64,000 nucleotides of DNA from Candidatus Doudnabacteria bacterium (GTDB taxonomy: Bacteria > Patescibacteriota > JABMPQ01 > JAGQLO01), in assembly GCA_020429185.1 (NCBI GenBank), contig JAGQLO010000001.1, positions 1,723-65,722 of the forward strand, given 5' to 3'. The notes below the pieces were generated by a model that ran no database searches, had not been told where the DNA came from, and saw nothing but the letters and a program-made list of their open reading frames with translations. A program made the translations under genes and the position numbers. Below are positions 1 to 64,000 of this stretch, piece by piece (position 1 is the stretch's first letter; the number at the start of each line of letters is the position of its first letter).

Positions 1-195
1 GACCTTCACCTCCTCTTGAGGTTTAAGATCAACTGAGAAAAAATGGTCGAGAAGACGAGACATGTAATGAAGACACTCCTATGAAGAAAAAGACGAAGCG
101 AATTGTTGGAACCATTTTTGTGGCATTGATGTCACTTGCAATGGTTGGATGGTTAATCCTCCCTGCTCTCCTAACGCTGTAGAGGCTGACATGCC

Positions 196-1266
196 CTAGC
201 CCATTCCAACGAGACCAACAACCAGCCCAAGAGCAGCCGAAATAGTGGCGATGATCCAAAAACGCATCGTCACTTTTGTTTCTGGCCAACCGATCGCCTC
301 AAAATGATGATGGATGGGCGTAGAATGAAAGATCTTTTTTCCAGTCATTTTCTTATACGGAATCTGAATCAATACAGAGGCAGATTCGATGACAAGTGGA
401 AATGCAATGATTGGCAACACAAGAATCGTATTCGTCAGCATCGCCAAGATTCCAAGCGTGACACCAAGTGACATCGACCCCGTATCTCCCATAAAGAATC
501 GGGCTGGGAAAATGTTAAACCACAAGAAGGACAACAACCCTCCAATAATTGCTGCACAGAAGATCGCAAGTGCCACCTTCCCTTGAGCATAGGAAATGAC
601 TCCATACGCACCAAAACAGGCTAACAAGATCCCCCCAGCGAGCCCATCCAAACCATCTGCTTCATTCGCAGAAAACGACGCCGCCACGATCACAAAGATG
701 AACAACGGAATTGCCCACCACCCAATACTAAAGTCTCCCACTCCTGGAACATGCAGCACGTCCCAATCGAGCTTGAAGTAAAACCAAAGAGCGGCCACAA
801 CAGCAACGATCAAGTACAAAAACAAACGATGCTTCATTCGAAGACCGCCCCCCTTTGGACCAATCTTGAAGATGTTCATCACATCATCCACGATTCCAAG
901 CGCAGCAGCGAACAACATAGCCGCAATTGGAAGATACGTTTCCGCACGTGACAAAAAGTTCATGCGCTGCAACATCTCGACATCAGGAAACAACGTTGCC
1001 AACAACCAGAACAACCCCGTAAGCAACGCCGTCGTCAACCAAATGAGAATGCCTCCCATAGTTGGAGTTCCTTGCTTCTTCTGATGCATTTCTGTGAAGA
1101 CTGGGGCGCCAGACGTGCGGATATTCTTTCCAAGTTTGTACTTGTACAGGAAATGCGTCATGACAGGCGTCAACAAGACAGAGATACCAAACGCAAGTGC
1201 CATCATGATTACAATGACGGAGATGTCGAGTACGAGATTAAGGTCTTGGATGTTATCGAAGATCAT
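196..1266 (-). CDS. mraY: Phospho-N-acetylmuramoyl-pentapeptide transferase MraY. The ORF track extends to 1314. The internal Met at 1266 avoids overlap with the upstream gene.
   Basis: Polytopic membrane protein with the MraY motifs NEADGLDGLAGG and HHHFE. Confidence 0.85.
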   Translation of the reverse strand: MIFDNIQDLNLVLDISVIVIMMALAFGISVLLTPVMTHFLYKYKLGKNIRTSGAPVFTEMHQKKQGTPTMGGILIWLTTALLTGLFWLLATLFPDVEMLQRMNFLSRAETYLPIAAMLFAAALGIVDDVMNIFKIGPKGGGLRMKHRLFLYLIVAVVAALWFYFKLDWDVLHVPGVGDFSIGWWAIPLFIFVIVAASFSANEADGLDGLAGGILLACFGAYGVISYAQGKVALAIFCAAIIGGLLSFLWFNIFPARFFMGDTGSMSLGVTLGILAMLTNTILVLPIIAFPLVIESASVLIQIPYKKMTGKKIFHSTPIHHHFEAIGWPETKVTMRFWIIATISAALGLVVGLVGMG

Positions 1267-1274
1267 AGACTGTT

Positions 1275-2237
1275 CTAAAACGATTCTTTCCAGGAATAGG
1301 CACTGTGCGACCACGTCACGAGTGCTTTTATATCTTGAAACCGTGCATCCGAGGTTTCACTTCCAAAGACAACAGAAATGAGTTCATTTCCGTCGTCGTC
1401 TGATGACAAGACCACCATGCAGTATCCCGCATCATCTGTGAAGCCTGTCTTGCCCCCAATCACACGAGGATAAGCACTCTTGAGCAACTCATTTGTTGAG
1501 ACGACTGTTCGCACATCCTCTGCATTCTGAACCTGTGCTGAGTATCCAGATGTTTCGATCGCCTCTAAGAATGCTGGCTCGTCGAGCGCAACATCAAACA
1601 ATCGAGCAATATCAACAACCGAAGTCTGATGTCCGTCCTGATCGAGGCCCGTAGGATTCTTGTATGCAGTATGAACCATGCCGAGATCCGATGCCGTTTC
1701 GTTCATACGCGCAACAAACGCGTCAACACTCCCCGCTGTTGAAACGGCAAGTTGCACCGCCGCATCGTTCCCAGAAGCAACAAGTGCGCCCGTAAGCACA
1801 TCACCAAAACGAAGTTCATCCCCTTCCTGCAACTGCATCGATGCACCCGGCATCGCAGCTGCCTGAGAACTAACAACAATCGTGTCATCTAGATTGACAC
1901 CGCTTTGCAGTGCCACAAGGGCTGTCATCACCTTTGTAATACTTGCAGGCGCCCGAACAACCTCTGGCGATTTTTCAAACAACACTTCCCCACTACGACG
2001 ATCTACAACTAACGCCGACTGTGCGGTTATAACAGGCCCAAGACTTTCAGATACCTTTGTAGGAGCAAAGAACGAGCGCTCCTCCTCGACAAACCCAGAG
2101 CCACCACCCTCAATAGAATCTGTTGACTCCCTCACGAGAAGCACATCACTGACTTGAGGCTCAAGAGAAGCCTGAAGATCCGCCTCGATCGAGGCGGCAA
2201 ATGTCAGAACAGTGGCGAGTAAGAGTTCAGCGAGCAT
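1275..2237 (-). CDS. D-alanyl-D-alanine carboxypeptidase (S11 / PBP5-like)
   Basis: SxxK (SITK) and SGN motifs of serine DD-peptidases; N-terminal signal-like segment. Confidence 0.75.
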   Translation of the reverse strand: MLAELLLATVLTFAASIEADLQASLEPQVSDVLLVRESTDSIEGGGSGFVEEERSFFAPTKVSESLGPVITAQSALVVDRRSGEVLFEKSPEVVRAPASITKVMTALVALQSGVNLDDTIVVSSQAAAMPGASMQLQEGDELRFGDVLTGALVASGNDAAVQLAVSTAGSVDAFVARMNETASDLGMVHTAYKNPTGLDQDGHQTSVVDIARLFDVALDEPAFLEAIETSGYSAQVQNAEDVRTVVSTNELLKSAYPRVIGGKTGFTDDAGYCMVVLSSDDDGNELISVVFGSETSDARFQDIKALVTWSHSAYSWKESF

Positions 2238-3030
2238 CCTTTGTCGTAAGCGAGCTAATACGTTTCCAATTTCGAATAATGAGAACTACGGCCACGATCA
2301 CGAATACAAGTGACACGTATTGAGAAATCGTAAGACCAGCATAGCGAGGGTCTGCATACGCGCCATCAACAGCACGCGTAAAGTCGAGCACGAACCGACC
2401 AACGCCATACCCGAGCAGATAGATCCATGCCACTGCGCCTTGAATCTTGTGAAACAATGGTTTCTTTCGAGCCCAGAGCATCAGCAGAAGTAGGACAAAG
2501 TTCAGTACAACGAGATACTGCGCAACAGGATGCCGCACAACGCCATCCGGCCACTCAATACCCCACGGAACGTCGGTTGCAGATCCCGGATGATCATTGA
2601 TCAAACAACAACCACAACGACCAACGGTGAGCCCTAGCGCAAGCGCAGGAGCCAGAAGGTCGGCCAAACGCCAAAAGCTGATAGTTAAGCGTTTTCGCAC
2701 AAATAGGATACCAACCGGCAGCGCTCCCAGCAAACCACCCAAAAAGACCAGTCCTCCGTCCCAAACATAGAAAACTTCGATAGGATTCGAGGAGTATTGT
2801 GACCAAAACAGCAATACGTACGCCAACCGGGCACCAACCATCGACGCCACAAAAATCCAGAAAAAAAGTGATGAAACGTCTTTTTCATCCAATTTTTCCT
2901 CCTTTCCCAACTTCAAGAGCAACAACGATCCAGCAATAAATCCAAGAGCTACAAGAAGTCCCCATACGTAAATCGTGACAGGCCCAAGCGAAATCGTTGT
3001 AAATTCAACGTACGGAAACATACAAATCAA
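2227..3030 (-). CDS. lgt: Prolipoprotein diacylglyceryl transferase
   Basis: Lgt-like multi-TM protein with a G-rich signature (WDGGLVFLGGLLGA). Confidence 0.8.
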   Translation of the reverse strand: MICMFPYVEFTTISLGPVTIYVWGLLVALGFIAGSLLLLKLGKEEKLDEKDVSSLFFWIFVASMVGARLAYVLLFWSQYSSNPIEVFYVWDGGLVFLGGLLGALPVGILFVRKRLTISFWRLADLLAPALALGLTVGRCGCCLINDHPGSATDVPWGIEWPDGVVRHPVAQYLVVLNFVLLLLMLWARKKPLFHKIQGAVAWIYLLGYGVGRFVLDFTRAVDGAYADPRYAGLTISQYVSLVFVIVAVVLIIRNWKRISSLTTKDAR

Positions 3031-4598
3031 AATCCACCATCTTGTAAAAACTTCACAAACATACGCAACGTCAACACGTGCAACGGGGCATTATCGTCGG
3101 TAAACACACGAACATCCGGATCGTACGAAACAAGCTGTGCCGTAGTCACAACACGAGAAAGCTCTTGAAGTTCTGCAGGAACAGAGTCAACGTAACGAGT
3201 TCCCTCATAGGGATCAAACGATCCATCCGTCGCAATGAGCATTTTATTGTGAAAGCCCGGAACTTGACCGACATACGTACGATCAAACACGCTCGCGAGC
3301 GTGTTTTGCATTCCAAGCGCCAACTCTGAATCAGAAGCGAGCGTCACAACATTCATAGCAACAACACCTTCAGGTTCCAAATGAGCCCGCGCCTCCTCAA
3401 AAAATTCTTGCGTCGCAAGCTCTGGGGGCGCAGTCGTCTCGTTCTGAAATGCGTCGACATAGATAAAGTCGTACAGCGTATCTACATCCTGCAGAAACGA
3501 ACGCCCGTCGGAGACATGTACCTCTAACGATTCAATGTCGTCCAACGCAAAGTGTGTTCGAGCCAAACGAACCATTTCTGGGTCAATTTCAACCCCATCG
3601 ATATGCAGCCTTATCGAAGGATCAAGTGCTGCCTCCAACGCACGCGGTCCAGAACCACCCGCAAGTCCAAGTGACAACACGCGAATGTGCTTATCTTCTG
3701 GCGGATCTTGCAATAGCGGAACCAAGGCAAAGATATCTGTGTAATCTCCCGCATAAGGAGTGGAAGGATCCCATGACGACTGCACCCCAAGACCTTCGTT
3801 CACGCGCAATTGTCTGACTCCTTCTTCCGTTTCCACGACAGCAATGTACTGCAAGAACGACTCCGTCTCATCGATCACACCTTCGCGTGCCAATACAGGC
3901 GAAAGAGAAGGTGTTGCAAACAGCACGACCAGCAATACAGCGACAACGCTTGCAGCTCGCTTTCCCCACGTTTGAATCAAGCCAGGGACAACAAGCAGAA
4001 GCAACACAACGCCAAGCGAGACAAATAGTAACCGAGTTCCAAGCAGCGGCAGCAACACGAGAGGACCCACGAACACACCGATTAAGCTTCCAATCGTAGA
4101 AATGGTATAGACCCGTCCAGCTGTTTGCCCCACATGATTCTCAGCTTCCGATCGCTGAAGCATGGAAATCACATAAGGCGAGGTCATGCTCAACAACACC
4201 ATCGGCAAGGCAAGTGAAAGCATCATCACGACAAAGGTAGCAATCAGGCGACCAGCGCTCACACTCCCCGTCAAGGCTCCAAACAAGGTGGCAGTTGGGA
4301 AAAGCCACGCAGCCAAAAATGGTACGAATGCAATCAGAATTGCACCGACCAACAACCACAGTAACAACGGCCTCATCGACTCAGATCGATCTGCCAAACG
4401 ACCGCCTATTGAGTACCCAACAGCAAGCGCTGCAAGAACAACTCCAATGACAGACGTCCAAACCAACAACGAGGTTCCAAAGGCAGGGGCCAGCAGCGGC
4501 GTCGCAGAAAGTTCTGCAGCTGTGATAATCACCCCATCTGTAAAGGCGAGCGCATACGCATACCAAGGACGCACAGAACGTTGAATGCTCTTATTCAT
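3027..4598 (-). CDS. Fused membrane domain / spermidine synthase-like aminopropyltransferase (COG4262-like)
   Basis: N-terminal multi-TM region followed by a class I methyltransferase/spermidine-synthase-like fold (LSLGLAGGSG ... FIYVDAF). Confidence 0.65.
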   Translation of the reverse strand: MNKSIQRSVRPWYAYALAFTDGVIITAAELSATPLLAPAFGTSLLVWTSVIGVVLAALAVGYSIGGRLADRSESMRPLLLWLLVGAILIAFVPFLAAWLFPTATLFGALTGSVSAGRLIATFVVMMLSLALPMVLLSMTSPYVISMLQRSEAENHVGQTAGRVYTISTIGSLIGVFVGPLVLLPLLGTRLLFVSLGVVLLLLVVPGLIQTWGKRAASVVAVLLVVLFATPSLSPVLAREGVIDETESFLQYIAVVETEEGVRQLRVNEGLGVQSSWDPSTPYAGDYTDIFALVPLLQDPPEDKHIRVLSLGLAGGSGPRALEAALDPSIRLHIDGVEIDPEMVRLARTHFALDDIESLEVHVSDGRSFLQDVDTLYDFIYVDAFQNETTAPPELATQEFFEEARAHLEPEGVVAMNVVTLASDSELALGMQNTLASVFDRTYVGQVPGFHNKMLIATDGSFDPYEGTRYVDSVPAELQELSRVVTTAQLVSYDPDVRVFTDDNAPLHVLTLRMFVKFLQDGGF

Positions 4599-4660
4599 AA
4601 GAAAAGTCTATCAAATTTTCCGCGATCCAAATACGAACCACATCGCCCACCAAAACAGAT

Positions 4661-5629
4661 CTAGTGAGAACGCACTGGCGAAACCGGATCCTTTCCTTCA
4701 AGCACCTCGACAATATTCTGCGCGGCTAACTTCGACATCTCTGTACGCGCTTCAATCGTTGCGCTCGCAATATGCGGGGTAAGCACAACATTTTCCAAGT
4801 CAGTCAGTCCTGGAGCAAGCTGAGGCTCATGTTCAAACACATCTAGCGCCGCTCCAGCAATCTGCTTTGTTTGCAACGCCTCTACGAGTGCAGTCTCATC
4901 AATCACAGGACCACGTGCCGTGTTAATCAAAAAGGCAGTTGACTTCATCTGTTTTAGCGCTTCAGCATCAATCAGATGATGTGTTTCATCTGTGAGCGGA
5001 ACATGAATCGAAACAAAATCAGAACAGGCTAGTAACTCCTCGAGTGGAAGTTGTTTCGCTCCAAATTCTGTATCAAACTGCTCGTTTGGTTTTGTATTCG
5101 TATACTTTACTAGCATGTTGAATCCTTCGTGTGCAATTTTGGCAGTGGTGTACCCAATACGACCCGCCCCCACAATGCCAATTGTCTTTTTATGAAACTG
5201 ATTTCCGATAAACAGATTTGGCTTCCAGCCCTCATACTTTCCGGCACGGGTAAATGCATCTGCCTGCACGATCTGATTTGTGACCGCCATCATGAGCGCA
5301 ATCGCATGCTCAGCAACTGTCTGCGTCAACACGCCAGGTGTATTTGTGACGACCACATTGCGTTCAGCTGCAGCCTCTAAATCAATATTGTCGTATCCAA
5401 CTGCGTAGTTCGCGACGATCTTCAGTTGTGCGCCAGCCGTATCCAACACCTCCGCATCAATCGTCTCCGTAAGAAGTGGAAGGATAGCGTCAACTCCCCT
5501 CACACCCTCAAGAAGCGCTTCGCGCTCAATGACATCTTCTTGTGAAGCTACCGTCACGTCATGACCCGCTTCACGAAGCATCTCCAGTCCTTCGACTGGG
5601 ATCTCATGTGTTACAAACACCTTTGCCAT
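4661..5629 (-). CDS. D-isomer-specific 2-hydroxyacid dehydrogenase (glycerate/hydroxypyruvate reductase-like). Start set at MAKVFVTHE.
   Basis: NAD-binding GIVGAGRIG and the catalytic region typical of the 2-HADH family. The upstream extension to 5761 looks non-coding. Confidence 0.8.
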   Translation of the reverse strand: MAKVFVTHEIPVEGLEMLREAGHDVTVASQEDVIEREALLEGVRGVDAILPLLTETIDAEVLDTAGAQLKIVANYAVGYDNIDLEAAAERNVVVTNTPGVLTQTVAEHAIALMMAVTNQIVQADAFTRAGKYEGWKPNLFIGNQFHKKTIGIVGAGRIGYTTAKIAHEGFNMLVKYTNTKPNEQFDTEFGAKQLPLEELLACSDFVSIHVPLTDETHHLIDAEALKQMKSTAFLINTARGPVIDETALVEALQTKQIAGAALDVFEHEPQLAPGLTDLENVVLTPHIASATIEARTEMSKLAAQNIVEVLEGKDPVSPVRSH

Positions 5630-5631
5630 AC

Positions 5632-6621
5632 CTAGAATGTTACTTCTTCTGGTCGAAACTCGGGCTCTGCCGCGTGCCACGTTTCCATTTGTTCCTTGGT
5701 CAACAAACCTGCGTGTGGACCAACGTACTGCACCACAGACGCCCCGTTGAGCGACCCCCACGTAAGCGCATCAGCAAACGACTTCCCATGATAAAGCGCG
5801 GAGATAAAGGCAGTTCCATACGAATCACCCGCGCCCGTTCGCTCCACGGGCGGTAATGGATGTGCGTCTTGATGAAACATTTTCTCGCCATCATACGCCC
5901 AAGAACCATTCATTCCATCAGTCACAACAGCTACACCACGAACGGTTTCTTTTAGTTTCTTACAAAGTTCTGGAACGTCTAGCGGCTGATTATTGTTCAC
6001 AAGTAACTGCGCCTCTTCCTTGTTTACAAAAAACGCATCTGTCAGTGCAATCAAAGGCTTAAGAGTGTCAAAGCCCGCTTTAAGCTGGTGAGTACCAGGA
6101 TTAAACCCAAGCTTAATGTTTGTTCCAGTTAACTTCTCCAGCAGCTGCGCGTGCATGCCCTCATGCCCCTCGCCAACAGATGTGAGATACACCCATTCTG
6201 GATCACCAATATCCGGCAAGTCATACTCTCTCTTCTCGTGATACACCAAGATCGTTCGTTCTGCGCGGAAATTGAGAATCGCCGAATAGTTCGAGCCGCG
6301 CTTCGTATCAACCTGGATAAAATTCGAACCCACACCCTCGCGATCATATGTCTTCTCGATTGCCTCCCCAACAGCATCATCCCCTACAATTGTATAGATC
6401 GCAGAGCGAAGCCCGAGACGACGTGAACCAATCGCATTGTTTGAAGCATTTCCACCGATGAGATCATCAACACTTGTCACTGGAATCTTATCTGCATAAC
6501 GCAACGTCAACATGCAGTTCTCCTTATCGATGTCACACAGGACACTCGCATCATCAATTCCAATGAAGACATCTTGAGTCGTATCTCCAATGGAGACGAT
6601 GTCAAAGTTGTGTTCAGTCAT
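5632..6621 (-). CDS. PfkB-family carbohydrate/nucleoside kinase (ribokinase-like)
   Basis: C-terminal GAGDSYGTAF PfkB signature. Confidence 0.7.
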   Translation of the reverse strand: MTEHNFDIVSIGDTTQDVFIGIDDASVLCDIDKENCMLTLRYADKIPVTSVDDLIGGNASNNAIGSRRLGLRSAIYTIVGDDAVGEAIEKTYDREGVGSNFIQVDTKRGSNYSAILNFRAERTILVYHEKREYDLPDIGDPEWVYLTSVGEGHEGMHAQLLEKLTGTNIKLGFNPGTHQLKAGFDTLKPLIALTDAFFVNKEEAQLLVNNNQPLDVPELCKKLKETVRGVAVVTDGMNGSWAYDGEKMFHQDAHPLPPVERTGAGDSYGTAFISALYHGKSFADALTWGSLNGASVVQYVGPHAGLLTKEQMETWHAAEPEFRPEEVTF

Positions 6622-6631
6622 ACCAATTCAG

Positions 6632-7624
6632 TTAGTTCTTGCGCGCAGCAACAGCTTTTGCTGCTTCTATGATATCAGCTGCCGTCATTCCGTATTTCTC
6701 TAACAGTTCCGTGGGTTCGCCTGACTCACCAAAACTATCTGGCATTCCAACGCGCTGCATGGGAGTCGGAAGATGTTCTGAAAGCACCTCAGCAACGGCA
6801 CCGCCCAACCCACCAGTCACCTGGTGTTCTTCAACCGTCACAACAGCGCCTGTCTTCTTTGCAGACGCAACAACAGATTCAACATCAAACGGCTTGATCG
6901 TATGAAGATTGATCACCTCCAGCGATAACTCGCCTTCCAGTATGTTCGCGGCAAGCAAAGCCTCGTGCACAAGCGGACCACACCCTATGACAGTCACGTC
7001 TGTCCCCTCGGTGAGAACTTGCGCCTTCCCAATCTCAAACGGAGTCTCCTCTGTTGTAAAGACCGGAGTCTTCTCTCGTGCAAATCGTAGATATACTGGA
7101 CCATCGATTGCATATGCAGCCTCAGTTGCTTGTTTCGTCTGAATGGCGTCACAGGGAGCAAGAACCGTCATTCCCGGAAGCACGCGCGTCAATGCAATAT
7201 CTTCCATAGCCTGATGTGTTGCCCCATCAGGACCTACAGAAATTCCTGTATGAGCCCCTGCAATCTTTACATTCGTATTATTGTAGGCGATCGAAATACG
7301 CACTTGGTCCCAGTTGCGTCCAGGACAAAACACTCCGTACGTTGAAATGAACGGGACTTTTCCTTCTTTCGCCATACCCGCGGCAAGTACGGCCATGTTC
7401 TGCTCCGCAATTCCAACTTGTACGAACCGCTCGGGAAACTTCTCTTTGAAATATCCTGCACGTGTAGAATCTGTAAGGTCTGCACACAGCACTACAACAT
7501 CTTCATGCTGTGCACCAAGCGAAACAACTCCCTCACCAAATCCATTCCGAGTCGGCACTTGCTCAAGCTTACTCACGTCAAACGCGTCTGCAGACAACTT
7601 TAATTGAGGATTGAGTTTCGGCAT
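6632..7624 (-). CDS. Transketolase, C-terminal subunit (split tkt)
   Basis: Similar to the transketolase pyrimidine-binding and C-terminal domains. Confidence 0.85.
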   Translation of the reverse strand: MPKLNPQLKLSADAFDVSKLEQVPTRNGFGEGVVSLGAQHEDVVVLCADLTDSTRAGYFKEKFPERFVQVGIAEQNMAVLAAGMAKEGKVPFISTYGVFCPGRNWDQVRISIAYNNTNVKIAGAHTGISVGPDGATHQAMEDIALTRVLPGMTVLAPCDAIQTKQATEAAYAIDGPVYLRFAREKTPVFTTEETPFEIGKAQVLTEGTDVTVIGCGPLVHEALLAANILEGELSLEVINLHTIKPFDVESVVASAKKTGAVVTVEEHQVTGGLGGAVAEVLSEHLPTPMQRVGMPDSFGESGEPTELLEKYGMTAADIIEAAKAVAARKN

Positions 7625-7627
7625 ACC

Positions 7628-8497
7628 TTATTCGCAATCAACACAACTAATCCGACCCTCCAGCGAACGAATCTGCGACAACGCATCTTCTGCTTCCTCT
7701 TTGTTCGGCGGTTTTCCATGCCACTCAGGCTTGTACTCAATAAAATCAACACCCTTTCCTGGAATGGTGTGCAAAATGATCGCCATCGGCTTTTCGTAGA
7801 TAGCACGCGCCTCTTCGAGTGACGCGATCACCTCACGAATATTGTGCCCGTCCACATCCTTTACATAGAAGCCAAATGCTTCCAGCTTGTCGCGGAGTGG
7901 CTCAAGTGGCATCACCTCTTCGGTATGGCCATCAATCTGAATGTTGTTACGATCAATGACGTAGCAAAAGTTAAACAAACGCTCCTTACCAGCAAACATG
8001 AGCGCTTCCCAAATTGACCCTTCGTTCATTTCACCATCACCACCAAGGCAGTACGTCATATGCGTTTTCTGGTCCATACGGGCCGCATAGGCCATTCCAA
8101 CGGCCGCACCAACCCCTTGCCCAAGTGACGCACACCCAAACTCTACGCCAGGGGGTCCTCCATCGCTATACGGATGCGGATGCCCCTGAAGGCGAGTTCC
8201 AAGTTTTCGAAGCGTCTTCAATTCTTCCAAAGGAAAATAACCAGATCGTGAAAGCGCCGCGTACAAAATTGGCGCCAAATGCCCCGCAGACAACACAAAC
8301 CGATCGCGTCCATCCCACTCTGGATCGTTTGGCTTGTGTCGTCGCTGCGAAAAGAAGAATGCCGCAAAAAAGTCAGCCAACCCAAGTGGCCCAGCAGAAT
8401 GACCAGACCCAGCTTCAACAAGCATCTGAACGACGTCCTCACGAAGTTCCTTCGCAATCTCCTGAAGTTCTTCGAGTGAACGAGGCTCTGTCGCCAT
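7628..8497 (-). CDS. Transketolase, N-terminal TPP-binding subunit (split tkt)
   Basis: GDGEMNEG TPP-binding motif; adjacent to the C-terminal subunit. Confidence 0.85.
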   Translation of the reverse strand: MATEPRSLEELQEIAKELREDVVQMLVEAGSGHSAGPLGLADFFAAFFFSQRRHKPNDPEWDGRDRFVLSAGHLAPILYAALSRSGYFPLEELKTLRKLGTRLQGHPHPYSDGGPPGVEFGCASLGQGVGAAVGMAYAARMDQKTHMTYCLGGDGEMNEGSIWEALMFAGKERLFNFCYVIDRNNIQIDGHTEEVMPLEPLRDKLEAFGFYVKDVDGHNIREVIASLEEARAIYEKPMAIILHTIPGKGVDFIEYKPEWHGKPPNKEEAEDALSQIRSLEGRISCVDCE

Positions 8498-8498
8498 A

Positions 8499-8720
8499 CT
8501 ATTCAGACGAAGGATTCTTCGCTGCGTTTGCCTCTAAGGCATCTGTTAAGAGTCCAATTTGTCGGCGAGACTCGTTTCGGATCTGTTCAAGAAGCTCTTT
8601 TTCAACACAAATGTGAGAAATATCCTGTGTTGCATGATCAGCCACCTTCTCTATATCAAGAAGTTTCTCTTGAAGAAGATACAGAACAGCATCGTTACAG
8701 TGATGTGCTTCGTTAGTCAT
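8499..8720 (-). CDS. Small hypothetical protein (about 74 aa) in the tkt-rpe gap
   Basis: Uninterrupted frame filling the 215-bp gap. Start placed at the internal Met to avoid overlap with rpe. No recognisable motif. Confidence 0.25.
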   Translation of the reverse strand: MTNEAHHCNDAVLYLLQEKLLDIEKVADHATQDISHICVEKELLEQIRNESRRQIGLLTDALEANAAKNPSSE

Positions 8721-9375
8721 GTGGAATTGCATTAACAAGTAATGACAGCGAGTCAGCTGGATGCGCTTCATCAAAGAAGCTTCCAACGGCAAACCGAGTT
8801 GCCCCAGCCTGCACCAACTGCGGAAGTGTTTCCGGGCTTACCCCACCATCTACAGCGATGAGTATATCAGGATGTCGTTGTTTGAGCGACGCAACACGAT
8901 CCACTGTTTCTGGAAGAAAGGACTGACCAGACGCACCAGGATGCACACCCATGAGCTGAATCATATCGACATCAGGGGCAATCTCATCCACGACAGCCAA
9001 TGATGTCTCGGGATTCAACACGACACCAACTTCCGCGCTCCCCACGAACGACTTTGCCTGCCTAAGCGCAAGCGAGAGGTCATCAACTACTTCAGCATGA
9101 AACTGCACGCGTGCAGCGCCCGCCTGTATCCAAGCCTCTAGCTCTGGAAGTGGATTCTGCACCATGAGGTCAACCTCAAACGGCACATCGAGCTGCTGAT
9201 CTGCAACATACGCTGCCGTTGGATACGTTGGCAGTGCATCCACAAACAACCCATCAATCACATCAATGGAGAGCATTGGAACAGATTCATGACGAACAAG
9301 GGGACGTACCGCTCGCACGCGCCGTTGAAATGCTTCGTCAGACTGCACAAGAACGGTAGGAAGGAACTCAATCAT
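8713..9375 (-). CDS. rpe: Ribulose-phosphate 3-epimerase
   Basis: Typical Rpe TIM-barrel motifs (DVIDG, MVQNP, MGVHPG, IAVDGGV). Confidence 0.85.
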   Translation of the reverse strand: MIEFLPTVLVQSDEAFQRRVRAVRPLVRHESVPMLSIDVIDGLFVDALPTYPTAAYVADQQLDVPFEVDLMVQNPLPELEAWIQAGAARVQFHAEVVDDLSLALRQAKSFVGSAEVGVVLNPETSLAVVDEIAPDVDMIQLMGVHPGASGQSFLPETVDRVASLKQRHPDILIAVDGGVSPETLPQLVQAGATRFAVGSFFDEAHPADSLSLLVNAIPHD

Positions 9376-9836
9376 GGTCGTTGCTGATCTAACTTCTGTA
9401 CTTTTGCGCGACGTCGACGAAACCGTTTCGCCTCAGAAAAAGAAGACTGCAAAAACGTACGTACAATGCGCTTCGTTTGCTCAAACGTCATTCGATCAGC
9501 GGCCAAACAGATCACATTCATATCATCATCGTTACGACCTGCTTGCGCTGTCCATGCATCTGGAACAAGTGAAGCTCGAACACCTCGAATCTTATTCGCC
9601 GCAATCGTGGCTCCCACACCAGATCCGCACAACACTATCCCAAGTGAGCCAGGATCTTCTCGCACCGCCATCCCAACCTTCTGAGAGATATCAGGATAAT
9701 CATCGTCTAATACAAGCTCTTCAGCACCAAGATCAATAATCTCGAGGCCCTTTCGGCCCTCGAGATACGCAACCAATCGGTTTTTTAACCGAAATCCACG
9801 ATGATCCGCTCCAAGATACACCGTCACACGCAACAA
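9372..9836 (-). CDS. rpiB: Ribose-5-phosphate isomerase B
   Basis: RpiB/LacAB signature CGSGVGATIAANK. Confidence 0.85.
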   Translation of the reverse strand: MLRVTVYLGADHRGFRLKNRLVAYLEGRKGLEIIDLGAEELVLDDDYPDISQKVGMAVREDPGSLGIVLCGSGVGATIAANKIRGVRASLVPDAWTAQAGRNDDDMNVICLAADRMTFEQTKRIVRTFLQSSFSEAKRFRRRRAKVQKLDQQRP

Positions 9837-9839
9837 ACG

Positions 9840-10091
9840 TTACGCATTAAGACCAAGCAATTCGGAAACCTTTTCTCGATCAAACCCAACAACGATTTCC
9901 CCATCTATATCAGAAACGGGAACACCGAGCTGACCTGACTTTTGCACCATTTCGTCTCGTGCTGCGGCATCAGTCGCAACATCCTTATCCTCAAAGGAAA
10001 CATTGTTCTCCTTCAAGTACTCCTTCAACTGATGGCAGTACGGACAGGTTGGTGTTGAATACACGGTTACGCTTTTCATACGTCGTACCAA
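9840..10091 (-). CDS. Glutaredoxin-like protein (thioredoxin fold)
   Basis: CPYC active site in an about-80-aa thioredoxin-fold protein. Confidence 0.7.
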   Translation of the reverse strand: MVRRMKSVTVYSTPTCPYCHQLKEYLKENNVSFEDKDVATDAAARDEMVQKSGQLGVPVSDIDGEIVVGFDREKVSELLGLNA

Positions 10092-10112
10092 TTTAGTAAT
10101 CCTAGAATACCA

Positions 10113-10802
10113 CTACTTCTGCAAAACTGCATCTTTCTTTCCTCCACGAAGCCAACGTACTCCCAAATACACAAACGGAGTATCGATAAGCGCAAACAGA
10201 ATCTTGAGCCCCCAATACGTCATCGCAAGTGAAAAGACGAATCCTGTTGTCATCTTGGGAAACGCATGCCAAAACGCCAGATACATAAACAGCATCGTGT
10301 CTACGAGCTGCGAAAGGATTGTTGAGAGATTATTTCGAAGCCACAAAAAGCGCCCCTTGGCACGCTCCTTAATCTTGTGAAACACCCACACATCAAGTGA
10401 CTGACTCACTAAAAACGCCGTAAGCGAAGCCGCAATAATACGTGCGGATTGCTTAAACACCTCCTGATACTCTGCCTCAATCGCAAAACGCTCACTCGCT
10501 GGCATCGCGAGTGCAATAAGGATAAGAACAAGAACCAGTAACTGTGCGATTAACCCACCCCAGACAAAGTTCTGAGCCCATTTTCGTCCATGTACTTCAG
10601 ACACAATATCCGTAATCAAGAACGTCAATGGATACGCGAAGATACCCACAGATACAGACACACCAAGAATCACCGTAACCTTCGAACCAATGAGATTAGC
10701 GGCAACCAATGCCGCAGAAAAGATCGAAAGCAATACCGCCAATCGACGATGATCCTTAAAACTCAGGGAAAGATGGTCTGAAGTTGTTGAAGTTGTAGCC
10801 AT
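10113..10802 (-). CDS. yhhQ: Queuosine precursor transporter (YhhQ / VUT family, COG1738)
   Basis: YhhQ-like 6-TM protein with a conserved N-terminal segment (NLIGSKV...GIFAYPLTFLITDIV). Confidence 0.7.
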   Translation of the reverse strand: MATTSTTSDHLSLSFKDHRRLAVLLSIFSAALVAANLIGSKVTVILGVSVSVGIFAYPLTFLITDIVSEVHGRKWAQNFVWGGLIAQLLVLVLILIALAMPASERFAIEAEYQEVFKQSARIIAASLTAFLVSQSLDVWVFHKIKERAKGRFLWLRNNLSTILSQLVDTMLFMYLAFWHAFPKMTTGFVFSLAMTYWGLKILFALIDTPFVYLGVRWLRGGKKDAVLQK

Positions 10803-10864
10803 AAAAACATACGAAGAATGAAAACCGTCTACTCATGATTCATTCTCAGTACGTCATAGAACTA

Positions 10865-11404
10865 CTATTCTTCCAAATTATCATCCTTGCGAAGTCCTTC
10901 CGGATCCACTTGCATCGTGGCGAACAACTTGCCAGGAAGGAGATGCACACGACGATCATCATTCACCATTCCGTACACGGAAGACCCTGTGAAATCTCTC
11001 TCTCCAAAACTCAGCGTTCGCGTCGCGTCTCCGGTGTTAATCGTCACAACAAGCAATGGATCAACAAGCCCATAGTCTGCAAGCTCGCCAGGATTCTCGA
11101 GTGGCTCACCCGTAGATTCAACGAGCACAAACTCATCGAGCAGATCTTGCATCTTTTCGGAGCGAGCCTCCGCCTCGAACGGCTGCTTTAACATCCACGT
11201 GTCATTTTCCCGTACCACCTGAACAGTCGTGTCGTCATACTGAAACACAACCGAAGTCACCTCTTCTGCTGGAACAGCAAGAACCTCAACAACACCATCT
11301 TCCTTTGATTCAGTTGGAGCAACGGCGTCCCGCACAAGCAACACCGCAAGCAATCCAACAAACACGACCAACAATACAATCGGTGTAACGTAAGCTCGTT
11401 TCAT
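10865..11404 (-). CDS. DUF4340-like protein (membrane-anchored, partner of GldG-type ABC systems)
   Basis: N-terminal TM anchor and the positional/compositional pattern of DUF4340 proteins downstream of gldG-like genes. Confidence 0.5.
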   Translation of the reverse strand: MKRAYVTPIVLLVVFVGLLAVLLVRDAVAPTESKEDGVVEVLAVPAEEVTSVVFQYDDTTVQVVRENDTWMLKQPFEAEARSEKMQDLLDEFVLVESTGEPLENPGELADYGLVDPLLVVTINTGDATRTLSFGERDFTGSSVYGMVNDDRRVHLLPGKLFATMQVDPEGLRKDDNLEE

Positions 11405-11405
11405 A

Positions 11406-12878
11406 TCATGCAGTTTGCTTTCGTCGACGTACAAAGACACCAACTCCGAACAGAATCACGAGGCCCGGTACGATTGCCCATACGGTCAATCCAACCCAAC
11501 GCTGCTGCGTTTCGGTCAATGAAACCGTGCGAGGCTGCGTATCCTTTGGACGAATCGAAATGAGATCTTGCTCGTCTGCCAACCAATTCACTGAGTTCAA
11601 GAACAAGTCTTGGTTCAATGCATTCAACTGAGCAAACAGATCGATAGCAAAGTCAGAATCGCCCAACACGACAAGTCGCGGTTGACCAGAAATATCGGCA
11701 TCTGGAGTCGCGGCAACAGGCTCTACAGCAACAGCCATCGAGATCGGTCCCACACGATCCTCTTCGTCCTGCACAGCTTCCTGAAGATTCGTCTCAAACC
11801 ATGATCCTTCAGACGAGAGAGCGAGCGGTGTCACACGGAATCCATCTGCCGCCTCTTCAGCAGCATCAATACGTGACGCCCCAGCAAGGAAAATACTTCC
11901 CAACGATTCCGTAATCAGGTGCTGGGGCCAGTCCAATACAACTGGAGACAAGACATCTTGCGGCAACGATTGCTGACGATCGACCACAACTCCCTCTTCA
12001 TGCACAACTCCATATTGAGCCAAAAGATCATCAAATTCTGTAAAACGAATTTGCGTTTCTGGCAACGGGTCAATCATCAAAAAGAGACGTCCGCCAGCCT
12101 CTACATAGGCACGCACCTTTTCAACTTCATCACCCGCAAAACGTTGGGTTGGTCCGGCGATCACCAGTACATCAGTGTTTTCTGGGATGTCAGCTGCCAA
12201 CAGTGAAACCGTTTCCACGCCATACCCCTCACCTGCTAGCAATGTTCCCAGAAGAGCGTATCCATTCTGATCTGCAGCCTCCGGACTTTTCTCGCCATGA
12301 CCTTCGACAAAGACAATGTTCTTCTGCTCGTCACGCGTGATCTTGATCAAGCCACGCGTCAAATCTGTTTCCGTCGTTCCAATCACAGACTCCTGTCGGT
12401 CGCGTGCAATAAACAACAATGTTCCCTCGCGGTTGATTTGATACTGCCGCGCAAGCGCAGGTGTAACACGAGGATCAATCAGCTCGTAGGTGAGTTTTCC
12501 ATCAGAAGCGGATCGATACTCCTCCAACAAACTCACAACTTGCCCCACATTTGGGTACTGCGATGAAAAAAATGCGAGCACACGCACATCTTCATCAAGA
12601 GAAGAGAGGACCTGCTTTGTCTGACCTGAAAGTGAATACTGACGATTCTCTGTCACATCTGTGCGCCAGTCAGATCCTTCACGGTAGACAAGCACATTGA
12701 TCAACACCAGAATTCCCAACAGCGCCACAATGGAAACAGCGAAGACAGAGGCGAACGTTGCTTTTCGGGCAGAAAGCGTCTCACCCGCTGCCACTGTTCC
12801 TTTCTTCACATCTCGCTTTGAAGACTTCATCAGCTCACGCACACTATCTGCTTTCTTGTTGTTCGTTGATTCGTTCAT
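11406..12878 (-). CDS. GldG-like ABC-transport auxiliary component (COG3225)
   Basis: Large periplasmic protein with N- and C-terminal TM anchors, following gldA/gldF-like genes. Confidence 0.6.
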   Translation of the reverse strand: MNESTNNKKADSVRELMKSSKRDVKKGTVAAGETLSARKATFASVFAVSIVALLGILVLINVLVYREGSDWRTDVTENRQYSLSGQTKQVLSSLDEDVRVLAFFSSQYPNVGQVVSLLEEYRSASDGKLTYELIDPRVTPALARQYQINREGTLLFIARDRQESVIGTTETDLTRGLIKITRDEQKNIVFVEGHGEKSPEAADQNGYALLGTLLAGEGYGVETVSLLAADIPENTDVLVIAGPTQRFAGDEVEKVRAYVEAGGRLFLMIDPLPETQIRFTEFDDLLAQYGVVHEEGVVVDRQQSLPQDVLSPVVLDWPQHLITESLGSIFLAGASRIDAAEEAADGFRVTPLALSSEGSWFETNLQEAVQDEEDRVGPISMAVAVEPVAATPDADISGQPRLVVLGDSDFAIDLFAQLNALNQDLFLNSVNWLADEQDLISIRPKDTQPRTVSLTETQQRWVGLTVWAIVPGLVILFGVGVFVRRRKQTA

Positions 12879-12888
12879 AGTGCGTACA

Positions 12889-13629
12889 TTACTTCCACTT
12901 TCGTGAACCAAGGACCTTTGTTGTAGCAAACAACCAAAATGCTACAAAAGATACAAAATACACAACATCCTTGACATCGATCACGCCTCGCAAGAAGTCG
13001 TCAAAGTGTGTGCTCAATGAGAGATACCCAAACGCTGTTGCTCCCGCAAATGTCGCTGTAGCGCCAATAAGCGAATCGATGACCCAGAATACCAATAGGA
13101 ACACGAACGAAAGAACGACCGCAATAATCTGGTTCTCCGTTAGGACGGAGGCAAACATTCCAAGAGATACAAATGAAACAGCGACGAGAACAACGCCCAA
13201 ATACCCCGTCAATATAGGTCCGAGATCTGGGTTCCCGTAACGGAACAAGACGCCTACATAAATCGCTGTTGGCACGAGCATCAACAGCACGTAAAAGAGC
13301 GCTGCAAGAAATTTACCCACAACAACAGCCCAATCATTGACTGGCTTTGTCATCAGCAGCTCAAGCGTTCCAAGCTTCTTTTCTTCTGCAAACAAGCGCA
13401 TCGTGATAATCGGGGACAAAAACAGCAACAACACAATGATGTTTGAGAATGGACCGATCATGGCTGCCGTCCTCGTGTCACGCACAATTGTCGCGAAGAA
13501 TACGCCCGCCAAAAACAAGAACAAGGCGAGAACGACATACCCGACAGGAGAGGTGAAATACGCACGTACTTCACGACGTGCAATCGCCCACACAGAAGAA
13601 GCTGAGGAAACGGATGTTGTCATGGCCAT
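12889..13629 (-). CDS. ABC-2 type permease (GldF-like)
   Basis: Six-TM ABC-2 permease topology. Confidence 0.7.
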   Translation of the reverse strand: MAMTTSVSSASSVWAIARREVRAYFTSPVGYVVLALFLFLAGVFFATIVRDTRTAAMIGPFSNIIVLLLFLSPIITMRLFAEEKKLGTLELLMTKPVNDWAVVVGKFLAALFYVLLMLVPTAIYVGVLFRYGNPDLGPILTGYLGVVLVAVSFVSLGMFASVLTENQIIAVVLSFVFLLVFWVIDSLIGATATFAGATAFGYLSLSTHFDDFLRGVIDVKDVVYFVSFVAFWLFATTKVLGSRKWK

Positions 13630-13632
13630 ACA

Positions 13633-14619
13633 CTAGTTCTTGTTCGACTTCTTGGAAGAAGTTGACGCCGTCAACTTCGCAAACACTTCTTCCAAATCAA
13701 TACTTTCAATTCGGACTTCAATCAGCGTCAGGTCTGCATTCACAATCGCCTTTGACACTTCGCCACGCAAATCAGATCCCTTCGCTGTCTCTACCGTAAA
13801 GTCGTATACATCATCTGCATCTTCATCTACGCAAGCAATGGGACGTGACACCGCCGCAGCGCCAGGGAGTGCTGTGAGAATCTTCTCCGCAACATCACAA
13901 CTCCCCTTCACACGAACATGAATTCGCTCTACACCAACCAGATCCTTCGAAAGTCGCTCAGGCGTGTCGGATGCCACAATCTTTCCTTCGTTGATAATCA
14001 CCACACGATCACAAACCTCTGTAACCTCCTTCAAGATGTGGGTCGAAAGAATCACTGCACGCTTCCCCTCTTTCCCAACTTTCTTAATCAGATCGCGAAT
14101 TTCAACGATCTGATTTGGGTCGAGACCAACAGTTGGTTCGTCCAAGATCAGTACATCAGGATCGCCTACAAGGGCCTGGGCTAATCCTACACGCTGCTTA
14201 TACCCACGTGAGAGTTTACTAATCGTTTTGTGTGCCACCTTGTTCAAACCAGTAGACTGAATAATTTCAGCAAGATGCTGGTCCTGATCCTTCTTTGGAA
14301 CCCCCTTGAGACGAGCCACAAACTGCAAAAACGGCTTTACCTCCATCCCCACATACAGAGGGTTGAGCTCTGGCAAATACCCAATCTTCGAGCGCGACGC
14401 AAGAGAATCATCTAATACATCAACTCCCCCAACGGTGACTGTTCCCTCAGAAGGTGGAATATACCCCGTAAGAATACGCATGGTCGTTGTCTTTCCTGCA
14501 CCATTCGGTCCAAGAAACCCAACAATTTCACCTGGCTCTACAGAAAACGAAACGTTTTTAAGAGCTTCGTATGGACCGTAGCGCTTTGAGACGTCTTTGA
14601 GTTGAATGAGTGGTGGCAT
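13633..14619 (-). CDS. ABC transporter ATP-binding protein (GldA-like)
   Basis: Walker A GPNGAGKTT, signature LSRGYKQR, Walker B ILDEP. Confidence 0.85.
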   Translation of the reverse strand: MPPLIQLKDVSKRYGPYEALKNVSFSVEPGEIVGFLGPNGAGKTTTMRILTGYIPPSEGTVTVGGVDVLDDSLASRSKIGYLPELNPLYVGMEVKPFLQFVARLKGVPKKDQDQHLAEIIQSTGLNKVAHKTISKLSRGYKQRVGLAQALVGDPDVLILDEPTVGLDPNQIVEIRDLIKKVGKEGKRAVILSTHILKEVTEVCDRVVIINEGKIVASDTPERLSKDLVGVERIHVRVKGSCDVAEKILTALPGAAAVSRPIACVDEDADDVYDFTVETAKGSDLRGEVSKAIVNADLTLIEVRIESIDLEEVFAKLTASTSSKKSNKN

Positions 14620-14704
14620 GAGATCAAAAGAAATGGATCAAAGAACTGACCACATTCGGCCAATCACAAGTAGTACGTATAGTGTCTCTCGCAACACCAC
14701 TGCG

Positions 14705-15019
14705 TCAAGCAAGTCTCTCCACAGGCTGTGTGAGTACACGATCACCTTGTATCTGTACTCCCTCTAATTCAAGCTTACGTTTTTTAGCCGCAGCACCGCC
14801 ATTATATCCACCTAGTCGCCCATCAGATCGAATAACACGATGACAAGGCGTGACCTCTGTATCTGTGTTTGCATTCAGCGCATTTCCAACAGCTCGGACA
14901 GCACGAGGCCTCCCAATAGCAAGCGCCACTGCTGCATACGTCGTCACAGAACCAGCTGGCACGCGTTGAACAACCCGGAATACTTCCTCAAGAAATGTCA
15001 TAGAACACAACCATATCAC
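14705..15019 (-). CDS. MGMT-family protein (methylated-DNA-protein-cysteine methyltransferase DNA-binding domain)
   Basis: PCHRV active-site cysteine motif in a 104-aa protein. Confidence 0.7.
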   Translation of the reverse strand: MIWLCSMTFLEEVFRVVQRVPAGSVTTYAAVALAIGRPRAVRAVGNALNANTDTEVTPCHRVIRSDGRLGGYNGGAAAKKRKLELEGVQIQGDRVLTQPVERLA

Positions 15020-15058
15020 TTTTCAGCAGCGACAGCACTTGCTACCGTCTTGCTACCT

Positions 15059-16561
15059 ATGAAACCCATCGTTCGCCACGTCCTACGAGTTGTCGCCATT
15101 CTCACGTTTTTTGTGATCGCGCCATTTCTCGTACTCTACGCATTTGGATACCGATTTACTCTGGAGGAACGAGGATTCCAACAAGTCGGGCTCATGGTAG
15201 TAGAAACCGACCCCCGATCTGCCACAGTGTTTCTCAAGGGCGAAGAAGTCGCCACACGGACACCCTACAGAGCCACAAGTCTTACGCCTGGTGACTACGC
15301 GATACGCGTAGAGCGAGAAGGCTATCACTCATGGGAAAAGTCCCTGTTTGTAGAATCTACGCTTGCAACATGGGTAAGCAATATCGTGCTCTTCCTTGAG
15401 CAAGGTGAGCAAACACCACTTCTTGAGGGAAACGTCACGCACGCAGCAAGTACAGACACGGGCGTTATTGGGATGCTCGTAGAGACATCTACAGAAGAAG
15501 ACGCAACCACTCGAGCAGTCTATTTCCTATATCCGACCAGCAAAGAGCTCCGACAAGTACCAATGACGGAAGCGCAAGCGGAAACACTGCAACGACTCAC
15601 ATCTGAATCTATAGCACTCCGCACAACCGGATCTGTCGGAAACCCAGGATTACTTGTGACGGGTACCGACGACAAAAACGTGCAACAAACATTCCTGATA
15701 ACTGAGCAACATGTAGAAATCCTCAGTAAAGATCGACTTGTCGCAGGAGGAGCGCCATTTGGAGCTACGATCAGCACAACAGACGAACTCTTCCTCGATA
15801 CAAGAGGTCGTCCGGAGTTTTACTACACAGACGAAGGAATACTAAACACGTATGACATGTCTTCAGAAGAGATTGGAATCGTCTCCACACAAAGTTCCGT
15901 ACGGGGATTCGGTGCGAATTCACACGCCTACGCCTTTCTAGACGAAGAAGACAATATCTTTGTAGCCGCGCCACAACTCCTTGGCCGCTTTATCGAAGAA
16001 CCTACCTACGTAGATCAACTTGATGAAACAATCGCAAGCGACGCATCGTTGCATATCTATCCAGGACCTCGCGGACAAGAACATGACGTTGTCCTCCTTC
16101 ACACCACAGAAGCACTCTCCGCCTTCGAAGCAGAAACAGGAGATATTCACCCGATCGCAAACAGCGTCCGTTCATTCGTTGGAGCACACAAACTTCCCCT
16201 CATTGCCTACGAAACAGGCTCAGAAGTCGGATTTGTTTCATTTGAAGACGTACTCCCAGAGCTTTCAAACACGCAACTTGTAGATATTCCCGCCTACGAA
16301 CCACAAGCACCAACAACGCTCGCTCGTTACAGCGAACCGATCCAAGCGCTTGCCTGGCACCCAAATGACCACCACGTCGCGATCCGACTCGAAACACGTG
16401 TTGTCATTATTGAACTCGATGGACGAGACACACGTAATACCGCCGAATGGGACGTACCAGCCCTTGAAGGCGTCGCGCCATTCCTTACATTCTCAACAAA
16501 CGGCAACAAGCTCTATACCTCCACTAGCGATGGAATTATCGAGATTCAAATAGCGGAATAA
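15059..16561 (+). CDS. PEGA-domain protein with a C-terminal beta-rich region
   Basis: N-terminal TM then a PEGA-like segment (TPY..LTPGDYAIRVEREGY). Start set at MKPIVRH. The upstream extension is C/R-rich and unlikely to be coding. Confidence 0.55.
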   Translation: MKPIVRHVLRVVAILTFFVIAPFLVLYAFGYRFTLEERGFQQVGLMVVETDPRSATVFLKGEEVATRTPYRATSLTPGDYAIRVEREGYHSWEKSLFVESTLATWVSNIVLFLEQGEQTPLLEGNVTHAASTDTGVIGMLVETSTEEDATTRAVYFLYPTSKELRQVPMTEAQAETLQRLTSESIALRTTGSVGNPGLLVTGTDDKNVQQTFLITEQHVEILSKDRLVAGGAPFGATISTTDELFLDTRGRPEFYYTDEGILNTYDMSSEEIGIVSTQSSVRGFGANSHAYAFLDEEDNIFVAAPQLLGRFIEEPTYVDQLDETIASDASLHIYPGPRGQEHDVVLLHTTEALSAFEAETGDIHPIANSVRSFVGAHKLPLIAYETGSEVGFVSFEDVLPELSNTQLVDIPAYEPQAPTTLARYSEPIQALAWHPNDHHVAIRLETRVVIIELDGRDTRNTAEWDVPALEGVAPFLTFSTNGNKLYTSTSDGIIEIQIAE

Positions 16562-16595
16562 GCACCACATCACAAGAGCCCCCAAGACAAAACCA

Positions 16596-16619
16596 AAACG
16601 CGGCCTGAGCCGCGTTTTG
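16596..16619. terminator. Bidirectional rho-independent terminator hairpin between the convergent PEGA gene and rpsI
   Basis: AAAACGCGGC-ctga-GCCGCGTTTT with T/A runs on both sides. Confidence 0.5.
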
Positions 16620-16630
16620 CATTGTTCGAA

Positions 16631-17074
16631 TTATCGCTTCGACCACTGAGGAGCACGTCGAGCGGAACGAAGTCCAAACTTCTTTCGTTCCTTCATGCGT
16701 GGATCACGACGCAGTAAACCATCTCGCTTCAATACTGTTCGCAACTCAGGTTGTAGCAAGAGCATAGCTCGAGCGATACCAAGGCGAACAGCGCCTGCCT
16801 GACCAGAAATACCACCACCCGTCACACGAACGGAAACGTCGTACTGGTCCTTATTCTCAAGTGCTTCAAACGGACGACGAATATCAGTACGGTGATCTGC
16901 GCGAGTGAAATACGCTTCAATAGGAAGACCATTCACAAAGACGCGACCAGATCCGTCGTACAAACGCACACGAGCCGTTGATTCTTTGCGACGACCGAAT
17001 GCGTACGTGTAGGTTCCCTCTGGAAGAGATCCTGTTGTCTTCTTTTCTTCAACGGATGTAGCAGTTTCTGCCAT
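16631..17074 (-). CDS. rpsI: 30S ribosomal protein S9
   Basis: Conserved S9 C-terminus ending RRAPQWSKR. Confidence 0.95.
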   Translation of the reverse strand: MAETATSVEEKKTTGSLPEGTYTYAFGRRKESTARVRLYDGSGRVFVNGLPIEAYFTRADHRTDIRRPFEALENKDQYDVSVRVTGGGISGQAGAVRLGIARAMLLLQPELRTVLKRDGLLRRDPRMKERKKFGLRSARRAPQWSKR

Positions 17075-17079
17075 AGAAC

Positions 17080-17502
17080 TTAAGATAGCTGACCAGCGTG
17101 TGGATGCTCAGATCCAGTGTAAATCTTGAGACGATCCAAACGTCCCTTCTGCAGACGATTCTTTGGAAGCATGCCCTTCACAGCCGTACGAAACACTTCT
17201 GTCGCATCACGATCCAATTCTTCTTCAAGCGTACGCGAGCGAATACCACCAGGATGCTTTGAGTGACGGTAATACTGCTTGTCAGTCATTTTCGTCCCAG
17301 TTGCAACAAGCTTTTCTGCATTCACAATCACCACAAAGTCACCCACGTCCAGGTGCGATGTATAATCGGGACGATGCTTTCCGATCAAAAACTTAGCAGC
17401 ATCAGCAGCGATACGACCGAATGAATCAGAAGAAGCATCAAGTAGATGCCACTCGCGTGTCACCTCTCCTGCTTTTGGAAGTGGAGTTTTCGTTGTCTTC
17501 AT
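17080..17502 (-). CDS. rplM: 50S ribosomal protein L13
   Basis: L13 family sequence. Confidence 0.95.
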   Translation of the reverse strand: MKTTKTPLPKAGEVTREWHLLDASSDSFGRIAADAAKFLIGKHRPDYTSHLDVGDFVVIVNAEKLVATGTKMTDKQYYRHSKHPGGIRSRTLEEELDRDATEVFRTAVKGMLPKNRLQKGRLDRLKIYTGSEHPHAGQLS

Positions 17503-17505
17503 ACG

Positions 17506-17856
17506 CTATACAAGTTCCAAACGAACCATATCTGCTGAATCACCCTGACGCTTTCCTAGCTTCACCACACGTGTGTAACCGCCAGAGCGGGCCGCATACG
17601 TTGAAGAAAGTTCATCGCGAAGCTTCTTCTCTGCATCCTTATTGTAGATCAAGCTGTGCAGACGACGCTTTGCCGCCAAGTCACCCTTTTTCGAAATGGT
17701 GATAGCGCGCTCTACGTACGGACGCACAAACTGAGCCTTTTGCTTTGTGGTCGTAATAGAGCCGTGTAGCACAAGTGCATTCGAAAGATCGCGCAACAAC
17801 TGCGTGCGTTCGCTTCGATTACGGCCCAAATGTGTTGTAGACGATCGGTGGCGCAT
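17506..17856 (-). CDS. rplQ: 50S ribosomal protein L17
   Basis: L17 family sequence. Confidence 0.95.
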   Translation of the reverse strand: MRHRSSTTHLGRNRSERTQLLRDLSNALVLHGSITTTKQKAQFVRPYVERAITISKKGDLAAKRRLHSLIYNKDAEKKLRDELSSTYAARSGGYTRVVKLGKRQGDSADMVRLELV

Positions 17857-17878
17857 ACGTGTACTCGTTCAATCACTA

Positions 17879-18808
17879 CTATCCTTTACGTTCCATTCCA
17901 AGCTTGGCAAGAGCAGCATCCACTTCCTCCAATGCTGCCTGACCAAATCCATCGAGCTCAAGAAGGGTTTCATTATCTGTCGCAACAAGCTGAGAAACAG
18001 TTGCGATTCCTGCCTTCGTCAGAACATTCTCAGTTCGCGTTGCAAGATCGAGCGAAGAAACAAGAATCTCTGATTCTGTTTCCTCTGCCGCTGCCGCCTC
18101 TTCAACCGCTGCAACAGACGCAACACCTTCGCCCATAATCACGTTAAAGTGATCTACAAGCATAGATGAAGCCTGAACGAATGCCTCTTCTGGAGTAATC
18201 GAACCGTCAGTCTCAATGTCCAAGAGAACCTTGTCAAAGTCAGTACGCTGTCCAACACGAACATTTTCAATAGCGTAGCCAACCTTCTTCACAGGAGAGT
18301 AGATCGCGTCGATCGCAATCACTCCAATTCCAAGGTCTTCTCCCTTTCGCTGCTCGACAGGAACATATCCACGTCCGCGCTCCACAGTAATCTCCATCTC
18401 AAATCCCTGTTCCTTGTCTGTCACGTTTGCGAGAACAAGGTCTTTGTTCACAACCTCTACCTCTGAATTGTCTTCAAAGTCTCCCGCAGTAACAGCACCA
18501 GTCTTATTCACAGAAAGCTTCAAGACCTGAGGTGTTTCTGTGTGCATCTTCACGTGCAACTGCTTGAGGTTCAAAATGATGTGAACCACATCTTCCTTGA
18601 TTCCTTCAATCGTTGAAAATTCGTGATCAACACGAGGGATCTTTACAGAGGTCACAGCTGTTCCTGGAAGTGACGACAACAAAACACGACGAAGCGCATT
18701 TCCAATCGTCGTTCCATATCCTGGGTAGAGTGGCTCAATCGAAAGCGTGGCACGGTGGTCACCGTTTGGCTCTACTGCGTAGCGATTTGGAAGTGGAAAC
18801 TGTTCCAT
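17879..18808 (-). CDS. rpoA: DNA-directed RNA polymerase subunit alpha. The track extends to 18850. The internal Met at 18808 avoids overlap with rpsD.
   Basis: RpoA N-terminal domain and alpha-CTD. Confidence 0.9.
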   Translation of the reverse strand: MEQFPLPNRYAVEPNGDHRATLSIEPLYPGYGTTIGNALRRVLLSSLPGTAVTSVKIPRVDHEFSTIEGIKEDVVHIILNLKQLHVKMHTETPQVLKLSVNKTGAVTAGDFEDNSEVEVVNKDLVLANVTDKEQGFEMEITVERGRGYVPVEQRKGEDLGIGVIAIDAIYSPVKKVGYAIENVRVGQRTDFDKVLLDIETDGSITPEEAFVQASSMLVDHFNVIMGEGVASVAAVEEAAAAEETESEILVSSLDLATRTENVLTKAGIATVSQLVATDNETLLELDGFGQAALEEVDAALAKLGMERKG

Positions 18809-18827
18809 AAGCTCAGGAAGATGGAGA

Positions 18828-19454
18828 TTAACGTGAGTAGAACTCAACAATCAAACGCATGTTCAATGAATGACCGATGTCATCCAGCGAAGGGTGCGTC
18901 ATCACCTTCGCGCTTCGGTCCTTCACATTCAAGGCAAGCCACGCAGGAGCTTCCTGCGGCATGCGCTTTTCAACATCAGCAAATCCAGCCTTCTTTTCTG
19001 CACCTGGCTTCAAAGCAACCTCATCCCCCTCACGAAGACGTGCCGAAGGAACATCAAGCTTCTTACCATTCACCAACACGTGTCCGTGTGACACGAGCTG
19101 ACGAGCGGCGGTTCGAGATGGAGCGAGTCCCATACGGAACACAACGTTGTCGAGACGAAGTTCAAGCAATCGCAAGAAAACTTCACCAGTAATTCCATCC
19201 ATCTTAGAAGCCGTGTCAAACACATTACGGAACTGTCGCTCAGATACTCCGTACAATTTTCGAGCCTTTTGCTTCTCACGCAGCTGTTCACCAAACTGAG
19301 ATGGTCGTCGCTGACGAGCCGCTCCGTGCTGCCCCGGAGGGGTAGGACGTCGCTCGATCGCACATTTTTGAGAATAGCAACGCTCCCCCTTCAGGAAGAG
19401 CTTTTCGCCTTCTCGACGACAACGCTTACAACTTGCTCCAGTTTCCTTCGCCAT
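18828..19454 (-). CDS. rpsD: 30S ribosomal protein S4
   Basis: S4 with an N-terminal Cys cluster. Confidence 0.95.
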   Translation of the reverse strand: MAKETGASCKRCRREGEKLFLKGERCYSQKCAIERRPTPPGQHGAARQRRPSQFGEQLREKQKARKLYGVSERQFRNVFDTASKMDGITGEVFLRLLELRLDNVVFRMGLAPSRTAARQLVSHGHVLVNGKKLDVPSARLREGDEVALKPGAEKKAGFADVEKRMPQEAPAWLALNVKDRSAKVMTHPSLDDIGHSLNMRLIVEFYSR

Positions 19455-19468
19455 AACTCACAAATCCA

Positions 19469-19897
19469 TTAGACACGACGTGGCTTCGGAGGTCGACACC
19501 CATTGTGTGGCACAGGCGTGACATCCGTGATCGACGACAACTTCAATCCGTTTGTAATCAACGCACGAACTGCAGCTTCGCGACCAGAACCAATTCCCTT
19601 CACAAATACATCAACCTGACGCAATCCCGTAGGGCGCACCTTCTCAACAACATCTCGCACCACCTGCGTTGCGGCATAGGGTGTTGCACGCTTTGGACCA
19701 CTAAAGCCCATTACACCAGAACTAGACCATGCAATCGCATTTCCGTTTACATCGGTCACTGTAATCAACGTATTGTTGTACGTTGAAGAAATATACACAC
19801 GTCCACGTGTGAGCTTTCGCTTAGAAGACTTACGTGCGACAGGCTTCTTGCCAGCTGCACCCGCTTCCTTCTTTGAAGTAGTTTCTGAAGTCGACAT
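19469..19897 (-). CDS. rpsK: 30S ribosomal protein S11
   Basis: S11 family sequence. Confidence 0.95.
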   Translation of the reverse strand: MSTSETTSKKEAGAAGKKPVARKSSKRKLTRGRVYISSTYNNTLITVTDVNGNAIAWSSSGVMGFSGPKRATPYAATQVVRDVVEKVRPTGLRQVDVFVKGIGSGREAAVRALITNGLKLSSITDVTPVPHNGCRPPKPRRV

Positions 19898-19917
19898 GAG
19901 AACAACTAATCAATACA

Positions 19918-20307
19918 TCAAGTCTTGGCCGAAGCCTTAATTTTCCCCGATCCAGCGGTACGGCGTACATTTCCGCGAACGGTGCGAGAATTCGTCTTAC
20001 TTCGCTGTCCACGTGCCGGAAGTCCTTTACGGAGACGATCACCTCGATACGTTCCAATCTCTTTGAGACGCTTGATGTTCAACAAGCGCTCACGACGAAG
20101 GTCACCTTCTACCGCCACATCATTTTCAATCAACGTACGCAAGGTGTTAACCTGAGCTTCCGTCAAATCTTTTACGCGAACACTTTCATCGATCTTCGCT
20201 TTCGCGAGAATTTCTTTACTGATCGATGGACCAATACCGTACACAGCCGTAAGCCCAATAACGACGCGCTTACCTGCTGGAAGAGTTACACCTGCGATTC
20301 GAGCCAT
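19918..20307 (-). CDS. rpsM: 30S ribosomal protein S13
   Basis: S13 family sequence. Confidence 0.95.
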
Positions 20308-20310
20308 ACG

Positions 20311-20424
20311 CTAGCCTTGACGTTGCTTATGCTTTGGAACTTCACATACAACAACCACCCGACCTTTGCGGCGGATGACTTTGCATTTATCACACATCTT
20401 TTTAACGCTTGCGCGCACCTTCAT
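20311..20424 (-). CDS. rpmJ: 50S ribosomal protein L36 (37 aa). Not in the ORF track; found by manual translation of the minus strand.
   Basis: The reverse complement translates to [37 protein letters not shown], a zinc-ribbon L36. It sits in the canonical infA-rpmJ-rpsM order. Confidence 0.85.
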
Positions 20425-20443
20425 ACTCAATTCATTCTTCTAA

Positions 20444-20728
20444 TCAACCGTGTCGACGTGTAATGCGACCTTTCGTGAGATCGTACGGAGTAAACTCAAC
20501 CGTTACTCGATCTCCAGGCAAGACGCTGATGCGATACATCTTCATCTTCCCTGAGAGTGTCGCAAGAACCTCATGGTCGTTTACCAACTTCACTTTGCAA
20601 GAAGAGTTTGGAAGGACTTGCGTGATCGTTCCATCCATTTCGATGACGTCACGCCTTTTAGGCGCCGCTACCTGAGCATCGCCAGAATTCTTCTTCTTTT
20701 TCTTGCGCGGACCAGACCGTTGACCCAT
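20444..20728 (-). CDS. infA: Translation initiation factor IF-1 (lysine-rich N-terminal extension; the true start may be internal)
   Basis: S1-like IF-1 core (ITQVLPNS...KVKLVNDHEVLATLSGKMK...ISVLPGDRVTVEFTPYDLTKGRIT). Confidence 0.85.
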   Translation of the reverse strand: MGQRSGPRKKKKKNSGDAQVAAPKRRDVIEMDGTITQVLPNSSCKVKLVNDHEVLATLSGKMKMYRISVLPGDRVTVEFTPYDLTKGRITRRHG

Positions 20729-20821
20729 GGAAGTAAAGTTGCACTAACACATCAAAGAAAGTACCCCACGAAGGAGCGAGAAAGAAATACCCGTTCCCAC
20801 GAAAAGGATACTTGCAAGATA

Positions 20822-22681
20822 CTACTGTTCATCTTCCGCAGTGTCAAGCACAACATCCACCTTTCCAGGCACACGCGGCACATGCTCTACCCAAAACGGC
20901 CAAAATGCCACACGAGCGGCAGCAACGCCGTATTGATCAAAAAGCAAATGCTGCACTTCTTCAGCCGTTTTTCCCTGTAACTGAGCGGAAATTCCCTCTT
21001 CAGGAAGTAGAACAACGACGTCACGATCCATCTGCACATCAAGTTCAAGCACCTCTTCAGTGGTATCGTAAGAAGCTAACGAGAACGTCACCCCTGAAAA
21101 TGTCTTGTCGATAAATGCACGCCCTTCAGGTAGCCTTGGTTGCAACTGTGCAAAAACAGTAGACCGCAAATCCTCTTCTCGATAGGCCAATGTTCTTGCG
21201 GTTACCAACAACTCAAGCTCAAAATCTTCGCGTGCATCTCCCACATCTCCAGTAGAACGCACTTCTATTACATCCGTTCGCAGCGCCTCTTCAAGTACAG
21301 CCTCACCTTCAGCAACCTGCGCACGCAACGACTCAGCTGCAATCGTAACCGCCTCCTCCTTCATGATTGCCACCGCCGCATCCATGTCCTGCTGAGAGAT
21401 AATTCGCTCACCAATTCCAGCATTCGTCCCACCTGTAAACGGTGTGACGCTTTTTCCTGTCATCTTCTCTTGAATAGCAGGCGCCAAACCTGGAATGGTA
21501 AAGGATGTGGGTTCCATATTGTAGTCAGAACCAGGTTGATCAGCCTCCACCTCAACTGTAATCGTTGTCGGAATCAACTCTCCTTCATCACTTACGTCCA
21601 TGCCAGGCACGACAGCATGTTCAATCAGACGAAAGAGTGTTCCATCTTTTGCAAGAAACCGCGTCGTCGCCACGAGTGGTTGCGGAGCCGCAGAATAAGC
21701 GTTTGTAATCGTCACCTCTCCACGTGCCTTTGTTCCCTCTTCTGTTGTGACACCTGTAGCAGCAAAAGAGCGTTTCGGACTCACCTCTTCTACTGCAATA
21801 GGAACACCAGGCACGACACCCGTTGTTGCGTCCATAGCAGAAGCGGAGGCAGAAAGCTGGACGCGCAACTCTTCTTCAAAAGGCTCTCGCTGTGGCTGCA
21901 CAGTAACGGTCGCAGAGGGAAGAACCCACAACAACACACCTCCACCAACAAGGACAGCAATAACCAAGGCGGCAATAACGGCAAAACGTGTCATTCGTGG
22001 CAGCAACGAAACCTTCTGAGGAGCTGGAGAAGACCGACGTAGCACAGAGGCTGATTGCGCGTGTCGTACAGAATGATCTTTCTTTCGTGAATCTTCCCGC
22101 ACAACAAGTTTTTCTTCAGTGGGTTCCACGACGTCCACATCGGAAGCTTCGTATACTCCCTTACTCGAAGTTGCCACTACATCAGAAACAACTGGATCAG
22201 GCAGCGGCGACATTTCAGAAACAACTTCCTGCTGATCAGCCTCATCCAGATGACGCTCTTCCGCCTCATCAACTTCTTCCAGGTCTGAAGCATCGTCTTG
22301 TACCTCATCCGAAACAGCTTTCACGGGAATAGAACGCATCGTAAAATCACGCGGCACTTGTGCTTCCGACTGTTCGCCCACCTCATCAGGAGAAGGAGCC
22401 TGCTCTTCTTCCACGGTTGGATCTAGCTCTTCCGGAACTTCGCTTTGGGCCGTCAATCCAGCCTCAGTAGCAAGATGGCGAATAACCGGATCGGATGTAA
22501 CCAAAGAAAGCTGCAACCCAAGCTTTTGGGACTCACGCTGCAGCAGCTTTAGATTGACAAGGCTCTGCGCCAACATTGAACCTCGCGGTAAGACGAGCAC
22601 AACATCGTCAGACTCCGCATGACGAAACCGATCCACGATATCGGTTATCTCATCTTCGATTTCTGAGTAAAGAAGTTCCAT
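20822..22681 (-). CDS. Hypothetical single-pass membrane protein: STAS-like N-domain, acidic linker, TM, about 365-aa extracytoplasmic domain
   Basis: The N-terminal segment (DVVLVLPRGSMLAQS..LVNLKLLQRESQKLGLQLSLV..DPVIRHLATEAGL) follows the STAS/SpoIIAA hydrophobic pattern. A TM helix lies at about residues 230-252. The gene sits immediately downstream of ftsA. Confidence 0.4.
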   Translation of the reverse strand: MELLYSEIEDEITDIVDRFRHAESDDVVLVLPRGSMLAQSLVNLKLLQRESQKLGLQLSLVTSDPVIRHLATEAGLTAQSEVPEELDPTVEEEQAPSPDEVGEQSEAQVPRDFTMRSIPVKAVSDEVQDDASDLEEVDEAEERHLDEADQQEVVSEMSPLPDPVVSDVVATSSKGVYEASDVDVVEPTEEKLVVREDSRKKDHSVRHAQSASVLRRSSPAPQKVSLLPRMTRFAVIAALVIAVLVGGGVLLWVLPSATVTVQPQREPFEEELRVQLSASASAMDATTGVVPGVPIAVEEVSPKRSFAATGVTTEEGTKARGEVTITNAYSAAPQPLVATTRFLAKDGTLFRLIEHAVVPGMDVSDEGELIPTTITVEVEADQPGSDYNMEPTSFTIPGLAPAIQEKMTGKSVTPFTGGTNAGIGERIISQQDMDAAVAIMKEEAVTIAAESLRAQVAEGEAVLEEALRTDVIEVRSTGDVGDAREDFELELLVTARTLAYREEDLRSTVFAQLQPRLPEGRAFIDKTFSGVTFSLASYDTTEEVLELDVQMDRDVVVLLPEEGISAQLQGKTAEEVQHLLFDQYGVAAARVAFWPFWVEHVPRVPGKVDVVLDTAEDEQ

Positions 22682-22685
22682 ACGA

Positions 22686-24053
22686 TTACGCTGTTTGCAG
22701 AAGACGAACGGCTCGTCGCACTACAGAAGAAAATTCATCCGAAGGCAACAACACTTCCCGAATCGCCTGAGAGGCAAGTCCAAGTGGCGTCACATCCTCC
22801 TGTCCCACAAGAAGTCCCGTCGAGTCACTCATCAGCACCACATCTTGTGGAGACATAAAGTGAATGTTTGGGGGCCGCGAGAACGGAAGGCGCTCAACGA
22901 AGTCAGGATCCATTAACACTTCTTTCATTCCTGGAAGCTTGGAACCTCCACCACAAAGCAATACACGACTTGGCAGAGGTTCTGTCTTTGAAAACTCTTC
23001 CAGAGCAAGAGCAACTCCTTCACGCCAGACCGAAAGATCGCCATCTACTTCGCGTCGAACACGCTCCGCTGACGAAGAAGGCAACATGTTTTCTGAATAC
23101 TTGATTTTGGTCTCTTCAGCCTCTTCAAACGGAAGGTCAAGCGCCTGTGACACACGCCGGGTAAACGCACGCCCGCCTATACCAAACATTTTCGTGCCCT
23201 CAATGACCCCACCACGCACAACTGCGACATCCGTTGTGCCACCACCCACATCAATAAAAATTGCGGAAAACTCCAACTGCTCTCCAACTCCCACAGAAGT
23301 CGCCACCGCATACGGCTCCGCTGTAACGGAGAGAAGATCAAGATCGAGTTGCTCAGCAATGCTTTCTAATGCACCAATATGCACCAACGGTGCATACGCA
23401 TTAAAGATAGAAAGAGCGACATCCTTTCCCTGGAAACCAACGGGTTGTGTGACGCGATATCCGTCGATGCGCACATCCACCACCGAACCCGTAATCAATC
23501 GCACATCGATACCCTGCTGACCTGTTTCACGGACGAGTTGTTGCTTCACTCGCTCAAGTGCACGCCACTGCACCTTATGCACGATGTTCTTCAACTCGGC
23601 TGCATCAATCTTCTGTTCTGGCTTCAATCGTTCATAGCTCACCGTGGTCGTCATTCCTTTTACGAGTTCACCTGCCATCCCTAACACCACTTGAGTTGGA
23701 CGCACTCCTGCTCGCTCGGAAGCCTCAAAAATGGCGCGCTCACAAACCTGTACAACAGCAGCAATATCTCCAACGGCTCCCGCATGCATCGCCCCTAGCG
23801 GCTGCGCCGCGCGACCCGATCCAATCACAACTCCTTCACCTGTCTCTTCATCCACTTCAAAGACCAAAGCCTTTACGACTTCGGTTCCAATATCTAGCGC
23901 GAGATACGATCCGTTTACCGGACCGCTCCGCTTGAACTTTCCAAATAAGGACACAGAAGAATGACAACGAATTGCGAGTGAAGTGTAGCAAACAACACGC
24001 AACAACATCTCTGGATAAAATCGACAGAAGGCAAGAGATTTCTGATCGAACAC
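22686..24053 (-). CDS. ftsA: Cell division protein FtsA (actin-like ATPase). The N-terminal boundary is uncertain and the real start is probably downstream of 24053.
   Basis: LALDIGT phosphate-1 motif, a DVGGGTTDVAV phosphate-2 motif followed by AEETKIKY, and a C-terminal amphipathic tail. Confidence 0.7.
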   Translation of the reverse strand: MFDQKSLAFCRFYPEMLLRVVCYTSLAIRCHSSVSLFGKFKRSGPVNGSYLALDIGTEVVKALVFEVDEETGEGVVIGSGRAAQPLGAMHAGAVGDIAAVVQVCERAIFEASERAGVRPTQVVLGMAGELVKGMTTTVSYERLKPEQKIDAAELKNIVHKVQWRALERVKQQLVRETGQQGIDVRLITGSVVDVRIDGYRVTQPVGFQGKDVALSIFNAYAPLVHIGALESIAEQLDLDLLSVTAEPYAVATSVGVGEQLEFSAIFIDVGGGTTDVAVVRGGVIEGTKMFGIGGRAFTRRVSQALDLPFEEAEETKIKYSENMLPSSSAERVRREVDGDLSVWREGVALALEEFSKTEPLPSRVLLCGGGSKLPGMKEVLMDPDFVERLPFSRPPNIHFMSPQDVVLMSDSTGLLVGQEDVTPLGLASQAIREVLLPSDEFSSVVRRAVRLLQTA

Positions 24054-24163
24054 TTTATGTCCTTCAAAGCCGTCCCATCACAGCACTACAGTCCAGAAAA
24101 AGTTGACAGCAAGTGAATTTCCTGTCATAAAAACCATATGATCGCCACATGGAAGGAGGAGCC

Positions 24164-24568
24164 ATGGCGAAGATCGACCTGCCGGAGACACCCGTTGTCT
24201 GGGTGCCGCCGGTCATTGTGCGTGAAGTGGCGGACTGGGACCTGCAACTGAGGTTCGGCGAGGCACAGAAGCCGGATCGCTTCAGTCAAGGCGTGTTCTG
24301 TCCGCTTCTGTCCCCGCTGCCGGACAGTCCCCGGGTCAGCCTACTGGTCGGACACGAGGCACTCCCGGTGGAGGGAGACGAGTGGTACCTTCTGATCATT
24401 CGAAATCCGCACCGCAATGAGATCGGTTTCGTGGCCACCTGGCAGCCGGGTACACGAAGCCTGATCATCTTGGAGCGGGAGCTGAACCTCGACGGCCCCA
24501 ACGGGTACATCCAACGGTTCCGCAGCATGTACCCCACGCAGCCCCCACGACCGTCCGCTCCGGCCTGA
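24164..24568 (+). CDS. Hypothetical protein (134 aa) encoded on a GC-rich island (about 63% GC). It is the only plus-strand gene in a roughly 14-kb minus-strand block.
   Basis: Strong SD GGAAGGAGGAG upstream of ATG(MAKIDL). The composition is clearly atypical for the locus. A weak terminator follows. Confidence 0.45.
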   Translation: MAKIDLPETPVVWVPPVIVREVADWDLQLRFGEAQKPDRFSQGVFCPLLSPLPDSPRVSLLVGHEALPVEGDEWYLLIIRNPHRNEIGFVATWQPGTRSLIILERELNLDGPNGYIQRFRSMYPTQPPRPSAPA

Positions 24569-24590
24569 ACCGCTGAGCACGGTCTTTTTT
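24569..24590 (+). terminator. Weak rho-independent terminator after the GC-rich ORF
   Basis: ACCG-ctgagca-CGGT followed by CTTTTTT. Confidence 0.25.
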
Positions 24591-24610
24591 CTTACCTAGG
24601 AACGGTCTCC

Positions 24611-26458
24611 CTAGGAACGTGATGCCAAAACCTCTTTCGCCTTCTCTCCAACGTATGCCTTGATACGGCGAATACCGGCAGAACTCGCCTGTTCTTTTGA
24701 AATTACAAACGCTCCGATTTCAGAGGTGTTCTCGACATGAGGACCTCCACAGACCTCCACAGAAAAATCTCCTACAGAATAGACTTTCACCTGATCACCG
24801 TATTTGTCTTCAAACAACCCAAGCGCTCCCTTTGCTCGAGCCTCTTCGAGTGACAGGGTTTCCCATGTCACCGGAAGATCACGTTCAATCACGTCGTTGA
24901 TAATCCGCTCTACCTCTGCAATCTGCTCAGGTGTCATCTTGTCAGGATGTGAAAAGTCGAATCGAACACGCTCAGGAGTAATGTTGCTTCCTTTCTGCTC
25001 GACATGGTCTCCAAGTACGTCACGCAACACCTTATGTAGCAAATGAGTTGCCGTGTGTCCCATTCGTGTTTCTGGTGTGTCCTCCGAAAGTCCGCCCGCA
25101 AACTTCTGTGCTGCCCCCTCACGCGACTTCGACTGATGCTGTTCAACATTCTGCTGGAACTCCTCTTCATTCACGCCGAATCCCATTTTCTCCGCCTCTT
25201 CAAATGTAAGCTCCAATGGGAATCCGTAGGTTTGATACAAGTCAAACACAAGATCTCCAGGCAGCGTTGGCTGCTTTGCTGAGCCAGCGATCAAGTCACT
25301 TCCAGCCGTCTGAGCGTGTTGTTGTAACTTCTCAATTTCCTTCTTCAAATGACGCAACCCGTTGTCGAGCGTCTTCTCAAACTTTTCTTCTTCTTTTCGC
25401 AGCTCCTCCAAAATAACTTCGCGATGCTGCTCCAATTCCGGATACACCCCCTCATACACGCCAAAGAAGACTTCCACAACTTCCTTCGACACATTCACTT
25501 CTTCTGGAATTTGTAATTTCGCCGCAAACCGAACAGCACGACGAATCAAACGTCGTAGAATGTAACCTTGGTCGACATTACTTGGACGAACCCCATCCCC
25601 CAACATAAACATGGCTGTCCGCAGGTGATCTGTCACCACACGCACCGCTTCTTCATCTTCCACTAGAGCTAGTTCCTTCACCTTGTTGTACGCATCGGCA
25701 AACAAATCCGTCTCAAAAATATGCGTTCGCCCCTGCAACGCCATCGCAATGCGCTCCAACCCCATTCCCGTGTCGACATTTTTTTGTGCGAGCGGCTTGA
25801 ACGAACCATCGTCAAGCTTTTCGTACTGCATGAACACGTTGTTCCAAATTTCCACAAAACGACCCGCCTCCGTGTCTGGACCATCGCCATTCAACGGCCC
25901 ATTACCACGATCATAAAAAATCTCCGTGTCCGGACCACATGGACCCGTCTTTCCTGGAGGTCCCCACCAGTTATCTTCTTTCCCCAGATAGAAAATGTGT
26001 GACTCTGGAACACCAAGAGATTTCCAAATCGAAGCCGATTCCTCATCACGCGGAGCGTCATTATCACCAGCAAACACAGTGACTGCCAGCTTTTCGATCG
26101 GAATATTGAGATACGCAGGAGACGTCAAAAACTCAAATGACCAACGAATCGACTCTTCCTTAAAGTAATCTCCCAACGACCAGTTTCCCAACATCTCGAA
26201 AAACGTGTCGTGCGTGTCATCTCCAACCTCTTCAATATCCTGAGTACGCACGCACTTCTGCACGTTGGCGAGTCGTTTTCCATCTGGATGTGCCTCTCCC
26301 ATCAGGTATGGCACCAATGGATGCATGCCAGCTGTCGTAAACAACACGGAAGGGTCATTTTCTGGGACAAGTGAAGCCGAAGCAATAATGGCGTGGCCAC
26401 GCTCTTTAAAGAAGTCAAGATACTTCTGTCGAATGTCTTTTGCGGAAAGTGATGTCAT
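24611..26458 (-). CDS. alaS: Alanine--tRNA ligase, short form (615 aa) lacking the C-terminal C-Ala/oligomerisation domain
   Basis: AlaRS catalytic core (KYLDFFKERGH ... FTTAGM) plus the editing-domain HTATHLLH motif. Confidence 0.9.
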   Translation of the reverse strand: MTSLSAKDIRQKYLDFFKERGHAIIASASLVPENDPSVLFTTAGMHPLVPYLMGEAHPDGKRLANVQKCVRTQDIEEVGDDTHDTFFEMLGNWSLGDYFKEESIRWSFEFLTSPAYLNIPIEKLAVTVFAGDNDAPRDEESASIWKSLGVPESHIFYLGKEDNWWGPPGKTGPCGPDTEIFYDRGNGPLNGDGPDTEAGRFVEIWNNVFMQYEKLDDGSFKPLAQKNVDTGMGLERIAMALQGRTHIFETDLFADAYNKVKELALVEDEEAVRVVTDHLRTAMFMLGDGVRPSNVDQGYILRRLIRRAVRFAAKLQIPEEVNVSKEVVEVFFGVYEGVYPELEQHREVILEELRKEEEKFEKTLDNGLRHLKKEIEKLQQHAQTAGSDLIAGSAKQPTLPGDLVFDLYQTYGFPLELTFEEAEKMGFGVNEEEFQQNVEQHQSKSREGAAQKFAGGLSEDTPETRMGHTATHLLHKVLRDVLGDHVEQKGSNITPERVRFDFSHPDKMTPEQIAEVERIINDVIERDLPVTWETLSLEEARAKGALGLFEDKYGDQVKVYSVGDFSVEVCGGPHVENTSEIGAFVISKEQASSAGIRRIKAYVGEKAKEVLASRS

Positions 26459-26498
26459 ACAAAAAGAGTACCCGCGCTACCACAGGAGTGCAACGGTA

Positions 26499-26777
26499 CT
26501 AATAGTCTTCTTCTACCTCAGGGTCATCCTGGGCCTCAGGCTCCTCTTCATCTCCTTCGATAGATTCCATAACGGCAAGACGCTCGTCTTCACGTTTTAA
26601 GCGATCGATCTGCGACTCGAGATCATTCACTTCACCATCAAGCAGCTCTTCTTTTCGCTGCAATTCCTTCAATTGCGTTCGAAGAGCCGTAAGTTCTTTT
26701 GAACGACGATCTAATTCGTCGTTCAACTCTTCAATTTCCTCTTGGCGTTGGCGAGCTGGATCAGAAAAGTCTGGCAT
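26499..26777 (-). CDS. Small acidic coiled-coil protein (hypothetical)
   Basis: Heptad-like E/K/L-rich sequence of 92 aa. Confidence 0.35.
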   Translation of the reverse strand: MPDFSDPARQRQEEIEELNDELDRRSKELTALRTQLKELQRKEELLDGEVNDLESQIDRLKREDERLAVMESIEGDEEEPEAQDDPEVEEDY

Positions 26778-26795
26778 AGATGGTAATGAATAACT

Positions 26796-27848
26796 CTAAT
26801 GTACCCTTCCACACCCAACAACGCGATCCCCTTCGTACAACACTGCTTCCTGTCCGGGTGTCACCGCACGCTGAGGAATAGAAAATTCCAACAACAGCTG
26901 GCCGTCTTGTAAAGAGCTCATCACCGCCGATTGAACCGGCTGACGATAGCGAAGCTGAACGTCGATCTGCTCAAATGAATCAGGCTCACCACCAATCCAA
27001 TGAAGTCTCTCGACAGAGGCGCTCGACACAAACAACTGCGAATCTCCCTGCACATTCGACACAAGAAGCTCATTTGTTTCCAAGCGCTTCCCAACCACAT
27101 ACCAAGGCCCATTTGGAAGCTCGATTCCCTTGCGCTGACCCAACGTATAAAACGGCAACCCATCATGCTGCCCAACAATATCGCCCGAAGACGTCACCAT
27201 GTTTCCTGGTGATTGAGGCAATCGCTCACGCAAAAACTGAGAGACATCAATGTCTCCCACAAAACACAACCCAACACTATCCTTCTTCGCAGCCGTCGAA
27301 AGGCGAAGACGCTCGGCCCGTTCACGAACCTCGGTCTTTCTAAGTTCGCCTAACGGAAACCGAATTCGCTGCAACATTTCGGTGGAAAGGCGACACAAAA
27401 AATATGACTGGTCTTTTTCTGGATCGATTCCACGAAGCAACTCTCCCCGCTCCGTCGTACGCGCATAGTGACCCGTTGCGACATGTTCAATACCAAGCCG
27501 ATCAGCGGCAGCAAGAAGCAATGGAAATTTCACGAACTCGTTACACCATACATCTGGGTTTGGTGTGAGGCCTTGCTGATACGATTTCAAAAACGGCTGC
27601 AAAACATGTTCATCATACGCAGGAGCGGCATCGATCACTTCAATACGAATACCTAGTTGAGCTGCAACGCGAATCGCATCCTGCCGATCTGTAGAAGCGG
27701 TACATCCGGACGCAACGGAGCCAGGAACATCGTGTGCCATCTGAAGATGCACACCAATAACCTCAAATCCCTCCTCAAGAAGAAGAGCTGCTGTCAGCGA
27801 GGAATCAACCCCACCCGACATTCCGACAATAATGCGTTTTGATGCCAT
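26796..27848 (-). CDS. mnmA: tRNA-specific 2-thiouridylase
   Basis: PP-loop GMSGGVDSS at the N-terminus. Confidence 0.9.
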   Translation of the reverse strand: MASKRIIVGMSGGVDSSLTAALLLEEGFEVIGVHLQMAHDVPGSVASGCTASTDRQDAIRVAAQLGIRIEVIDAAPAYDEHVLQPFLKSYQQGLTPNPDVWCNEFVKFPLLLAAADRLGIEHVATGHYARTTERGELLRGIDPEKDQSYFLCRLSTEMLQRIRFPLGELRKTEVRERAERLRLSTAAKKDSVGLCFVGDIDVSQFLRERLPQSPGNMVTSSGDIVGQHDGLPFYTLGQRKGIELPNGPWYVVGKRLETNELLVSNVQGDSQLFVSSASVERLHWIGGEPDSFEQIDVQLRYRQPVQSAVMSSLQDGQLLLEFSIPQRAVTPGQEAVLYEGDRVVGCGRVH

Positions 27849-27888
27849 GTGGCCGCAGCGTACGAGGCAGATCGCCTCACGTCAACAA

Positions 27889-28755
27889 CTACAAGACATC
27901 AGCGCCATCAGCCTCTGCAATCGTGATTTGCTGCTGTTTCGAACGCGCGTGCGGAGCTTCCACTTTCTCGCGACGAAATGCATCTTGCACACGACGTTTC
28001 ATTTCACGCTTAAAGGCCCAGTGCGCCTCCGGCTTCGTCTTCCCGAGAATAGAAATCGTCAACGCCTTCGCGTCGACATCCTTAACCCCCTGCACTCTCG
28101 GAACTTCAATCACGTCATCTGCGAATTCTTTCTCTGTCGCCATCCGCTCTCCGATGGCATCAATCATCGACTTAATCTTGTTGTAGTCTTCTTGAACATC
28201 TACCACCACATAAAAGTGCACCGCTGAAAAATCTTTTGTGTGATTACTTACAATCGTAATCTGACTATTCGGAATATGATGTTGCACTCCATCTAGATCG
28301 CGCAACACCGTACGTCGTAACGTAAACGACTCAACGCGTCCTGTGACCTCCTTTGCCTCAATCACATCCCCAACAGCAAACTGGTCTTCCAAAATGATGA
28401 ACATTCCATTAAAGAAGTCTTTCACCAAACTTTGAGCCCCAAATCCAACAGCGACACCAGCAATTCCAAATCCAGCAATAAGCGGACCAAGATCAATGTC
28501 CAACTCCCCTAAGACCAACAACAGCACAATGGCCCCCACAAGTGTAAGCGCGAGCTGTGAAAACACACGCGACAGCATGCGAATACGCTGCTCACGCTCT
28601 TTGTCATCGCGCTGACTCGCAATAGGAATCTGACGCATGGTGGCGCGAATAATACGCCTCGAAAACAAATTTGTGAGCCACGTCACCACAAGACCTCCCA
28701 AAAGAATGGCAAGAATGCGGAACCATGGCGATGTCAGAATGTGAGTTATATCCAT
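27889..28755 (-). CDS. Small-conductance mechanosensitive channel (MscS family)
   Basis: TM3 and beta-domain signature (LVKDFFNGMFIILEDQFAVGDVIE). Start set at the internal Met to avoid overlap with nth. Confidence 0.8.
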   Translation of the reverse strand: MDITHILTSPWFRILAILLGGLVVTWLTNLFSRRIIRATMRQIPIASQRDDKEREQRIRMLSRVFSQLALTLVGAIVLLLVLGELDIDLGPLIAGFGIAGVAVGFGAQSLVKDFFNGMFIILEDQFAVGDVIEAKEVTGRVESFTLRRTVLRDLDGVQHHIPNSQITIVSNHTKDFSAVHFYVVVDVQEDYNKIKSMIDAIGERMATEKEFADDVIEVPRVQGVKDVDAKALTISILGKTKPEAHWAFKREMKRRVQDAFRREKVEAPHARSKQQQITIAEADGADVL

Positions 28756-28796
28756 GTTGCTGTGTTCACTACCTGCGCAGAATAGCACAGACACCA

Positions 28797-29447
28797 TCAG
28801 ACTTCAGAACTCGGACACAAGTGATTCACAGGACATTCTTCGCACTTCGGCCGGCGCGCAATGCAAATGCGCCGACCATGAAAGACCAGCACATGCGCAA
28901 ATAACGTCCACTGTTCACGTGGAACCAACTTCATCATGACCTTCTCAATTTTGATGGGGTCTCGATGACGCGTAAATCCAAGCTTCCGAGTAATACGGGT
29001 TACATGTGTATCGACCGTAAATCCCTCCTGCTTGTCATACCAATCACCCAACACAACATTTGCCGTTTTCCGCGCAACTCCACTCAGCGTCACCAACTCC
29101 TCCATTTCATCTGGAATTCGCCCTTCATAGTGAGAAACAACGCGCTGCGCCATCCCAATCAGATTCTTCGCCTTGCTGCGATAAAACCCAGTCGAGTGAA
29201 TAATCCCTTCCAACTCACCCTGCTCTGCTTCTGCTAGTGCTTCAACAGAGGGATATCGTTCAAACAATGCTGGCGTCACAAGATTCACGCGCTTATCCGT
29301 ACATTGTGCTGACAAGATCACTGAAACGATCAACTCGTAGGCATTTGAAAAATTCAACTCGCAGTGAGCATCGGCATGACGTTCCGAAAGCAATCGAATG
29401 ACTTCAGGAACACGTTCTTTCAATGGCGGAACAGACGTACGTGGCAT
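28797..29447 (-). CDS. nth: Endonuclease III
   Basis: HhH-GPD motif (LSGVARKTANVVL) and the C-x6-C-x2-C-x5-C [4Fe-4S] cluster. Confidence 0.9.
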   Translation of the reverse strand: MPRTSVPPLKERVPEVIRLLSERHADAHCELNFSNAYELIVSVILSAQCTDKRVNLVTPALFERYPSVEALAEAEQGELEGIIHSTGFYRSKAKNLIGMAQRVVSHYEGRIPDEMEELVTLSGVARKTANVVLGDWYDKQEGFTVDTHVTRITRKLGFTRHRDPIKIEKVMMKLVPREQWTLFAHVLVFHGRRICIARRPKCEECPVNHLCPSSEV

Positions 29448-29456
29448 GCACCAAGC

Positions 29457-30791
29457 CTAGCGTAGGCCAGAGCGCACGGTAAAGGCATCTGGGACCGTGC
29501 GATCGATGTCTTTGAAATAACACGTACCAGACTGTTCATCACCGTTCTCATGTAACCGACAAAACAGCGCACCATAATTTGCTCCGTTGTCGCTTGTATA
29601 CGTAGACGCCCACCAAGGATTGGAGCCCAAATTGTCTTCTTCATCACGAATACTATGCCCGGCAAGCCCTTGTACAAACGCAAATGTTCTTCCCGGCTCA
29701 AGCGTAAGCGAGCTAAGCGTATGTTCGAGTGTTTGTGTTGCAAAGTCAGACATCAGATACGTGCGCGAGTAGGAATGTTCGTGTCCCGTCGCCACAATAG
29801 CTCCAGCTTCACGGCACGCGTCATACACTTCCCATCCCGTTTCATCTGACTTGCCGCCCACCTGCATCAAACGCTGATTTTTGTGCCAGTTACAGATCTT
29901 CCAATCGACATCCTGACTTGCAAGACCTGTTTGTAACGAAGCGAGATGATCCGAACCATATGTACCAATCCCAGAATTCACAATCAAAACGCCTTGATAC
30001 TGACACGTTTCGTTTACCCCAAGCTCACCTTCACAAAAAAGGCCTGGCGTTCGAGCAGCCCGCTCTTCAAGGAGTGCTTCATACGTCGACCACTCAGCAA
30101 CATCGTGATTTCCAATCGACACCACGTACGGAAACGTCGTTCCAAGCTTTTCATTGATCATGTCGTTCCAGGCACTGGCACCATTCGTTTCGTAACCAAG
30201 ATCACCCATATGCACAACCAAATCCGCCCCTTCGGAACGAACAAGATCAAGAACGGCACGTGAGTTCTGTGTCACCGACTGATCTCCCAAAAAAGCAACA
30301 AGGAAGTCAGGTGGCGGTGAAGGACGCACCCGTTCAAGATTCGCCGACGATATTCCAAGTCCTTTTGCAACCATGATGTCAAAAGCATCAGATGGCCGCC
30401 CCAAATAAGAACGCTGCAGACTCACAGGATCGATATACCACGCCTCGCCGTTCTGCTCGACTTGCAACACAATTCTTCCAGAAAGGCGTTCGCGAAGCGC
30501 AGCGTCCCCTTCCTCAGCCGATCCCTCGATCGGAACACGAGCTAAATCTGCATCTGAAATACCAAGCCCAAGGAGTCGCATCAGTCGAAACGCATCAGTA
30601 GGTCGTCCTAAGTAATACCGCGATCCAGTAGATGTAGAGACGTACCACGCTTCCCCATTCTGCTCGACATCAAGCAAAATCCTACCCGCAAGTCGTTCGC
30701 CCAACGACGTCGACGTTGTAGCCGCAGAAGCTGTTGAATGCCCCAGAAAAACCATGGCAAGAAGAAGGACTCCAAAGAAAAACGGTTTCAT
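29457..30791 (-). CDS. Secreted calcineurin-like metallophosphoesterase with two N-terminal copies of a 55-aa repeat module
   Basis: Signal peptide (MKPFFFGVLLLAMVFLGHSTASA); two repeats (GRILLxVEQNGEAWY..RxYLGRPxDAFxIM..GLGIS.A.L.R.P); C-terminal MPE motifs (GDLGY, GNHD, GHEH). Start set at MKPFFF (30791); the track extends to 30971. Confidence 0.6.
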   Translation of the reverse strand: MKPFFFGVLLLAMVFLGHSTASAATTSTSLGERLAGRILLDVEQNGEAWYVSTSTGSRYYLGRPTDAFRLMRLLGLGISDADLARVPIEGSAEEGDAALRERLSGRIVLQVEQNGEAWYIDPVSLQRSYLGRPSDAFDIMVAKGLGISSANLERVRPSPPPDFLVAFLGDQSVTQNSRAVLDLVRSEGADLVVHMGDLGYETNGASAWNDMINEKLGTTFPYVVSIGNHDVAEWSTYEALLEERAARTPGLFCEGELGVNETCQYQGVLIVNSGIGTYGSDHLASLQTGLASQDVDWKICNWHKNQRLMQVGGKSDETGWEVYDACREAGAIVATGHEHSYSRTYLMSDFATQTLEHTLSSLTLEPGRTFAFVQGLAGHSIRDEEDNLGSNPWWASTYTSDNGANYGALFCRLHENGDEQSGTCYFKDIDRTVPDAFTVRSGLR

Positions 30792-30870
30792 AGAAGGATG
30801 TTTTATGCACACACTATAGCAAAAGCGACCCCAGCAGGAGGTCGCTTCAAAGCTACAAGTTCCGAATCTC

Positions 30871-33612
30871 TTATCGTGCAACTTGAATACCACCGCTGAA
30901 TCCGGCGATATGCGAATCGAATACAGACAACTGCCGACCCACACTCGAGAACACTTGCGATGGCGCTGCAAGCCCAGCTCCAGGAGTCACAAGCAAGTCA
31001 GATGTTCCATCACGACTTGAGTCAACAATCAGTGCATGAACACCAACCCCCTTCTTTGCGGCATCATAGGCATAGAACGAGGCACGCTCCTCTCCGTCTT
31101 TTGTGAAAACGCGTACGTGCGGCTGCCCAATTTCTGGCGTGGTGACAATTTCCAACACTCCATCACCATCAAGATCTCCAAGTGAGAGATGTACTCCACC
31201 AATAAAGTTCTCGAACGCGAAGAACCCAGATTGCAGCTCTCCGGTGCCAGAGAAGACGTTCACATGCGCTCCCATCCCTGCGCGTGGTGCCAAGACAATT
31301 TCATCCTTTCGGTCACCAGAAACGTCTCCGACAGCTAGATGATATCCGCCCCGAAGTTGTTTGTTGTCAAAGGAGAAGAACGACGCAAGCTCTGTTCCTG
31401 TTCCCGTAAACACGCGCACATGAGGCGAACCACCAGAACTTGGCACGGTAATCAACTCATCCGTTCCGTCTCCATTCGTGTCACCAGAACGAACCAAGAC
31501 ACCGCCACGAAACTGCTCATCGTAGGCAAAAAAACTTGCACGCTGGATTCCTGATCCAGAAAAGACTCGAACATGTGGACCTCCTGCCGCCATCGGCGAC
31601 ACCACAATTTCTTCAACAGCATCTCCATCGATATCTGCAAGCTCAAGATGTGTTCCTCCACGGAATTCAGAAGAGAAGGCCATAAAGACATGCTCCTGCG
31701 TTCCATCCATCGAGAACACGCGCACTTCTGGAGCAGCGCCAGGACCTTGCACAGCAACAATTTCATCAAATCCATCACCATCTACATCTCCAACTTGAAC
31801 TTCGAGTCCTGCATGACTCGACGAATCAAACGCAAAGAAACTGTCTACCGTTTTCCAAGTAGAATCTTTCACGACAACCTGTGGCCCACCCCCAGCACCC
31901 GGCGTGAATACATAAAGAGAAGACTCCTGCATGGCTGGCAGTGGCTGACCAGCAAGCGCCAGCACAGCATAGGAAGTCATCAATGCTGTTCCGTCCAGTC
32001 CATCTATCCAAGCAAACGAGCCATTCTCCTGCTGCAATGCAAGCATGAAATGAATAGGCGTCTTATTGTTCTTTTGCCAGTCCATTGGATCTTCGCCAAG
32101 CGCATAGATGGCCTGCACGGCCCACGCTGTAGAAGCAACATTGGCAGCATAACCAGACTCGTAGGCAAATCCTCCATCTGGCTTTTGCTGCTGTACCAAG
32201 AACGTCCGAGCATCCCTCAGTGCACTAGACACGTTCTTGAGACCCCCATGGTCCCGATACAACACAAGTGCCTGAATAGCAGCGGCAGTTGTGTCGGTAT
32301 CGCTCGAACCACCAACGGTAAAGGCATACCCACCATCCACGTTCTGATGCTCTAACAACATCTTAATTCCATCTACAACAAGTGGATCCGCTGCCGACTC
32401 TTTTGCTGCCAATAATGCGATCACGCCAAATACATCATCATTCACAAGTGCCACATCTCCAATCTGTCCCGATCCTGAATGACGACGAATCGGGCTCACC
32501 CAATCCTGTCCTTCCCAGTTATGAGGATCCCCACCTGCGGCCACCACAGCAAGAACCTGACGCTCCCAATCCAGTACCGTTGCCCCTTCACCTGGAACAA
32601 CAGCCCCGATCATCTTTGCAACCGATTTTGAAGAAGACCCAACAGAATCAAGTGACCGACCTCCAGCAGCGAGCGCCATACCTGCCCAAGATGTAGCCCC
32701 AGGCGTTTCAATCACATCTCCACCCACGGACGCTTGCTCCTGTAAGAACTGTAATCCACGCGAAAGCGCCTGCGTTTGCTGTCGAGGCAACGAATCAACA
32801 AACTCGGCGTTTCGAGCGTAGACCTGTAACGGCGTTGCCGCACTCCGTGTATCAGATGTCCGTTCTGCGATCACACGAAAACTTCCTGCAAACGACGGAG
32901 TAAATGAAACAGTTCCGTCTGTTCCCGTCATGAATATCTCAGTATCAACCAACACTGTTGCCTCGTTTGCTGGTTCATACGCATGACTCTCATCGTCGTA
33001 CACCAGAACAGTTGCTGTCAGTGAATCTCCAACCAATACCTCGTTCGTAGAGAGCTCAACACTCAAAGGCGAAGAAGGCCATCCGCCCAAGGTGAGAAGA
33101 AGTTCATCTCCTTCGGCCAATGTGTGGTCCGCAAGACCATCCATGGGTGAAACGCCATTCACACGATATAACCAGAACAACGATTCTGTTTGTGATTGAC
33201 CAGCAACCTCAGAAAGGAATAGGCCAAAATCTGTATCTTGCACCGCATAGTCAAACCCCCACCATGTCGCTGCCGTATCAAGAGCACACAATGCCACACC
33301 ACCCTCAAGAGTGTGCTGCACGCCAACAGCGTCGGTAATGACACACGTCTCCGGAACGGTCACAAGCGTATCGACAACAGTGGCGTCCGGCGTCTCCACA
33401 CGAACAGTTGCTGTCGTTGTCACGGCCGCCACTCCACGATCGCGAGGAGCCAGCAGTACAACTGCACAAGCCGCCACCGCAAGCAGAACAAGAACAGCGA
33501 CTACAAGCCGGATACGCCAATCACCCAAAACTGAGCGCCAGGCTGCCACCGATGAAAACGAGAGAGGTAGAGACATACAGCATTGAAATGACGAGTGCCA
33601 ATCGAACGTCAC
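30871..33612 (-). CDS. Large cell-surface protein: TM anchor, a prenyltransferase/squalene-oxidase-like alpha/alpha-toroid repeat region, and an about 7-bladed FG-GAP beta-propeller
   Basis: The toroid repeats (QxxDGGF/W) lie in the middle of the protein. The C-terminal half carries repeated FG-GAP units (VGDVDGDGFDEIVxxxxxGxxPxVRVFSGxG...FFAY). No CxEQ thioester motif was seen. Confidence 0.6.
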   Translation of the reverse strand: MTFDWHSSFQCCMSLPLSFSSVAAWRSVLGDWRIRLVVAVLVLLAVAACAVVLLAPRDRGVAAVTTTATVRVETPDATVVDTLVTVPETCVITDAVGVQHTLEGGVALCALDTAATWWGFDYAVQDTDFGLFLSEVAGQSQTESLFWLYRVNGVSPMDGLADHTLAEGDELLLTLGGWPSSPLSVELSTNEVLVGDSLTATVLVYDDESHAYEPANEATVLVDTEIFMTGTDGTVSFTPSFAGSFRVIAERTSDTRSAATPLQVYARNAEFVDSLPRQQTQALSRGLQFLQEQASVGGDVIETPGATSWAGMALAAGGRSLDSVGSSSKSVAKMIGAVVPGEGATVLDWERQVLAVVAAGGDPHNWEGQDWVSPIRRHSGSGQIGDVALVNDDVFGVIALLAAKESAADPLVVDGIKMLLEHQNVDGGYAFTVGGSSDTDTTAAAIQALVLYRDHGGLKNVSSALRDARTFLVQQQKPDGGFAYESGYAANVASTAWAVQAIYALGEDPMDWQKNNKTPIHFMLALQQENGSFAWIDGLDGTALMTSYAVLALAGQPLPAMQESSLYVFTPGAGGGPQVVVKDSTWKTVDSFFAFDSSSHAGLEVQVGDVDGDGFDEIVAVQGPGAAPEVRVFSMDGTQEHVFMAFSSEFRGGTHLELADIDGDAVEEIVVSPMAAGGPHVRVFSGSGIQRASFFAYDEQFRGGVLVRSGDTNGDGTDELITVPSSGGSPHVRVFTGTGTELASFFSFDNKQLRGGYHLAVGDVSGDRKDEIVLAPRAGMGAHVNVFSGTGELQSGFFAFENFIGGVHLSLGDLDGDGVLEIVTTPEIGQPHVRVFTKDGEERASFYAYDAAKKGVGVHALIVDSSRDGTSDLLVTPGAGLAAPSQVFSSVGRQLSVFDSHIAGFSGGIQVAR

Positions 33613-33643
33613 ATCGTTGCAAGCTCACTCATCTGGGTCAAGA

Positions 33644-34525
33644 CTACAAAGGCGAAGACTGATACCGCCACTCAATTTGGTCACCATCATTCACTGTTTG
33701 CGCAGAAATCCCACGCGACGCAAACGCACCATTCAGATAGAACGTCCAATACAGTCCAGCAGCTTCATTGTTTGCGACGCCATTGATCGATTCAACAAAG
33801 CTCCCCATGCCTGCAAATGGTTTCGTTACAAATACAAGTCCGGTTGCAGAGCGCATCACCGACTCAACGGTTGTACCCTGTGTCGTTGTCACTGTATACG
33901 CACCTCCGCCCGGCCCAGAAATAGTCAGTCGCACAGAAATCTCCTGCTTCTCTTCTTTCGGCGCAGGCGAAGCTGGCGTCTCTTTTGGGGCCGTGTCCTT
34001 CCTAGGGGCAGGTGTTTCAGTAGGCTCAGGCTCTGGAGTAGGAGTCTCACTCGAAATCGCATTACCCTCAGTAATACGTTCAGTTTCTAAAGGTGTCGAC
34101 TGTTCACCAGGCTCAGGCGAAGTTGTACCAGACGCAGGCGCCCCAAAAGACTCTAACGAATCAACAGATCCAACATCGTTCGAGACAACTCCAGAACCCT
34201 CATTTACAGGAGAAACGGAGTGCGATGAACGAGTTGCCTTAGCCTCCGGTTCAAGCTCCACAACCGTAAGAGAGCTCACAGCCATTGGCTCGACTTGTTC
34301 ATTCTCATGTTTATGACCAACACGCACATCCTCCGGTCCTCTAGCAGCTTCCTCAACAGACAATGTTTCAACAAGCGCAGCCGAATGATCAGAGCTTCCT
34401 ACACGAATTCGATAGGCACCAACGAGCAATGCAATAAGAATCAAAACAGAAAGCACCAAAACAACCTGCACCCACGGCTGCGGAACCGCGAATCTCTTTG
34501 ACGATTGTGGTCGAAGAAGTGGCAT
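33644..34525 (-). CDS. DUF4430-domain protein with TM anchor and a P/T/E-rich linker
   Basis: The C-terminal about 90 aa (VRLTISGPGGG ... GLYWTFYLNGAFA ... DGDQIEWRY) matches the DUF4430 pattern, the transcobalamin beta-domain-like fold. Confidence 0.5.
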   Translation of the reverse strand: MPLLRPQSSKRFAVPQPWVQVVLVLSVLILIALLVGAYRIRVGSSDHSAALVETLSVEEAARGPEDVRVGHKHENEQVEPMAVSSLTVVELEPEAKATRSSHSVSPVNEGSGVVSNDVGSVDSLESFGAPASGTTSPEPGEQSTPLETERITEGNAISSETPTPEPEPTETPAPRKDTAPKETPASPAPKEEKQEISVRLTISGPGGGAYTVTTTQGTTVESVMRSATGLVFVTKPFAGMGSFVESINGVANNEAAGLYWTFYLNGAFASRGISAQTVNDGDQIEWRYQSSPL

Positions 34526-34610
34526 AACGAGCTATGGTACCCACTCACCAGCGTCGAAACAATCCCGCGCAACATTCCACTGGGGAAAACACTGCCAACA
34601 ACAAGCCATA

Positions 34611-35891
34611 TCATGCATCCAATTCCTCAGAAGAAGCATCTGTAATGAAACGCTTCTGGAATCCGAGCCCTGGAATATCTTGCTTCTTCTGGATCTGCAT
34701 AAGAGAACCTCGACGCACAACCATTTCACCATAGCGATCATTCAAAAGATCACATGCTGCCAACGCAGATTCCATACGATGCGCATCTTTCATAAAGAGT
34801 TGTTGCTGCTCAGCACCCCACTCTAAATTTGAAACAGTAACCCCAACCAATCGCACACGATCCAACAAAAACACAGGTTGAAATAGTTCTTTAACCTGCC
34901 CATAAATCGCGTACCCATCTGAAAGAGGCCGCGACAACGTCACACGTCGACCTTCAGAATGAAACGACTGATAGCGAATACGAATAGAAATAGTGCGACC
35001 TCGCGTCTGCTTACGGCGCAACCTCCTACCCACCTTCTCTGAAAGATGAAGAAAAGTTGCAAGTAGCGCCGCACGGTTAGACGTAGGTTGAATCGTGCGC
35101 TGATGCCCCATCGACTTTTCATCTTTCATGGTATGAAACGACACAACCTGGTCGGAACCCTGCCCAAATGCCACCCCCTTTAACCATCGTGCAGCATGAG
35201 ATCCAAACGAACGCACTAATACATCGGGTGGAATTTCTTGTAATTGAGAAAATGTACGAATTCCAAGACGATGTAGTCTCTTAGAAATCCTTGGACCAAT
35301 ACCACACACATCTGTAAGACGAACCGAACGAATCACGCTCACAGCCCGCTCTGGCGTGATCAAAGTAAGCCCATCCGGCTTTTTCATGTCCGAAGCAAGT
35401 TTCGCAAGAACTTTATTAGGAGCAACGCCAATGGAACACGTCACCCACTCCCCAACCTCCTCTTGAATGCGGTGCTTTAAACGTAATGCGAGTTGTGTCA
35501 CACCACCAAAACGCGAGGCCGTGTCTGTAATATCAATAAACGCTTCATCTGCACTAAACACTTCAACGTTCGGAGAAAACTCCTGATAAATCTCAATGAG
35601 TTGTTTTGTGACATGGGAATACATCGCAAAAGTCGGAGGAACAATTTTCACCTGAGGAAACTCTGCTAAAAGACGATGCGAAGGACTAGGAACCTTAACC
35701 CCTAATTGTTTCGCTTCAACAGAGGCAGTAACCACAACACCTCCATGTCCTTTTCCACCGATGGCAATAGGCACTCCGCGCAGTCGCGGATTCGCCTGCT
35801 GCTCAAGCGTGGCAAAATACGAATTCATGTCGACATGAAGAATCTGTCGAGAACCAGAGGTGTTGGTGTGTTGATCTAGACCGAACGACAT
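34611..35891 (-). CDS. dinB: DNA polymerase IV (Y-family translesion polymerase)
   Basis: ILHVDMNSYFA N-terminus. Start set at MSFGL, preceded by a GGGAGG SD. SOS context. Confidence 0.85.
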   Translation of the reverse strand: MSFGLDQHTNTSGSRQILHVDMNSYFATLEQQANPRLRGVPIAIGGKGHGGVVVTASVEAKQLGVKVPSPSHRLLAEFPQVKIVPPTFAMYSHVTKQLIEIYQEFSPNVEVFSADEAFIDITDTASRFGGVTQLALRLKHRIQEEVGEWVTCSIGVAPNKVLAKLASDMKKPDGLTLITPERAVSVIRSVRLTDVCGIGPRISKRLHRLGIRTFSQLQEIPPDVLVRSFGSHAARWLKGVAFGQGSDQVVSFHTMKDEKSMGHQRTIQPTSNRAALLATFLHLSEKVGRRLRRKQTRGRTISIRIRYQSFHSEGRRVTLSRPLSDGYAIYGQVKELFQPVFLLDRVRLVGVTVSNLEWGAEQQQLFMKDAHRMESALAACDLLNDRYGEMVVRRGSLMQIQKKQDIPGLGFQKRFITDASSEELDA

Positions 35892-35906
35892 ACCTCCCAC
35901 AAACAA

Positions 35907-35936
35907 AAGGCAGAGGTCATCTGACCTCTGCCTTTG
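35907..35936 (-). terminator. Rho-independent terminator (14-bp stem) between doxX and dinB
   Basis: AAAGGCAGAGGTCA-TC-TGACCTCTGCCTTT. On the minus strand it is followed by TTTTGTTTGTG, and the dinB SD follows directly. Confidence 0.45.
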
Positions 35937-35952
35937 AAACAGAAATGTCGAG

Positions 35953-36447
35953 TTATCCAGCTAACAACTGAATCCAACGTTTGTCCTTGGCCCAAGCCGA
36001 GGAAATCAATAACTTGTCGAGACCGCACACTGAACCAGCCCCACCAGCCATAAACAATGCAAATACGAGCATGTACACCACGTGTTCGTCGATCAAGAAG
36101 GAGTGCTCGAATGGATACCCTGAAAGGTAGTAAAAGAGCATCAACACAAATCCCCAAAATGCTGAAAAGCGCGTAAAGAATCCAAAAACTAATGCCAGCC
36201 CAACAAGAGTAAGTCCTAACATATTCAACCAATCGACCGCCGCATTTCCGGCCATCCAAGAGAACCAGGAGGCGAAGGGCCCTTCGAGATGCGAAAGATA
36301 TCCTGTTGCAGACCAACCACCTTCGGTAAAAAGCTTGTCGAGACCAGCGTAAAGCAATACCCATCCAAGGGAGACCCTGAGAGCAACAAGCCAGAATCGG
36401 GAAACCATCGTACGACCCTTCCCACCGGAAGAAGCTGTTTGTTTCAT
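35953..36447 (-). CDS. DoxX-family membrane protein
   Basis: DoxX-like 4-TM protein (VALRVSLGWVLLYAGLDKL ...). Confidence 0.6.
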   Translation of the reverse strand: MKQTASSGGKGRTMVSRFWLVALRVSLGWVLLYAGLDKLFTEGGWSATGYLSHLEGPFASWFSWMAGNAAVDWLNMLGLTLVGLALVFGFFTRFSAFWGFVLMLFYYLSGYPFEHSFLIDEHVVYMLVFALFMAGGAGSVCGLDKLLISSAWAKDKRWIQLLAG

Positions 36448-36624
36448 ACAAAGAAGTGAAGCGACAAACAAAACATAAGCAGTATACTCCTCCTTCAAAG
36501 GATTGTGCGAACAACATGCACATACAGGACATAATTGTCGGAGAACAGCGGGAAACGCCCCGGCATGAGCGCCTCCCGCCGACCCCCGACAGGGTCAAGC
36601 GTAATCCACGAAGATCGATCTCAC

Positions 36625-36891
36625 TTACTCAACGTACAGATCAACCAACTTCCAGGCGAGAGATCCCGTATCAAACGAAAGCTTGAAAAATGCTTCTTCG
36701 TTCGAGGCGGCAAAGTGATACACCCGATCACGTCCCTGACGTTCCTGATAAACAAGATTTACTTTATTGACGGGATACGTACGACCTTCCCACTTAAACA
36801 CCTGAGGACGAACTTTATCTCCATTAAAGAGAGCGGAAACAGATACCGGAGAATCGATTTTTGCGTGCATAAAGAGTAATGAATGAAGCAA
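36625..36891 (-). CDS. Hypothetical small protein (88 aa) in the SOS cassette
   Basis: Non-repetitive ORF between lexA and doxX with no recognisable motif. It may be SOS-regulated. Confidence 0.3.
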   Translation of the reverse strand: MLHSLLFMHAKIDSPVSVSALFNGDKVRPQVFKWEGRTYPVNKVNLVYQERQGRDRVYHFAASNEEAFFKLSFDTGSLAWKLVDLYVE

Positions 36892-37166
36892 AGAGAGATC
36901 ACTTATTGTAGAACAATCTTTTCGAGCCGGTCGTTAACTCGAATTTGAATTCCATGAAGGGAATGAATCTGACGAGTTAACCCACGCACAGGACATCGAT
37001 CTGTACATCCTCCATCATCTGCATGCATGTAATAACAGATGTCATTCAGAGAGGAGATGGCGTGAATCTTTTTTTGTTCGAGATAGCTCATACATCGTGG
37101 GATTAGTGGGATGGATGGAGCCACTCAGTGCCGGGGCGTATCAATTGAGGAAGAAGAGTTACCTAC

Positions 37167-37793
37167 CTAGTCATAGGCGCGTGTCACCGCTACAACCTTT
37201 CCTTGAATAGTCCATTCGGAGTCAGGGTAAATATCTGGGTAATCAGGATTTTCCGCTTTGAGATAAGCAACGCCATCTTTCATCATGAAGCGTTTCACTG
37301 TGGTCTCACCATCATCGAGCAGAGCCACCACAATGTCCCCATGAGAAGGTTGCACTCCCTGGCGAACCAACACACGATCATCTTCGAGAATGCCCGCGTC
37401 ACGCATACTCTCTCCACGGACTCGCAACAGAAATGTATCTTGAAATCCTCCAACAAGATCTGCAGGCAATGTAATGTTGTCTTCAATATTTTCATCAGCG
37501 AGAACAGGAGTTCCGGCAACAACATCACCAACAAGTGGCACTGATACTGTGTCGCTCGAAAGTGACTCGCCGAGCGTATTCAATACCTCAATACCACGTG
37601 CAGAGGAGTCACGACGGATGTAGCCACCTTCTTCCAAACGTCGCAACAACTTTGCCACAGAATTCTTAGAAGAAACTCCGATAGCAGTTGCCATTTGCGA
37701 AAACGTGGGCGGAACACGTCGTTCGCGAATCTCTTCGATAATGAACTCGAGGAGATGGCGTTGTTTTGGCGTGAGGTCTGACATGTGACTCAT
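37167..37793 (-). CDS. lexA: LexA repressor
   Basis: N-terminal winged HTH; S24 peptidase with the Ser (GESM) / Lys (VKRF) dyad. Confidence 0.9.
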   Translation of the reverse strand: MSHMSDLTPKQRHLLEFIIEEIRERRVPPTFSQMATAIGVSSKNSVAKLLRRLEEGGYIRRDSSARGIEVLNTLGESLSSDTVSVPLVGDVVAGTPVLADENIEDNITLPADLVGGFQDTFLLRVRGESMRDAGILEDDRVLVRQGVQPSHGDIVVALLDDGETTVKRFMMKDGVAYLKAENPDYPDIYPDSEWTIQGKVVAVTRAYD

Positions 37794-37827
37794 CCGTCGT
37801 TAGTAATTCCTCGTACATTTCAAAGGT

Positions 37828-37839
37828 AAACGATCGTTC
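37828..37839. promoter_or_regulatory. Candidate LexA (Cheo-like) box upstream of lexA
   Basis: GAACGATCGTTT / AAACGATCGTTC near-palindrome (GAAC-N4-GTTy) about 35 bp upstream of the lexA start codon. Confidence 0.3.
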
Positions 37840-37888
37840 ACCTATGGTCAACACCGATTATCCACAAAAGAAAAAGCCTGACACAAGG

Positions 37889-38419
37889 TCAGGACATGCG
37901 CGCGGCCAACCGCTTGAGCGGTTCGGTCAGCTCGGTCAAGATCGCGGGCATCTGGCAGTGCAATACATGATCGAGATCACTACCACCCACGGAAGGAAGC
38001 GACGCACGCAACTCTCGCTGCACATCGGGGTGCAACCCAGCACCGACGACGAGACGAAGCTGCGGACCGGAACGAACGAAGTCCAGCACGTGTCTCACCG
38101 TGTAGATGTTCACGCCACCAGGTCGCTCCAACTCCTCGCCAGGACGCACCACATCCCCCACCAGAAACACCGCCTGAGAAAACAGGTGTGCGCCGCGACC
38201 GAACTGCTTGAACCGCTGCACAGTCACCTGCTCAGCACACGATCCAAGCGTTGCAAGGACGGCCGGAAACCGATCGCCCCAGGCATCGCGTGCACTCATC
38301 CAAAATAGCGTGAGCGGGCGATCCGGAAACGCCTCGACCAGCTTCTTGACGGTCACACGGAGAGCTTCGCTCCCGTGCACCACCTCGGGCAACACGAGCA
38401 ACACGGACAAATCTTCCAA
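37889..38419 (-). CDS. SulA/ImuA-like RecA-fold protein on a GC-rich island (about 60% GC), immediately upstream of lexA
   Basis: The pattern LLVLP ... RPLTLFWMSARDAW resembles the SulA LLLLP ... RWQLWLTPQQKLSREW region. About 175 aa. Probable TTG start after a GGAGG. Confidence 0.35.
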   Translation of the reverse strand: MEDLSVLLVLPEVVHGSEALRVTVKKLVEAFPDRPLTLFWMSARDAWGDRFPAVLATLGSCAEQVTVQRFKQFGRGAHLFSQAVFLVGDVVRPGEELERPGGVNIYTVRHVLDFVRSGPQLRLVVGAGLHPDVQRELRASLPSVGGSDLDHVLHCQMPAILTELTEPLKRLAARMS

Positions 38420-38507
38420 GGGATTCCCCCTCCTCAATAATCCAAGGTTCGTAGAACTACCAAAGCAAAAAGGAGGGGAAAGTCAATCCCACTCCTTTAA
38501 GACACTG

Positions 38508-40325
38508 TTACAAATCCAGGTCGCTGGCACCACCAGAAGAATTCTGAAATGGATCAGGGACAAAAGAGGAATCATCCTGCTGAACCGTTTTTGGAGCCGG
38601 AACAGAACCCGAACGAGAAGATTGATTCTGGGAATCTCCATCCTTCTTGCCCCCCTTCCCTTTGTTGCGAGAGCGATCTTCAGAAGACGAATCAGAGGAG
38701 CCTTTTCCACCATCCTTCAATGCTTCAGCGAACGCCTTCTTAAAGGGTTGTGCGGTTGAACTAGTTCCACCATCTTTTCGTTCATTCTTTTTCTTTTGAA
38801 TCTTCTCAGCCATTCCAGTCAGATTGTTCTTGGCTGCGTTACGATTTTTTTCGGGAGAACGACGCGACTGCCCACTCCCACCTTTTCCACCACCAGAACC
38901 ACCGCGATCTCCTGAAGGACGTCCACCACGGTCGCCACCACCTGAAGAACTGCCTCCGCCACGACTGCCTTTATTGCCGCCCCCTGAATGACGTCCGCCT
39001 GAACCTCCAGATTCGCGACGTGCAGGAGAGCCACTCTCGTCATCAAATCCACTCCATCGCGCAATACGATCTTCTACCAATTCACGATTCGATCCGTATC
39101 GCTCACGCGAAACACGCATGATCGTCTCTCGGTTTCCTTGAGGGTCCCACTCAGGAGGAAGGGTGGCGGCTGAGAACGCAGAAGAAGCAACTCCACGAAT
39201 CATTAGTTTCAACATCACTTCAAATTTCGGAAGGTTCACAAGATCATTTTCTGTGAAGATTGGCTCGAATTCCTTCACCATAAACTCCGCATCGGCTGCG
39301 CCAACACGAAAAGCTACCAACGTTCCGACGTTTCCAAACACCGCATCACGCACAGGCTCTTCAAGCTGCGCAATATACTGGTGTGCCATGATCAAGCACA
39401 GGCGATACTTTCTCGCTTCCGACAGAATGTCTGCAAATGATTCCGTGGCAAAGTTCTGAAACTCGTCAACATACAAATAGAAGTCCTTTCGTTCCTCTTC
39501 GGGAATGTCAGATCGAGACATGGCTGCCAACTGAATCTTGGTGATCACCATGGCACCAAACAGTGCAGATGCGTCCTCACCAATACGACCCTTTGCAAGG
39601 TTCAACAACACAATTTTGTTGTTGTCCATGAGATTCCGCATGTCTAACGTGGACTGCGGCTGTCCCACAATATTGCGAATCAATGAAATCGAAAGGAACT
39701 GACCGACCTTGTTCTGAATAGGAGAAATCGCTTCCGCCTTCAATTTATCGGTGTACTTCGCATACTCATTCACCCAAAATGAGCGAACAACAGGATCTTT
39801 CACTTTTGTAAGCACCTCTTCGCGAAAATCATCGTCGGAAAAGATTCGCAAAATGCCCAGCAATGTAGAACCTGGATACTCCAAAAGTGCCAAGATGGCA
39901 TTTCGCAACAAATACTCCAGACGAGGACCCCAGGAATCTGCCCAAATCTTCTTAAACACCCCCACCAACCCAGCTGACACAAGGTGTCGATACCGAGGAT
40001 CAACCGCCTCCATCACATTGAATGCGATCGGAAAATCAAGATCAGCCGGATCAAAATACACGACGTCGTTCACGCGATGCGATGGCACATAATCCAACAT
40101 CAATTCGGCAAAATCACCGTGTGGATCTACGAGACAGAGGCCATTGCCAGCGTTCATGTCTGACACCACCATATTCTGCAACAACGTCGACTTCCCCATT
40201 CCCGTCTTACCAATCACATACATGTGACGCCGACGATCATCTCGCATGATGCCAAACCGCTTCGCGGCATTACGGAAGTTTGTTTGTCCGAAGACGGTCA
40301 AATCTGTGTCTTGTGCGTCTGGCAT
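38508..40325 (-). CDS. Soluble VirD4/TraG/TrwB-like type IV coupling-protein ATPase with a G/S-rich disordered C-terminal tail
   Basis: Walker A GKTGMGKST, Walker B YLYVDEFQNF, and the T4CP ARKYRLCLIMAHQYIAQL (Q..AQL) motif. No N-terminal TM. The last about 170 aa are low-complexity G/S/R/K-rich. Confidence 0.6.
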   Translation of the reverse strand: MPDAQDTDLTVFGQTNFRNAAKRFGIMRDDRRRHMYVIGKTGMGKSTLLQNMVVSDMNAGNGLCLVDPHGDFAELMLDYVPSHRVNDVVYFDPADLDFPIAFNVMEAVDPRYRHLVSAGLVGVFKKIWADSWGPRLEYLLRNAILALLEYPGSTLLGILRIFSDDDFREEVLTKVKDPVVRSFWVNEYAKYTDKLKAEAISPIQNKVGQFLSISLIRNIVGQPQSTLDMRNLMDNNKIVLLNLAKGRIGEDASALFGAMVITKIQLAAMSRSDIPEEERKDFYLYVDEFQNFATESFADILSEARKYRLCLIMAHQYIAQLEEPVRDAVFGNVGTLVAFRVGAADAEFMVKEFEPIFTENDLVNLPKFEVMLKLMIRGVASSAFSAATLPPEWDPQGNRETIMRVSRERYGSNRELVEDRIARWSGFDDESGSPARRESGGSGGRHSGGGNKGSRGGGSSSGGGDRGGRPSGDRGGSGGGKGGSGQSRRSPEKNRNAAKNNLTGMAEKIQKKKNERKDGGTSSTAQPFKKAFAEALKDGGKGSSDSSSEDRSRNKGKGGKKDGDSQNQSSRSGSVPAPKTVQQDDSSFVPDPFQNSSGGASDLDL

Positions 40326-40346
40326 GACTCTAGACTAGCAAATAGA

Positions 40347-41687
40347 TTAACGTTCGATCGGAAGATCCTGAGGAGGCTGCGCCGAGCGCGTTGCGGAACG
40401 TTCCAGGGATGGCGCCGTCGTCGTACGGTACGGAAAATGAAAGAGCGTTGCTAACTCATCAGTACTCATTCGAACAGGATTCGAACCCGCTCCCATGTCC
40501 CGATAGCGATAATTCGTCACCAGCTTTTGCTGTAAACGAGGAATTTTCCATTTTGCGTAATCACGCTTTGCCTTCGTTTTTCGATCAAGCTTCAATCCAT
40601 TCAAATGCTCGGTATTCACCAACATCAATCCACCTACCGCATTTCCAAAATTCACTTTTTGAAACACTTCATGCTTTGCAATATACACACCCCGCATTTT
40701 TACAACGTAGGCCAGCTTTCCAATATTCTCTTCAACAGCTTTCAACACTTCCCGCTCACCAGGAGAAAGCATAGGAAGATCATCACCATCATCTGCACTG
40801 TCTCCACCCTCAGGAAGAGGAGCGCCAGCCATTGCGCCCAACGTATCTACACCCGTGTGCAAAGCACCAGTGAGAAAACGACCCACAATATCGTCATACT
40901 TTGCCTTACTACGCTTCATCATCTCATCTACAAGCGCCAACCCTTCTTTGCGCATCTTTCCACTTGGGTCAGGGGCCACAATGATTTGAAACCAAATCTG
41001 TTCGCCTTCTCCAAGAGCACCCAATGTTTCAACAAACGCTCCAATAGGATCAATGTAATTGTATTCAGCTTCACCAAGACGGTTTTCGAAGTGTGCGTAC
41101 GTTCGAATCGGATACGCGTCGGGCTTCGTAAAGGTAATATCAGCCCCGTACACCTTCCACGTTTCGTCCGGAAATTTCTTTGGAGCAAACAACGTATAAT
41201 CTTCCACTTCTTGAATTTCTGCATCGGGATACTGCGCGTAAATATGCGCATCAAATGTTGGGCGAATCTTCTTCGGAGTTCGAATCAGAAAACGAACAAA
41301 GCCATTGATACCAACAATCTCAAACGACCAACTCAACTGAAACTCACCCTGAAACCACTTCTCAACGAAGTTTGGACCAGACTCATTCGTCCAAAGCGCT
41401 GTCATCACCTGTTCCATCGCCTTTGGCGTTTTATCATTCTCAGGCGGAACAGTAATCGCGATCAAATCCTTTTCAATGCTCGCAGCAAATTTATTCTGCT
41501 GATACATGAAAAACACGATGTAAAGCAACACAAGCGCAATAGCGATCCAAAGAGGCCACAGCGAACGCAACAAAAAACCATAGATCTCAAAGAAATCTAA
41601 ATAAGAACCAGCGGCACTCTGGCCCAGCTGAGAACCGAGCCCCTCTAATCCAAGATCGATTGTGTATGGTCCGACTTCGAAGTTCAT
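40347..41687 (-). CDS. Hypothetical membrane protein, probably co-transcribed with the T4CP-like ATPase
   Basis: N-terminal TM segment(s) (LWPLWIAIALVLLYIVFFMY) then an about 380-aa soluble domain. A 21-bp gap separates it from the downstream ATPase gene. Confidence 0.45.
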   Translation of the reverse strand: MNFEVGPYTIDLGLEGLGSQLGQSAAGSYLDFFEIYGFLLRSLWPLWIAIALVLLYIVFFMYQQNKFAASIEKDLIAITVPPENDKTPKAMEQVMTALWTNESGPNFVEKWFQGEFQLSWSFEIVGINGFVRFLIRTPKKIRPTFDAHIYAQYPDAEIQEVEDYTLFAPKKFPDETWKVYGADITFTKPDAYPIRTYAHFENRLGEAEYNYIDPIGAFVETLGALGEGEQIWFQIIVAPDPSGKMRKEGLALVDEMMKRSKAKYDDIVGRFLTGALHTGVDTLGAMAGAPLPEGGDSADDGDDLPMLSPGEREVLKAVEENIGKLAYVVKMRGVYIAKHEVFQKVNFGNAVGGLMLVNTEHLNGLKLDRKTKAKRDYAKWKIPRLQQKLVTNYRYRDMGAGSNPVRMSTDELATLFHFPYRTTTAPSLERSATRSAQPPQDLPIER

Positions 41688-41770
41688 GTGTCTTGTGTGT
41701 TGGACTGACGCAGTATATCAGTCTTTTTTATGTCTGTGGGCTCAAATCGCATTCGCTCCCTTCAGACAAT

Positions 41771-41790
41771 ATGAGCGGCAGAAGCCGCTC
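41771..41790 (-). terminator. Terminator hairpin downstream of the sigma-r4 gene
   Basis: GAGCGGC-agaa-GCCGCTC immediately after the stop at 41801. Confidence 0.3.
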
Positions 41791-41800
41791 ATGTTGCATG

Positions 41801-42919
41801 CTAGTTGTTATTGAGCAGCTCGAACATTCCGTCCTTGTGCTTTTTAAAACGGTCCTTGTCCTGAAGGGCTAGCAGAACAGTGTTCTTTTTCACCATTCGC
41901 TGCTTCAACACTTCGTCTACAATTTCATCTCGTGAAAGCGTTCCTCCAGCATTCTTCAACACGCGCGCAGCAACATCTGCAACGGTTCCAGGCTCATATC
42001 CCCATTCACGTAACGCATAGATACCACGACCCACCAACACAAATCGCTCATCTTTGATCAATTCGTTGTGAACCGTCTGAGGAATAGCAGGTCGCTTTGC
42101 CAAACCAGAAGCGTTAATACGCTCTGTAATGTCGGTGAAGTGCAATGGATCTCCGGCCTTCTTCAAAATAACGTAGGCCTTGTCCTTTACACCCTTCGGG
42201 GAAATTTCAGTCCACTCGGTAAGGCCCCATTCTCCAAACGGGTTCTGACGCACCTTCTTCGAAATCGCAAGATACGAAGCCACAATCTCACCGTCGGTCA
42301 CCACATGACAGTAGGTCTCCGCTTCATCATGGTCCAGAACACACTTCACAGTTGCATCGTGCGGCAATGGCTCACCAGAATCCTGAAGTGACGTAATAAA
42401 GGCGTTAATCACCTGTGTTGGCACATCAAGATCACCCTGCTCCGTTGCCCATGCACGATGTGTCAATTCAGTTTCTGGGTGATGTGTGAATCGATTCGAC
42501 AGCTCAAGCACGAACTCCACAACGTAAGGATTTACCTCACCAGGAGTCCGGTCAGCGAACACATCAAGCACATGATCGTGACGCATGATATTTCCACGCT
42601 CCACAATAATATTCTCGAGAATACTCTCAATAGGAGACAAAACAGAAAGATCCTCCGACTGTCGGAAATCCTTCATAGCTCCCGCCTGAATCTGACGTAC
42701 GCGTTCACGCGTAATGCCGTACGACCTTCCAATTTGCTCAAGCGTACGTGGCTTTTTGCCATCCAATCCAAAACGCTTCACCACAATTTCTTTGGTACGA
42801 GGATTCAAGTCCTTAATATACTCATGCACCATGTTGTGCATATCCATACCAAACTCCGCCGCAGCAGCGGCGTTCGTGCCAGCCTCTGGGGCGGCAGAAT
42901 GTGTAGGAGAAGACATCAT
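41801..42919 (-). CDS. Sigma-70 region 4-only HTH protein with an about 290-aa C-terminal domain of unknown function
   Basis: LNPRTKEIVVKRFGLDGKKPRTLEQIGRSYGITRERVRQIQAGAMKDF is a textbook sigma70_r4. No region 2 is present. Confidence 0.55.
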   Translation of the reverse strand: MMSSPTHSAAPEAGTNAAAAAEFGMDMHNMVHEYIKDLNPRTKEIVVKRFGLDGKKPRTLEQIGRSYGITRERVRQIQAGAMKDFRQSEDLSVLSPIESILENIIVERGNIMRHDHVLDVFADRTPGEVNPYVVEFVLELSNRFTHHPETELTHRAWATEQGDLDVPTQVINAFITSLQDSGEPLPHDATVKCVLDHDEAETYCHVVTDGEIVASYLAISKKVRQNPFGEWGLTEWTEISPKGVKDKAYVILKKAGDPLHFTDITERINASGLAKRPAIPQTVHNELIKDERFVLVGRGIYALREWGYEPGTVADVAARVLKNAGGTLSRDEIVDEVLKQRMVKKNTVLLALQDKDRFKKHKDGMFELLNNN

Positions 42920-43038
42920 ACGGATACAGCAATCAATCTAGATACGCATCAAATTAACTAGAATTCAGCACGATGTGACACATTGGTCAAGACCGGGCCG
43001 CCCATTGCCCATACATAGACACTGGGCACATCGGAAAT

Positions 43039-43066
43039 AGTTTATCACAAAGTTGATATTTGTCAA
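43039..43066 (-). promoter_or_regulatory. Putative sigma-70 promoter for the sigma-r4 gene
   Basis: On the minus strand: TTGACA, 16 nt, TGATAAACT (extended -10). Confidence 0.3.
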
Positions 43067-43121
43067 CGATCTTTGCGCCAAAAAGAAGCAGGTGCAATTT
43101 TTACCTTAGGCAGGGTAAAAA

Positions 43122-43646
43122 TCACTCTAAAATGACCCTATCTCCAGCCTGAATTCCTGACATTGCAGCCACTTCTAGCACCGAATCAACAGATTCTGGA
43201 GACAAATAACGCGGCTTTTGATCATCAGAAAGCAAAGGATTATCAGCAGGAGCCTCCGTGACTCCAACAACCTTTCCATCACGTATCCAGACAAGGTCTA
43301 GCGGAAACTCCACATGCTTCATCCAAAAGATTCGGGTTTGCGGCGCATCCGGATATAAGAACAGCATTCCCTCTCCGGGCGAAGGAACATCAGAATCCAT
43401 AAGCCCCCGCGTCTGAGCCTCCGGCGTAACAGCAAGTGAAACACGATAAGACTCGCCGCCAACACGAAGTAAAAGTGTCTGATCAGAACCACCATCAGAA
43501 GAAAGTAATTCCCGCTCCCCCGTCTCAGACGTAACTCGCTCGTCCAGAAGAGGGCGCACAACATACACACCAACAGCAACCTCAATCACAAGAAACAGAA
43601 AGAGCGCTACTACCAACAAACGTGTTCCCGAAGAACGCTCTGTCAT
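43122..43646 (-). CDS. DUF192 (COG1430) family protein, membrane-anchored
   Basis: MLFLYPD ... IFWMKHVEFPLDLVWI matches the DUF192 core. Confidence 0.7.
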   Translation of the reverse strand: MTERSSGTRLLVVALFLFLVIEVAVGVYVVRPLLDERVTSETGERELLSSDGGSDQTLLLRVGGESYRVSLAVTPEAQTRGLMDSDVPSPGEGMLFLYPDAPQTRIFWMKHVEFPLDLVWIRDGKVVGVTEAPADNPLLSDDQKPRYLSPESVDSVLEVAAMSGIQAGDRVILE

Positions 43647-44749
43647 GTGCGCGAGCGCGACACCACAAAAATACCCAACAACACCGCCACAAACAGCGCC
43701 AAAATCAGAGCGACGCCTTTTGCACGACCTTCAAACAATAACGCCGCGACACCGAATACCAGCACAAATCCCCAAAGTGTGAGCAGGGTTCGCCAAATAG
43801 AACCACGAAACAGCGCAAGAAGTTGAAAGTGCGTATGACGACGATCCCCCTGAAACGGAGACTTCTTTGCGAGAAGACGCCTTCCAATCACTAAGATGAG
43901 ATCCACAAGAGGCAATCCCAACAACAACAAGGCAGTCGCTAATTTCGCTCCAGAAAGAATAGCTAGCACAGCCAACAAGAAGCCAAGCAACGTACTTCCA
44001 CCTTCGCCCAAAAAAATACGCGCACGAGGAAGAGGCAAGTTCCAAACCAAGAATCCAAGCGTAGCTGCCGCCAACATAAGAGCAATAAAGGCTGTCTCTG
44101 GTTGTCCTGCATCGATCCAGACGGACAATCCAAAGAAGACAACACCAGCAATCACCGTTAACCCAGACACGAGTCCATCAACCCCATCTAAAAACTTGGT
44201 CGCGTAAATAGACCCAAGGATCCACAAGAATGCGAATAGATCGGCAAACACAACAAAAAAATAGGGGCGCCCTTCAAGAGAAAAGAGGTGTAGCTTCAAA
44301 AAAGTAAGATCTATTCCTGTTCCAAACGGGTTCGTCAAAAAGTCGATCCCAATCCCCGATGCAACGACCGAAAGCGCAGCCGCGACTGGAAAGAGAATCT
44401 GCAATCGCGGAGAAAGATCCCAAATATCATCAATCACTCCCCCTACAACAAGTACGAACCCACCAAGCAAGAATCCGTACACATGCTTTGGCAGCAAATA
44501 CCCACTTGTAAACTCAGGAAGAAACTCGACAGCAAGTAACAATACAATCGCAAATGCACTATAAATGGCCACGCCGCCCATAAGTGGTGTCGGAGCCTTG
44601 TGCTGCTTTCGACCACCCTCCGATCCGTGCGGATGATCTAGCACATTTGTTTTATGTGCAATACGAATGAGCACCCACGTACACACAAACGATCCCGCAA
44701 TCACTGCGAGTGTTACCCACCACACCTGAGTTGCGAGGAAGGTCGTCAT
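43643..44749 (-). CDS. Undecaprenyl-phosphate N-acetylhexosamine-1-phosphate transferase (WecA/TagO-like, GT4 MraY-like family)
   Basis: DDIWDL and LDGVDGLVSG motifs with a 10-11 TM topology. Confidence 0.8.
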   Translation of the reverse strand: MTTFLATQVWWVTLAVIAGSFVCTWVLIRIAHKTNVLDHPHGSEGGRKQHKAPTPLMGGVAIYSAFAIVLLLAVEFLPEFTSGYLLPKHVYGFLLGGFVLVVGGVIDDIWDLSPRLQILFPVAAALSVVASGIGIDFLTNPFGTGIDLTFLKLHLFSLEGRPYFFVVFADLFAFLWILGSIYATKFLDGVDGLVSGLTVIAGVVFFGLSVWIDAGQPETAFIALMLAAATLGFLVWNLPLPRARIFLGEGGSTLLGFLLAVLAILSGAKLATALLLLGLPLVDLILVIGRRLLAKKSPFQGDRRHTHFQLLALFRGSIWRTLLTLWGFVLVFGVAALLFEGRAKGVALILALFVAVLLGIFVVSRSRT

Positions 44750-44761
44750 GCAATGAATTTC

Positions 44762-46300
44762 CTAGGTAAGAGTTCGTCCCTGAACAACTTCGTCCTTTCG
44801 AGCCTTCGGCGTCACCCAGAACCCAAGATAGCGCTTAAAAATAACACGCGTTTGTGTATCAAGTGCTGGCAATGATCCCAACAAAATCGTCGTCACTGGA
44901 AGCAAAAACCACTGCAGCAGCATAAAGGCAAACTTATGCTGTCCGTGTTTTGCAGGACGTGCGGGCAACAACAACATCGACAACGTTGCTGCCACAAACG
45001 CACCGACCATCGAAAGGGTCATCAATATCTGAGTCACAAACGGCAAACTTGCTGCCAAGTATGTTCGCGTAAACTCATCTCCACCAAGCAGAAGCGGCAA
45101 CCAACCCAACGCAAAAATCATAATGGCGTAGGTCGCCCAAGAAACAAATCCCTCAAGAAGACGCGACCCATACAGGAGCTTCTTCAAGAATGGAATACGC
45201 TTATTTCGCAAAAAGCCCATGAATACAAATGGAATGTTTTCGATTCCATATGCCCATCGACGCTGCTGTTTGTACTGATTCACAATGCTTCCTACATACG
45301 TGTCTGCCAACACCGTGTCCATATAGATCGGCAAGAACAATGGCTCTACAGCGTAGTTTCCGTCGTAGCGCAAAAATGCCTGCCAAAAGACACGCGAGTC
45401 TTCGGATACAACGTTGGTGCTCCAATAATCAATATCCAAAAGTGCACGCAAAGACATGCTGTGCGAGGAGAACGTTACAAGTCGTTCAGGCCGCCCCTGC
45501 TCCATCATCATCCAAAATGTGTGTGACATCGCAATCACACGCATGAGTGCAGGCGCATCCCACAAGTTGTTAAAGAACATGGGAATAGGCTGATAGCTCA
45601 CACGGTGAGGCTCAGGGTGATGCAGGTAGCGCTCTGTTAACAAGGCAAAATACTTCGGATGTGCCACCGTATCGGAATCGAACACCGACACAATCACATC
45701 ATCAATGTTCCATCCAAGCTCCTCAATACGCCGCACTGCCTGTTGAGCCGCCCATGCCTGGTTCGAGCCTTTCCCAGCAATTTCACCTTCAATGTCATCC
45801 GGGTGAAATGTTGTGAGAAATTCTCCAAATACATCTCCAAACTCTGCACGCATTTGATCTGCACGTGCCTGCGCTTCTTCCCGTCCTACACGCTCTTCAA
45901 ACGCAAGTACAACGAAGAACTTCTCATTTGGATAATCCGAGTTCGCAATAGAATCTAATGCAGAGCGCAGCACATTCACACCTTCTGTGTAGGTGGGAAT
46001 AACGACGAGATGTCGAATCGAAGGAAACTTCGCGTGATCGAGAACGCGTCCAAGCCAATCCTTCGACACATTTTCCTTCAATCGACGGAACGATGTCACC
46101 AAGTACACGATGTGATACACGACCTTCAACAACCAGTACAGATCGAACAAAATGATAAACACCGCTACCCACACGGGAACAAAAAACGACAACACAACCG
46201 ACCCTAGCAAAATCGACCACGAAAGTGTTCCAGGAAGAAACTCGAGTGCACGAGCAAAGCGTCGTTGACCAGCAGTGTGTGCGTAATGCTCGTGTCTCAT
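44762..46300 (-). CDS. Membrane-integrated family 2 glycosyltransferase with a QxxRW motif (processive synthase-like)
   Basis: DxD (VFDSDT) and QQRRW motifs, with flanking TM helices. Confidence 0.75.
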   Translation of the reverse strand: MRHEHYAHTAGQRRFARALEFLPGTLSWSILLGSVVLSFFVPVWVAVFIILFDLYWLLKVVYHIVYLVTSFRRLKENVSKDWLGRVLDHAKFPSIRHLVVIPTYTEGVNVLRSALDSIANSDYPNEKFFVVLAFEERVGREEAQARADQMRAEFGDVFGEFLTTFHPDDIEGEIAGKGSNQAWAAQQAVRRIEELGWNIDDVIVSVFDSDTVAHPKYFALLTERYLHHPEPHRVSYQPIPMFFNNLWDAPALMRVIAMSHTFWMMMEQGRPERLVTFSSHSMSLRALLDIDYWSTNVVSEDSRVFWQAFLRYDGNYAVEPLFLPIYMDTVLADTYVGSIVNQYKQQRRWAYGIENIPFVFMGFLRNKRIPFLKKLLYGSRLLEGFVSWATYAIMIFALGWLPLLLGGDEFTRTYLAASLPFVTQILMTLSMVGAFVAATLSMLLLPARPAKHGQHKFAFMLLQWFLLPVTTILLGSLPALDTQTRVIFKRYLGFWVTPKARKDEVVQGRTLT

Positions 46301-46309
46301 AAATCCTCA

Positions 46310-46681
46310 CTAGCTCGCCGCGAGACTAATTGTCACCGCTCCAACGAAAAAGAGCGCTTGCAAGAACAAGGCCGTTCCAAGCAAAAAGTGCGCCAAGAAC
46401 TTCTCTCGCTTAAATAACAAAGACCCAAGTAACGTATTTACAATCAGCAGCGCCAATGCTATCACCGGAACAAAATAGGCTTGCGTTCCAGGACCAATTA
46501 CATCCACACCACCCTGAACGGTGTAATGTAAGAGCGTCCGTTCGCTCGTTGGCTGTATCACAAACACTACCCATACCCATCCAGCCAGATTGCACAACAC
46601 ACTCATGAGCGTAAGTGAAATCACCGAACGGGCTGTCCAGTAGGTCTTATCTAAAAGCAACGTCAGTATCGGGGACGCCAT
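46310..46681 (-). CDS. Small hypothetical membrane protein (123 aa, about 4 TM)
   Basis: Hydrophobic ORF adjacent to the GT2 gene. Confidence 0.35.
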   Translation of the reverse strand: MASPILTLLLDKTYWTARSVISLTLMSVLCNLAGWVWVVFVIQPTSERTLLHYTVQGGVDVIGPGTQAYFVPVIALALLIVNTLLGSLLFKREKFLAHFLLGTALFLQALFFVGAVTISLAAS

Positions 46682-46753
46682 ATAGAGCTAGTATAACCAA
46701 AGAATAACTCATTTGGACAGCCTGTAATGACCCGTTTTATACGTTTTGCAAGT

Positions 46754-47863
46754 CTACTGATAGTACGCGTATCCATCCACGCGTAAGTCAACATACTGCA
46801 ACGATTCGTATTGATCCTGTATTTCCTCTCGGAATACCGTTTCAAAAATCTTCACTTGCTGTTCTGCCGGGAGTTCGAGCGAAAAGAGAAGCTTCACTCC
46901 CTCGGCTGTAATGACATGAATCTCTGGCCCTTTTGCAGAAGGAAGTTCGAACCGGGCAATCTGCATCGGCAACGTTCGATCAAATAGATCCTGAAGCTGA
47001 TTCGCGTAGTTCAAATGACGCGGAAGCGTTGCCTCATCTCCCACCGCAACACGACGAACTGACAAATCAATAAGCTGAGGCACCTGCTCTTCAAGCAACG
47101 CATCTACCGAAGCGTCACAACACACGCGCCCTTGCGCATCTAAAAAGACAATCTGATCACCAGACACCCATACGGCAGCAATGTTGCGTTCAGCAACATC
47201 AAACGCAATCACATTCGGATACTTACGCGTAATAACCACATCGGACACACGAGGATTCGCCTCGCGCACTGCCTCTTCCAGCGCAGTATCTGAAAGCAAA
47301 AACATGTTATTAAGTGGCACGCCAAGCACCGTTCGTTCAAGTAACGGAGCGGTAGCAAGCCTCAATTCTGCCTGGCTCATACGATGCTGCCCCCGCAACA
47401 CAACTCGTTCTACACGAAAAAAAGAGGAGAAGAACAGTCCATAACTTAACCCGCCCACGAGAATCACAAGAAGTGCACTCAAGGCTCCTGCTCGAAGTTT
47501 CAAAGACGGCAGAGAGGCCAACGAAAAACGTGATTTTCCAGAAGATCGCGCTGCGCGCCGTGAAGACTGAGAACGCCCAGCGGAGCGCAATACACCCTGC
47601 CCGGGCCGACGCTTAGGTATCACCCGACGAGCACTCGCAGGTGCCCCATTGCGCACCACCTTACGAAGATCCACTACTTTTGCGGCACGTGTCGGTGCTT
47701 TAGGTTTCGAACTCGAGAATGAAAACCCCTTGATCTTTACAGGACTTCCAGACGACTTCCCGCCAAAACGAACCCGTTTCTTCGAGGAACGCGAAAGAGC
47801 ACTCTTCCGAGAAGAGCGAGAACGCGAACCCGACCTGTTGTTTTGTGTAAACCGCAGATCCAT
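46754..47863 (-). CDS. FtsQ/DivIB-like cell division protein with a long basic low-complexity N-terminus
   Basis: TM then a POTRA-like domain (RVERVVLRG ... VVITRKYPNVIAFDVAER). The about 115-aa S/R/K-rich N-terminal tail is notable. Start set at MDLRF. Confidence 0.6.
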   Translation of the reverse strand: MDLRFTQNNRSGSRSRSSRKSALSRSSKKRVRFGGKSSGSPVKIKGFSFSSSKPKAPTRAAKVVDLRKVVRNGAPASARRVIPKRRPGQGVLRSAGRSQSSRRAARSSGKSRFSLASLPSLKLRAGALSALLVILVGGLSYGLFFSSFFRVERVVLRGQHRMSQAELRLATAPLLERTVLGVPLNNMFLLSDTALEEAVREANPRVSDVVITRKYPNVIAFDVAERNIAAVWVSGDQIVFLDAQGRVCCDASVDALLEEQVPQLIDLSVRRVAVGDEATLPRHLNYANQLQDLFDRTLPMQIARFELPSAKGPEIHVITAEGVKLLFSLELPAEQQVKIFETVFREEIQDQYESLQYVDLRVDGYAYYQ

Positions 47864-47953
47864 GCACCAGAGTATACAGGATGCACAACGAAGCTCGAAG
47901 TGCACAAGAAGCAAAAAGAAAGAGTCGCACAAAGCGGCTGTCAGTAGAAACTC

Positions 47954-49750
47954 CTATTCTTCTCGCTTCAACACTGCCAAAAAAGCCTCCTGAGGAATCT
48001 GCACTTTTCCCGCCTGAGCCATACGCTTCTTTCCCTTCTTCTGCTTTTCCAACAACTTACGCTTTCGCGTAACGTCACCACCATATAGCTTTGCCGTCAC
48101 GTCTTTACGTAAAGCTTTGATCGTTTCTCGCGCGATCACCTTCCCACCAATAGCCGCCTGCAGAGGAACGGCAAAACTTTGCTTTGGAATCACATCTTTC
48201 AACTTGGTGACCACTCGACGACCCTCCGCATGCGCCTCGTCTCGCGGAACCAAACGTGAAAATGCAGATACACGTTCGCCCGCCACAAGAATATCGAGCT
48301 TCACCAAGTCACCATCCCGTTCTTCCTTAAACTCGTAGTTCAGCGAACCATATCCCTGCGTCACACTTTTGAGACGATCAAAGAAGTCCGTAATCAGCGA
48401 TGCTAACGGAATTTCGAAGTGCACGATCGCGCGCGTTTCATGTAGATATTCCGTATTCACATACGAACCACGATACTGATTCATGAGCTCCATCACCTGC
48501 CCCACATACTGGCTTGGCAACACCACCTCTGCCTTCATCCACGGCTCCCGAATCCAATTCACCTGCGAACGATCGGGGAGCTGCTCCGCATTATAAATAC
48601 GAAGTTCTTCACCACCCGTTAGACCAACAAGATACGACACACTTGGCGTTGTCAGAATCAATTCCAAATCAAACTCTCGATCAAGACGCTCGGTAATAAT
48701 CTCTAAGTGCAACATGCCCAAAAACCCGCAACGAAATCCACGTCCAAGAGCTGGAGAAGACTCAGGTTCGAACGAGAGAGCTGCGTCATTCAACTGCAAC
48801 TTTCCCAAAGCATCACGAAGATCAAAATATTCATCTGCATCCGTGGGATAGAGCGAAGCAAACACCATTGGTAAAACAGGTTTATACCCAGGAAGTCGCT
48901 CTACATCAGCAGAAGACGCAAGCGTATCTCCCACACGAGAATCACGCACATCCTTCAGTCCTGTAACAACATATCCCACCTCACCCGCCTTCAGCACATC
49001 ACGTTTCTCACGTTTTGGCCTGAACACACCAACTTCTAACACGTCAATCTCTTTTCTCGTCGCCAAAAAACGCGCTTCCGCTCCTCGTTTTAATTCACCA
49101 GAAAACAGTCGAATATTTGCAACTACACCCTGATAATCGTCGTATACAGAATCAAACACCAACGCTTGTGTTTCAATTGTTGTAGGAGCTACAGGCGCAG
49201 GAACACGATCAACAATCGCCTCAAGTACTTCAGGTACTCCCTCTCCTGTTTTAGCAGAAATAGCCAAAATCTCGCTTGGATCAGAACCAATTAAGTCAGT
49301 GATTTCTTTAGAGATTCGTGGTACATCGGCGCTCGGCAAGTCAATTTTATTGAGTACAGGTACAATCTCGAGTCCAGCTTCAATAGCTAAATACAAGTTT
49401 GCAAGTGTCTGTGCCTGCACGCCCTGCGTAGCATCAACAACCAACAACGCCCCTTCACACGCAGCAAGCGATCGGGACACTTCGTATCCAAAGTCAACGT
49501 GCCCAGGAGTATCGATCAAGTTCAACTGATACTCCTTCTCGTTCTGCGTGTAGCTCATGGTCACCGGCTGCATTTTGATCGTGATCCCCTTCTCACGCTC
49601 TAAGTCCATCTGGTCTAATAGCTGTGCCTGCATCTCCCGCTTTTCAACCGTTCCCGTCAATTCCAAAAGACGGTCCGCCAATGTGGACTTTCCGTGATCA
49701 ATATGGGCAATAATACAGAAATTTCGAATGTGTTCCATAGAAGATGACAC
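47954..49750 (-). CDS. lepA: Elongation factor 4
   Basis: NFCIIAHIDHGKST G-domain; LepA-specific C-terminus. Confidence 0.95.
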   Translation of the reverse strand: MSSSMEHIRNFCIIAHIDHGKSTLADRLLELTGTVEKREMQAQLLDQMDLEREKGITIKMQPVTMSYTQNEKEYQLNLIDTPGHVDFGYEVSRSLAACEGALLVVDATQGVQAQTLANLYLAIEAGLEIVPVLNKIDLPSADVPRISKEITDLIGSDPSEILAISAKTGEGVPEVLEAIVDRVPAPVAPTTIETQALVFDSVYDDYQGVVANIRLFSGELKRGAEARFLATRKEIDVLEVGVFRPKREKRDVLKAGEVGYVVTGLKDVRDSRVGDTLASSADVERLPGYKPVLPMVFASLYPTDADEYFDLRDALGKLQLNDAALSFEPESSPALGRGFRCGFLGMLHLEIITERLDREFDLELILTTPSVSYLVGLTGGEELRIYNAEQLPDRSQVNWIREPWMKAEVVLPSQYVGQVMELMNQYRGSYVNTEYLHETRAIVHFEIPLASLITDFFDRLKSVTQGYGSLNYEFKEERDGDLVKLDILVAGERVSAFSRLVPRDEAHAEGRRVVTKLKDVIPKQSFAVPLQAAIGGKVIARETIKALRKDVTAKLYGGDVTRKRKLLEKQKKGKKRMAQAGKVQIPQEAFLAVLKREE

Positions 49751-49822
49751 GAGCAGTGTTACTGATTTTTAGAAGTTCAGCAAGAGGTCTATACTTCCGG
49801 CACCACTATTCATACGTACTCT

Positions 49823-50746
49823 ATGAAACGAAGCAAGATATTACTCACCGGAATCCCGATAGCAGCGGCCTTGCTATTCTGCTTCAACTGGAGCGTGTCC
49901 GCAGAAGCGACTTCGGATTTTGCCGTACAACACGCAGGAAAAATCTTCCTACAAGTAGAAGACAATGGGGAAGCCTGGTACGTCAATCCAGATGACTATC
50001 TCCGCTACTATCTCTCTCGCCGCGAGGACGCATTCGCAATCATGCGTGACCTCGGAACGGGAATCACAAACGCAAATCTGGAACGCATTCCCGGAGAAGG
50101 CAGTCCCGTCCTTGAAGAAAATGCAGCATTCGTAGAAAGCGTAAAAGGAAAAATACTTCTTCAGGTAGAAGCCAATGGAGAGGCCTGGTACGTCGACCCT
50201 TCAAACGGTCAACGCTACTACCTCGGACGACCAGATGACGCCTTCCGCATCATGCGAGAACGCGGTGTTGGGGCCACAACAGCAAACATCAAACTTATTC
50301 AGCCAGACGTCACCCTTGAAAGTCACAACCGAGACGGTGTAGGAGGGACCCAAAGCATCAACACGTACACAATTGTAAACCACGGCTCTCTCAACCACAG
50401 CGGAGAAGACTTTACACTCCGAGACTCAGACGGCGACAGCTTCGAACTCAACGCAAACATGCCAGCTGCGGGAAGTACTCTCACCGTCATTCAAGTTGGA
50501 ACAGATGCATCACTCGATGATGAAGTGATCGCTTACAACGAATTGAGCAGTGAAGGTATCATTGTCTGGAGAAATGATCCTTACATCATCAATGCTCCCG
50601 GCGACGTGCTATTTCACGGAGGTCTACGAGGACCAAATGACACAATATACGAATGGGCAACTCCCTACTTCCGTAAAGTATGTGGAGATGAAACGTTCCT
50701 AGAGGGAACAAGTGGTGGCGGAACCTGCGCACGCTACTTTCTCTAA
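49823..50746 (+). CDS. Secreted protein with two copies of the NGEAWYV 55-aa repeat plus a C-terminal lamin-tail-like beta domain
   Basis: Signal peptide, then two repeats nearly identical in pattern to those in the 29457..30791 phosphoesterase. The C-terminal about 150 aa look LTD-like (TIVNHG...FTLRDSDGDSFEL...AGSTLTVIQVG). Confidence 0.5.
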   Translation: MKRSKILLTGIPIAAALLFCFNWSVSAEATSDFAVQHAGKIFLQVEDNGEAWYVNPDDYLRYYLSRREDAFAIMRDLGTGITNANLERIPGEGSPVLEENAAFVESVKGKILLQVEANGEAWYVDPSNGQRYYLGRPDDAFRIMRERGVGATTANIKLIQPDVTLESHNRDGVGGTQSINTYTIVNHGSLNHSGEDFTLRDSDGDSFELNANMPAAGSTLTVIQVGTDASLDDEVIAYNELSSEGIIVWRNDPYIINAPGDVLFHGGLRGPNDTIYEWATPYFRKVCGDETFLEGTSGGGTCARYFL

Positions 50747-50758
50747 CATTCCTCGAAG

Positions 50759-50793
50759 AAACAAACACACCCCCATCTGGGGTGTGTTTGTTT
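50759..50793. terminator. Bidirectional terminator hairpin (15-bp stem) between the convergent 49823..50746 gene and murJ
   Basis: AAACAAACACACCCC-atct-GGGGTGTGTTTGTTT. Confidence 0.5.
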
Positions 50794-50811
50794 CCAGTAA
50801 CTCAATACACG

Positions 50812-52401
50812 TTACGAACGCTTGAATCGAAACCGTGCACGAGCCGCCGCAAACATTCCAGAAAGCTCTTCAAGCTTAAAGAGTCGATTGATCGACAAAT
50901 AGACAAGAGCTCCCACACCAAGTGCGGCAAACGCCTGAAGTGCCAACCCAAGATAGCGCGTTGTATCAAGAAGTGGATCTGTGAGTCGAATCGCACCAAA
51001 CCCAGCAATTCCTGCTACAACCGTTGCGGCAACAATGATCAATGTATTACGAAGAAGTCGCGCGTCATCTAAATCACCAACTCGTACACGTAGCCAAACA
51101 AGTAACACAACGAGATTCACAAGAGTGCCAAGCGTAAACGCCAGTGCAAGACCAACCACACCAAGCACAGGGGCAAACACAAACGACAATCCAATATTCA
51201 ACACAAGCGAAAGAATAGAAACCATCACAGGTGTACGAGTATCTTGGAGTGCGTAAAACGTGCGCGCCAATAGCGGCACCAGACCTTGCGCAAAAAGCGA
51301 TAACCCCAAGAATCCTAAGGCAGAAGCAGTTGCAAGTGTTGCCGGCCAGTCAAAGGCTCCCGTTCCCAATACCAAGCGCACAAGATGCTCCCGAAGTAAC
51401 AACAGGAAGGCAGAGGCAGGGAGCAACCAAAACAAAATCTGTGTAAACGCGTGAGAGAAAGCGCTCCGAAATTTTGACTCTTGATTCTTCGAAGCCGCTT
51501 CCGCAAGAAGCGGAAAGGCAGACACCGCAAAGGAGAATCCAAATACACCAAGAGGAAACGACTGAAGATCTGTCGCGTACTGAAACTGTGAAAGAGATCC
51601 TTCCTCCATGCGCGTTGCTAAAAACGCGACGATCAGCAGGTTGATCTGGGTCATGGCCATACCGATTGTACGCGGCAACAACAGCGTGAAAATCTTCTTC
51701 ACGCCCTCGTGAAAGAACTGAAAGGCCGGCATGAATGAGAACCCAAGTCGCCGCGCCGTAGGAACCTGTGTCAGCAAATGCAGGAACGATCCGAAGGCCA
51801 CTCCCCACGCAGCTCCTTCAATTCCCAATGTGGGAGTAAGGAACACAAGACCAGCAATAATACCTACGTTGTACATCACCGGAGCTGCCGCCGTTGCGAC
51901 AAACCGGCGAAAACTATTCAAGATTCCAGTCAAGACGTTTGAAAGACCAAAAAACAGTGGAGACAGCAGCATAATACGAATCAACCGAACCAAAAGTTCA
52001 CGTTGCTCCCCAACCCAATCAGCAGCCACAAGATACGAAAGAGGCTCTGCGAACAGAAACAACACAACCGTCAGAACCGCTAGCACAAAGAACATCACCG
52101 TAAACAACGAACGAGCCACCATGAACGCCTCGTCTCGTTTTTTCTTCGCCAGATATTCAGCAAACACCGGAATAAACGCGGACGAAAGCGCGCCTAACAC
52201 CAGCAAGTTAAACAAGAAGTCCGGCAGCCGAAATGCAGCGAAATACGCATCGGAAGCAAACCCCGTACCAAACTCACCCGAAAGCAAACGATTACGTACA
52301 AGACCCAGCAACCGTGAGGCCACAGAAGAGACTCCAAGAATAACCGCTCCTGTTAGAAACGTTGCCTTTTTCGAATCGACAAAAAAGCTCTTAAGTGACA
52401 T
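50812..52401 (-). CDS. murJ: Lipid II flippase MurJ
   Basis: MurJ/MviN 14-TM protein with the N-terminal RLLGLVRNRLLSGEFG region. Confidence 0.85.
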   Translation of the reverse strand: MSLKSFFVDSKKATFLTGAVILGVSSVASRLLGLVRNRLLSGEFGTGFASDAYFAAFRLPDFLFNLLVLGALSSAFIPVFAEYLAKKKRDEAFMVARSLFTVMFFVLAVLTVVLFLFAEPLSYLVAADWVGEQRELLVRLIRIMLLSPLFFGLSNVLTGILNSFRRFVATAAAPVMYNVGIIAGLVFLTPTLGIEGAAWGVAFGSFLHLLTQVPTARRLGFSFMPAFQFFHEGVKKIFTLLLPRTIGMAMTQINLLIVAFLATRMEEGSLSQFQYATDLQSFPLGVFGFSFAVSAFPLLAEAASKNQESKFRSAFSHAFTQILFWLLPASAFLLLLREHLVRLVLGTGAFDWPATLATASALGFLGLSLFAQGLVPLLARTFYALQDTRTPVMVSILSLVLNIGLSFVFAPVLGVVGLALAFTLGTLVNLVVLLVWLRVRVGDLDDARLLRNTLIIVAATVVAGIAGFGAIRLTDPLLDTTRYLGLALQAFAALGVGALVYLSINRLFKLEELSGMFAAARARFRFKRS

Positions 52402-52404
52402 AGA

Positions 52405-54468
52405 CTATTGCAACACGATCATATACGTCTTGTCGGTTTCCCAGTCAAACGTATACGTTCGGGAATGCTCAAATCCGACAAGCTCACCATCTGTGACATA
52501 TTGCCAAATAGCCGTTCGAGCGGTTGGATATCTCACACGACTTTCAACGCTGACGTTACGAGCGGCCGGCTGTCGCTGAAAGTACATGCCATACGTATCT
52601 GTAGGTCCGTCCACTCCTGGCTGAACCGTAAAGGGAAGACGATAACGCAACGTAACTGTCTTACTTTGACCCGCTTCGAGACCCATCCAGTTTCCAAACG
52701 TAGTACGACCTGTCTCCTGCTGTACACGTGTCTTCGTTGGCTCATGAATCAGGGTTGTTGATTCGATTGACTCGATCACCTCATCTGGTTTCGAATCGTG
52801 ATTTGGTGGGTAGATCGCATTCCAAAACTCCGGATCAAATCCTTCTGCATCGAGAAGTTCAGAACCGAACGGAACGTACGTCCGAAGATACGAGACATTT
52901 TTCACTCCTTCCCAAAAATCTTTTGGATCGCCCGTGTGAGTTCGTGTAATGGTAACGGTGTCAATTACACTCCCATCTTGCTGAATTTCAGCATCGTGCG
53001 TCACGTGCGTTTCGATCGCCCCATCCGTTTTTCCACCGCCCACGTTTGCCGCTACAACCGCCAAATAATCGCGCCGCGTCTCTGGAATACCTCCGTCATA
53101 CCCAAGCTCTTCAACAACACGCTGCAACTCTGCGTCATGGAACCAAACCATCACATCTTTCTCTTTCAATGAACTTGCCATCAAGTCAGCAAGTGCGGGC
53201 CAATCTGTTTTCTCAGAAGTAAACGCTGTGTTCAATATCGCCGGAATCATGTCTCCCACAAATTCCTTTGGGCGATTCTTCTCTTTATCATAATCAATTT
53301 CAACCTCTCGCTGCGTTTCTTTGTAGAACGTATCGCTCGACACGGTCGTATCGTATCCTTCGATCTGAACAGGTCCTGTAATTTCCAACAGGCCCTCCAT
53401 AATCGAGGCATTCAGCGCAATCACACCATCAACAGTAGGCGCGCCAGACTTGTCGAGGTACCGCGCCACTTGCTCTGCAGAAGTGGGAAAATCAAGGAAC
53501 CAATTCATATCTCGTGCATAGGCGCGAGCCTCGATAAGACGCATTGGTTCAGGAGCTGTTCGTACATCCGTAAGCTGGCCATCGTACCGATACGGCCCTT
53601 CAACCAATATCTGCTGAATACGCCCCTCATCAATCGTCAACAATCCAATCGTTCCAATAAATCCCCCCGTCGGACGCAACTCATGGTCATTTTGAAACAT
53701 CACCAGATACGAACGACGCTGATCGTGCCCCAAGAACGTCAACAAGAAATCCGCCTGAGTAACAGCCGTATCTACCAGTGCAGTAACAGCAGGCAATGTC
53801 TCTTTTAGCACACGAGCATCTTCCTGAATGTCTTCTGGAAGATCTTCGATATCTACTCGCTCCATGTTTGTAGAAGCCTCGGCCAATTTTGCCTGAGCAA
53901 AACGAAGGTTCTGTGCAGCAATCGCAACACTCTCCGTAAAAGCAACGCCCTCTTCACGCTCTGTTTCAACGCCCGTCTTGAGTGGCTCGAGCACATCTGG
54001 CGCCGATTGAAATGGCTCCAGTGCACGAGACAGATACTTCCCCGCAATCGCAAGATTCCCCCCGGCCTCGAGTAACTGCGCCTGGGAAGTCACCGATGTC
54101 TGAACAGGGAGAACGGCAAGGAGTGAATCAACTCCCCGACTTAAGCTCCCAACCGCTTGATCCGCCGCAATAAACCGCTCTGCAGCTGCATTGAACTTGT
54201 ACGTTGCCTGATCAAAGTCTTGTTCTTGAAGCGACTCAGCTGCCTCGGCAACATACGACACCGCAACATTTCCATCCGCAAGAACCGTGTTTTTTGTATC
54301 AATCGCCGTTTGAGAAAATCCGGCAATCGCCATCACAAGCGCTAACGCTCCCACCGTCCACACACCCATTCCAAGAGGCGAAAAACCAACCTGGCGTATC
54401 CAGGCAATTGCAGCGCGTATTCGCGAAGAAGCAGAACCTCCTCGCCCTCGTGATGGACGTATATCCAC
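52405..54468 (-). CDS. DUF4012-domain protein (N-terminal TM, large extracytoplasmic domain)
   Basis: The motif YLVMFQNDHELRPTGGFIGT is characteristic of DUF4012. Confidence 0.6.
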   Translation of the reverse strand: MDIRPSRGRGGSASSRIRAAIAWIRQVGFSPLGMGVWTVGALALVMAIAGFSQTAIDTKNTVLADGNVAVSYVAEAAESLQEQDFDQATYKFNAAAERFIAADQAVGSLSRGVDSLLAVLPVQTSVTSQAQLLEAGGNLAIAGKYLSRALEPFQSAPDVLEPLKTGVETEREEGVAFTESVAIAAQNLRFAQAKLAEASTNMERVDIEDLPEDIQEDARVLKETLPAVTALVDTAVTQADFLLTFLGHDQRRSYLVMFQNDHELRPTGGFIGTIGLLTIDEGRIQQILVEGPYRYDGQLTDVRTAPEPMRLIEARAYARDMNWFLDFPTSAEQVARYLDKSGAPTVDGVIALNASIMEGLLEITGPVQIEGYDTTVSSDTFYKETQREVEIDYDKEKNRPKEFVGDMIPAILNTAFTSEKTDWPALADLMASSLKEKDVMVWFHDAELQRVVEELGYDGGIPETRRDYLAVVAANVGGGKTDGAIETHVTHDAEIQQDGSVIDTVTITRTHTGDPKDFWEGVKNVSYLRTYVPFGSELLDAEGFDPEFWNAIYPPNHDSKPDEVIESIESTTLIHEPTKTRVQQETGRTTFGNWMGLEAGQSKTVTLRYRLPFTVQPGVDGPTDTYGMYFQRQPAARNVSVESRVRYPTARTAIWQYVTDGELVGFEHSRTYTFDWETDKTYMIVLQ

Positions 54469-54507
54469 GTGAACAGTCTAGCAATCTCCAATACGAGAAG
54501 AAACCGG

Positions 54508-55635
54508 CTACGTGAGGCAATCCGTGTACACAGAACGTGTCTGCTCCGCCATCTTGCGCCACGAATAGCGCTTCAAACGCTCCACTCCTTTCACTCGCAA
54601 TGCCGCACGCTGTTCCTCAGAACTCAACAATTGATTCACCGTATCCGCAAACGCCTTCGGATCATGCGGATCAAAGAACGCAGCCGCATCACCCAACACT
54701 TCTGGAAGGCAGCTTGCACTCGCCGCCGCCACTGGAAGACCAGAAGCCATCGCCTCAAGCGCAGGAATACCAAATCCCTCCGAAAGAGACGGGAACACAT
54801 ACAACGTGGCAGAAGCGTAGAGCACAGCGAGGTCTTCATCGGGCACATACCCAGGTAGCACCACACGATTCTCCAACCCGCGTTCTTTCACGTTTTGAGA
54901 CAGACGATCATAAAACGTCGAGCGCGCACAGGGATTTACAAACACATATTCAGATGGAAGCTGTGGCAATGCATCAAGAATCAAATCAAGATTCTTGTAC
55001 GGATAGGAATTCCCAACGTACAACAAGAACGGCCGATCAATACCGTACTTCTCTAACACACGCTGACGCTCTTCTTCTGAAACCTCTCGCGTAAGTTGTG
55101 ACGCATCAACTCCTTCATAGGTCACAATCACATTGTCAGGATCCATATCGAAGGCATCAATCACCTTTTGCCGCACAAATTTCGTTGGCACTAACACACG
55201 ACACGCATTCATCGCGGCATAACGCACCAAGAGCTCGTACGCCATGTGTTTTGTTTTATAGACCAACGCAGAACGTGTAGAGGCGCTTCGGTCTGCATGG
55301 TCTGACTTGATCAGATCATGAATCGTCACCACAAATCGACGCCCAGAAAGAGGTGTGACATTGAAATGTCCAAAATGCATGAGATCAATCTTGTTCTGCG
55401 CGATAAGGCGAGGCATAAGCAACTGCTCCTTCACCGTGTACCATCGCGCATCTGCAATAGCCTTGGAAAACAAGGGATTGCGTACCGTAAACAGGGACTC
55501 GTTCTCAGGCCGCAAAAAGACTACTACCTCATGCTCCTGTTCCAAGTCTTGAAGATGGTGAAGCAGTCGCTCAATGTAACGACCAAGCCCAGTCCCCTCC
55601 GGTCCTAAAAACCGTGCATCAATGCCAATTTTCAT
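54508..55635 (-). CDS. Glycosyltransferase family 4 (GT-B)
   Basis: [18 protein letters not shown]-x7-E motif. Confidence 0.8.
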
Positions 55636-56792
55636 ACGCGTTCAGTAAGTGTCATTTCGGAAAACGCTTGAAGCGCACGTCGCGCAGACGCCTTCCAAGA
55701 AAACTGATTCAATCGTTCTTCACCCCGTCGTACAAACTCTTCCCGTAACAGCGGATCATGTAATAACTGCGACAACCCAAACGTGAGTTCACCCACATCA
55801 TACGGATTCACAAGTAACCCTGCATCTCCCACCGTCTCAGCAACGGCAGCCGTCGACGAAGCCAAGACCGGAGTTCGCGCTTGAAATGCCTCTAGTGGAG
55901 GAAGTCCAAATCCTTCATACAACGAAGGAAATGCAACAAGCGTGGCACGCGTTAACAACCATGTTTTTTCCGCTTCAGAGACATACCCGGTCACACACAC
56001 ACGATCTGCCACTGGCGAACGTCGCAATGCTTCTCGCAGCTCCGAAGACTTCCATCCCCATCCTCCAGCAAGGACAAGCTTATGCGGAATCGCCTCTCGC
56101 TCAACTAAACGCTCATACGCCTGCAACAACGCAAGAAGGTTTTTTCGGGGTTCAATCGTAGAAACAGAAAGCAAGAATGGCTCAGAGGCATCCCATTTCC
56201 ATTCAGAGGGCTGCTCTTCTGTAGCTGCTAATGTCGGAACACCGTGCGGGACAACCGCGATACGTTCTTCTGGAATCTCAAGTGTTGTGATCAAATCACG
56301 CTTGGTTGTTTCTGAAACAGCAAGCAACACATCAGCTCGCTTCATAAGCTCAACGGCGCGCACTGCCTTATGCCACAACTGCCGACGAAGAGAATACGTT
56401 TCCGGCAACAACACAAACGAAAGATCATGCACCGTAAGTGCGAACTTCGTCTGCTTCGACACATTCAAAAACAAGACATTTGGACTCCACACCACATCAA
56501 CGCCATCCAACAACGTGTCTAAATAGGGACGACCCAACGCAAACACACCCGCATTCAACAAACGATTTGGAACGCGAGGATTCACCACCTCTACATTCTG
56601 TTTCTGTCGCCACGCTTCTGGAAGCGGTTCAGACACGCCCGCCGCGTTTGCAAACAATCGAAAGGAAGTCGTCCGCTCATCCGCTTCTTGTATCAGAGCG
56701 TCCAGCAACGCACGCGTAGACAACCCGACACCAGACGGAGCTGGTGTCAGAAGATGCCGAACATCAATACCAATGGTTCGTGAAGGCGCCAT
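55632..56792 (-). CDS. Glycosyltransferase family 4 (GT-B)
   Basis: EGFGLPPLEAFQARTPV motif. Confidence 0.8.
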   Translation of the reverse strand: MAPSRTIGIDVRHLLTPAPSGVGLSTRALLDALIQEADERTTSFRLFANAAGVSEPLPEAWRQKQNVEVVNPRVPNRLLNAGVFALGRPYLDTLLDGVDVVWSPNVLFLNVSKQTKFALTVHDLSFVLLPETYSLRRQLWHKAVRAVELMKRADVLLAVSETTKRDLITTLEIPEERIAVVPHGVPTLAATEEQPSEWKWDASEPFLLSVSTIEPRKNLLALLQAYERLVEREAIPHKLVLAGGWGWKSSELREALRRSPVADRVCVTGYVSEAEKTWLLTRATLVAFPSLYEGFGLPPLEAFQARTPVLASSTAAVAETVGDAGLLVNPYDVGELTFGLSQLLHDPLLREEFVRRGEERLNQFSWKASARRALQAFSEMTLTERV

Positions 56793-56803
56793 GCGCCCAA
56801 CTA

Positions 56804-57460
56804 TTAGGACCGCGTTTTTGCCAGAGTCCGACCGGAACGCATTGCAGCTTCCAATACGACAACTGCAAGCCCAAGCAAAAGACCTGCAACAAATCCGGCA
56901 CCCAACACAACACCCTGAGAATATGTTCGCTCGTATGAGAAGGTTGTTCCAGGAACCGCCTCGAATGCAGGCTGACCTTCTACTGTTTCACCTTCTCGCG
57001 GCTCTGCAAGCTCCATCGCAGCAACACGTTCAGCAAGCTCAGCTGTTGCAGCTTCCAACGCCGCACGCGCAGTTGCTTCATCACGATCAACCGCCCGAAC
57101 ACGCAACAAGTGTGGAGCAAGCTGCTTCACCTTAAATGATCGAGCAAAATCAATCGCGCCAGCCTCGGAAACATCGCGACCAGCACGTTCTGCTACTTCC
57201 AATGCGAAGTCACCTGTTTCAAACAAGCGCGAAGAACTGTTCACAACAATTTCCGTAGCCTGTGCAGCGTAAAAGTTGTCGTACTGAAAATCTGAACTTT
57301 CGGCACGATTCACACGTGTCACCGTCACCGTTGTTTCCGCAATGTAGTTTACCGGACGCAACTGCTGTACCACCAAGGCAATCAACGCAACCGCAATACC
57401 CAACACAAGGATCAGCCACCAACGACGCGCAAGAAGGGAAAGTGTGTCTACAAGTTGCAT
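56804..57460 (-). CDS. Wzz/CapA-like polysaccharide chain-length determinant (short form)
   Basis: N- and C-terminal TM helices flank an about 150-aa coiled, A/E-rich periplasmic segment. It is embedded among GT genes. Confidence 0.5.
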   Translation of the reverse strand: MQLVDTLSLLARRWWLILVLGIAVALIALVVQQLRPVNYIAETTVTVTRVNRAESSDFQYDNFYAAQATEIVVNSSSRLFETGDFALEVAERAGRDVSEAGAIDFARSFKVKQLAPHLLRVRAVDRDEATARAALEAATAELAERVAAMELAEPREGETVEGQPAFEAVPGTTFSYERTYSQGVVLGAGFVAGLLLGLAVVVLEAAMRSGRTLAKTRS

Positions 57461-57469
57461 AGAAAGTCG

Positions 57470-58612
57470 TTAGATAAACGAGACGTCAGAGAGATGCTTC
57501 GAGCGGAATTCAGAAAACTCACGTTCAATGTATTCCTGAATATTCTTCGTAAAGATCTCCGTTGAGAACTTTTCTGCATGTGCTCGAATCACAGCAGGAT
57601 CAAATGCTGTGTAATCAAAGTCTCGCACAACATCCACTAAGTCCCAAGGCGTCTGATCATCGAACAGAATACCCGTCTGACCATCGACAACTGTTTCGCG
57701 CGCACCACCCTTTCCATACGCAATCACAGGGCGACCAGCAGCCATTGCCTCAAGCGCTGCAATACCAAAGTCTTCCTCTTGCGGATGAATAAATGCCTTA
57801 CAGTGAGACAGCAGCTCGTTGCGCTCTTCGTTATTGACTGGACCCAAGAACTCAATATTCTTACCCGCCATCGCTTTCAATTTTTCGTATTCCTCTCCCA
57901 TTCCCACAATCTTCAATGGCAAACTCAATGAATTGAATGCCTTGATTGCAAGGTCAACACGCTTGTACGGTCGCAAACGGGAAACAAGCAAATAGTAATC
58001 ACTCACCTCCTCTACCGGAACGGGCTTCAATCCAGAAATATCAACAGGCGGGAAAATGACTTCACTTTCTGCACGATAAAACTTCTCAATACGCCTCTGA
58101 ACAGTTTCGGAATTTGCGATAAATCGATCTACACGATCTGCCGCAAGTCGATCCCATACGCGCAAACGATTCAAAATGATCGGCAGCAACTGCTTCACCA
58201 CCGTTGGCTGACGCAAATCTTCTGTGTAGCTATGCGTATCACTCCACAAGTAGCGTGTTGGTGAGTGACAGTAACAGATATGCAACGTGTCGGGATTCGT
58301 CACGACACCCTTTGCAAACGCAGAGCTGTCGGAAATCACGAGGTCATACTCAGACAAGTCCAAACGCTCAATCGCTGCAGGCATCAAGTTGAGATACCAC
58401 TTATAGCGCTTAGGACCACCGGGAAGTCGTTCAATAAACGACTGTCGAATGTCCCAGTCTTTGTAAAGCCCGCCCGTTCCTTCCTCATCATGTACAAGCG
58501 TGTAGATAGGAGCAGATGGAAAGAGATCATGAAACACTTCCAACACACGCTCCGCACCACCCACCTGCGTAAGAAAATCGTGAACGAGGGCAACTTTGAC
58601 TTGTCTTGGCAT
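57470..58612 (-). CDS. Glycosyltransferase family 4 (GT-B)
   Basis: EDFGIAALEAMAAGRPVIA motif. Confidence 0.8.
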   Translation of the reverse strand: MPRQVKVALVHDFLTQVGGAERVLEVFHDLFPSAPIYTLVHDEEGTGGLYKDWDIRQSFIERLPGGPKRYKWYLNLMPAAIERLDLSEYDLVISDSSAFAKGVVTNPDTLHICYCHSPTRYLWSDTHSYTEDLRQPTVVKQLLPIILNRLRVWDRLAADRVDRFIANSETVQRRIEKFYRAESEVIFPPVDISGLKPVPVEEVSDYYLLVSRLRPYKRVDLAIKAFNSLSLPLKIVGMGEEYEKLKAMAGKNIEFLGPVNNEERNELLSHCKAFIHPQEEDFGIAALEAMAAGRPVIAYGKGGARETVVDGQTGILFDDQTPWDLVDVVRDFDYTAFDPAVIRAHAEKFSTEIFTKNIQEYIEREFSEFRSKHLSDVSFI

Positions 58613-58637
58613 AGCAATCGTTTTCTAGCAGAGCTGA

Positions 58638-60020
58638 TTAGGACCCGAACTTTCGGCCAAACACAACACGAAGAGTTCGAAATAGAATACTAAGGTCCAT
58701 ACGAAGTGACCAGTTTTCCATGTAGTACGTATCCAACCGCACTTCTTCTTCAAAGTCGAGGTCAGAACTTCCAGACACCTGCGCCAACCCTGTCATTCCA
58801 CTATTAATACCGAGAACGCGCCTATGGTGTGCCTCGTACTGCTCCACCTCTGCTGGAAGATGTGGCCGAGGCCCAACCAAGCTCATTTCTCCACGCAAGA
58901 CATTCCACAACTGTGGAAGCTCATCGATACGCGTTGCACGAATGAATCGACCAACCCTTGTCACACGAGGATCATTCTCAATCTTAAATAATGGCCCCGT
59001 TCGCTCATTTTGCTCCATGAGTTTCGCCTTCAGCTTGTCGGCGTCTTTGACCATCGAACGAAATTTCCACAACTTAAACATTCCGGTCTTATTCACACGC
59101 TGCGATCCATAAAAGATAGGGCCAGACGAATCAAGTTTGACCCAAATCGCCGTCACCAAGAAAACAGGTGAAAAAAGCACAAGGAAAAGAAGTGCTCCCA
59201 CAATGTCGATAATGCGCTTCAAAATGCGATACCACCCCTCAAGAGGTGTGTGCCGAATTTCAAACAACGGAATCCCTCCCACATCGTGCACATCAAAGTT
59301 TGAAAGAGTTCCAAACAGATCTGGAACAATCGCAAATTCCCATTTCTGTTCTTCTGAAAGCTGGTGCAATTGCAGCAACAATTCCTGATCAAACGCAGTT
59401 GTATTCGTCACAATCACCTCATCGATACCAGGATTCTTCGCGAACTGCTTGAGTTTTTTCAGGACACCCTCCGACAATGTTTCGTATTCAGCGACCACAT
59501 TGTGACCAAGCGACGCTTTTTGGTAGATCTGTGATAAACGCTCACCCGTCTTCCCATTTCCAAGAATGACAACGCGGTGCAACCCGACACCACGCTTAAA
59601 GAACATCACCCGAATACGACGAAGCAAAAACCGTCCAAGCGTGATACAAGTAACTGCTAACAACCACACTGAAATCACCAAAAAGCGCGACTCATACAGC
59701 TCTCGCGTAAAGAAAACGTACACAATAAAGACGGTCACAGCCACCGTCATCCCAATAAACGCCTTGATCAAATCGTCCGTGACATTGCGATGGCGGCGAA
59801 TCTGATAAAAACCCAATGAGGCAAAAATCAGAAGTGCGACAGGGGCTGCAATAGCAACAAGCTCCAAAAACTCCCAAAGCGTTGTTTCAAACTCAACCGG
59901 ACGCGCCTCTGTAAAGATATCTAAAAACCGCAGACCGAAGGCGGCTGCAGCAGCCAGAAGGATCATGAGGTAATCCAACGGCACCAAAAGCGCAGTGAAC
60001 AATAATTCTGAACGCTTCAT
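58638..60020 (-). CDS. Undecaprenyl-phosphate sugar phosphotransferase (WbaP / bacterial sugar transferase family)
   Basis: C-terminal PRVTRVGRFIRATRIDELPQLWNVLRGEMSLVGPRP signature. Start set at MKRSELLF (60020). Confidence 0.85.
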   Translation of the reverse strand: MKRSELLFTALLVPLDYLMILLAAAAAFGLRFLDIFTEARPVEFETTLWEFLELVAIAAPVALLIFASLGFYQIRRHRNVTDDLIKAFIGMTVAVTVFIVYVFFTRELYESRFLVISVWLLAVTCITLGRFLLRRIRVMFFKRGVGLHRVVILGNGKTGERLSQIYQKASLGHNVVAEYETLSEGVLKKLKQFAKNPGIDEVIVTNTTAFDQELLLQLHQLSEEQKWEFAIVPDLFGTLSNFDVHDVGGIPLFEIRHTPLEGWYRILKRIIDIVGALLFLVLFSPVFLVTAIWVKLDSSGPIFYGSQRVNKTGMFKLWKFRSMVKDADKLKAKLMEQNERTGPLFKIENDPRVTRVGRFIRATRIDELPQLWNVLRGEMSLVGPRPHLPAEVEQYEAHHRRVLGINSGMTGLAQVSGSSDLDFEEEVRLDTYYMENWSLRMDLSILFRTLRVVFGRKFGS

Positions 60021-60095
60021 AACAAAAACAGCGTAGCGACTTTTTACCTCTCCGTCGAGAGAAAAAGTGGTGTATGAAGATGTATGATCTGCTTT

Positions 60096-60532
60096 GAGCG
60101 AACGCGAGTTGTACGCCGAATTTTGTCTACATAACACGCGAACGTGACATGGAGATGGTCATCTATCTAGGCCCATTGTTACCAATAGGCTCGAGCAATC
60201 TACCCGCTGCTCACAACTCGACTCGAGAGCGACTTGTGACAGCCTATATGATCTTGCACCAGATCGGGTTTACCCCACATGCATGTCACCATGCACATCC
60301 GTGAGCTCTTACCTCACACTTTTCAGCCTTACCTGTTCCGTCTTGCGACGGCCATCGGCGGTATATGTCTCTGTGGCACGAGCCCTACACTCCTGTCACT
60401 TCTTGCGAAGCCGCAGTGCGGTTGGCGTTACCAACGATCATGCTCCGCTATTCACATAACGGGGTGTTCGGACGTTCCTCGGGCTCGCTTAGTTGCCTAA
60501 CCGAGCACGCGACCATCCACTCGCATTCGCTC
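60096..60532 (-). ncRNA. rnpB: RNase P RNA (bacterial type), about 437 nt. Found by sequence pattern; not in the ORF track.
   Basis: Minus-strand sequence contains CGAGGAACGTCCG (P4 5' strand), ACCGCCGATGGCCGTCGCAAGACGGAACAGGTAAGGCTGAAAAGTGTGAGGTAAGAGCTCAC, GGGGTAAACCCGATCTGGTGCAAG and GGGCCTAGATAGATGAC. All are close matches to the E. coli M1 RNA conserved regions. P1 pairing: GAGCGAAUGCGAGU / ACUCGCGUUCGCUC. Confidence 0.75.
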
Positions 60533-60598
60533 AAAAAAGATCAACTCCGACCTGCGCAGAATAGCCACTTGACAGAAAAAGTCAATATGGCAAAAACA

Positions 60599-61006
60599 CT
60601 AACTCAACTGTGCATCTAAGGCCTCGTTCACAAGACGATCCGCCTCTTTGTTTTCTTCACGCGGCACATGCGTATAGGTTACACGTTCAAACTGACCTTC
60701 GAGCTCTTTGACCGCTGCCGCAAGTGGCTTCATATCCTTATGCTTCACCCGATACACCCCGGTCATTTGCTTCACAATGAGTTCGGAATCCATGTGGACG
60801 GCAACCTCGTCTGCATGTTGCTCACGCGCCATTTCTAACCCACGGATAAGCGCAGAGTATTCTGCCACATTGTTCGTAGCCGTACCGAGATACTCGCCAA
60901 CACCGTCTACCTCAACTCCATCTTCGTCATACAACACCGCACCAAGCGCAGCGGGCCCAGGGTTTCCACGTGATCCACCATCTGTAAACAATGTGAGTGT
61001 TCTCAT
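60599..61006 (-). CDS. rnhA: Ribonuclease HI
   Basis: TDGGSRGNPGPA ... catalytic D/E/D residues. Confidence 0.9.
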   Translation of the reverse strand: MRTLTLFTDGGSRGNPGPAALGAVLYDEDGVEVDGVGEYLGTATNNVAEYSALIRGLEMAREQHADEVAVHMDSELIVKQMTGVYRVKHKDMKPLAAAVKELEGQFERVTYTHVPREENKEADRLVNEALDAQLS

Positions 61007-61011
61007 AGATC

Positions 61012-62874
61012 TTACTCAAATCCACCAGCCTCCTCTGATACTTCTTCTTCAACGTGTGCACCTGCTTTCTGCAAATCAACGATCTTCAACTGAATAGAGC
61101 GTGTGCCGTTCCATTCATTTACATCCACCTCGTACACCACGTCCACTTTATCTCCCTGCACAATGTCTCCCGCATGATTTCCCAAACCGAATCCGATCGA
61201 CTCCATCAAGCAACTTGAAGCACGACACTGTACTGGCATATGTGGATCCAATTCGGCATCGCGCTGAACTCCCACACAGAGACCATGACCATCACACGCT
61301 TCGGCATGAAGGCGTAGCTTCAAGTGATCATCTCCCTGCCCAACAGTACGAATCTCAGCCACCTCAACACCACGAGACAAAAAGATGGGACGTGGGTTCG
61401 CAATACCCGTTGGCTCCAATTTCATGACAAGATCAACAACATCCCAGTCAACATGTGAAAGTGGAAGTTCCATATCAATTTCCAATGTTTTCCGCAGATC
61501 AGATTCCTTTAACTGTTCTCGTGCATATCTCTCAATTCCTTCCTTGAATTTCTCTAAATTCTCAACGAGCATCGAACACCCTGCCGCCATCTTATGTCCT
61601 CCAAACGTTGTAAGAAGTTCTTTCTGACTCCGAATAGCCTCAACAACATCGAAGCCCTTAATACTTCGAGCGGATCCGGTTACCGTTCCATCTTCTCGAA
61701 TCGAAAGAATAAACGTTGGACGCGCAAAACGTTCTGTTACACGGCCGGCAACAATTCCCACAACACCTTGCGACCAATTGTCGGAAGCAGCAAACAACAC
61801 ACGCTGATCACCCGGATCCCCAATCTGCTCCATCGCCTCTTCCGAAATCGCTATTGTCATGTCGCGACGCTCCGCATTGGTCTTTTCAACCTCCTCTGCA
61901 AGCCGCTCAACCGTTTCTTCATCGGTAGACGTCAACAGTTCGTACGCAGTATTTGCATGCTTAATACGACCAGCCGCATTAATACGCGGCCCGAGAATGA
62001 ATCCAATACTTCCAGCCTGTAACTTATCTTTTGTGAGATTCGCCTTCTCCATCATTGCCTTCAATCCAATACGCTTCGTCTTGGCAATGACCTTCAATCC
62101 ATACGTCACAAGAACCCGATTCTCTCCAACGAGAGGCATACAGTCTGCAACCGTTCCAATAGACACAACATCGAGCAACCATTTTTCCTGCCCGTCAGCA
62201 TACCCAGGAAGCACATCTCGATGCTTCTTAATCATGGCTCGTACAAACGTAAACGACATAGCAGCGGCACAATACTCCGCAAACGGATAGCTATGTCCTG
62301 GAATTTTCGGATCGACAATAATGTACTTTGGATCCAAATCTGGCGGCGGCAAATGATGATCCAACACAACAACATCCACGCCAAGCTCGTTGGCGTAGTC
62401 AATCTCAGGAGTATTCGAAACGCCCAGATCGGCCGTAATCACAAGCGTTACCCCCTCCTCTGCAAACCGCTTTAACGTTGGCTTGTTCAATCCATACCCT
62501 TCGGTAACACGGTCAGGCAGGTGCACGGGCACATCTTCAACCTGAGCAAATTCACGCAAGAAGTGCGTCAGCACCGTTGCAGAAGTCACCCCATCCGCAT
62601 CGTAGTCACAAAACAACGCAATCTTCTCCTTCCCCTTTAAGGCCTTTGCCACACGATCAACCGCACGATCCATATTTGGCATCAGAAGCGGATCAGCAAG
62701 ATCCGTATCGTAATCCGGATGAAAGAAGTGAGCTGTTTCTCCTTGCATCACTGCAGCCGCGAGCTGCTTTCGGTTCGCAAGTATTTGCAAAAAGACCGGA
62801 TGCTCCTGCAATGGATACGCCGTTGGGTCAACACGCGGATGCAAGACCCATTTTCGTTTGATATCAGAATCCAT
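61012..62874 (-). CDS. recJ: Single-stranded-DNA-specific exonuclease RecJ
   Basis: DHH (DYDADGVTS, VVLDHH) and DHHA1 domains. Confidence 0.9.
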   Translation of the reverse strand: MDSDIKRKWVLHPRVDPTAYPLQEHPVFLQILANRKQLAAAVMQGETAHFFHPDYDTDLADPLLMPNMDRAVDRVAKALKGKEKIALFCDYDADGVTSATVLTHFLREFAQVEDVPVHLPDRVTEGYGLNKPTLKRFAEEGVTLVITADLGVSNTPEIDYANELGVDVVVLDHHLPPPDLDPKYIIVDPKIPGHSYPFAEYCAAAMSFTFVRAMIKKHRDVLPGYADGQEKWLLDVVSIGTVADCMPLVGENRVLVTYGLKVIAKTKRIGLKAMMEKANLTKDKLQAGSIGFILGPRINAAGRIKHANTAYELLTSTDEETVERLAEEVEKTNAERRDMTIAISEEAMEQIGDPGDQRVLFAASDNWSQGVVGIVAGRVTERFARPTFILSIREDGTVTGSARSIKGFDVVEAIRSQKELLTTFGGHKMAAGCSMLVENLEKFKEGIERYAREQLKESDLRKTLEIDMELPLSHVDWDVVDLVMKLEPTGIANPRPIFLSRGVEVAEIRTVGQGDDHLKLRLHAEACDGHGLCVGVQRDAELDPHMPVQCRASSCLMESIGFGLGNHAGDIVQGDKVDVVYEVDVNEWNGTRSIQLKIVDLQKAGAHVEEEVSEEAGGFE

Positions 62875-62907
62875 AGATACAAATTCAGTAGCCTTCGAAA
62901 TCGAAGA

Positions 62908-64000
62908 TCAGAGCATATCGCGCAAACTCGTTCCTGTCATCTCTTCCGGAATCGGAAGTCCCATAATGTCCAATACAGTCGGAGCCACGTCGGCAAGCAC
63001 GCCAACAGGCTCCTGTAACCAAAGCAACAACTCGTCTTCTGTTGCCTCGCGCTCCTTACCAATCTCACACAACAAAAACGGAACAGGATTAGAGGTGTGC
63101 GATTTATCAATTTCACCACTACGTAGATTCTTCATAACCTCGGCGTTGCCATGATCCGCAGTCACTAGAAGCGCACCCCCCATCGCCTTAACCTGTTCCC
63201 ACACACGACCAAGCTGCCCATCAAGAAACTCGATTGATTCTATCGCAGCCTCGACATTCGCCGTATGCCCAACCATATCCGGATTTGCAAAGTTCACGAG
63301 ATAAAAATCATGTTCACCGACTTTCAGAGCTTCAAGTAGCGCATCTGCTACCCCTTCAGCACTCATTTCTGGCGCCTCATCATAACTTTTCACTGGAACA
63401 GAAGGAATGAGTTGCCGCTGTTCTTGTTCAAACGGATCAATACGACCAGCAGAGAAGAATACGGTGATGTGCGCATACTTCTCCGTCTCTGCTACACGGA
63501 ACTGCTTCTTGCCTGCCAGCGAAATCACTTCCCCTAATGAATTGGCAATATGATCTGTCGGAAACGCGATCTCTACTGGAAGATTGTTGTCATACTCTGT
63601 CATCGTCACGAACAACAGGTCCTTCAGGAGTGCGGTTCGCCCTACTTTTTCATCGATTCCAGGGAGTACAAATGCTTTCGTAAGCTGCTTCGCACGGTCA
63701 CTTCGATAGTTACTGTAAATGACCGCATCACCATCTTGAACTCGGGCAACTGGCTCACCCTTCTGTTCAATCACAGACGGTACAAATGATTCATCGAACA
63801 CGCCCTCCGAATACGCTTGCTTCAATGCCTTTTTCGGATCTTTCACACGTGGCCCCTCTGCATCTACCATTGCATGATAGGCCTGCGCAATACGATCCCA
63901 ATGATTGTCACGATCCATGGCAAAAAACCGCCCAGAAAGTGTCGCAAGCTTTCCTACCTTCAACTTCTTCATTTTCTTCTGAAGTCGAGCGACGTATTCA
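62908..64000 (-). CDS. gpmI: 2,3-bisphosphoglycerate-independent phosphoglycerate mutase, C-terminal about 360 aa. The 5' end lies beyond the window edge.
   Basis: LSGRFFAMDRDNHWDRI and downstream iPGM transferase-domain motifs. The frame stays open to position 64000. Confidence 0.85.
   Translation of the reverse strand, partial: EYVARLQKKMKKLKVGKLATLSGRFFAMDRDNHWDRIAQAYHAMVDAEGPRVKDPKKALKQAYSEGVFDESFVPSVIEQKGEPVARVQDGDAVIYSNYRSDRAKQLTKAFVLPGIDEKVGRTALLKDLLFVTMTEYDNNLPVEIAFPTDHIANSLGEVISLAGKKQFRVAETEKYAHITVFFSAGRIDPFEQEQRQLIPSVPVKSYDEAPEMSAEGVADALLEALKVGEHDFYLVNFANPDMVGHTANVEAAIESIEFLDGQLGRVWEQVKAMGGALLVTADHGNAEVMKNLRSGEIDKSHTSNPVPFLLCEIGKEREATEDELLLWLQEPVGVLADVAPTVLDIMGLPIPEEMTGTSLRDML

Follow-up and report, generated by a model that had tools for sequence, protein, structure and literature searches.

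A predicted class A RNase P RNA gene with a hairpin at the P5.1 position in a bacterium annotated as Candidatus Doudnabacteria

The gap between an RNase H gene and a sugar transferase gene in the window (the whole stretch of DNA analysed, 64 kb long) almost certainly holds a genuine, intact and ordinary rnpB, the RNase P RNA gene, of a Patescibacteria (CPR) bacterium annotated as Candidatus Doudnabacteria. Judged from its sequence, the gene is predicted with very high confidence to be functional; it lies on the minus strand, co-directional with nearly all genes of the window. A hairpin at the position of helix P5.1, typical of CPR RNase P RNAs, is present in its RNA. We regard it as an ordinary housekeeping RNA gene which brings no new mechanism and no new question. 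Its value is mainly for annotation: it gives an identity to an 'empty' gap of 578 bp and accounts for the apparently spurious ORFs called in related genomes.

Identity, extent and genomic setting of the gene

A cmscan of the 64-kb window matches 60096-60528 of the minus strand to RF00010 (bacterial RNase P class A), with 208.6 bits and an E-value of 3.5e-66. The match covers model positions 1-367, i.e. the full model, and its score is twice the gathering score of 100 bits. It is the sole Rfam match at gathering score within the window, and class A was kept by cmscan as the best among the overlapping matches of the RNase P clan. An earlier note, made from the letters of the sequence, had proposed an RNase P RNA gene here; the match establishes this identity, and the search with the Rfam covariance models which the note had suggested is highly significant. 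The P4 pseudoknot, which that note had made decisive for the identification, forms with 8/8 pairs and the bulged U. The same RNA was recovered from independent assemblies (L081 and L082). The unconstrained minimum-free-energy fold has a z-score of -4.46 against shuffles, and most local hairpins are recovered in it.

Concerning the ends, those given previously (60096-60532) add four 5' bases, GAGC, which pair with GCUC at the 3' end, and they are at least as good as those of Rfam. The P1 helix that was thought to close the molecule does so: with the GAGC/GCUC extension and three more U-A pairs it becomes a perfect helix of 17 bp (60535-60519 with 60109-60093). The putative ends inferred from P1 lie near 60535 and 60093, and the length of the RNA is about 437-443 nt. 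All of the sequence blocks quoted in the earlier note are present, but several had been mislabelled: 'ACCGCCGAUGGCC..GGUAAGAGC.CAC', assigned to the P10/P11/P12 junction, is really P12, J12/13 and P13; 'GGGUAAACCC...GGUGCAAG', assigned to P15-P18, comprises the 3' strands of P11, P10 and P5 together with J5/15; and 'GGCCUAGAUaGAUGAC', taken for the 3' strand of P4, spans the last part of P18, then J18/2 and the 3' strand of P2. The true 3' strand of P4 is UUCGGCGU (60120-60113).

The gap (60021-60598) had been described as about 460 bp long and free of ORFs; it is really 578 bp, it contains plus-strand mechanical ORFs of 51-84 aa, and a GTG-extended ORF of the transferase reaches 60137. The flanking genes, previously named wbaP and rnhA, were right at the family level, but the WbaP-specific cut-off was failed by the transferase (304 vs 403). 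From its ATG at 60020, the transferase aligns to TIGR03025 from residue 16. The features of the gene and its surroundings are presented in Table 1.

Table 1. Predicted rnpB, the elements of its RNA and neighbouring features. Coordinates refer to the window, except for the rnpB examples of the last three rows, which come from distant loci.
Feature	Position	Strand	Details
rnpB, RNase P RNA gene (predicted)	60093..60535	-	RF00010 match and full 17-bp P1
P1 5' strand	60519..60535, pairs with 60093-60109	-	17/17 pairs
P2		-	8/8 pairs
P3		-	11/11 pairs, GCAA loop
P4 5' strand, within conserved GAGGAACGUCCGAA (60467..60480)	60475-60467	-	bulged U at 60472
P4 3' strand, UUCGGCGU	60113..60120	-	8/8 pairs
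P5		-	4/4 pairs
P5.1-position hairpin (ES1.1), CCGUUAU-GUGA-AUAGCGG	60445..60462	-	7/7 pairs, GNRA loop, directly 3' of P5
P6 5' strand, GAGC	60442..60445, pairs with GCUC at 60227-60230 in the P17 loop region	-	4/4 pairs
P7		-	4/5 pairs
P8		-	5/5 pairs
P9, extended	60385..60420	-	10/10 pairs, apical CUUC-GCAA-GAAG stem-loop
P10		-	2/2 pairs
P11		-	5/5 pairs
P12	60327-60361	-	10/10 pairs, GCAA loop
P13	60300-60318	-	6/6 pairs, GUAAGAG loop
P14	60277-60298	-	9/9 pairs, GUGA loop
Specificity domain P7-P14	60261..60440	-	contains P12, P13 and P14
P15-P16-P17 arm	60197..60253	-	Rfam alignment and pair check
P15		-	4/4 pairs
P16		-	10/10 pairs
GGU motif, J16/15 loop (P15/16 loop)	60204-60202, within CGGGUAG at 60206-60200	-	Rfam alignment
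P18	60171..60190	-	8/8 pairs, GUAA loop
P19 hairpin	60130..60151, between the P2 3' and P4 3' strands	-	8/8 pairs, one unscored internal U.U mismatch, UUCG loop
Promoter-like TTGACT-N16-TATTCT	60558..60585	-	ends about 23 nt before P1
Mechanical ORFs opposite rnpB	60149-60304, 60279-60500, 60365-60619 (84 aa)	+	
RNase HI-type protein, 135 aa, upstream	60599-61006		Pfam RNase_H and RVT_3; below all NCBIfam equivalog cut-offs
Polyprenyl glycosylphosphotransferase, 460 aa, downstream	58638-60020		TIGR03025, 393 bits vs cut-off 296
rnpB of distant locus L049	7664-8028	+	
rnpB of distant locus L057	3957-4308	-	
rnpB of distant locus L075	7610-7969	-	

The RecJ protein of the window has the same sequence as GenBank MCA9375497.1, which is annotated as Candidatus Doudnabacteria; GCA_020429705.1, a near-identical MAG, carries the label Ca. 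Andersenbacteria, and both names lie within Patescibacteria (CPR). Only two RecJ relatives are found at 63-64% identity (L087 and L088) and the rest are at 44% or below, so the lineage is thinly sampled; in a scan of genome contigs with RecJ no relative exceeded 39% identity. L087 and L088 both share the order recJ - RNase H - rnpB - sugar transferase. Adjacency of recJ and rnpB is widespread in Patescibacteria: rnpB lies downstream of recJ, no more than about 1 kb away, in 14 or more distant loci. The strand of rnpB is the same as that of recJ in some distant loci and the opposite in others: the adjacency is conserved, the orientation is not. In the nearest loci of the genome-contig RecJ scan (L001-L006) no rnpB at gathering score is present beside recJ.

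Upstream of recJ there is a block of glycolysis genes (GAPDH, PGK, enolase and iPGM), and rnpB is followed downstream by a polysaccharide cluster (sugar transferase, GT4 and Wzz); both (window 56804-63972) are syntenic in L087 and L088. The window has 51 ORFs with a length of 200 aa or more, of which 43 lie on the minus strand; the plus-strand ORFs mostly sit as shadows within minus-strand ones. All 2-kb bins show a negative GC skew (-0.07 to -0.23). There is no tRNA gene in the 64-kb window, and a weak motif test saw no rnpA-like RNR motif in it.

With regard to expression, the promoter-like TTGACT-N16-TATTCT element pointed out earlier is present at 60585-60558, but its match to the consensus is weak: it has 9/12 consensus positions, and there are two such sites in the 851 nt scanned (59900-60750) against 0.7 expected by chance. 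The -35-like hexamer reads TTGACA in L082 (a change at 60580), and TTGACA also occurs at a comparable distance in L087. Conservation of the upstream regions is poor, and their alignment shows no clear conserved promoter. A consensus search found no canonical intrinsic terminator, and the hairpin of the 3' flank is no better than shuffles (z -0.77). The RNA may alternatively originate from co-transcription with recJ-rnhA followed by processing.

Helix anatomy, extra length and proposed function

Each helix was written with explicit indices and every pair was checked by script; all class A helices from P1 to P18 can be drawn in the RNA of the window. P4 has the conserved bulged U and the GAGGAA and ACARAA flanks of class A, and the P6 pseudoknot with P16/P17, which belongs to the definition of type A sensu Haas and Brown (per PMC7191817), is present. 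J5/15 carries CAA. The GGU motif assignments rest on Rfam alignments, and the internal fold of P17 is loosely defined. G96 is needed by P6 and also by the closing pair of the hairpin at the P5.1 position, so these two elements cannot both form fully. P10.1 is absent, with just CUC between P10 and P11; P15.1 (P18.0) and P15.2 are also absent, as the linker between P15 and P18 (J15/18) consists of GCUCGA alone.

The RNA exceeds the Rfam consensus by 66 nt, and all of these nucleotides are accounted for in the Rfam alignment: P9 (+21), the P5.1-position hairpin (+14), the P19 region (+11), P12 (+7), the P3 loop (+6), P17 (+5 net) and elsewhere (+2). P9 measures 36 nt where the consensus has about 15; its insertions are 16 and 5 nt long. 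The lineage-specific insertions by which the earlier note had explained the length are thus found as expansions of peripheral helices together with the P5.1-position hairpin. The extra length is made up of helix expansions already described for CPR; P19 is widespread and considered ancestral.

RNase P RNA is a ribozyme which trims tRNA precursors, and in class A the GGU motif binds the 3' CCA of the tRNA. The function of class A is known from the biochemistry of E. coli M1 RNA and from the structure of the T. maritima holoenzyme with tRNA. What is demonstrated for the RNA of the window is the match to the family, the ability of every helix to form and compensatory evolution. By analogy, it would be the catalytic subunit of RNase P, cleaving the 5' leader from pre-tRNAs, and its partner protein RnpA would be encoded elsewhere. 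In the predicted class A fold, P1-P6, P15-P18 and P19 would form the catalytic domain and P7-P14 the specificity domain. P4 with its bulged U is expected to hold the catalytic metal ions, J5/15 and the GGU of the P15/16 loop would bind the acceptor end and the 3' CCA, and the P10-P14 region would read the T-stem-loop. The loops L9, L14 and L18, all GNRA here, may dock on P1 and P8. The P5.1-position hairpin probably stabilises the structure at a distance from the substrate interface.

Comparative support and alternative explanations

The rnpB genes of the two closest relatives score 239.9 bits (L087) and 168.9 bits (L088) with RF00010. Between these and the window there are 68 two-sided and 11 one-sided pair changes, and pairing is kept almost everywhere; L088 was compared by explicit, script-verified helices, as its huge insertions spoil the MAFFT alignment of its 5' half. 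P1 pairs at 14/14 positions in all three RNAs, and the two relatives show 7 and 11 two-sided changes in it. P13, P14 and P18 all covary (P18 with four to five two-sided changes), and compensatory changes are also seen in P19 and the P5.1-position hairpin. P6 is GAGC/GCUC in the window vs GAGG/CCUC in L087, i.e. one compensatory change, and where the window has CUUC-GCAA-GAAG in the apical stem-loop of P9, L087 has GCCG-GAAA-CGGC. Two P4 pairs change among the three RNAs: A-U to C-G at position 67 and, in L088, A-U to G-C at position 73. The C at position 67 of the window is unusual and has a compensating G opposite it on the 3' strand. Over 97 RNase P RNAs, a set that includes the background class A RNAs of the metagenome scan, the pair at position 67 is A-U in 86, C-G in 7 (the window among them), G-C in 2 and a mismatch in 2; the four variable P4 pairs are standard in 98-99% of the set.

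In L082, an independent MAG copy, there are three differences inside the RNA, and all of them keep pairing: U.G to U-A in P18 (60174), G.U to G-C in P19 (60133) and G-C to G.U in P1 (60106). These changes, together with the compensatory evolution, argue against both a pseudogene and a coding region.

The RNA of L088 (Logan SRR33375180) is about 600 nt long (about 7300-7901); P3 measures about 120 nt, P5.1 about 68 nt and the P9 region about 79 nt, and both P17 and P6 are missing. In the Rfam alignment model position 1 falls at 7454, which mis-aligns P1-P4; the true 5' strand of P4 is at 7444, and P1 (14/14) and P2 (8/8) form only with a start near 7300.

Besides the window, L087 and L088, no fewer than 13 further RNase P RNAs of Patescibacteria have a hairpin directly 3' of P5. 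Its stems are unrelated in sequence, and its length and loop sequence vary freely among relatives. For comparison we used 44 background class A RNAs, a broad mix among the metagenome matches listed, of which the closest to the window reaches 65 bits by nhmmer and none is close. In these, the normal spacing of 16-25 nt from P4 to L8 is seen in 38, and a hairpin follows P5 in just two, both with the Patescibacteria-like GUCCGAAC signature. A small covariance model, from the 5' strand of P4 to P8, has 28 instances among Patescibacteria RNAs. In the alignment of these 28, all seven pairs of the P5.1-position helix change on both sides and 88% of the cells are paired. The covariation score of the 12-pair model (P5.1 and P8 together) is 0.394 vs 0.110 +/- 0.015 for shuffles, none of 500 shuffles reaches it and slid partners give at most 0.057; a model-fitted alignment favours its own structure, and independent single-sequence folds agree with it. 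The hairpin was also considered as an undescribed element, which was rejected: ES1.1 (P5.1) in CPR was already reported in 2026 (SI of PMC12974513).

The small model also finds P4-P5-P8-like segments in L071 (3933-4003, minus strand; 23.7 bits) and L006 (4704-4750, plus strand; 17.6 bits). The former is matched by nhmmer too, and neither locus has an RF00010 match at gathering score; such missed segments fit the report that rnpB genes of CPR are often overlooked (PMC8172020).

Could the copy be decaying or non-functional, with an active gene elsewhere in the genome? The view covers 64 kb of the genome, which leaves room for another copy, but all universally conserved blocks and helices are intact, the changes against relatives are overwhelmingly compensatory (including the 3/3 substitutions of L082), the site beside recJ is conserved, and CPR genomes are small and normally have one rnpB (PMC8172020); we therefore judge this very unlikely. 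That the gap instead encodes a small protein, either from a plus-strand ORF such as the 84-aa one at 60365-60619 or by extending the transferase N-terminally to the GTG at 60137, is suggested by the mechanical ORFs themselves and by the hypothetical proteins which gene callers put opposite rnpB in L087 (7168-7602, minus strand) and L088 (7579-8034, minus strand). Neither of these has a Pfam match, and they are probably spurious; paired compensatory changes are the signature of an RNA, and the ATG at 60020 suffices for the alignment of the transferase to TIGR03025, with no extension needed. A coding gap has, in our opinion, next to no chance of being the right explanation.

A different question is whether the RNA represents a distinct structural class, in which a class A core is joined by a class-B-type P5.1 with a specific bridging role, as opposed to decorative insertions. 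The covarying hairpin sits exactly at the P5.1 position, and textbook type A has no P5.1 (PMC7191817). L088 lacks P17 and P6 while its P5.1 has grown to about 68 nt, a pattern in keeping with a model of compensation similar to that put forward for the Bacilli-Mollicute lineage (PMC12974513). However, the partner of L5.1, P15.1 (P18.0), is absent, with J15/18 reduced to GCUCGA, and so is P10.1; P6, P16/P17, P13 and P14 are all present, the score is twice the class A cut-off, and the free variation in length and loop of P5.1 suits a tolerated expansion segment better than a fixed tertiary contact. A separate class is accordingly unlikely, and we prefer to read the gene as an ordinary rnpB with a CPR-type expansion.

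The ordinary CPR gene may still be informative on the order of events. The combination of P5.1 with retained P6, P13, P14, P16/P17 and GGU fits a gain of P5.1 before the losses typical of CPR, and we tentatively suggest that the clade of the window, L087 and L088 preserves an evolutionary intermediate, in which P5.1 was gained before P6, P13, P14, P16/P17 and GGU were lost in most CPR. If so, L088 would then have lost P17 and P6 within the clade while enlarging P5.1 (about 68 nt) and P3 (about 120 nt), and the three RNAs would form a natural series for asking if P5.1 structurally compensates the loss of P6. A CPR RNA that scores like canonical class A and yet has P5.1 could, together with L087 and L088, help to order the gains and losses in CPR.

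Comparison with known RNase P RNA classes

The RNA shares with class A (RF00010; E. coli M1 RNA, Thermotoga maritima) the helices P1-P18, the P4 and P6 pseudoknots, P13/P14, P16/P17, P18 with a GNRA loop, the GGU motif of L15 and the CAA of J5/15. It differs by its additional 66 nt (the P5.1-position hairpin, the P19 hairpin and longer P9, P12, P3 and P17) and by pair 67 of P4, which is C-G vs A-U, a variant found in 7 of the 97 RNAs. As in class A, there is no P10.1, P15.1 or P15.2; the textbook definition of type A also has no P5.1 (PMC7191817), whereas a 7-bp GNRA hairpin lies here directly 3' of P5. Because of this hairpin we file the RNA as a member of RF00010 with the CPR-typical ES1.1 expansion and not as textbook type A.

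With class B (RF00011; Bacillus subtilis, Geobacillus stearothermophilus) the RNA has in common a hairpin between P5 and P7 and the helix P19. In contrast to class B, it lacks P10.1, P15.1 and P15.2 and contains P6, P16 and P17, and it does not belong to that class. The role of P5.1 in class B is defined by the L5.1-L15.1 contact (PMC5066622), which cannot form in the RNA of the window as there is no P15.1/P18.0. Type C (Chloroflexi, Thermomicrobium roseum) is similar in having an A-type core with some B-type elements (PMC7191817), but it adds P10.1 and P15.2, whereas the RNA of the window adds the P5.1-position helix alone.

The described CPR RNase P RNAs (Lui et al. 2021, PMC8172020; SI of PMC12974513) come from the same group at phylum level, and the RNA shares with them the GUCCGRAC signature of P4/P5, ES1.1 (P5.1) and the site adjacent to recJ. 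Diverged CPR RNAs have no P13, P14, P16 or P17, and the UGG (GGU) motif is missing in 23 of 35 genomes (PMC8172020). The other Patescibacteria RNAs among the loci examined score 100-148 bits vs 208.6 for the window; L049, L057, L065 and L075 (130-148 bits) have AAAGUAG, where the window, L087 and L088 have CGGGUAG, and a degenerate P12-P14 region. Most CPR RNAs are described without P13/P14, P6/P16/P17 and GGU and with scores close to the Rfam cut-off or under it, but the RNA of the window retains all of these elements and scores far above the cut-off, so it is not of the reduced CPR type. The presence of P5.1 together with retained P6, P13, P14, P16/P17 and GGU is its only mildly unusual point.
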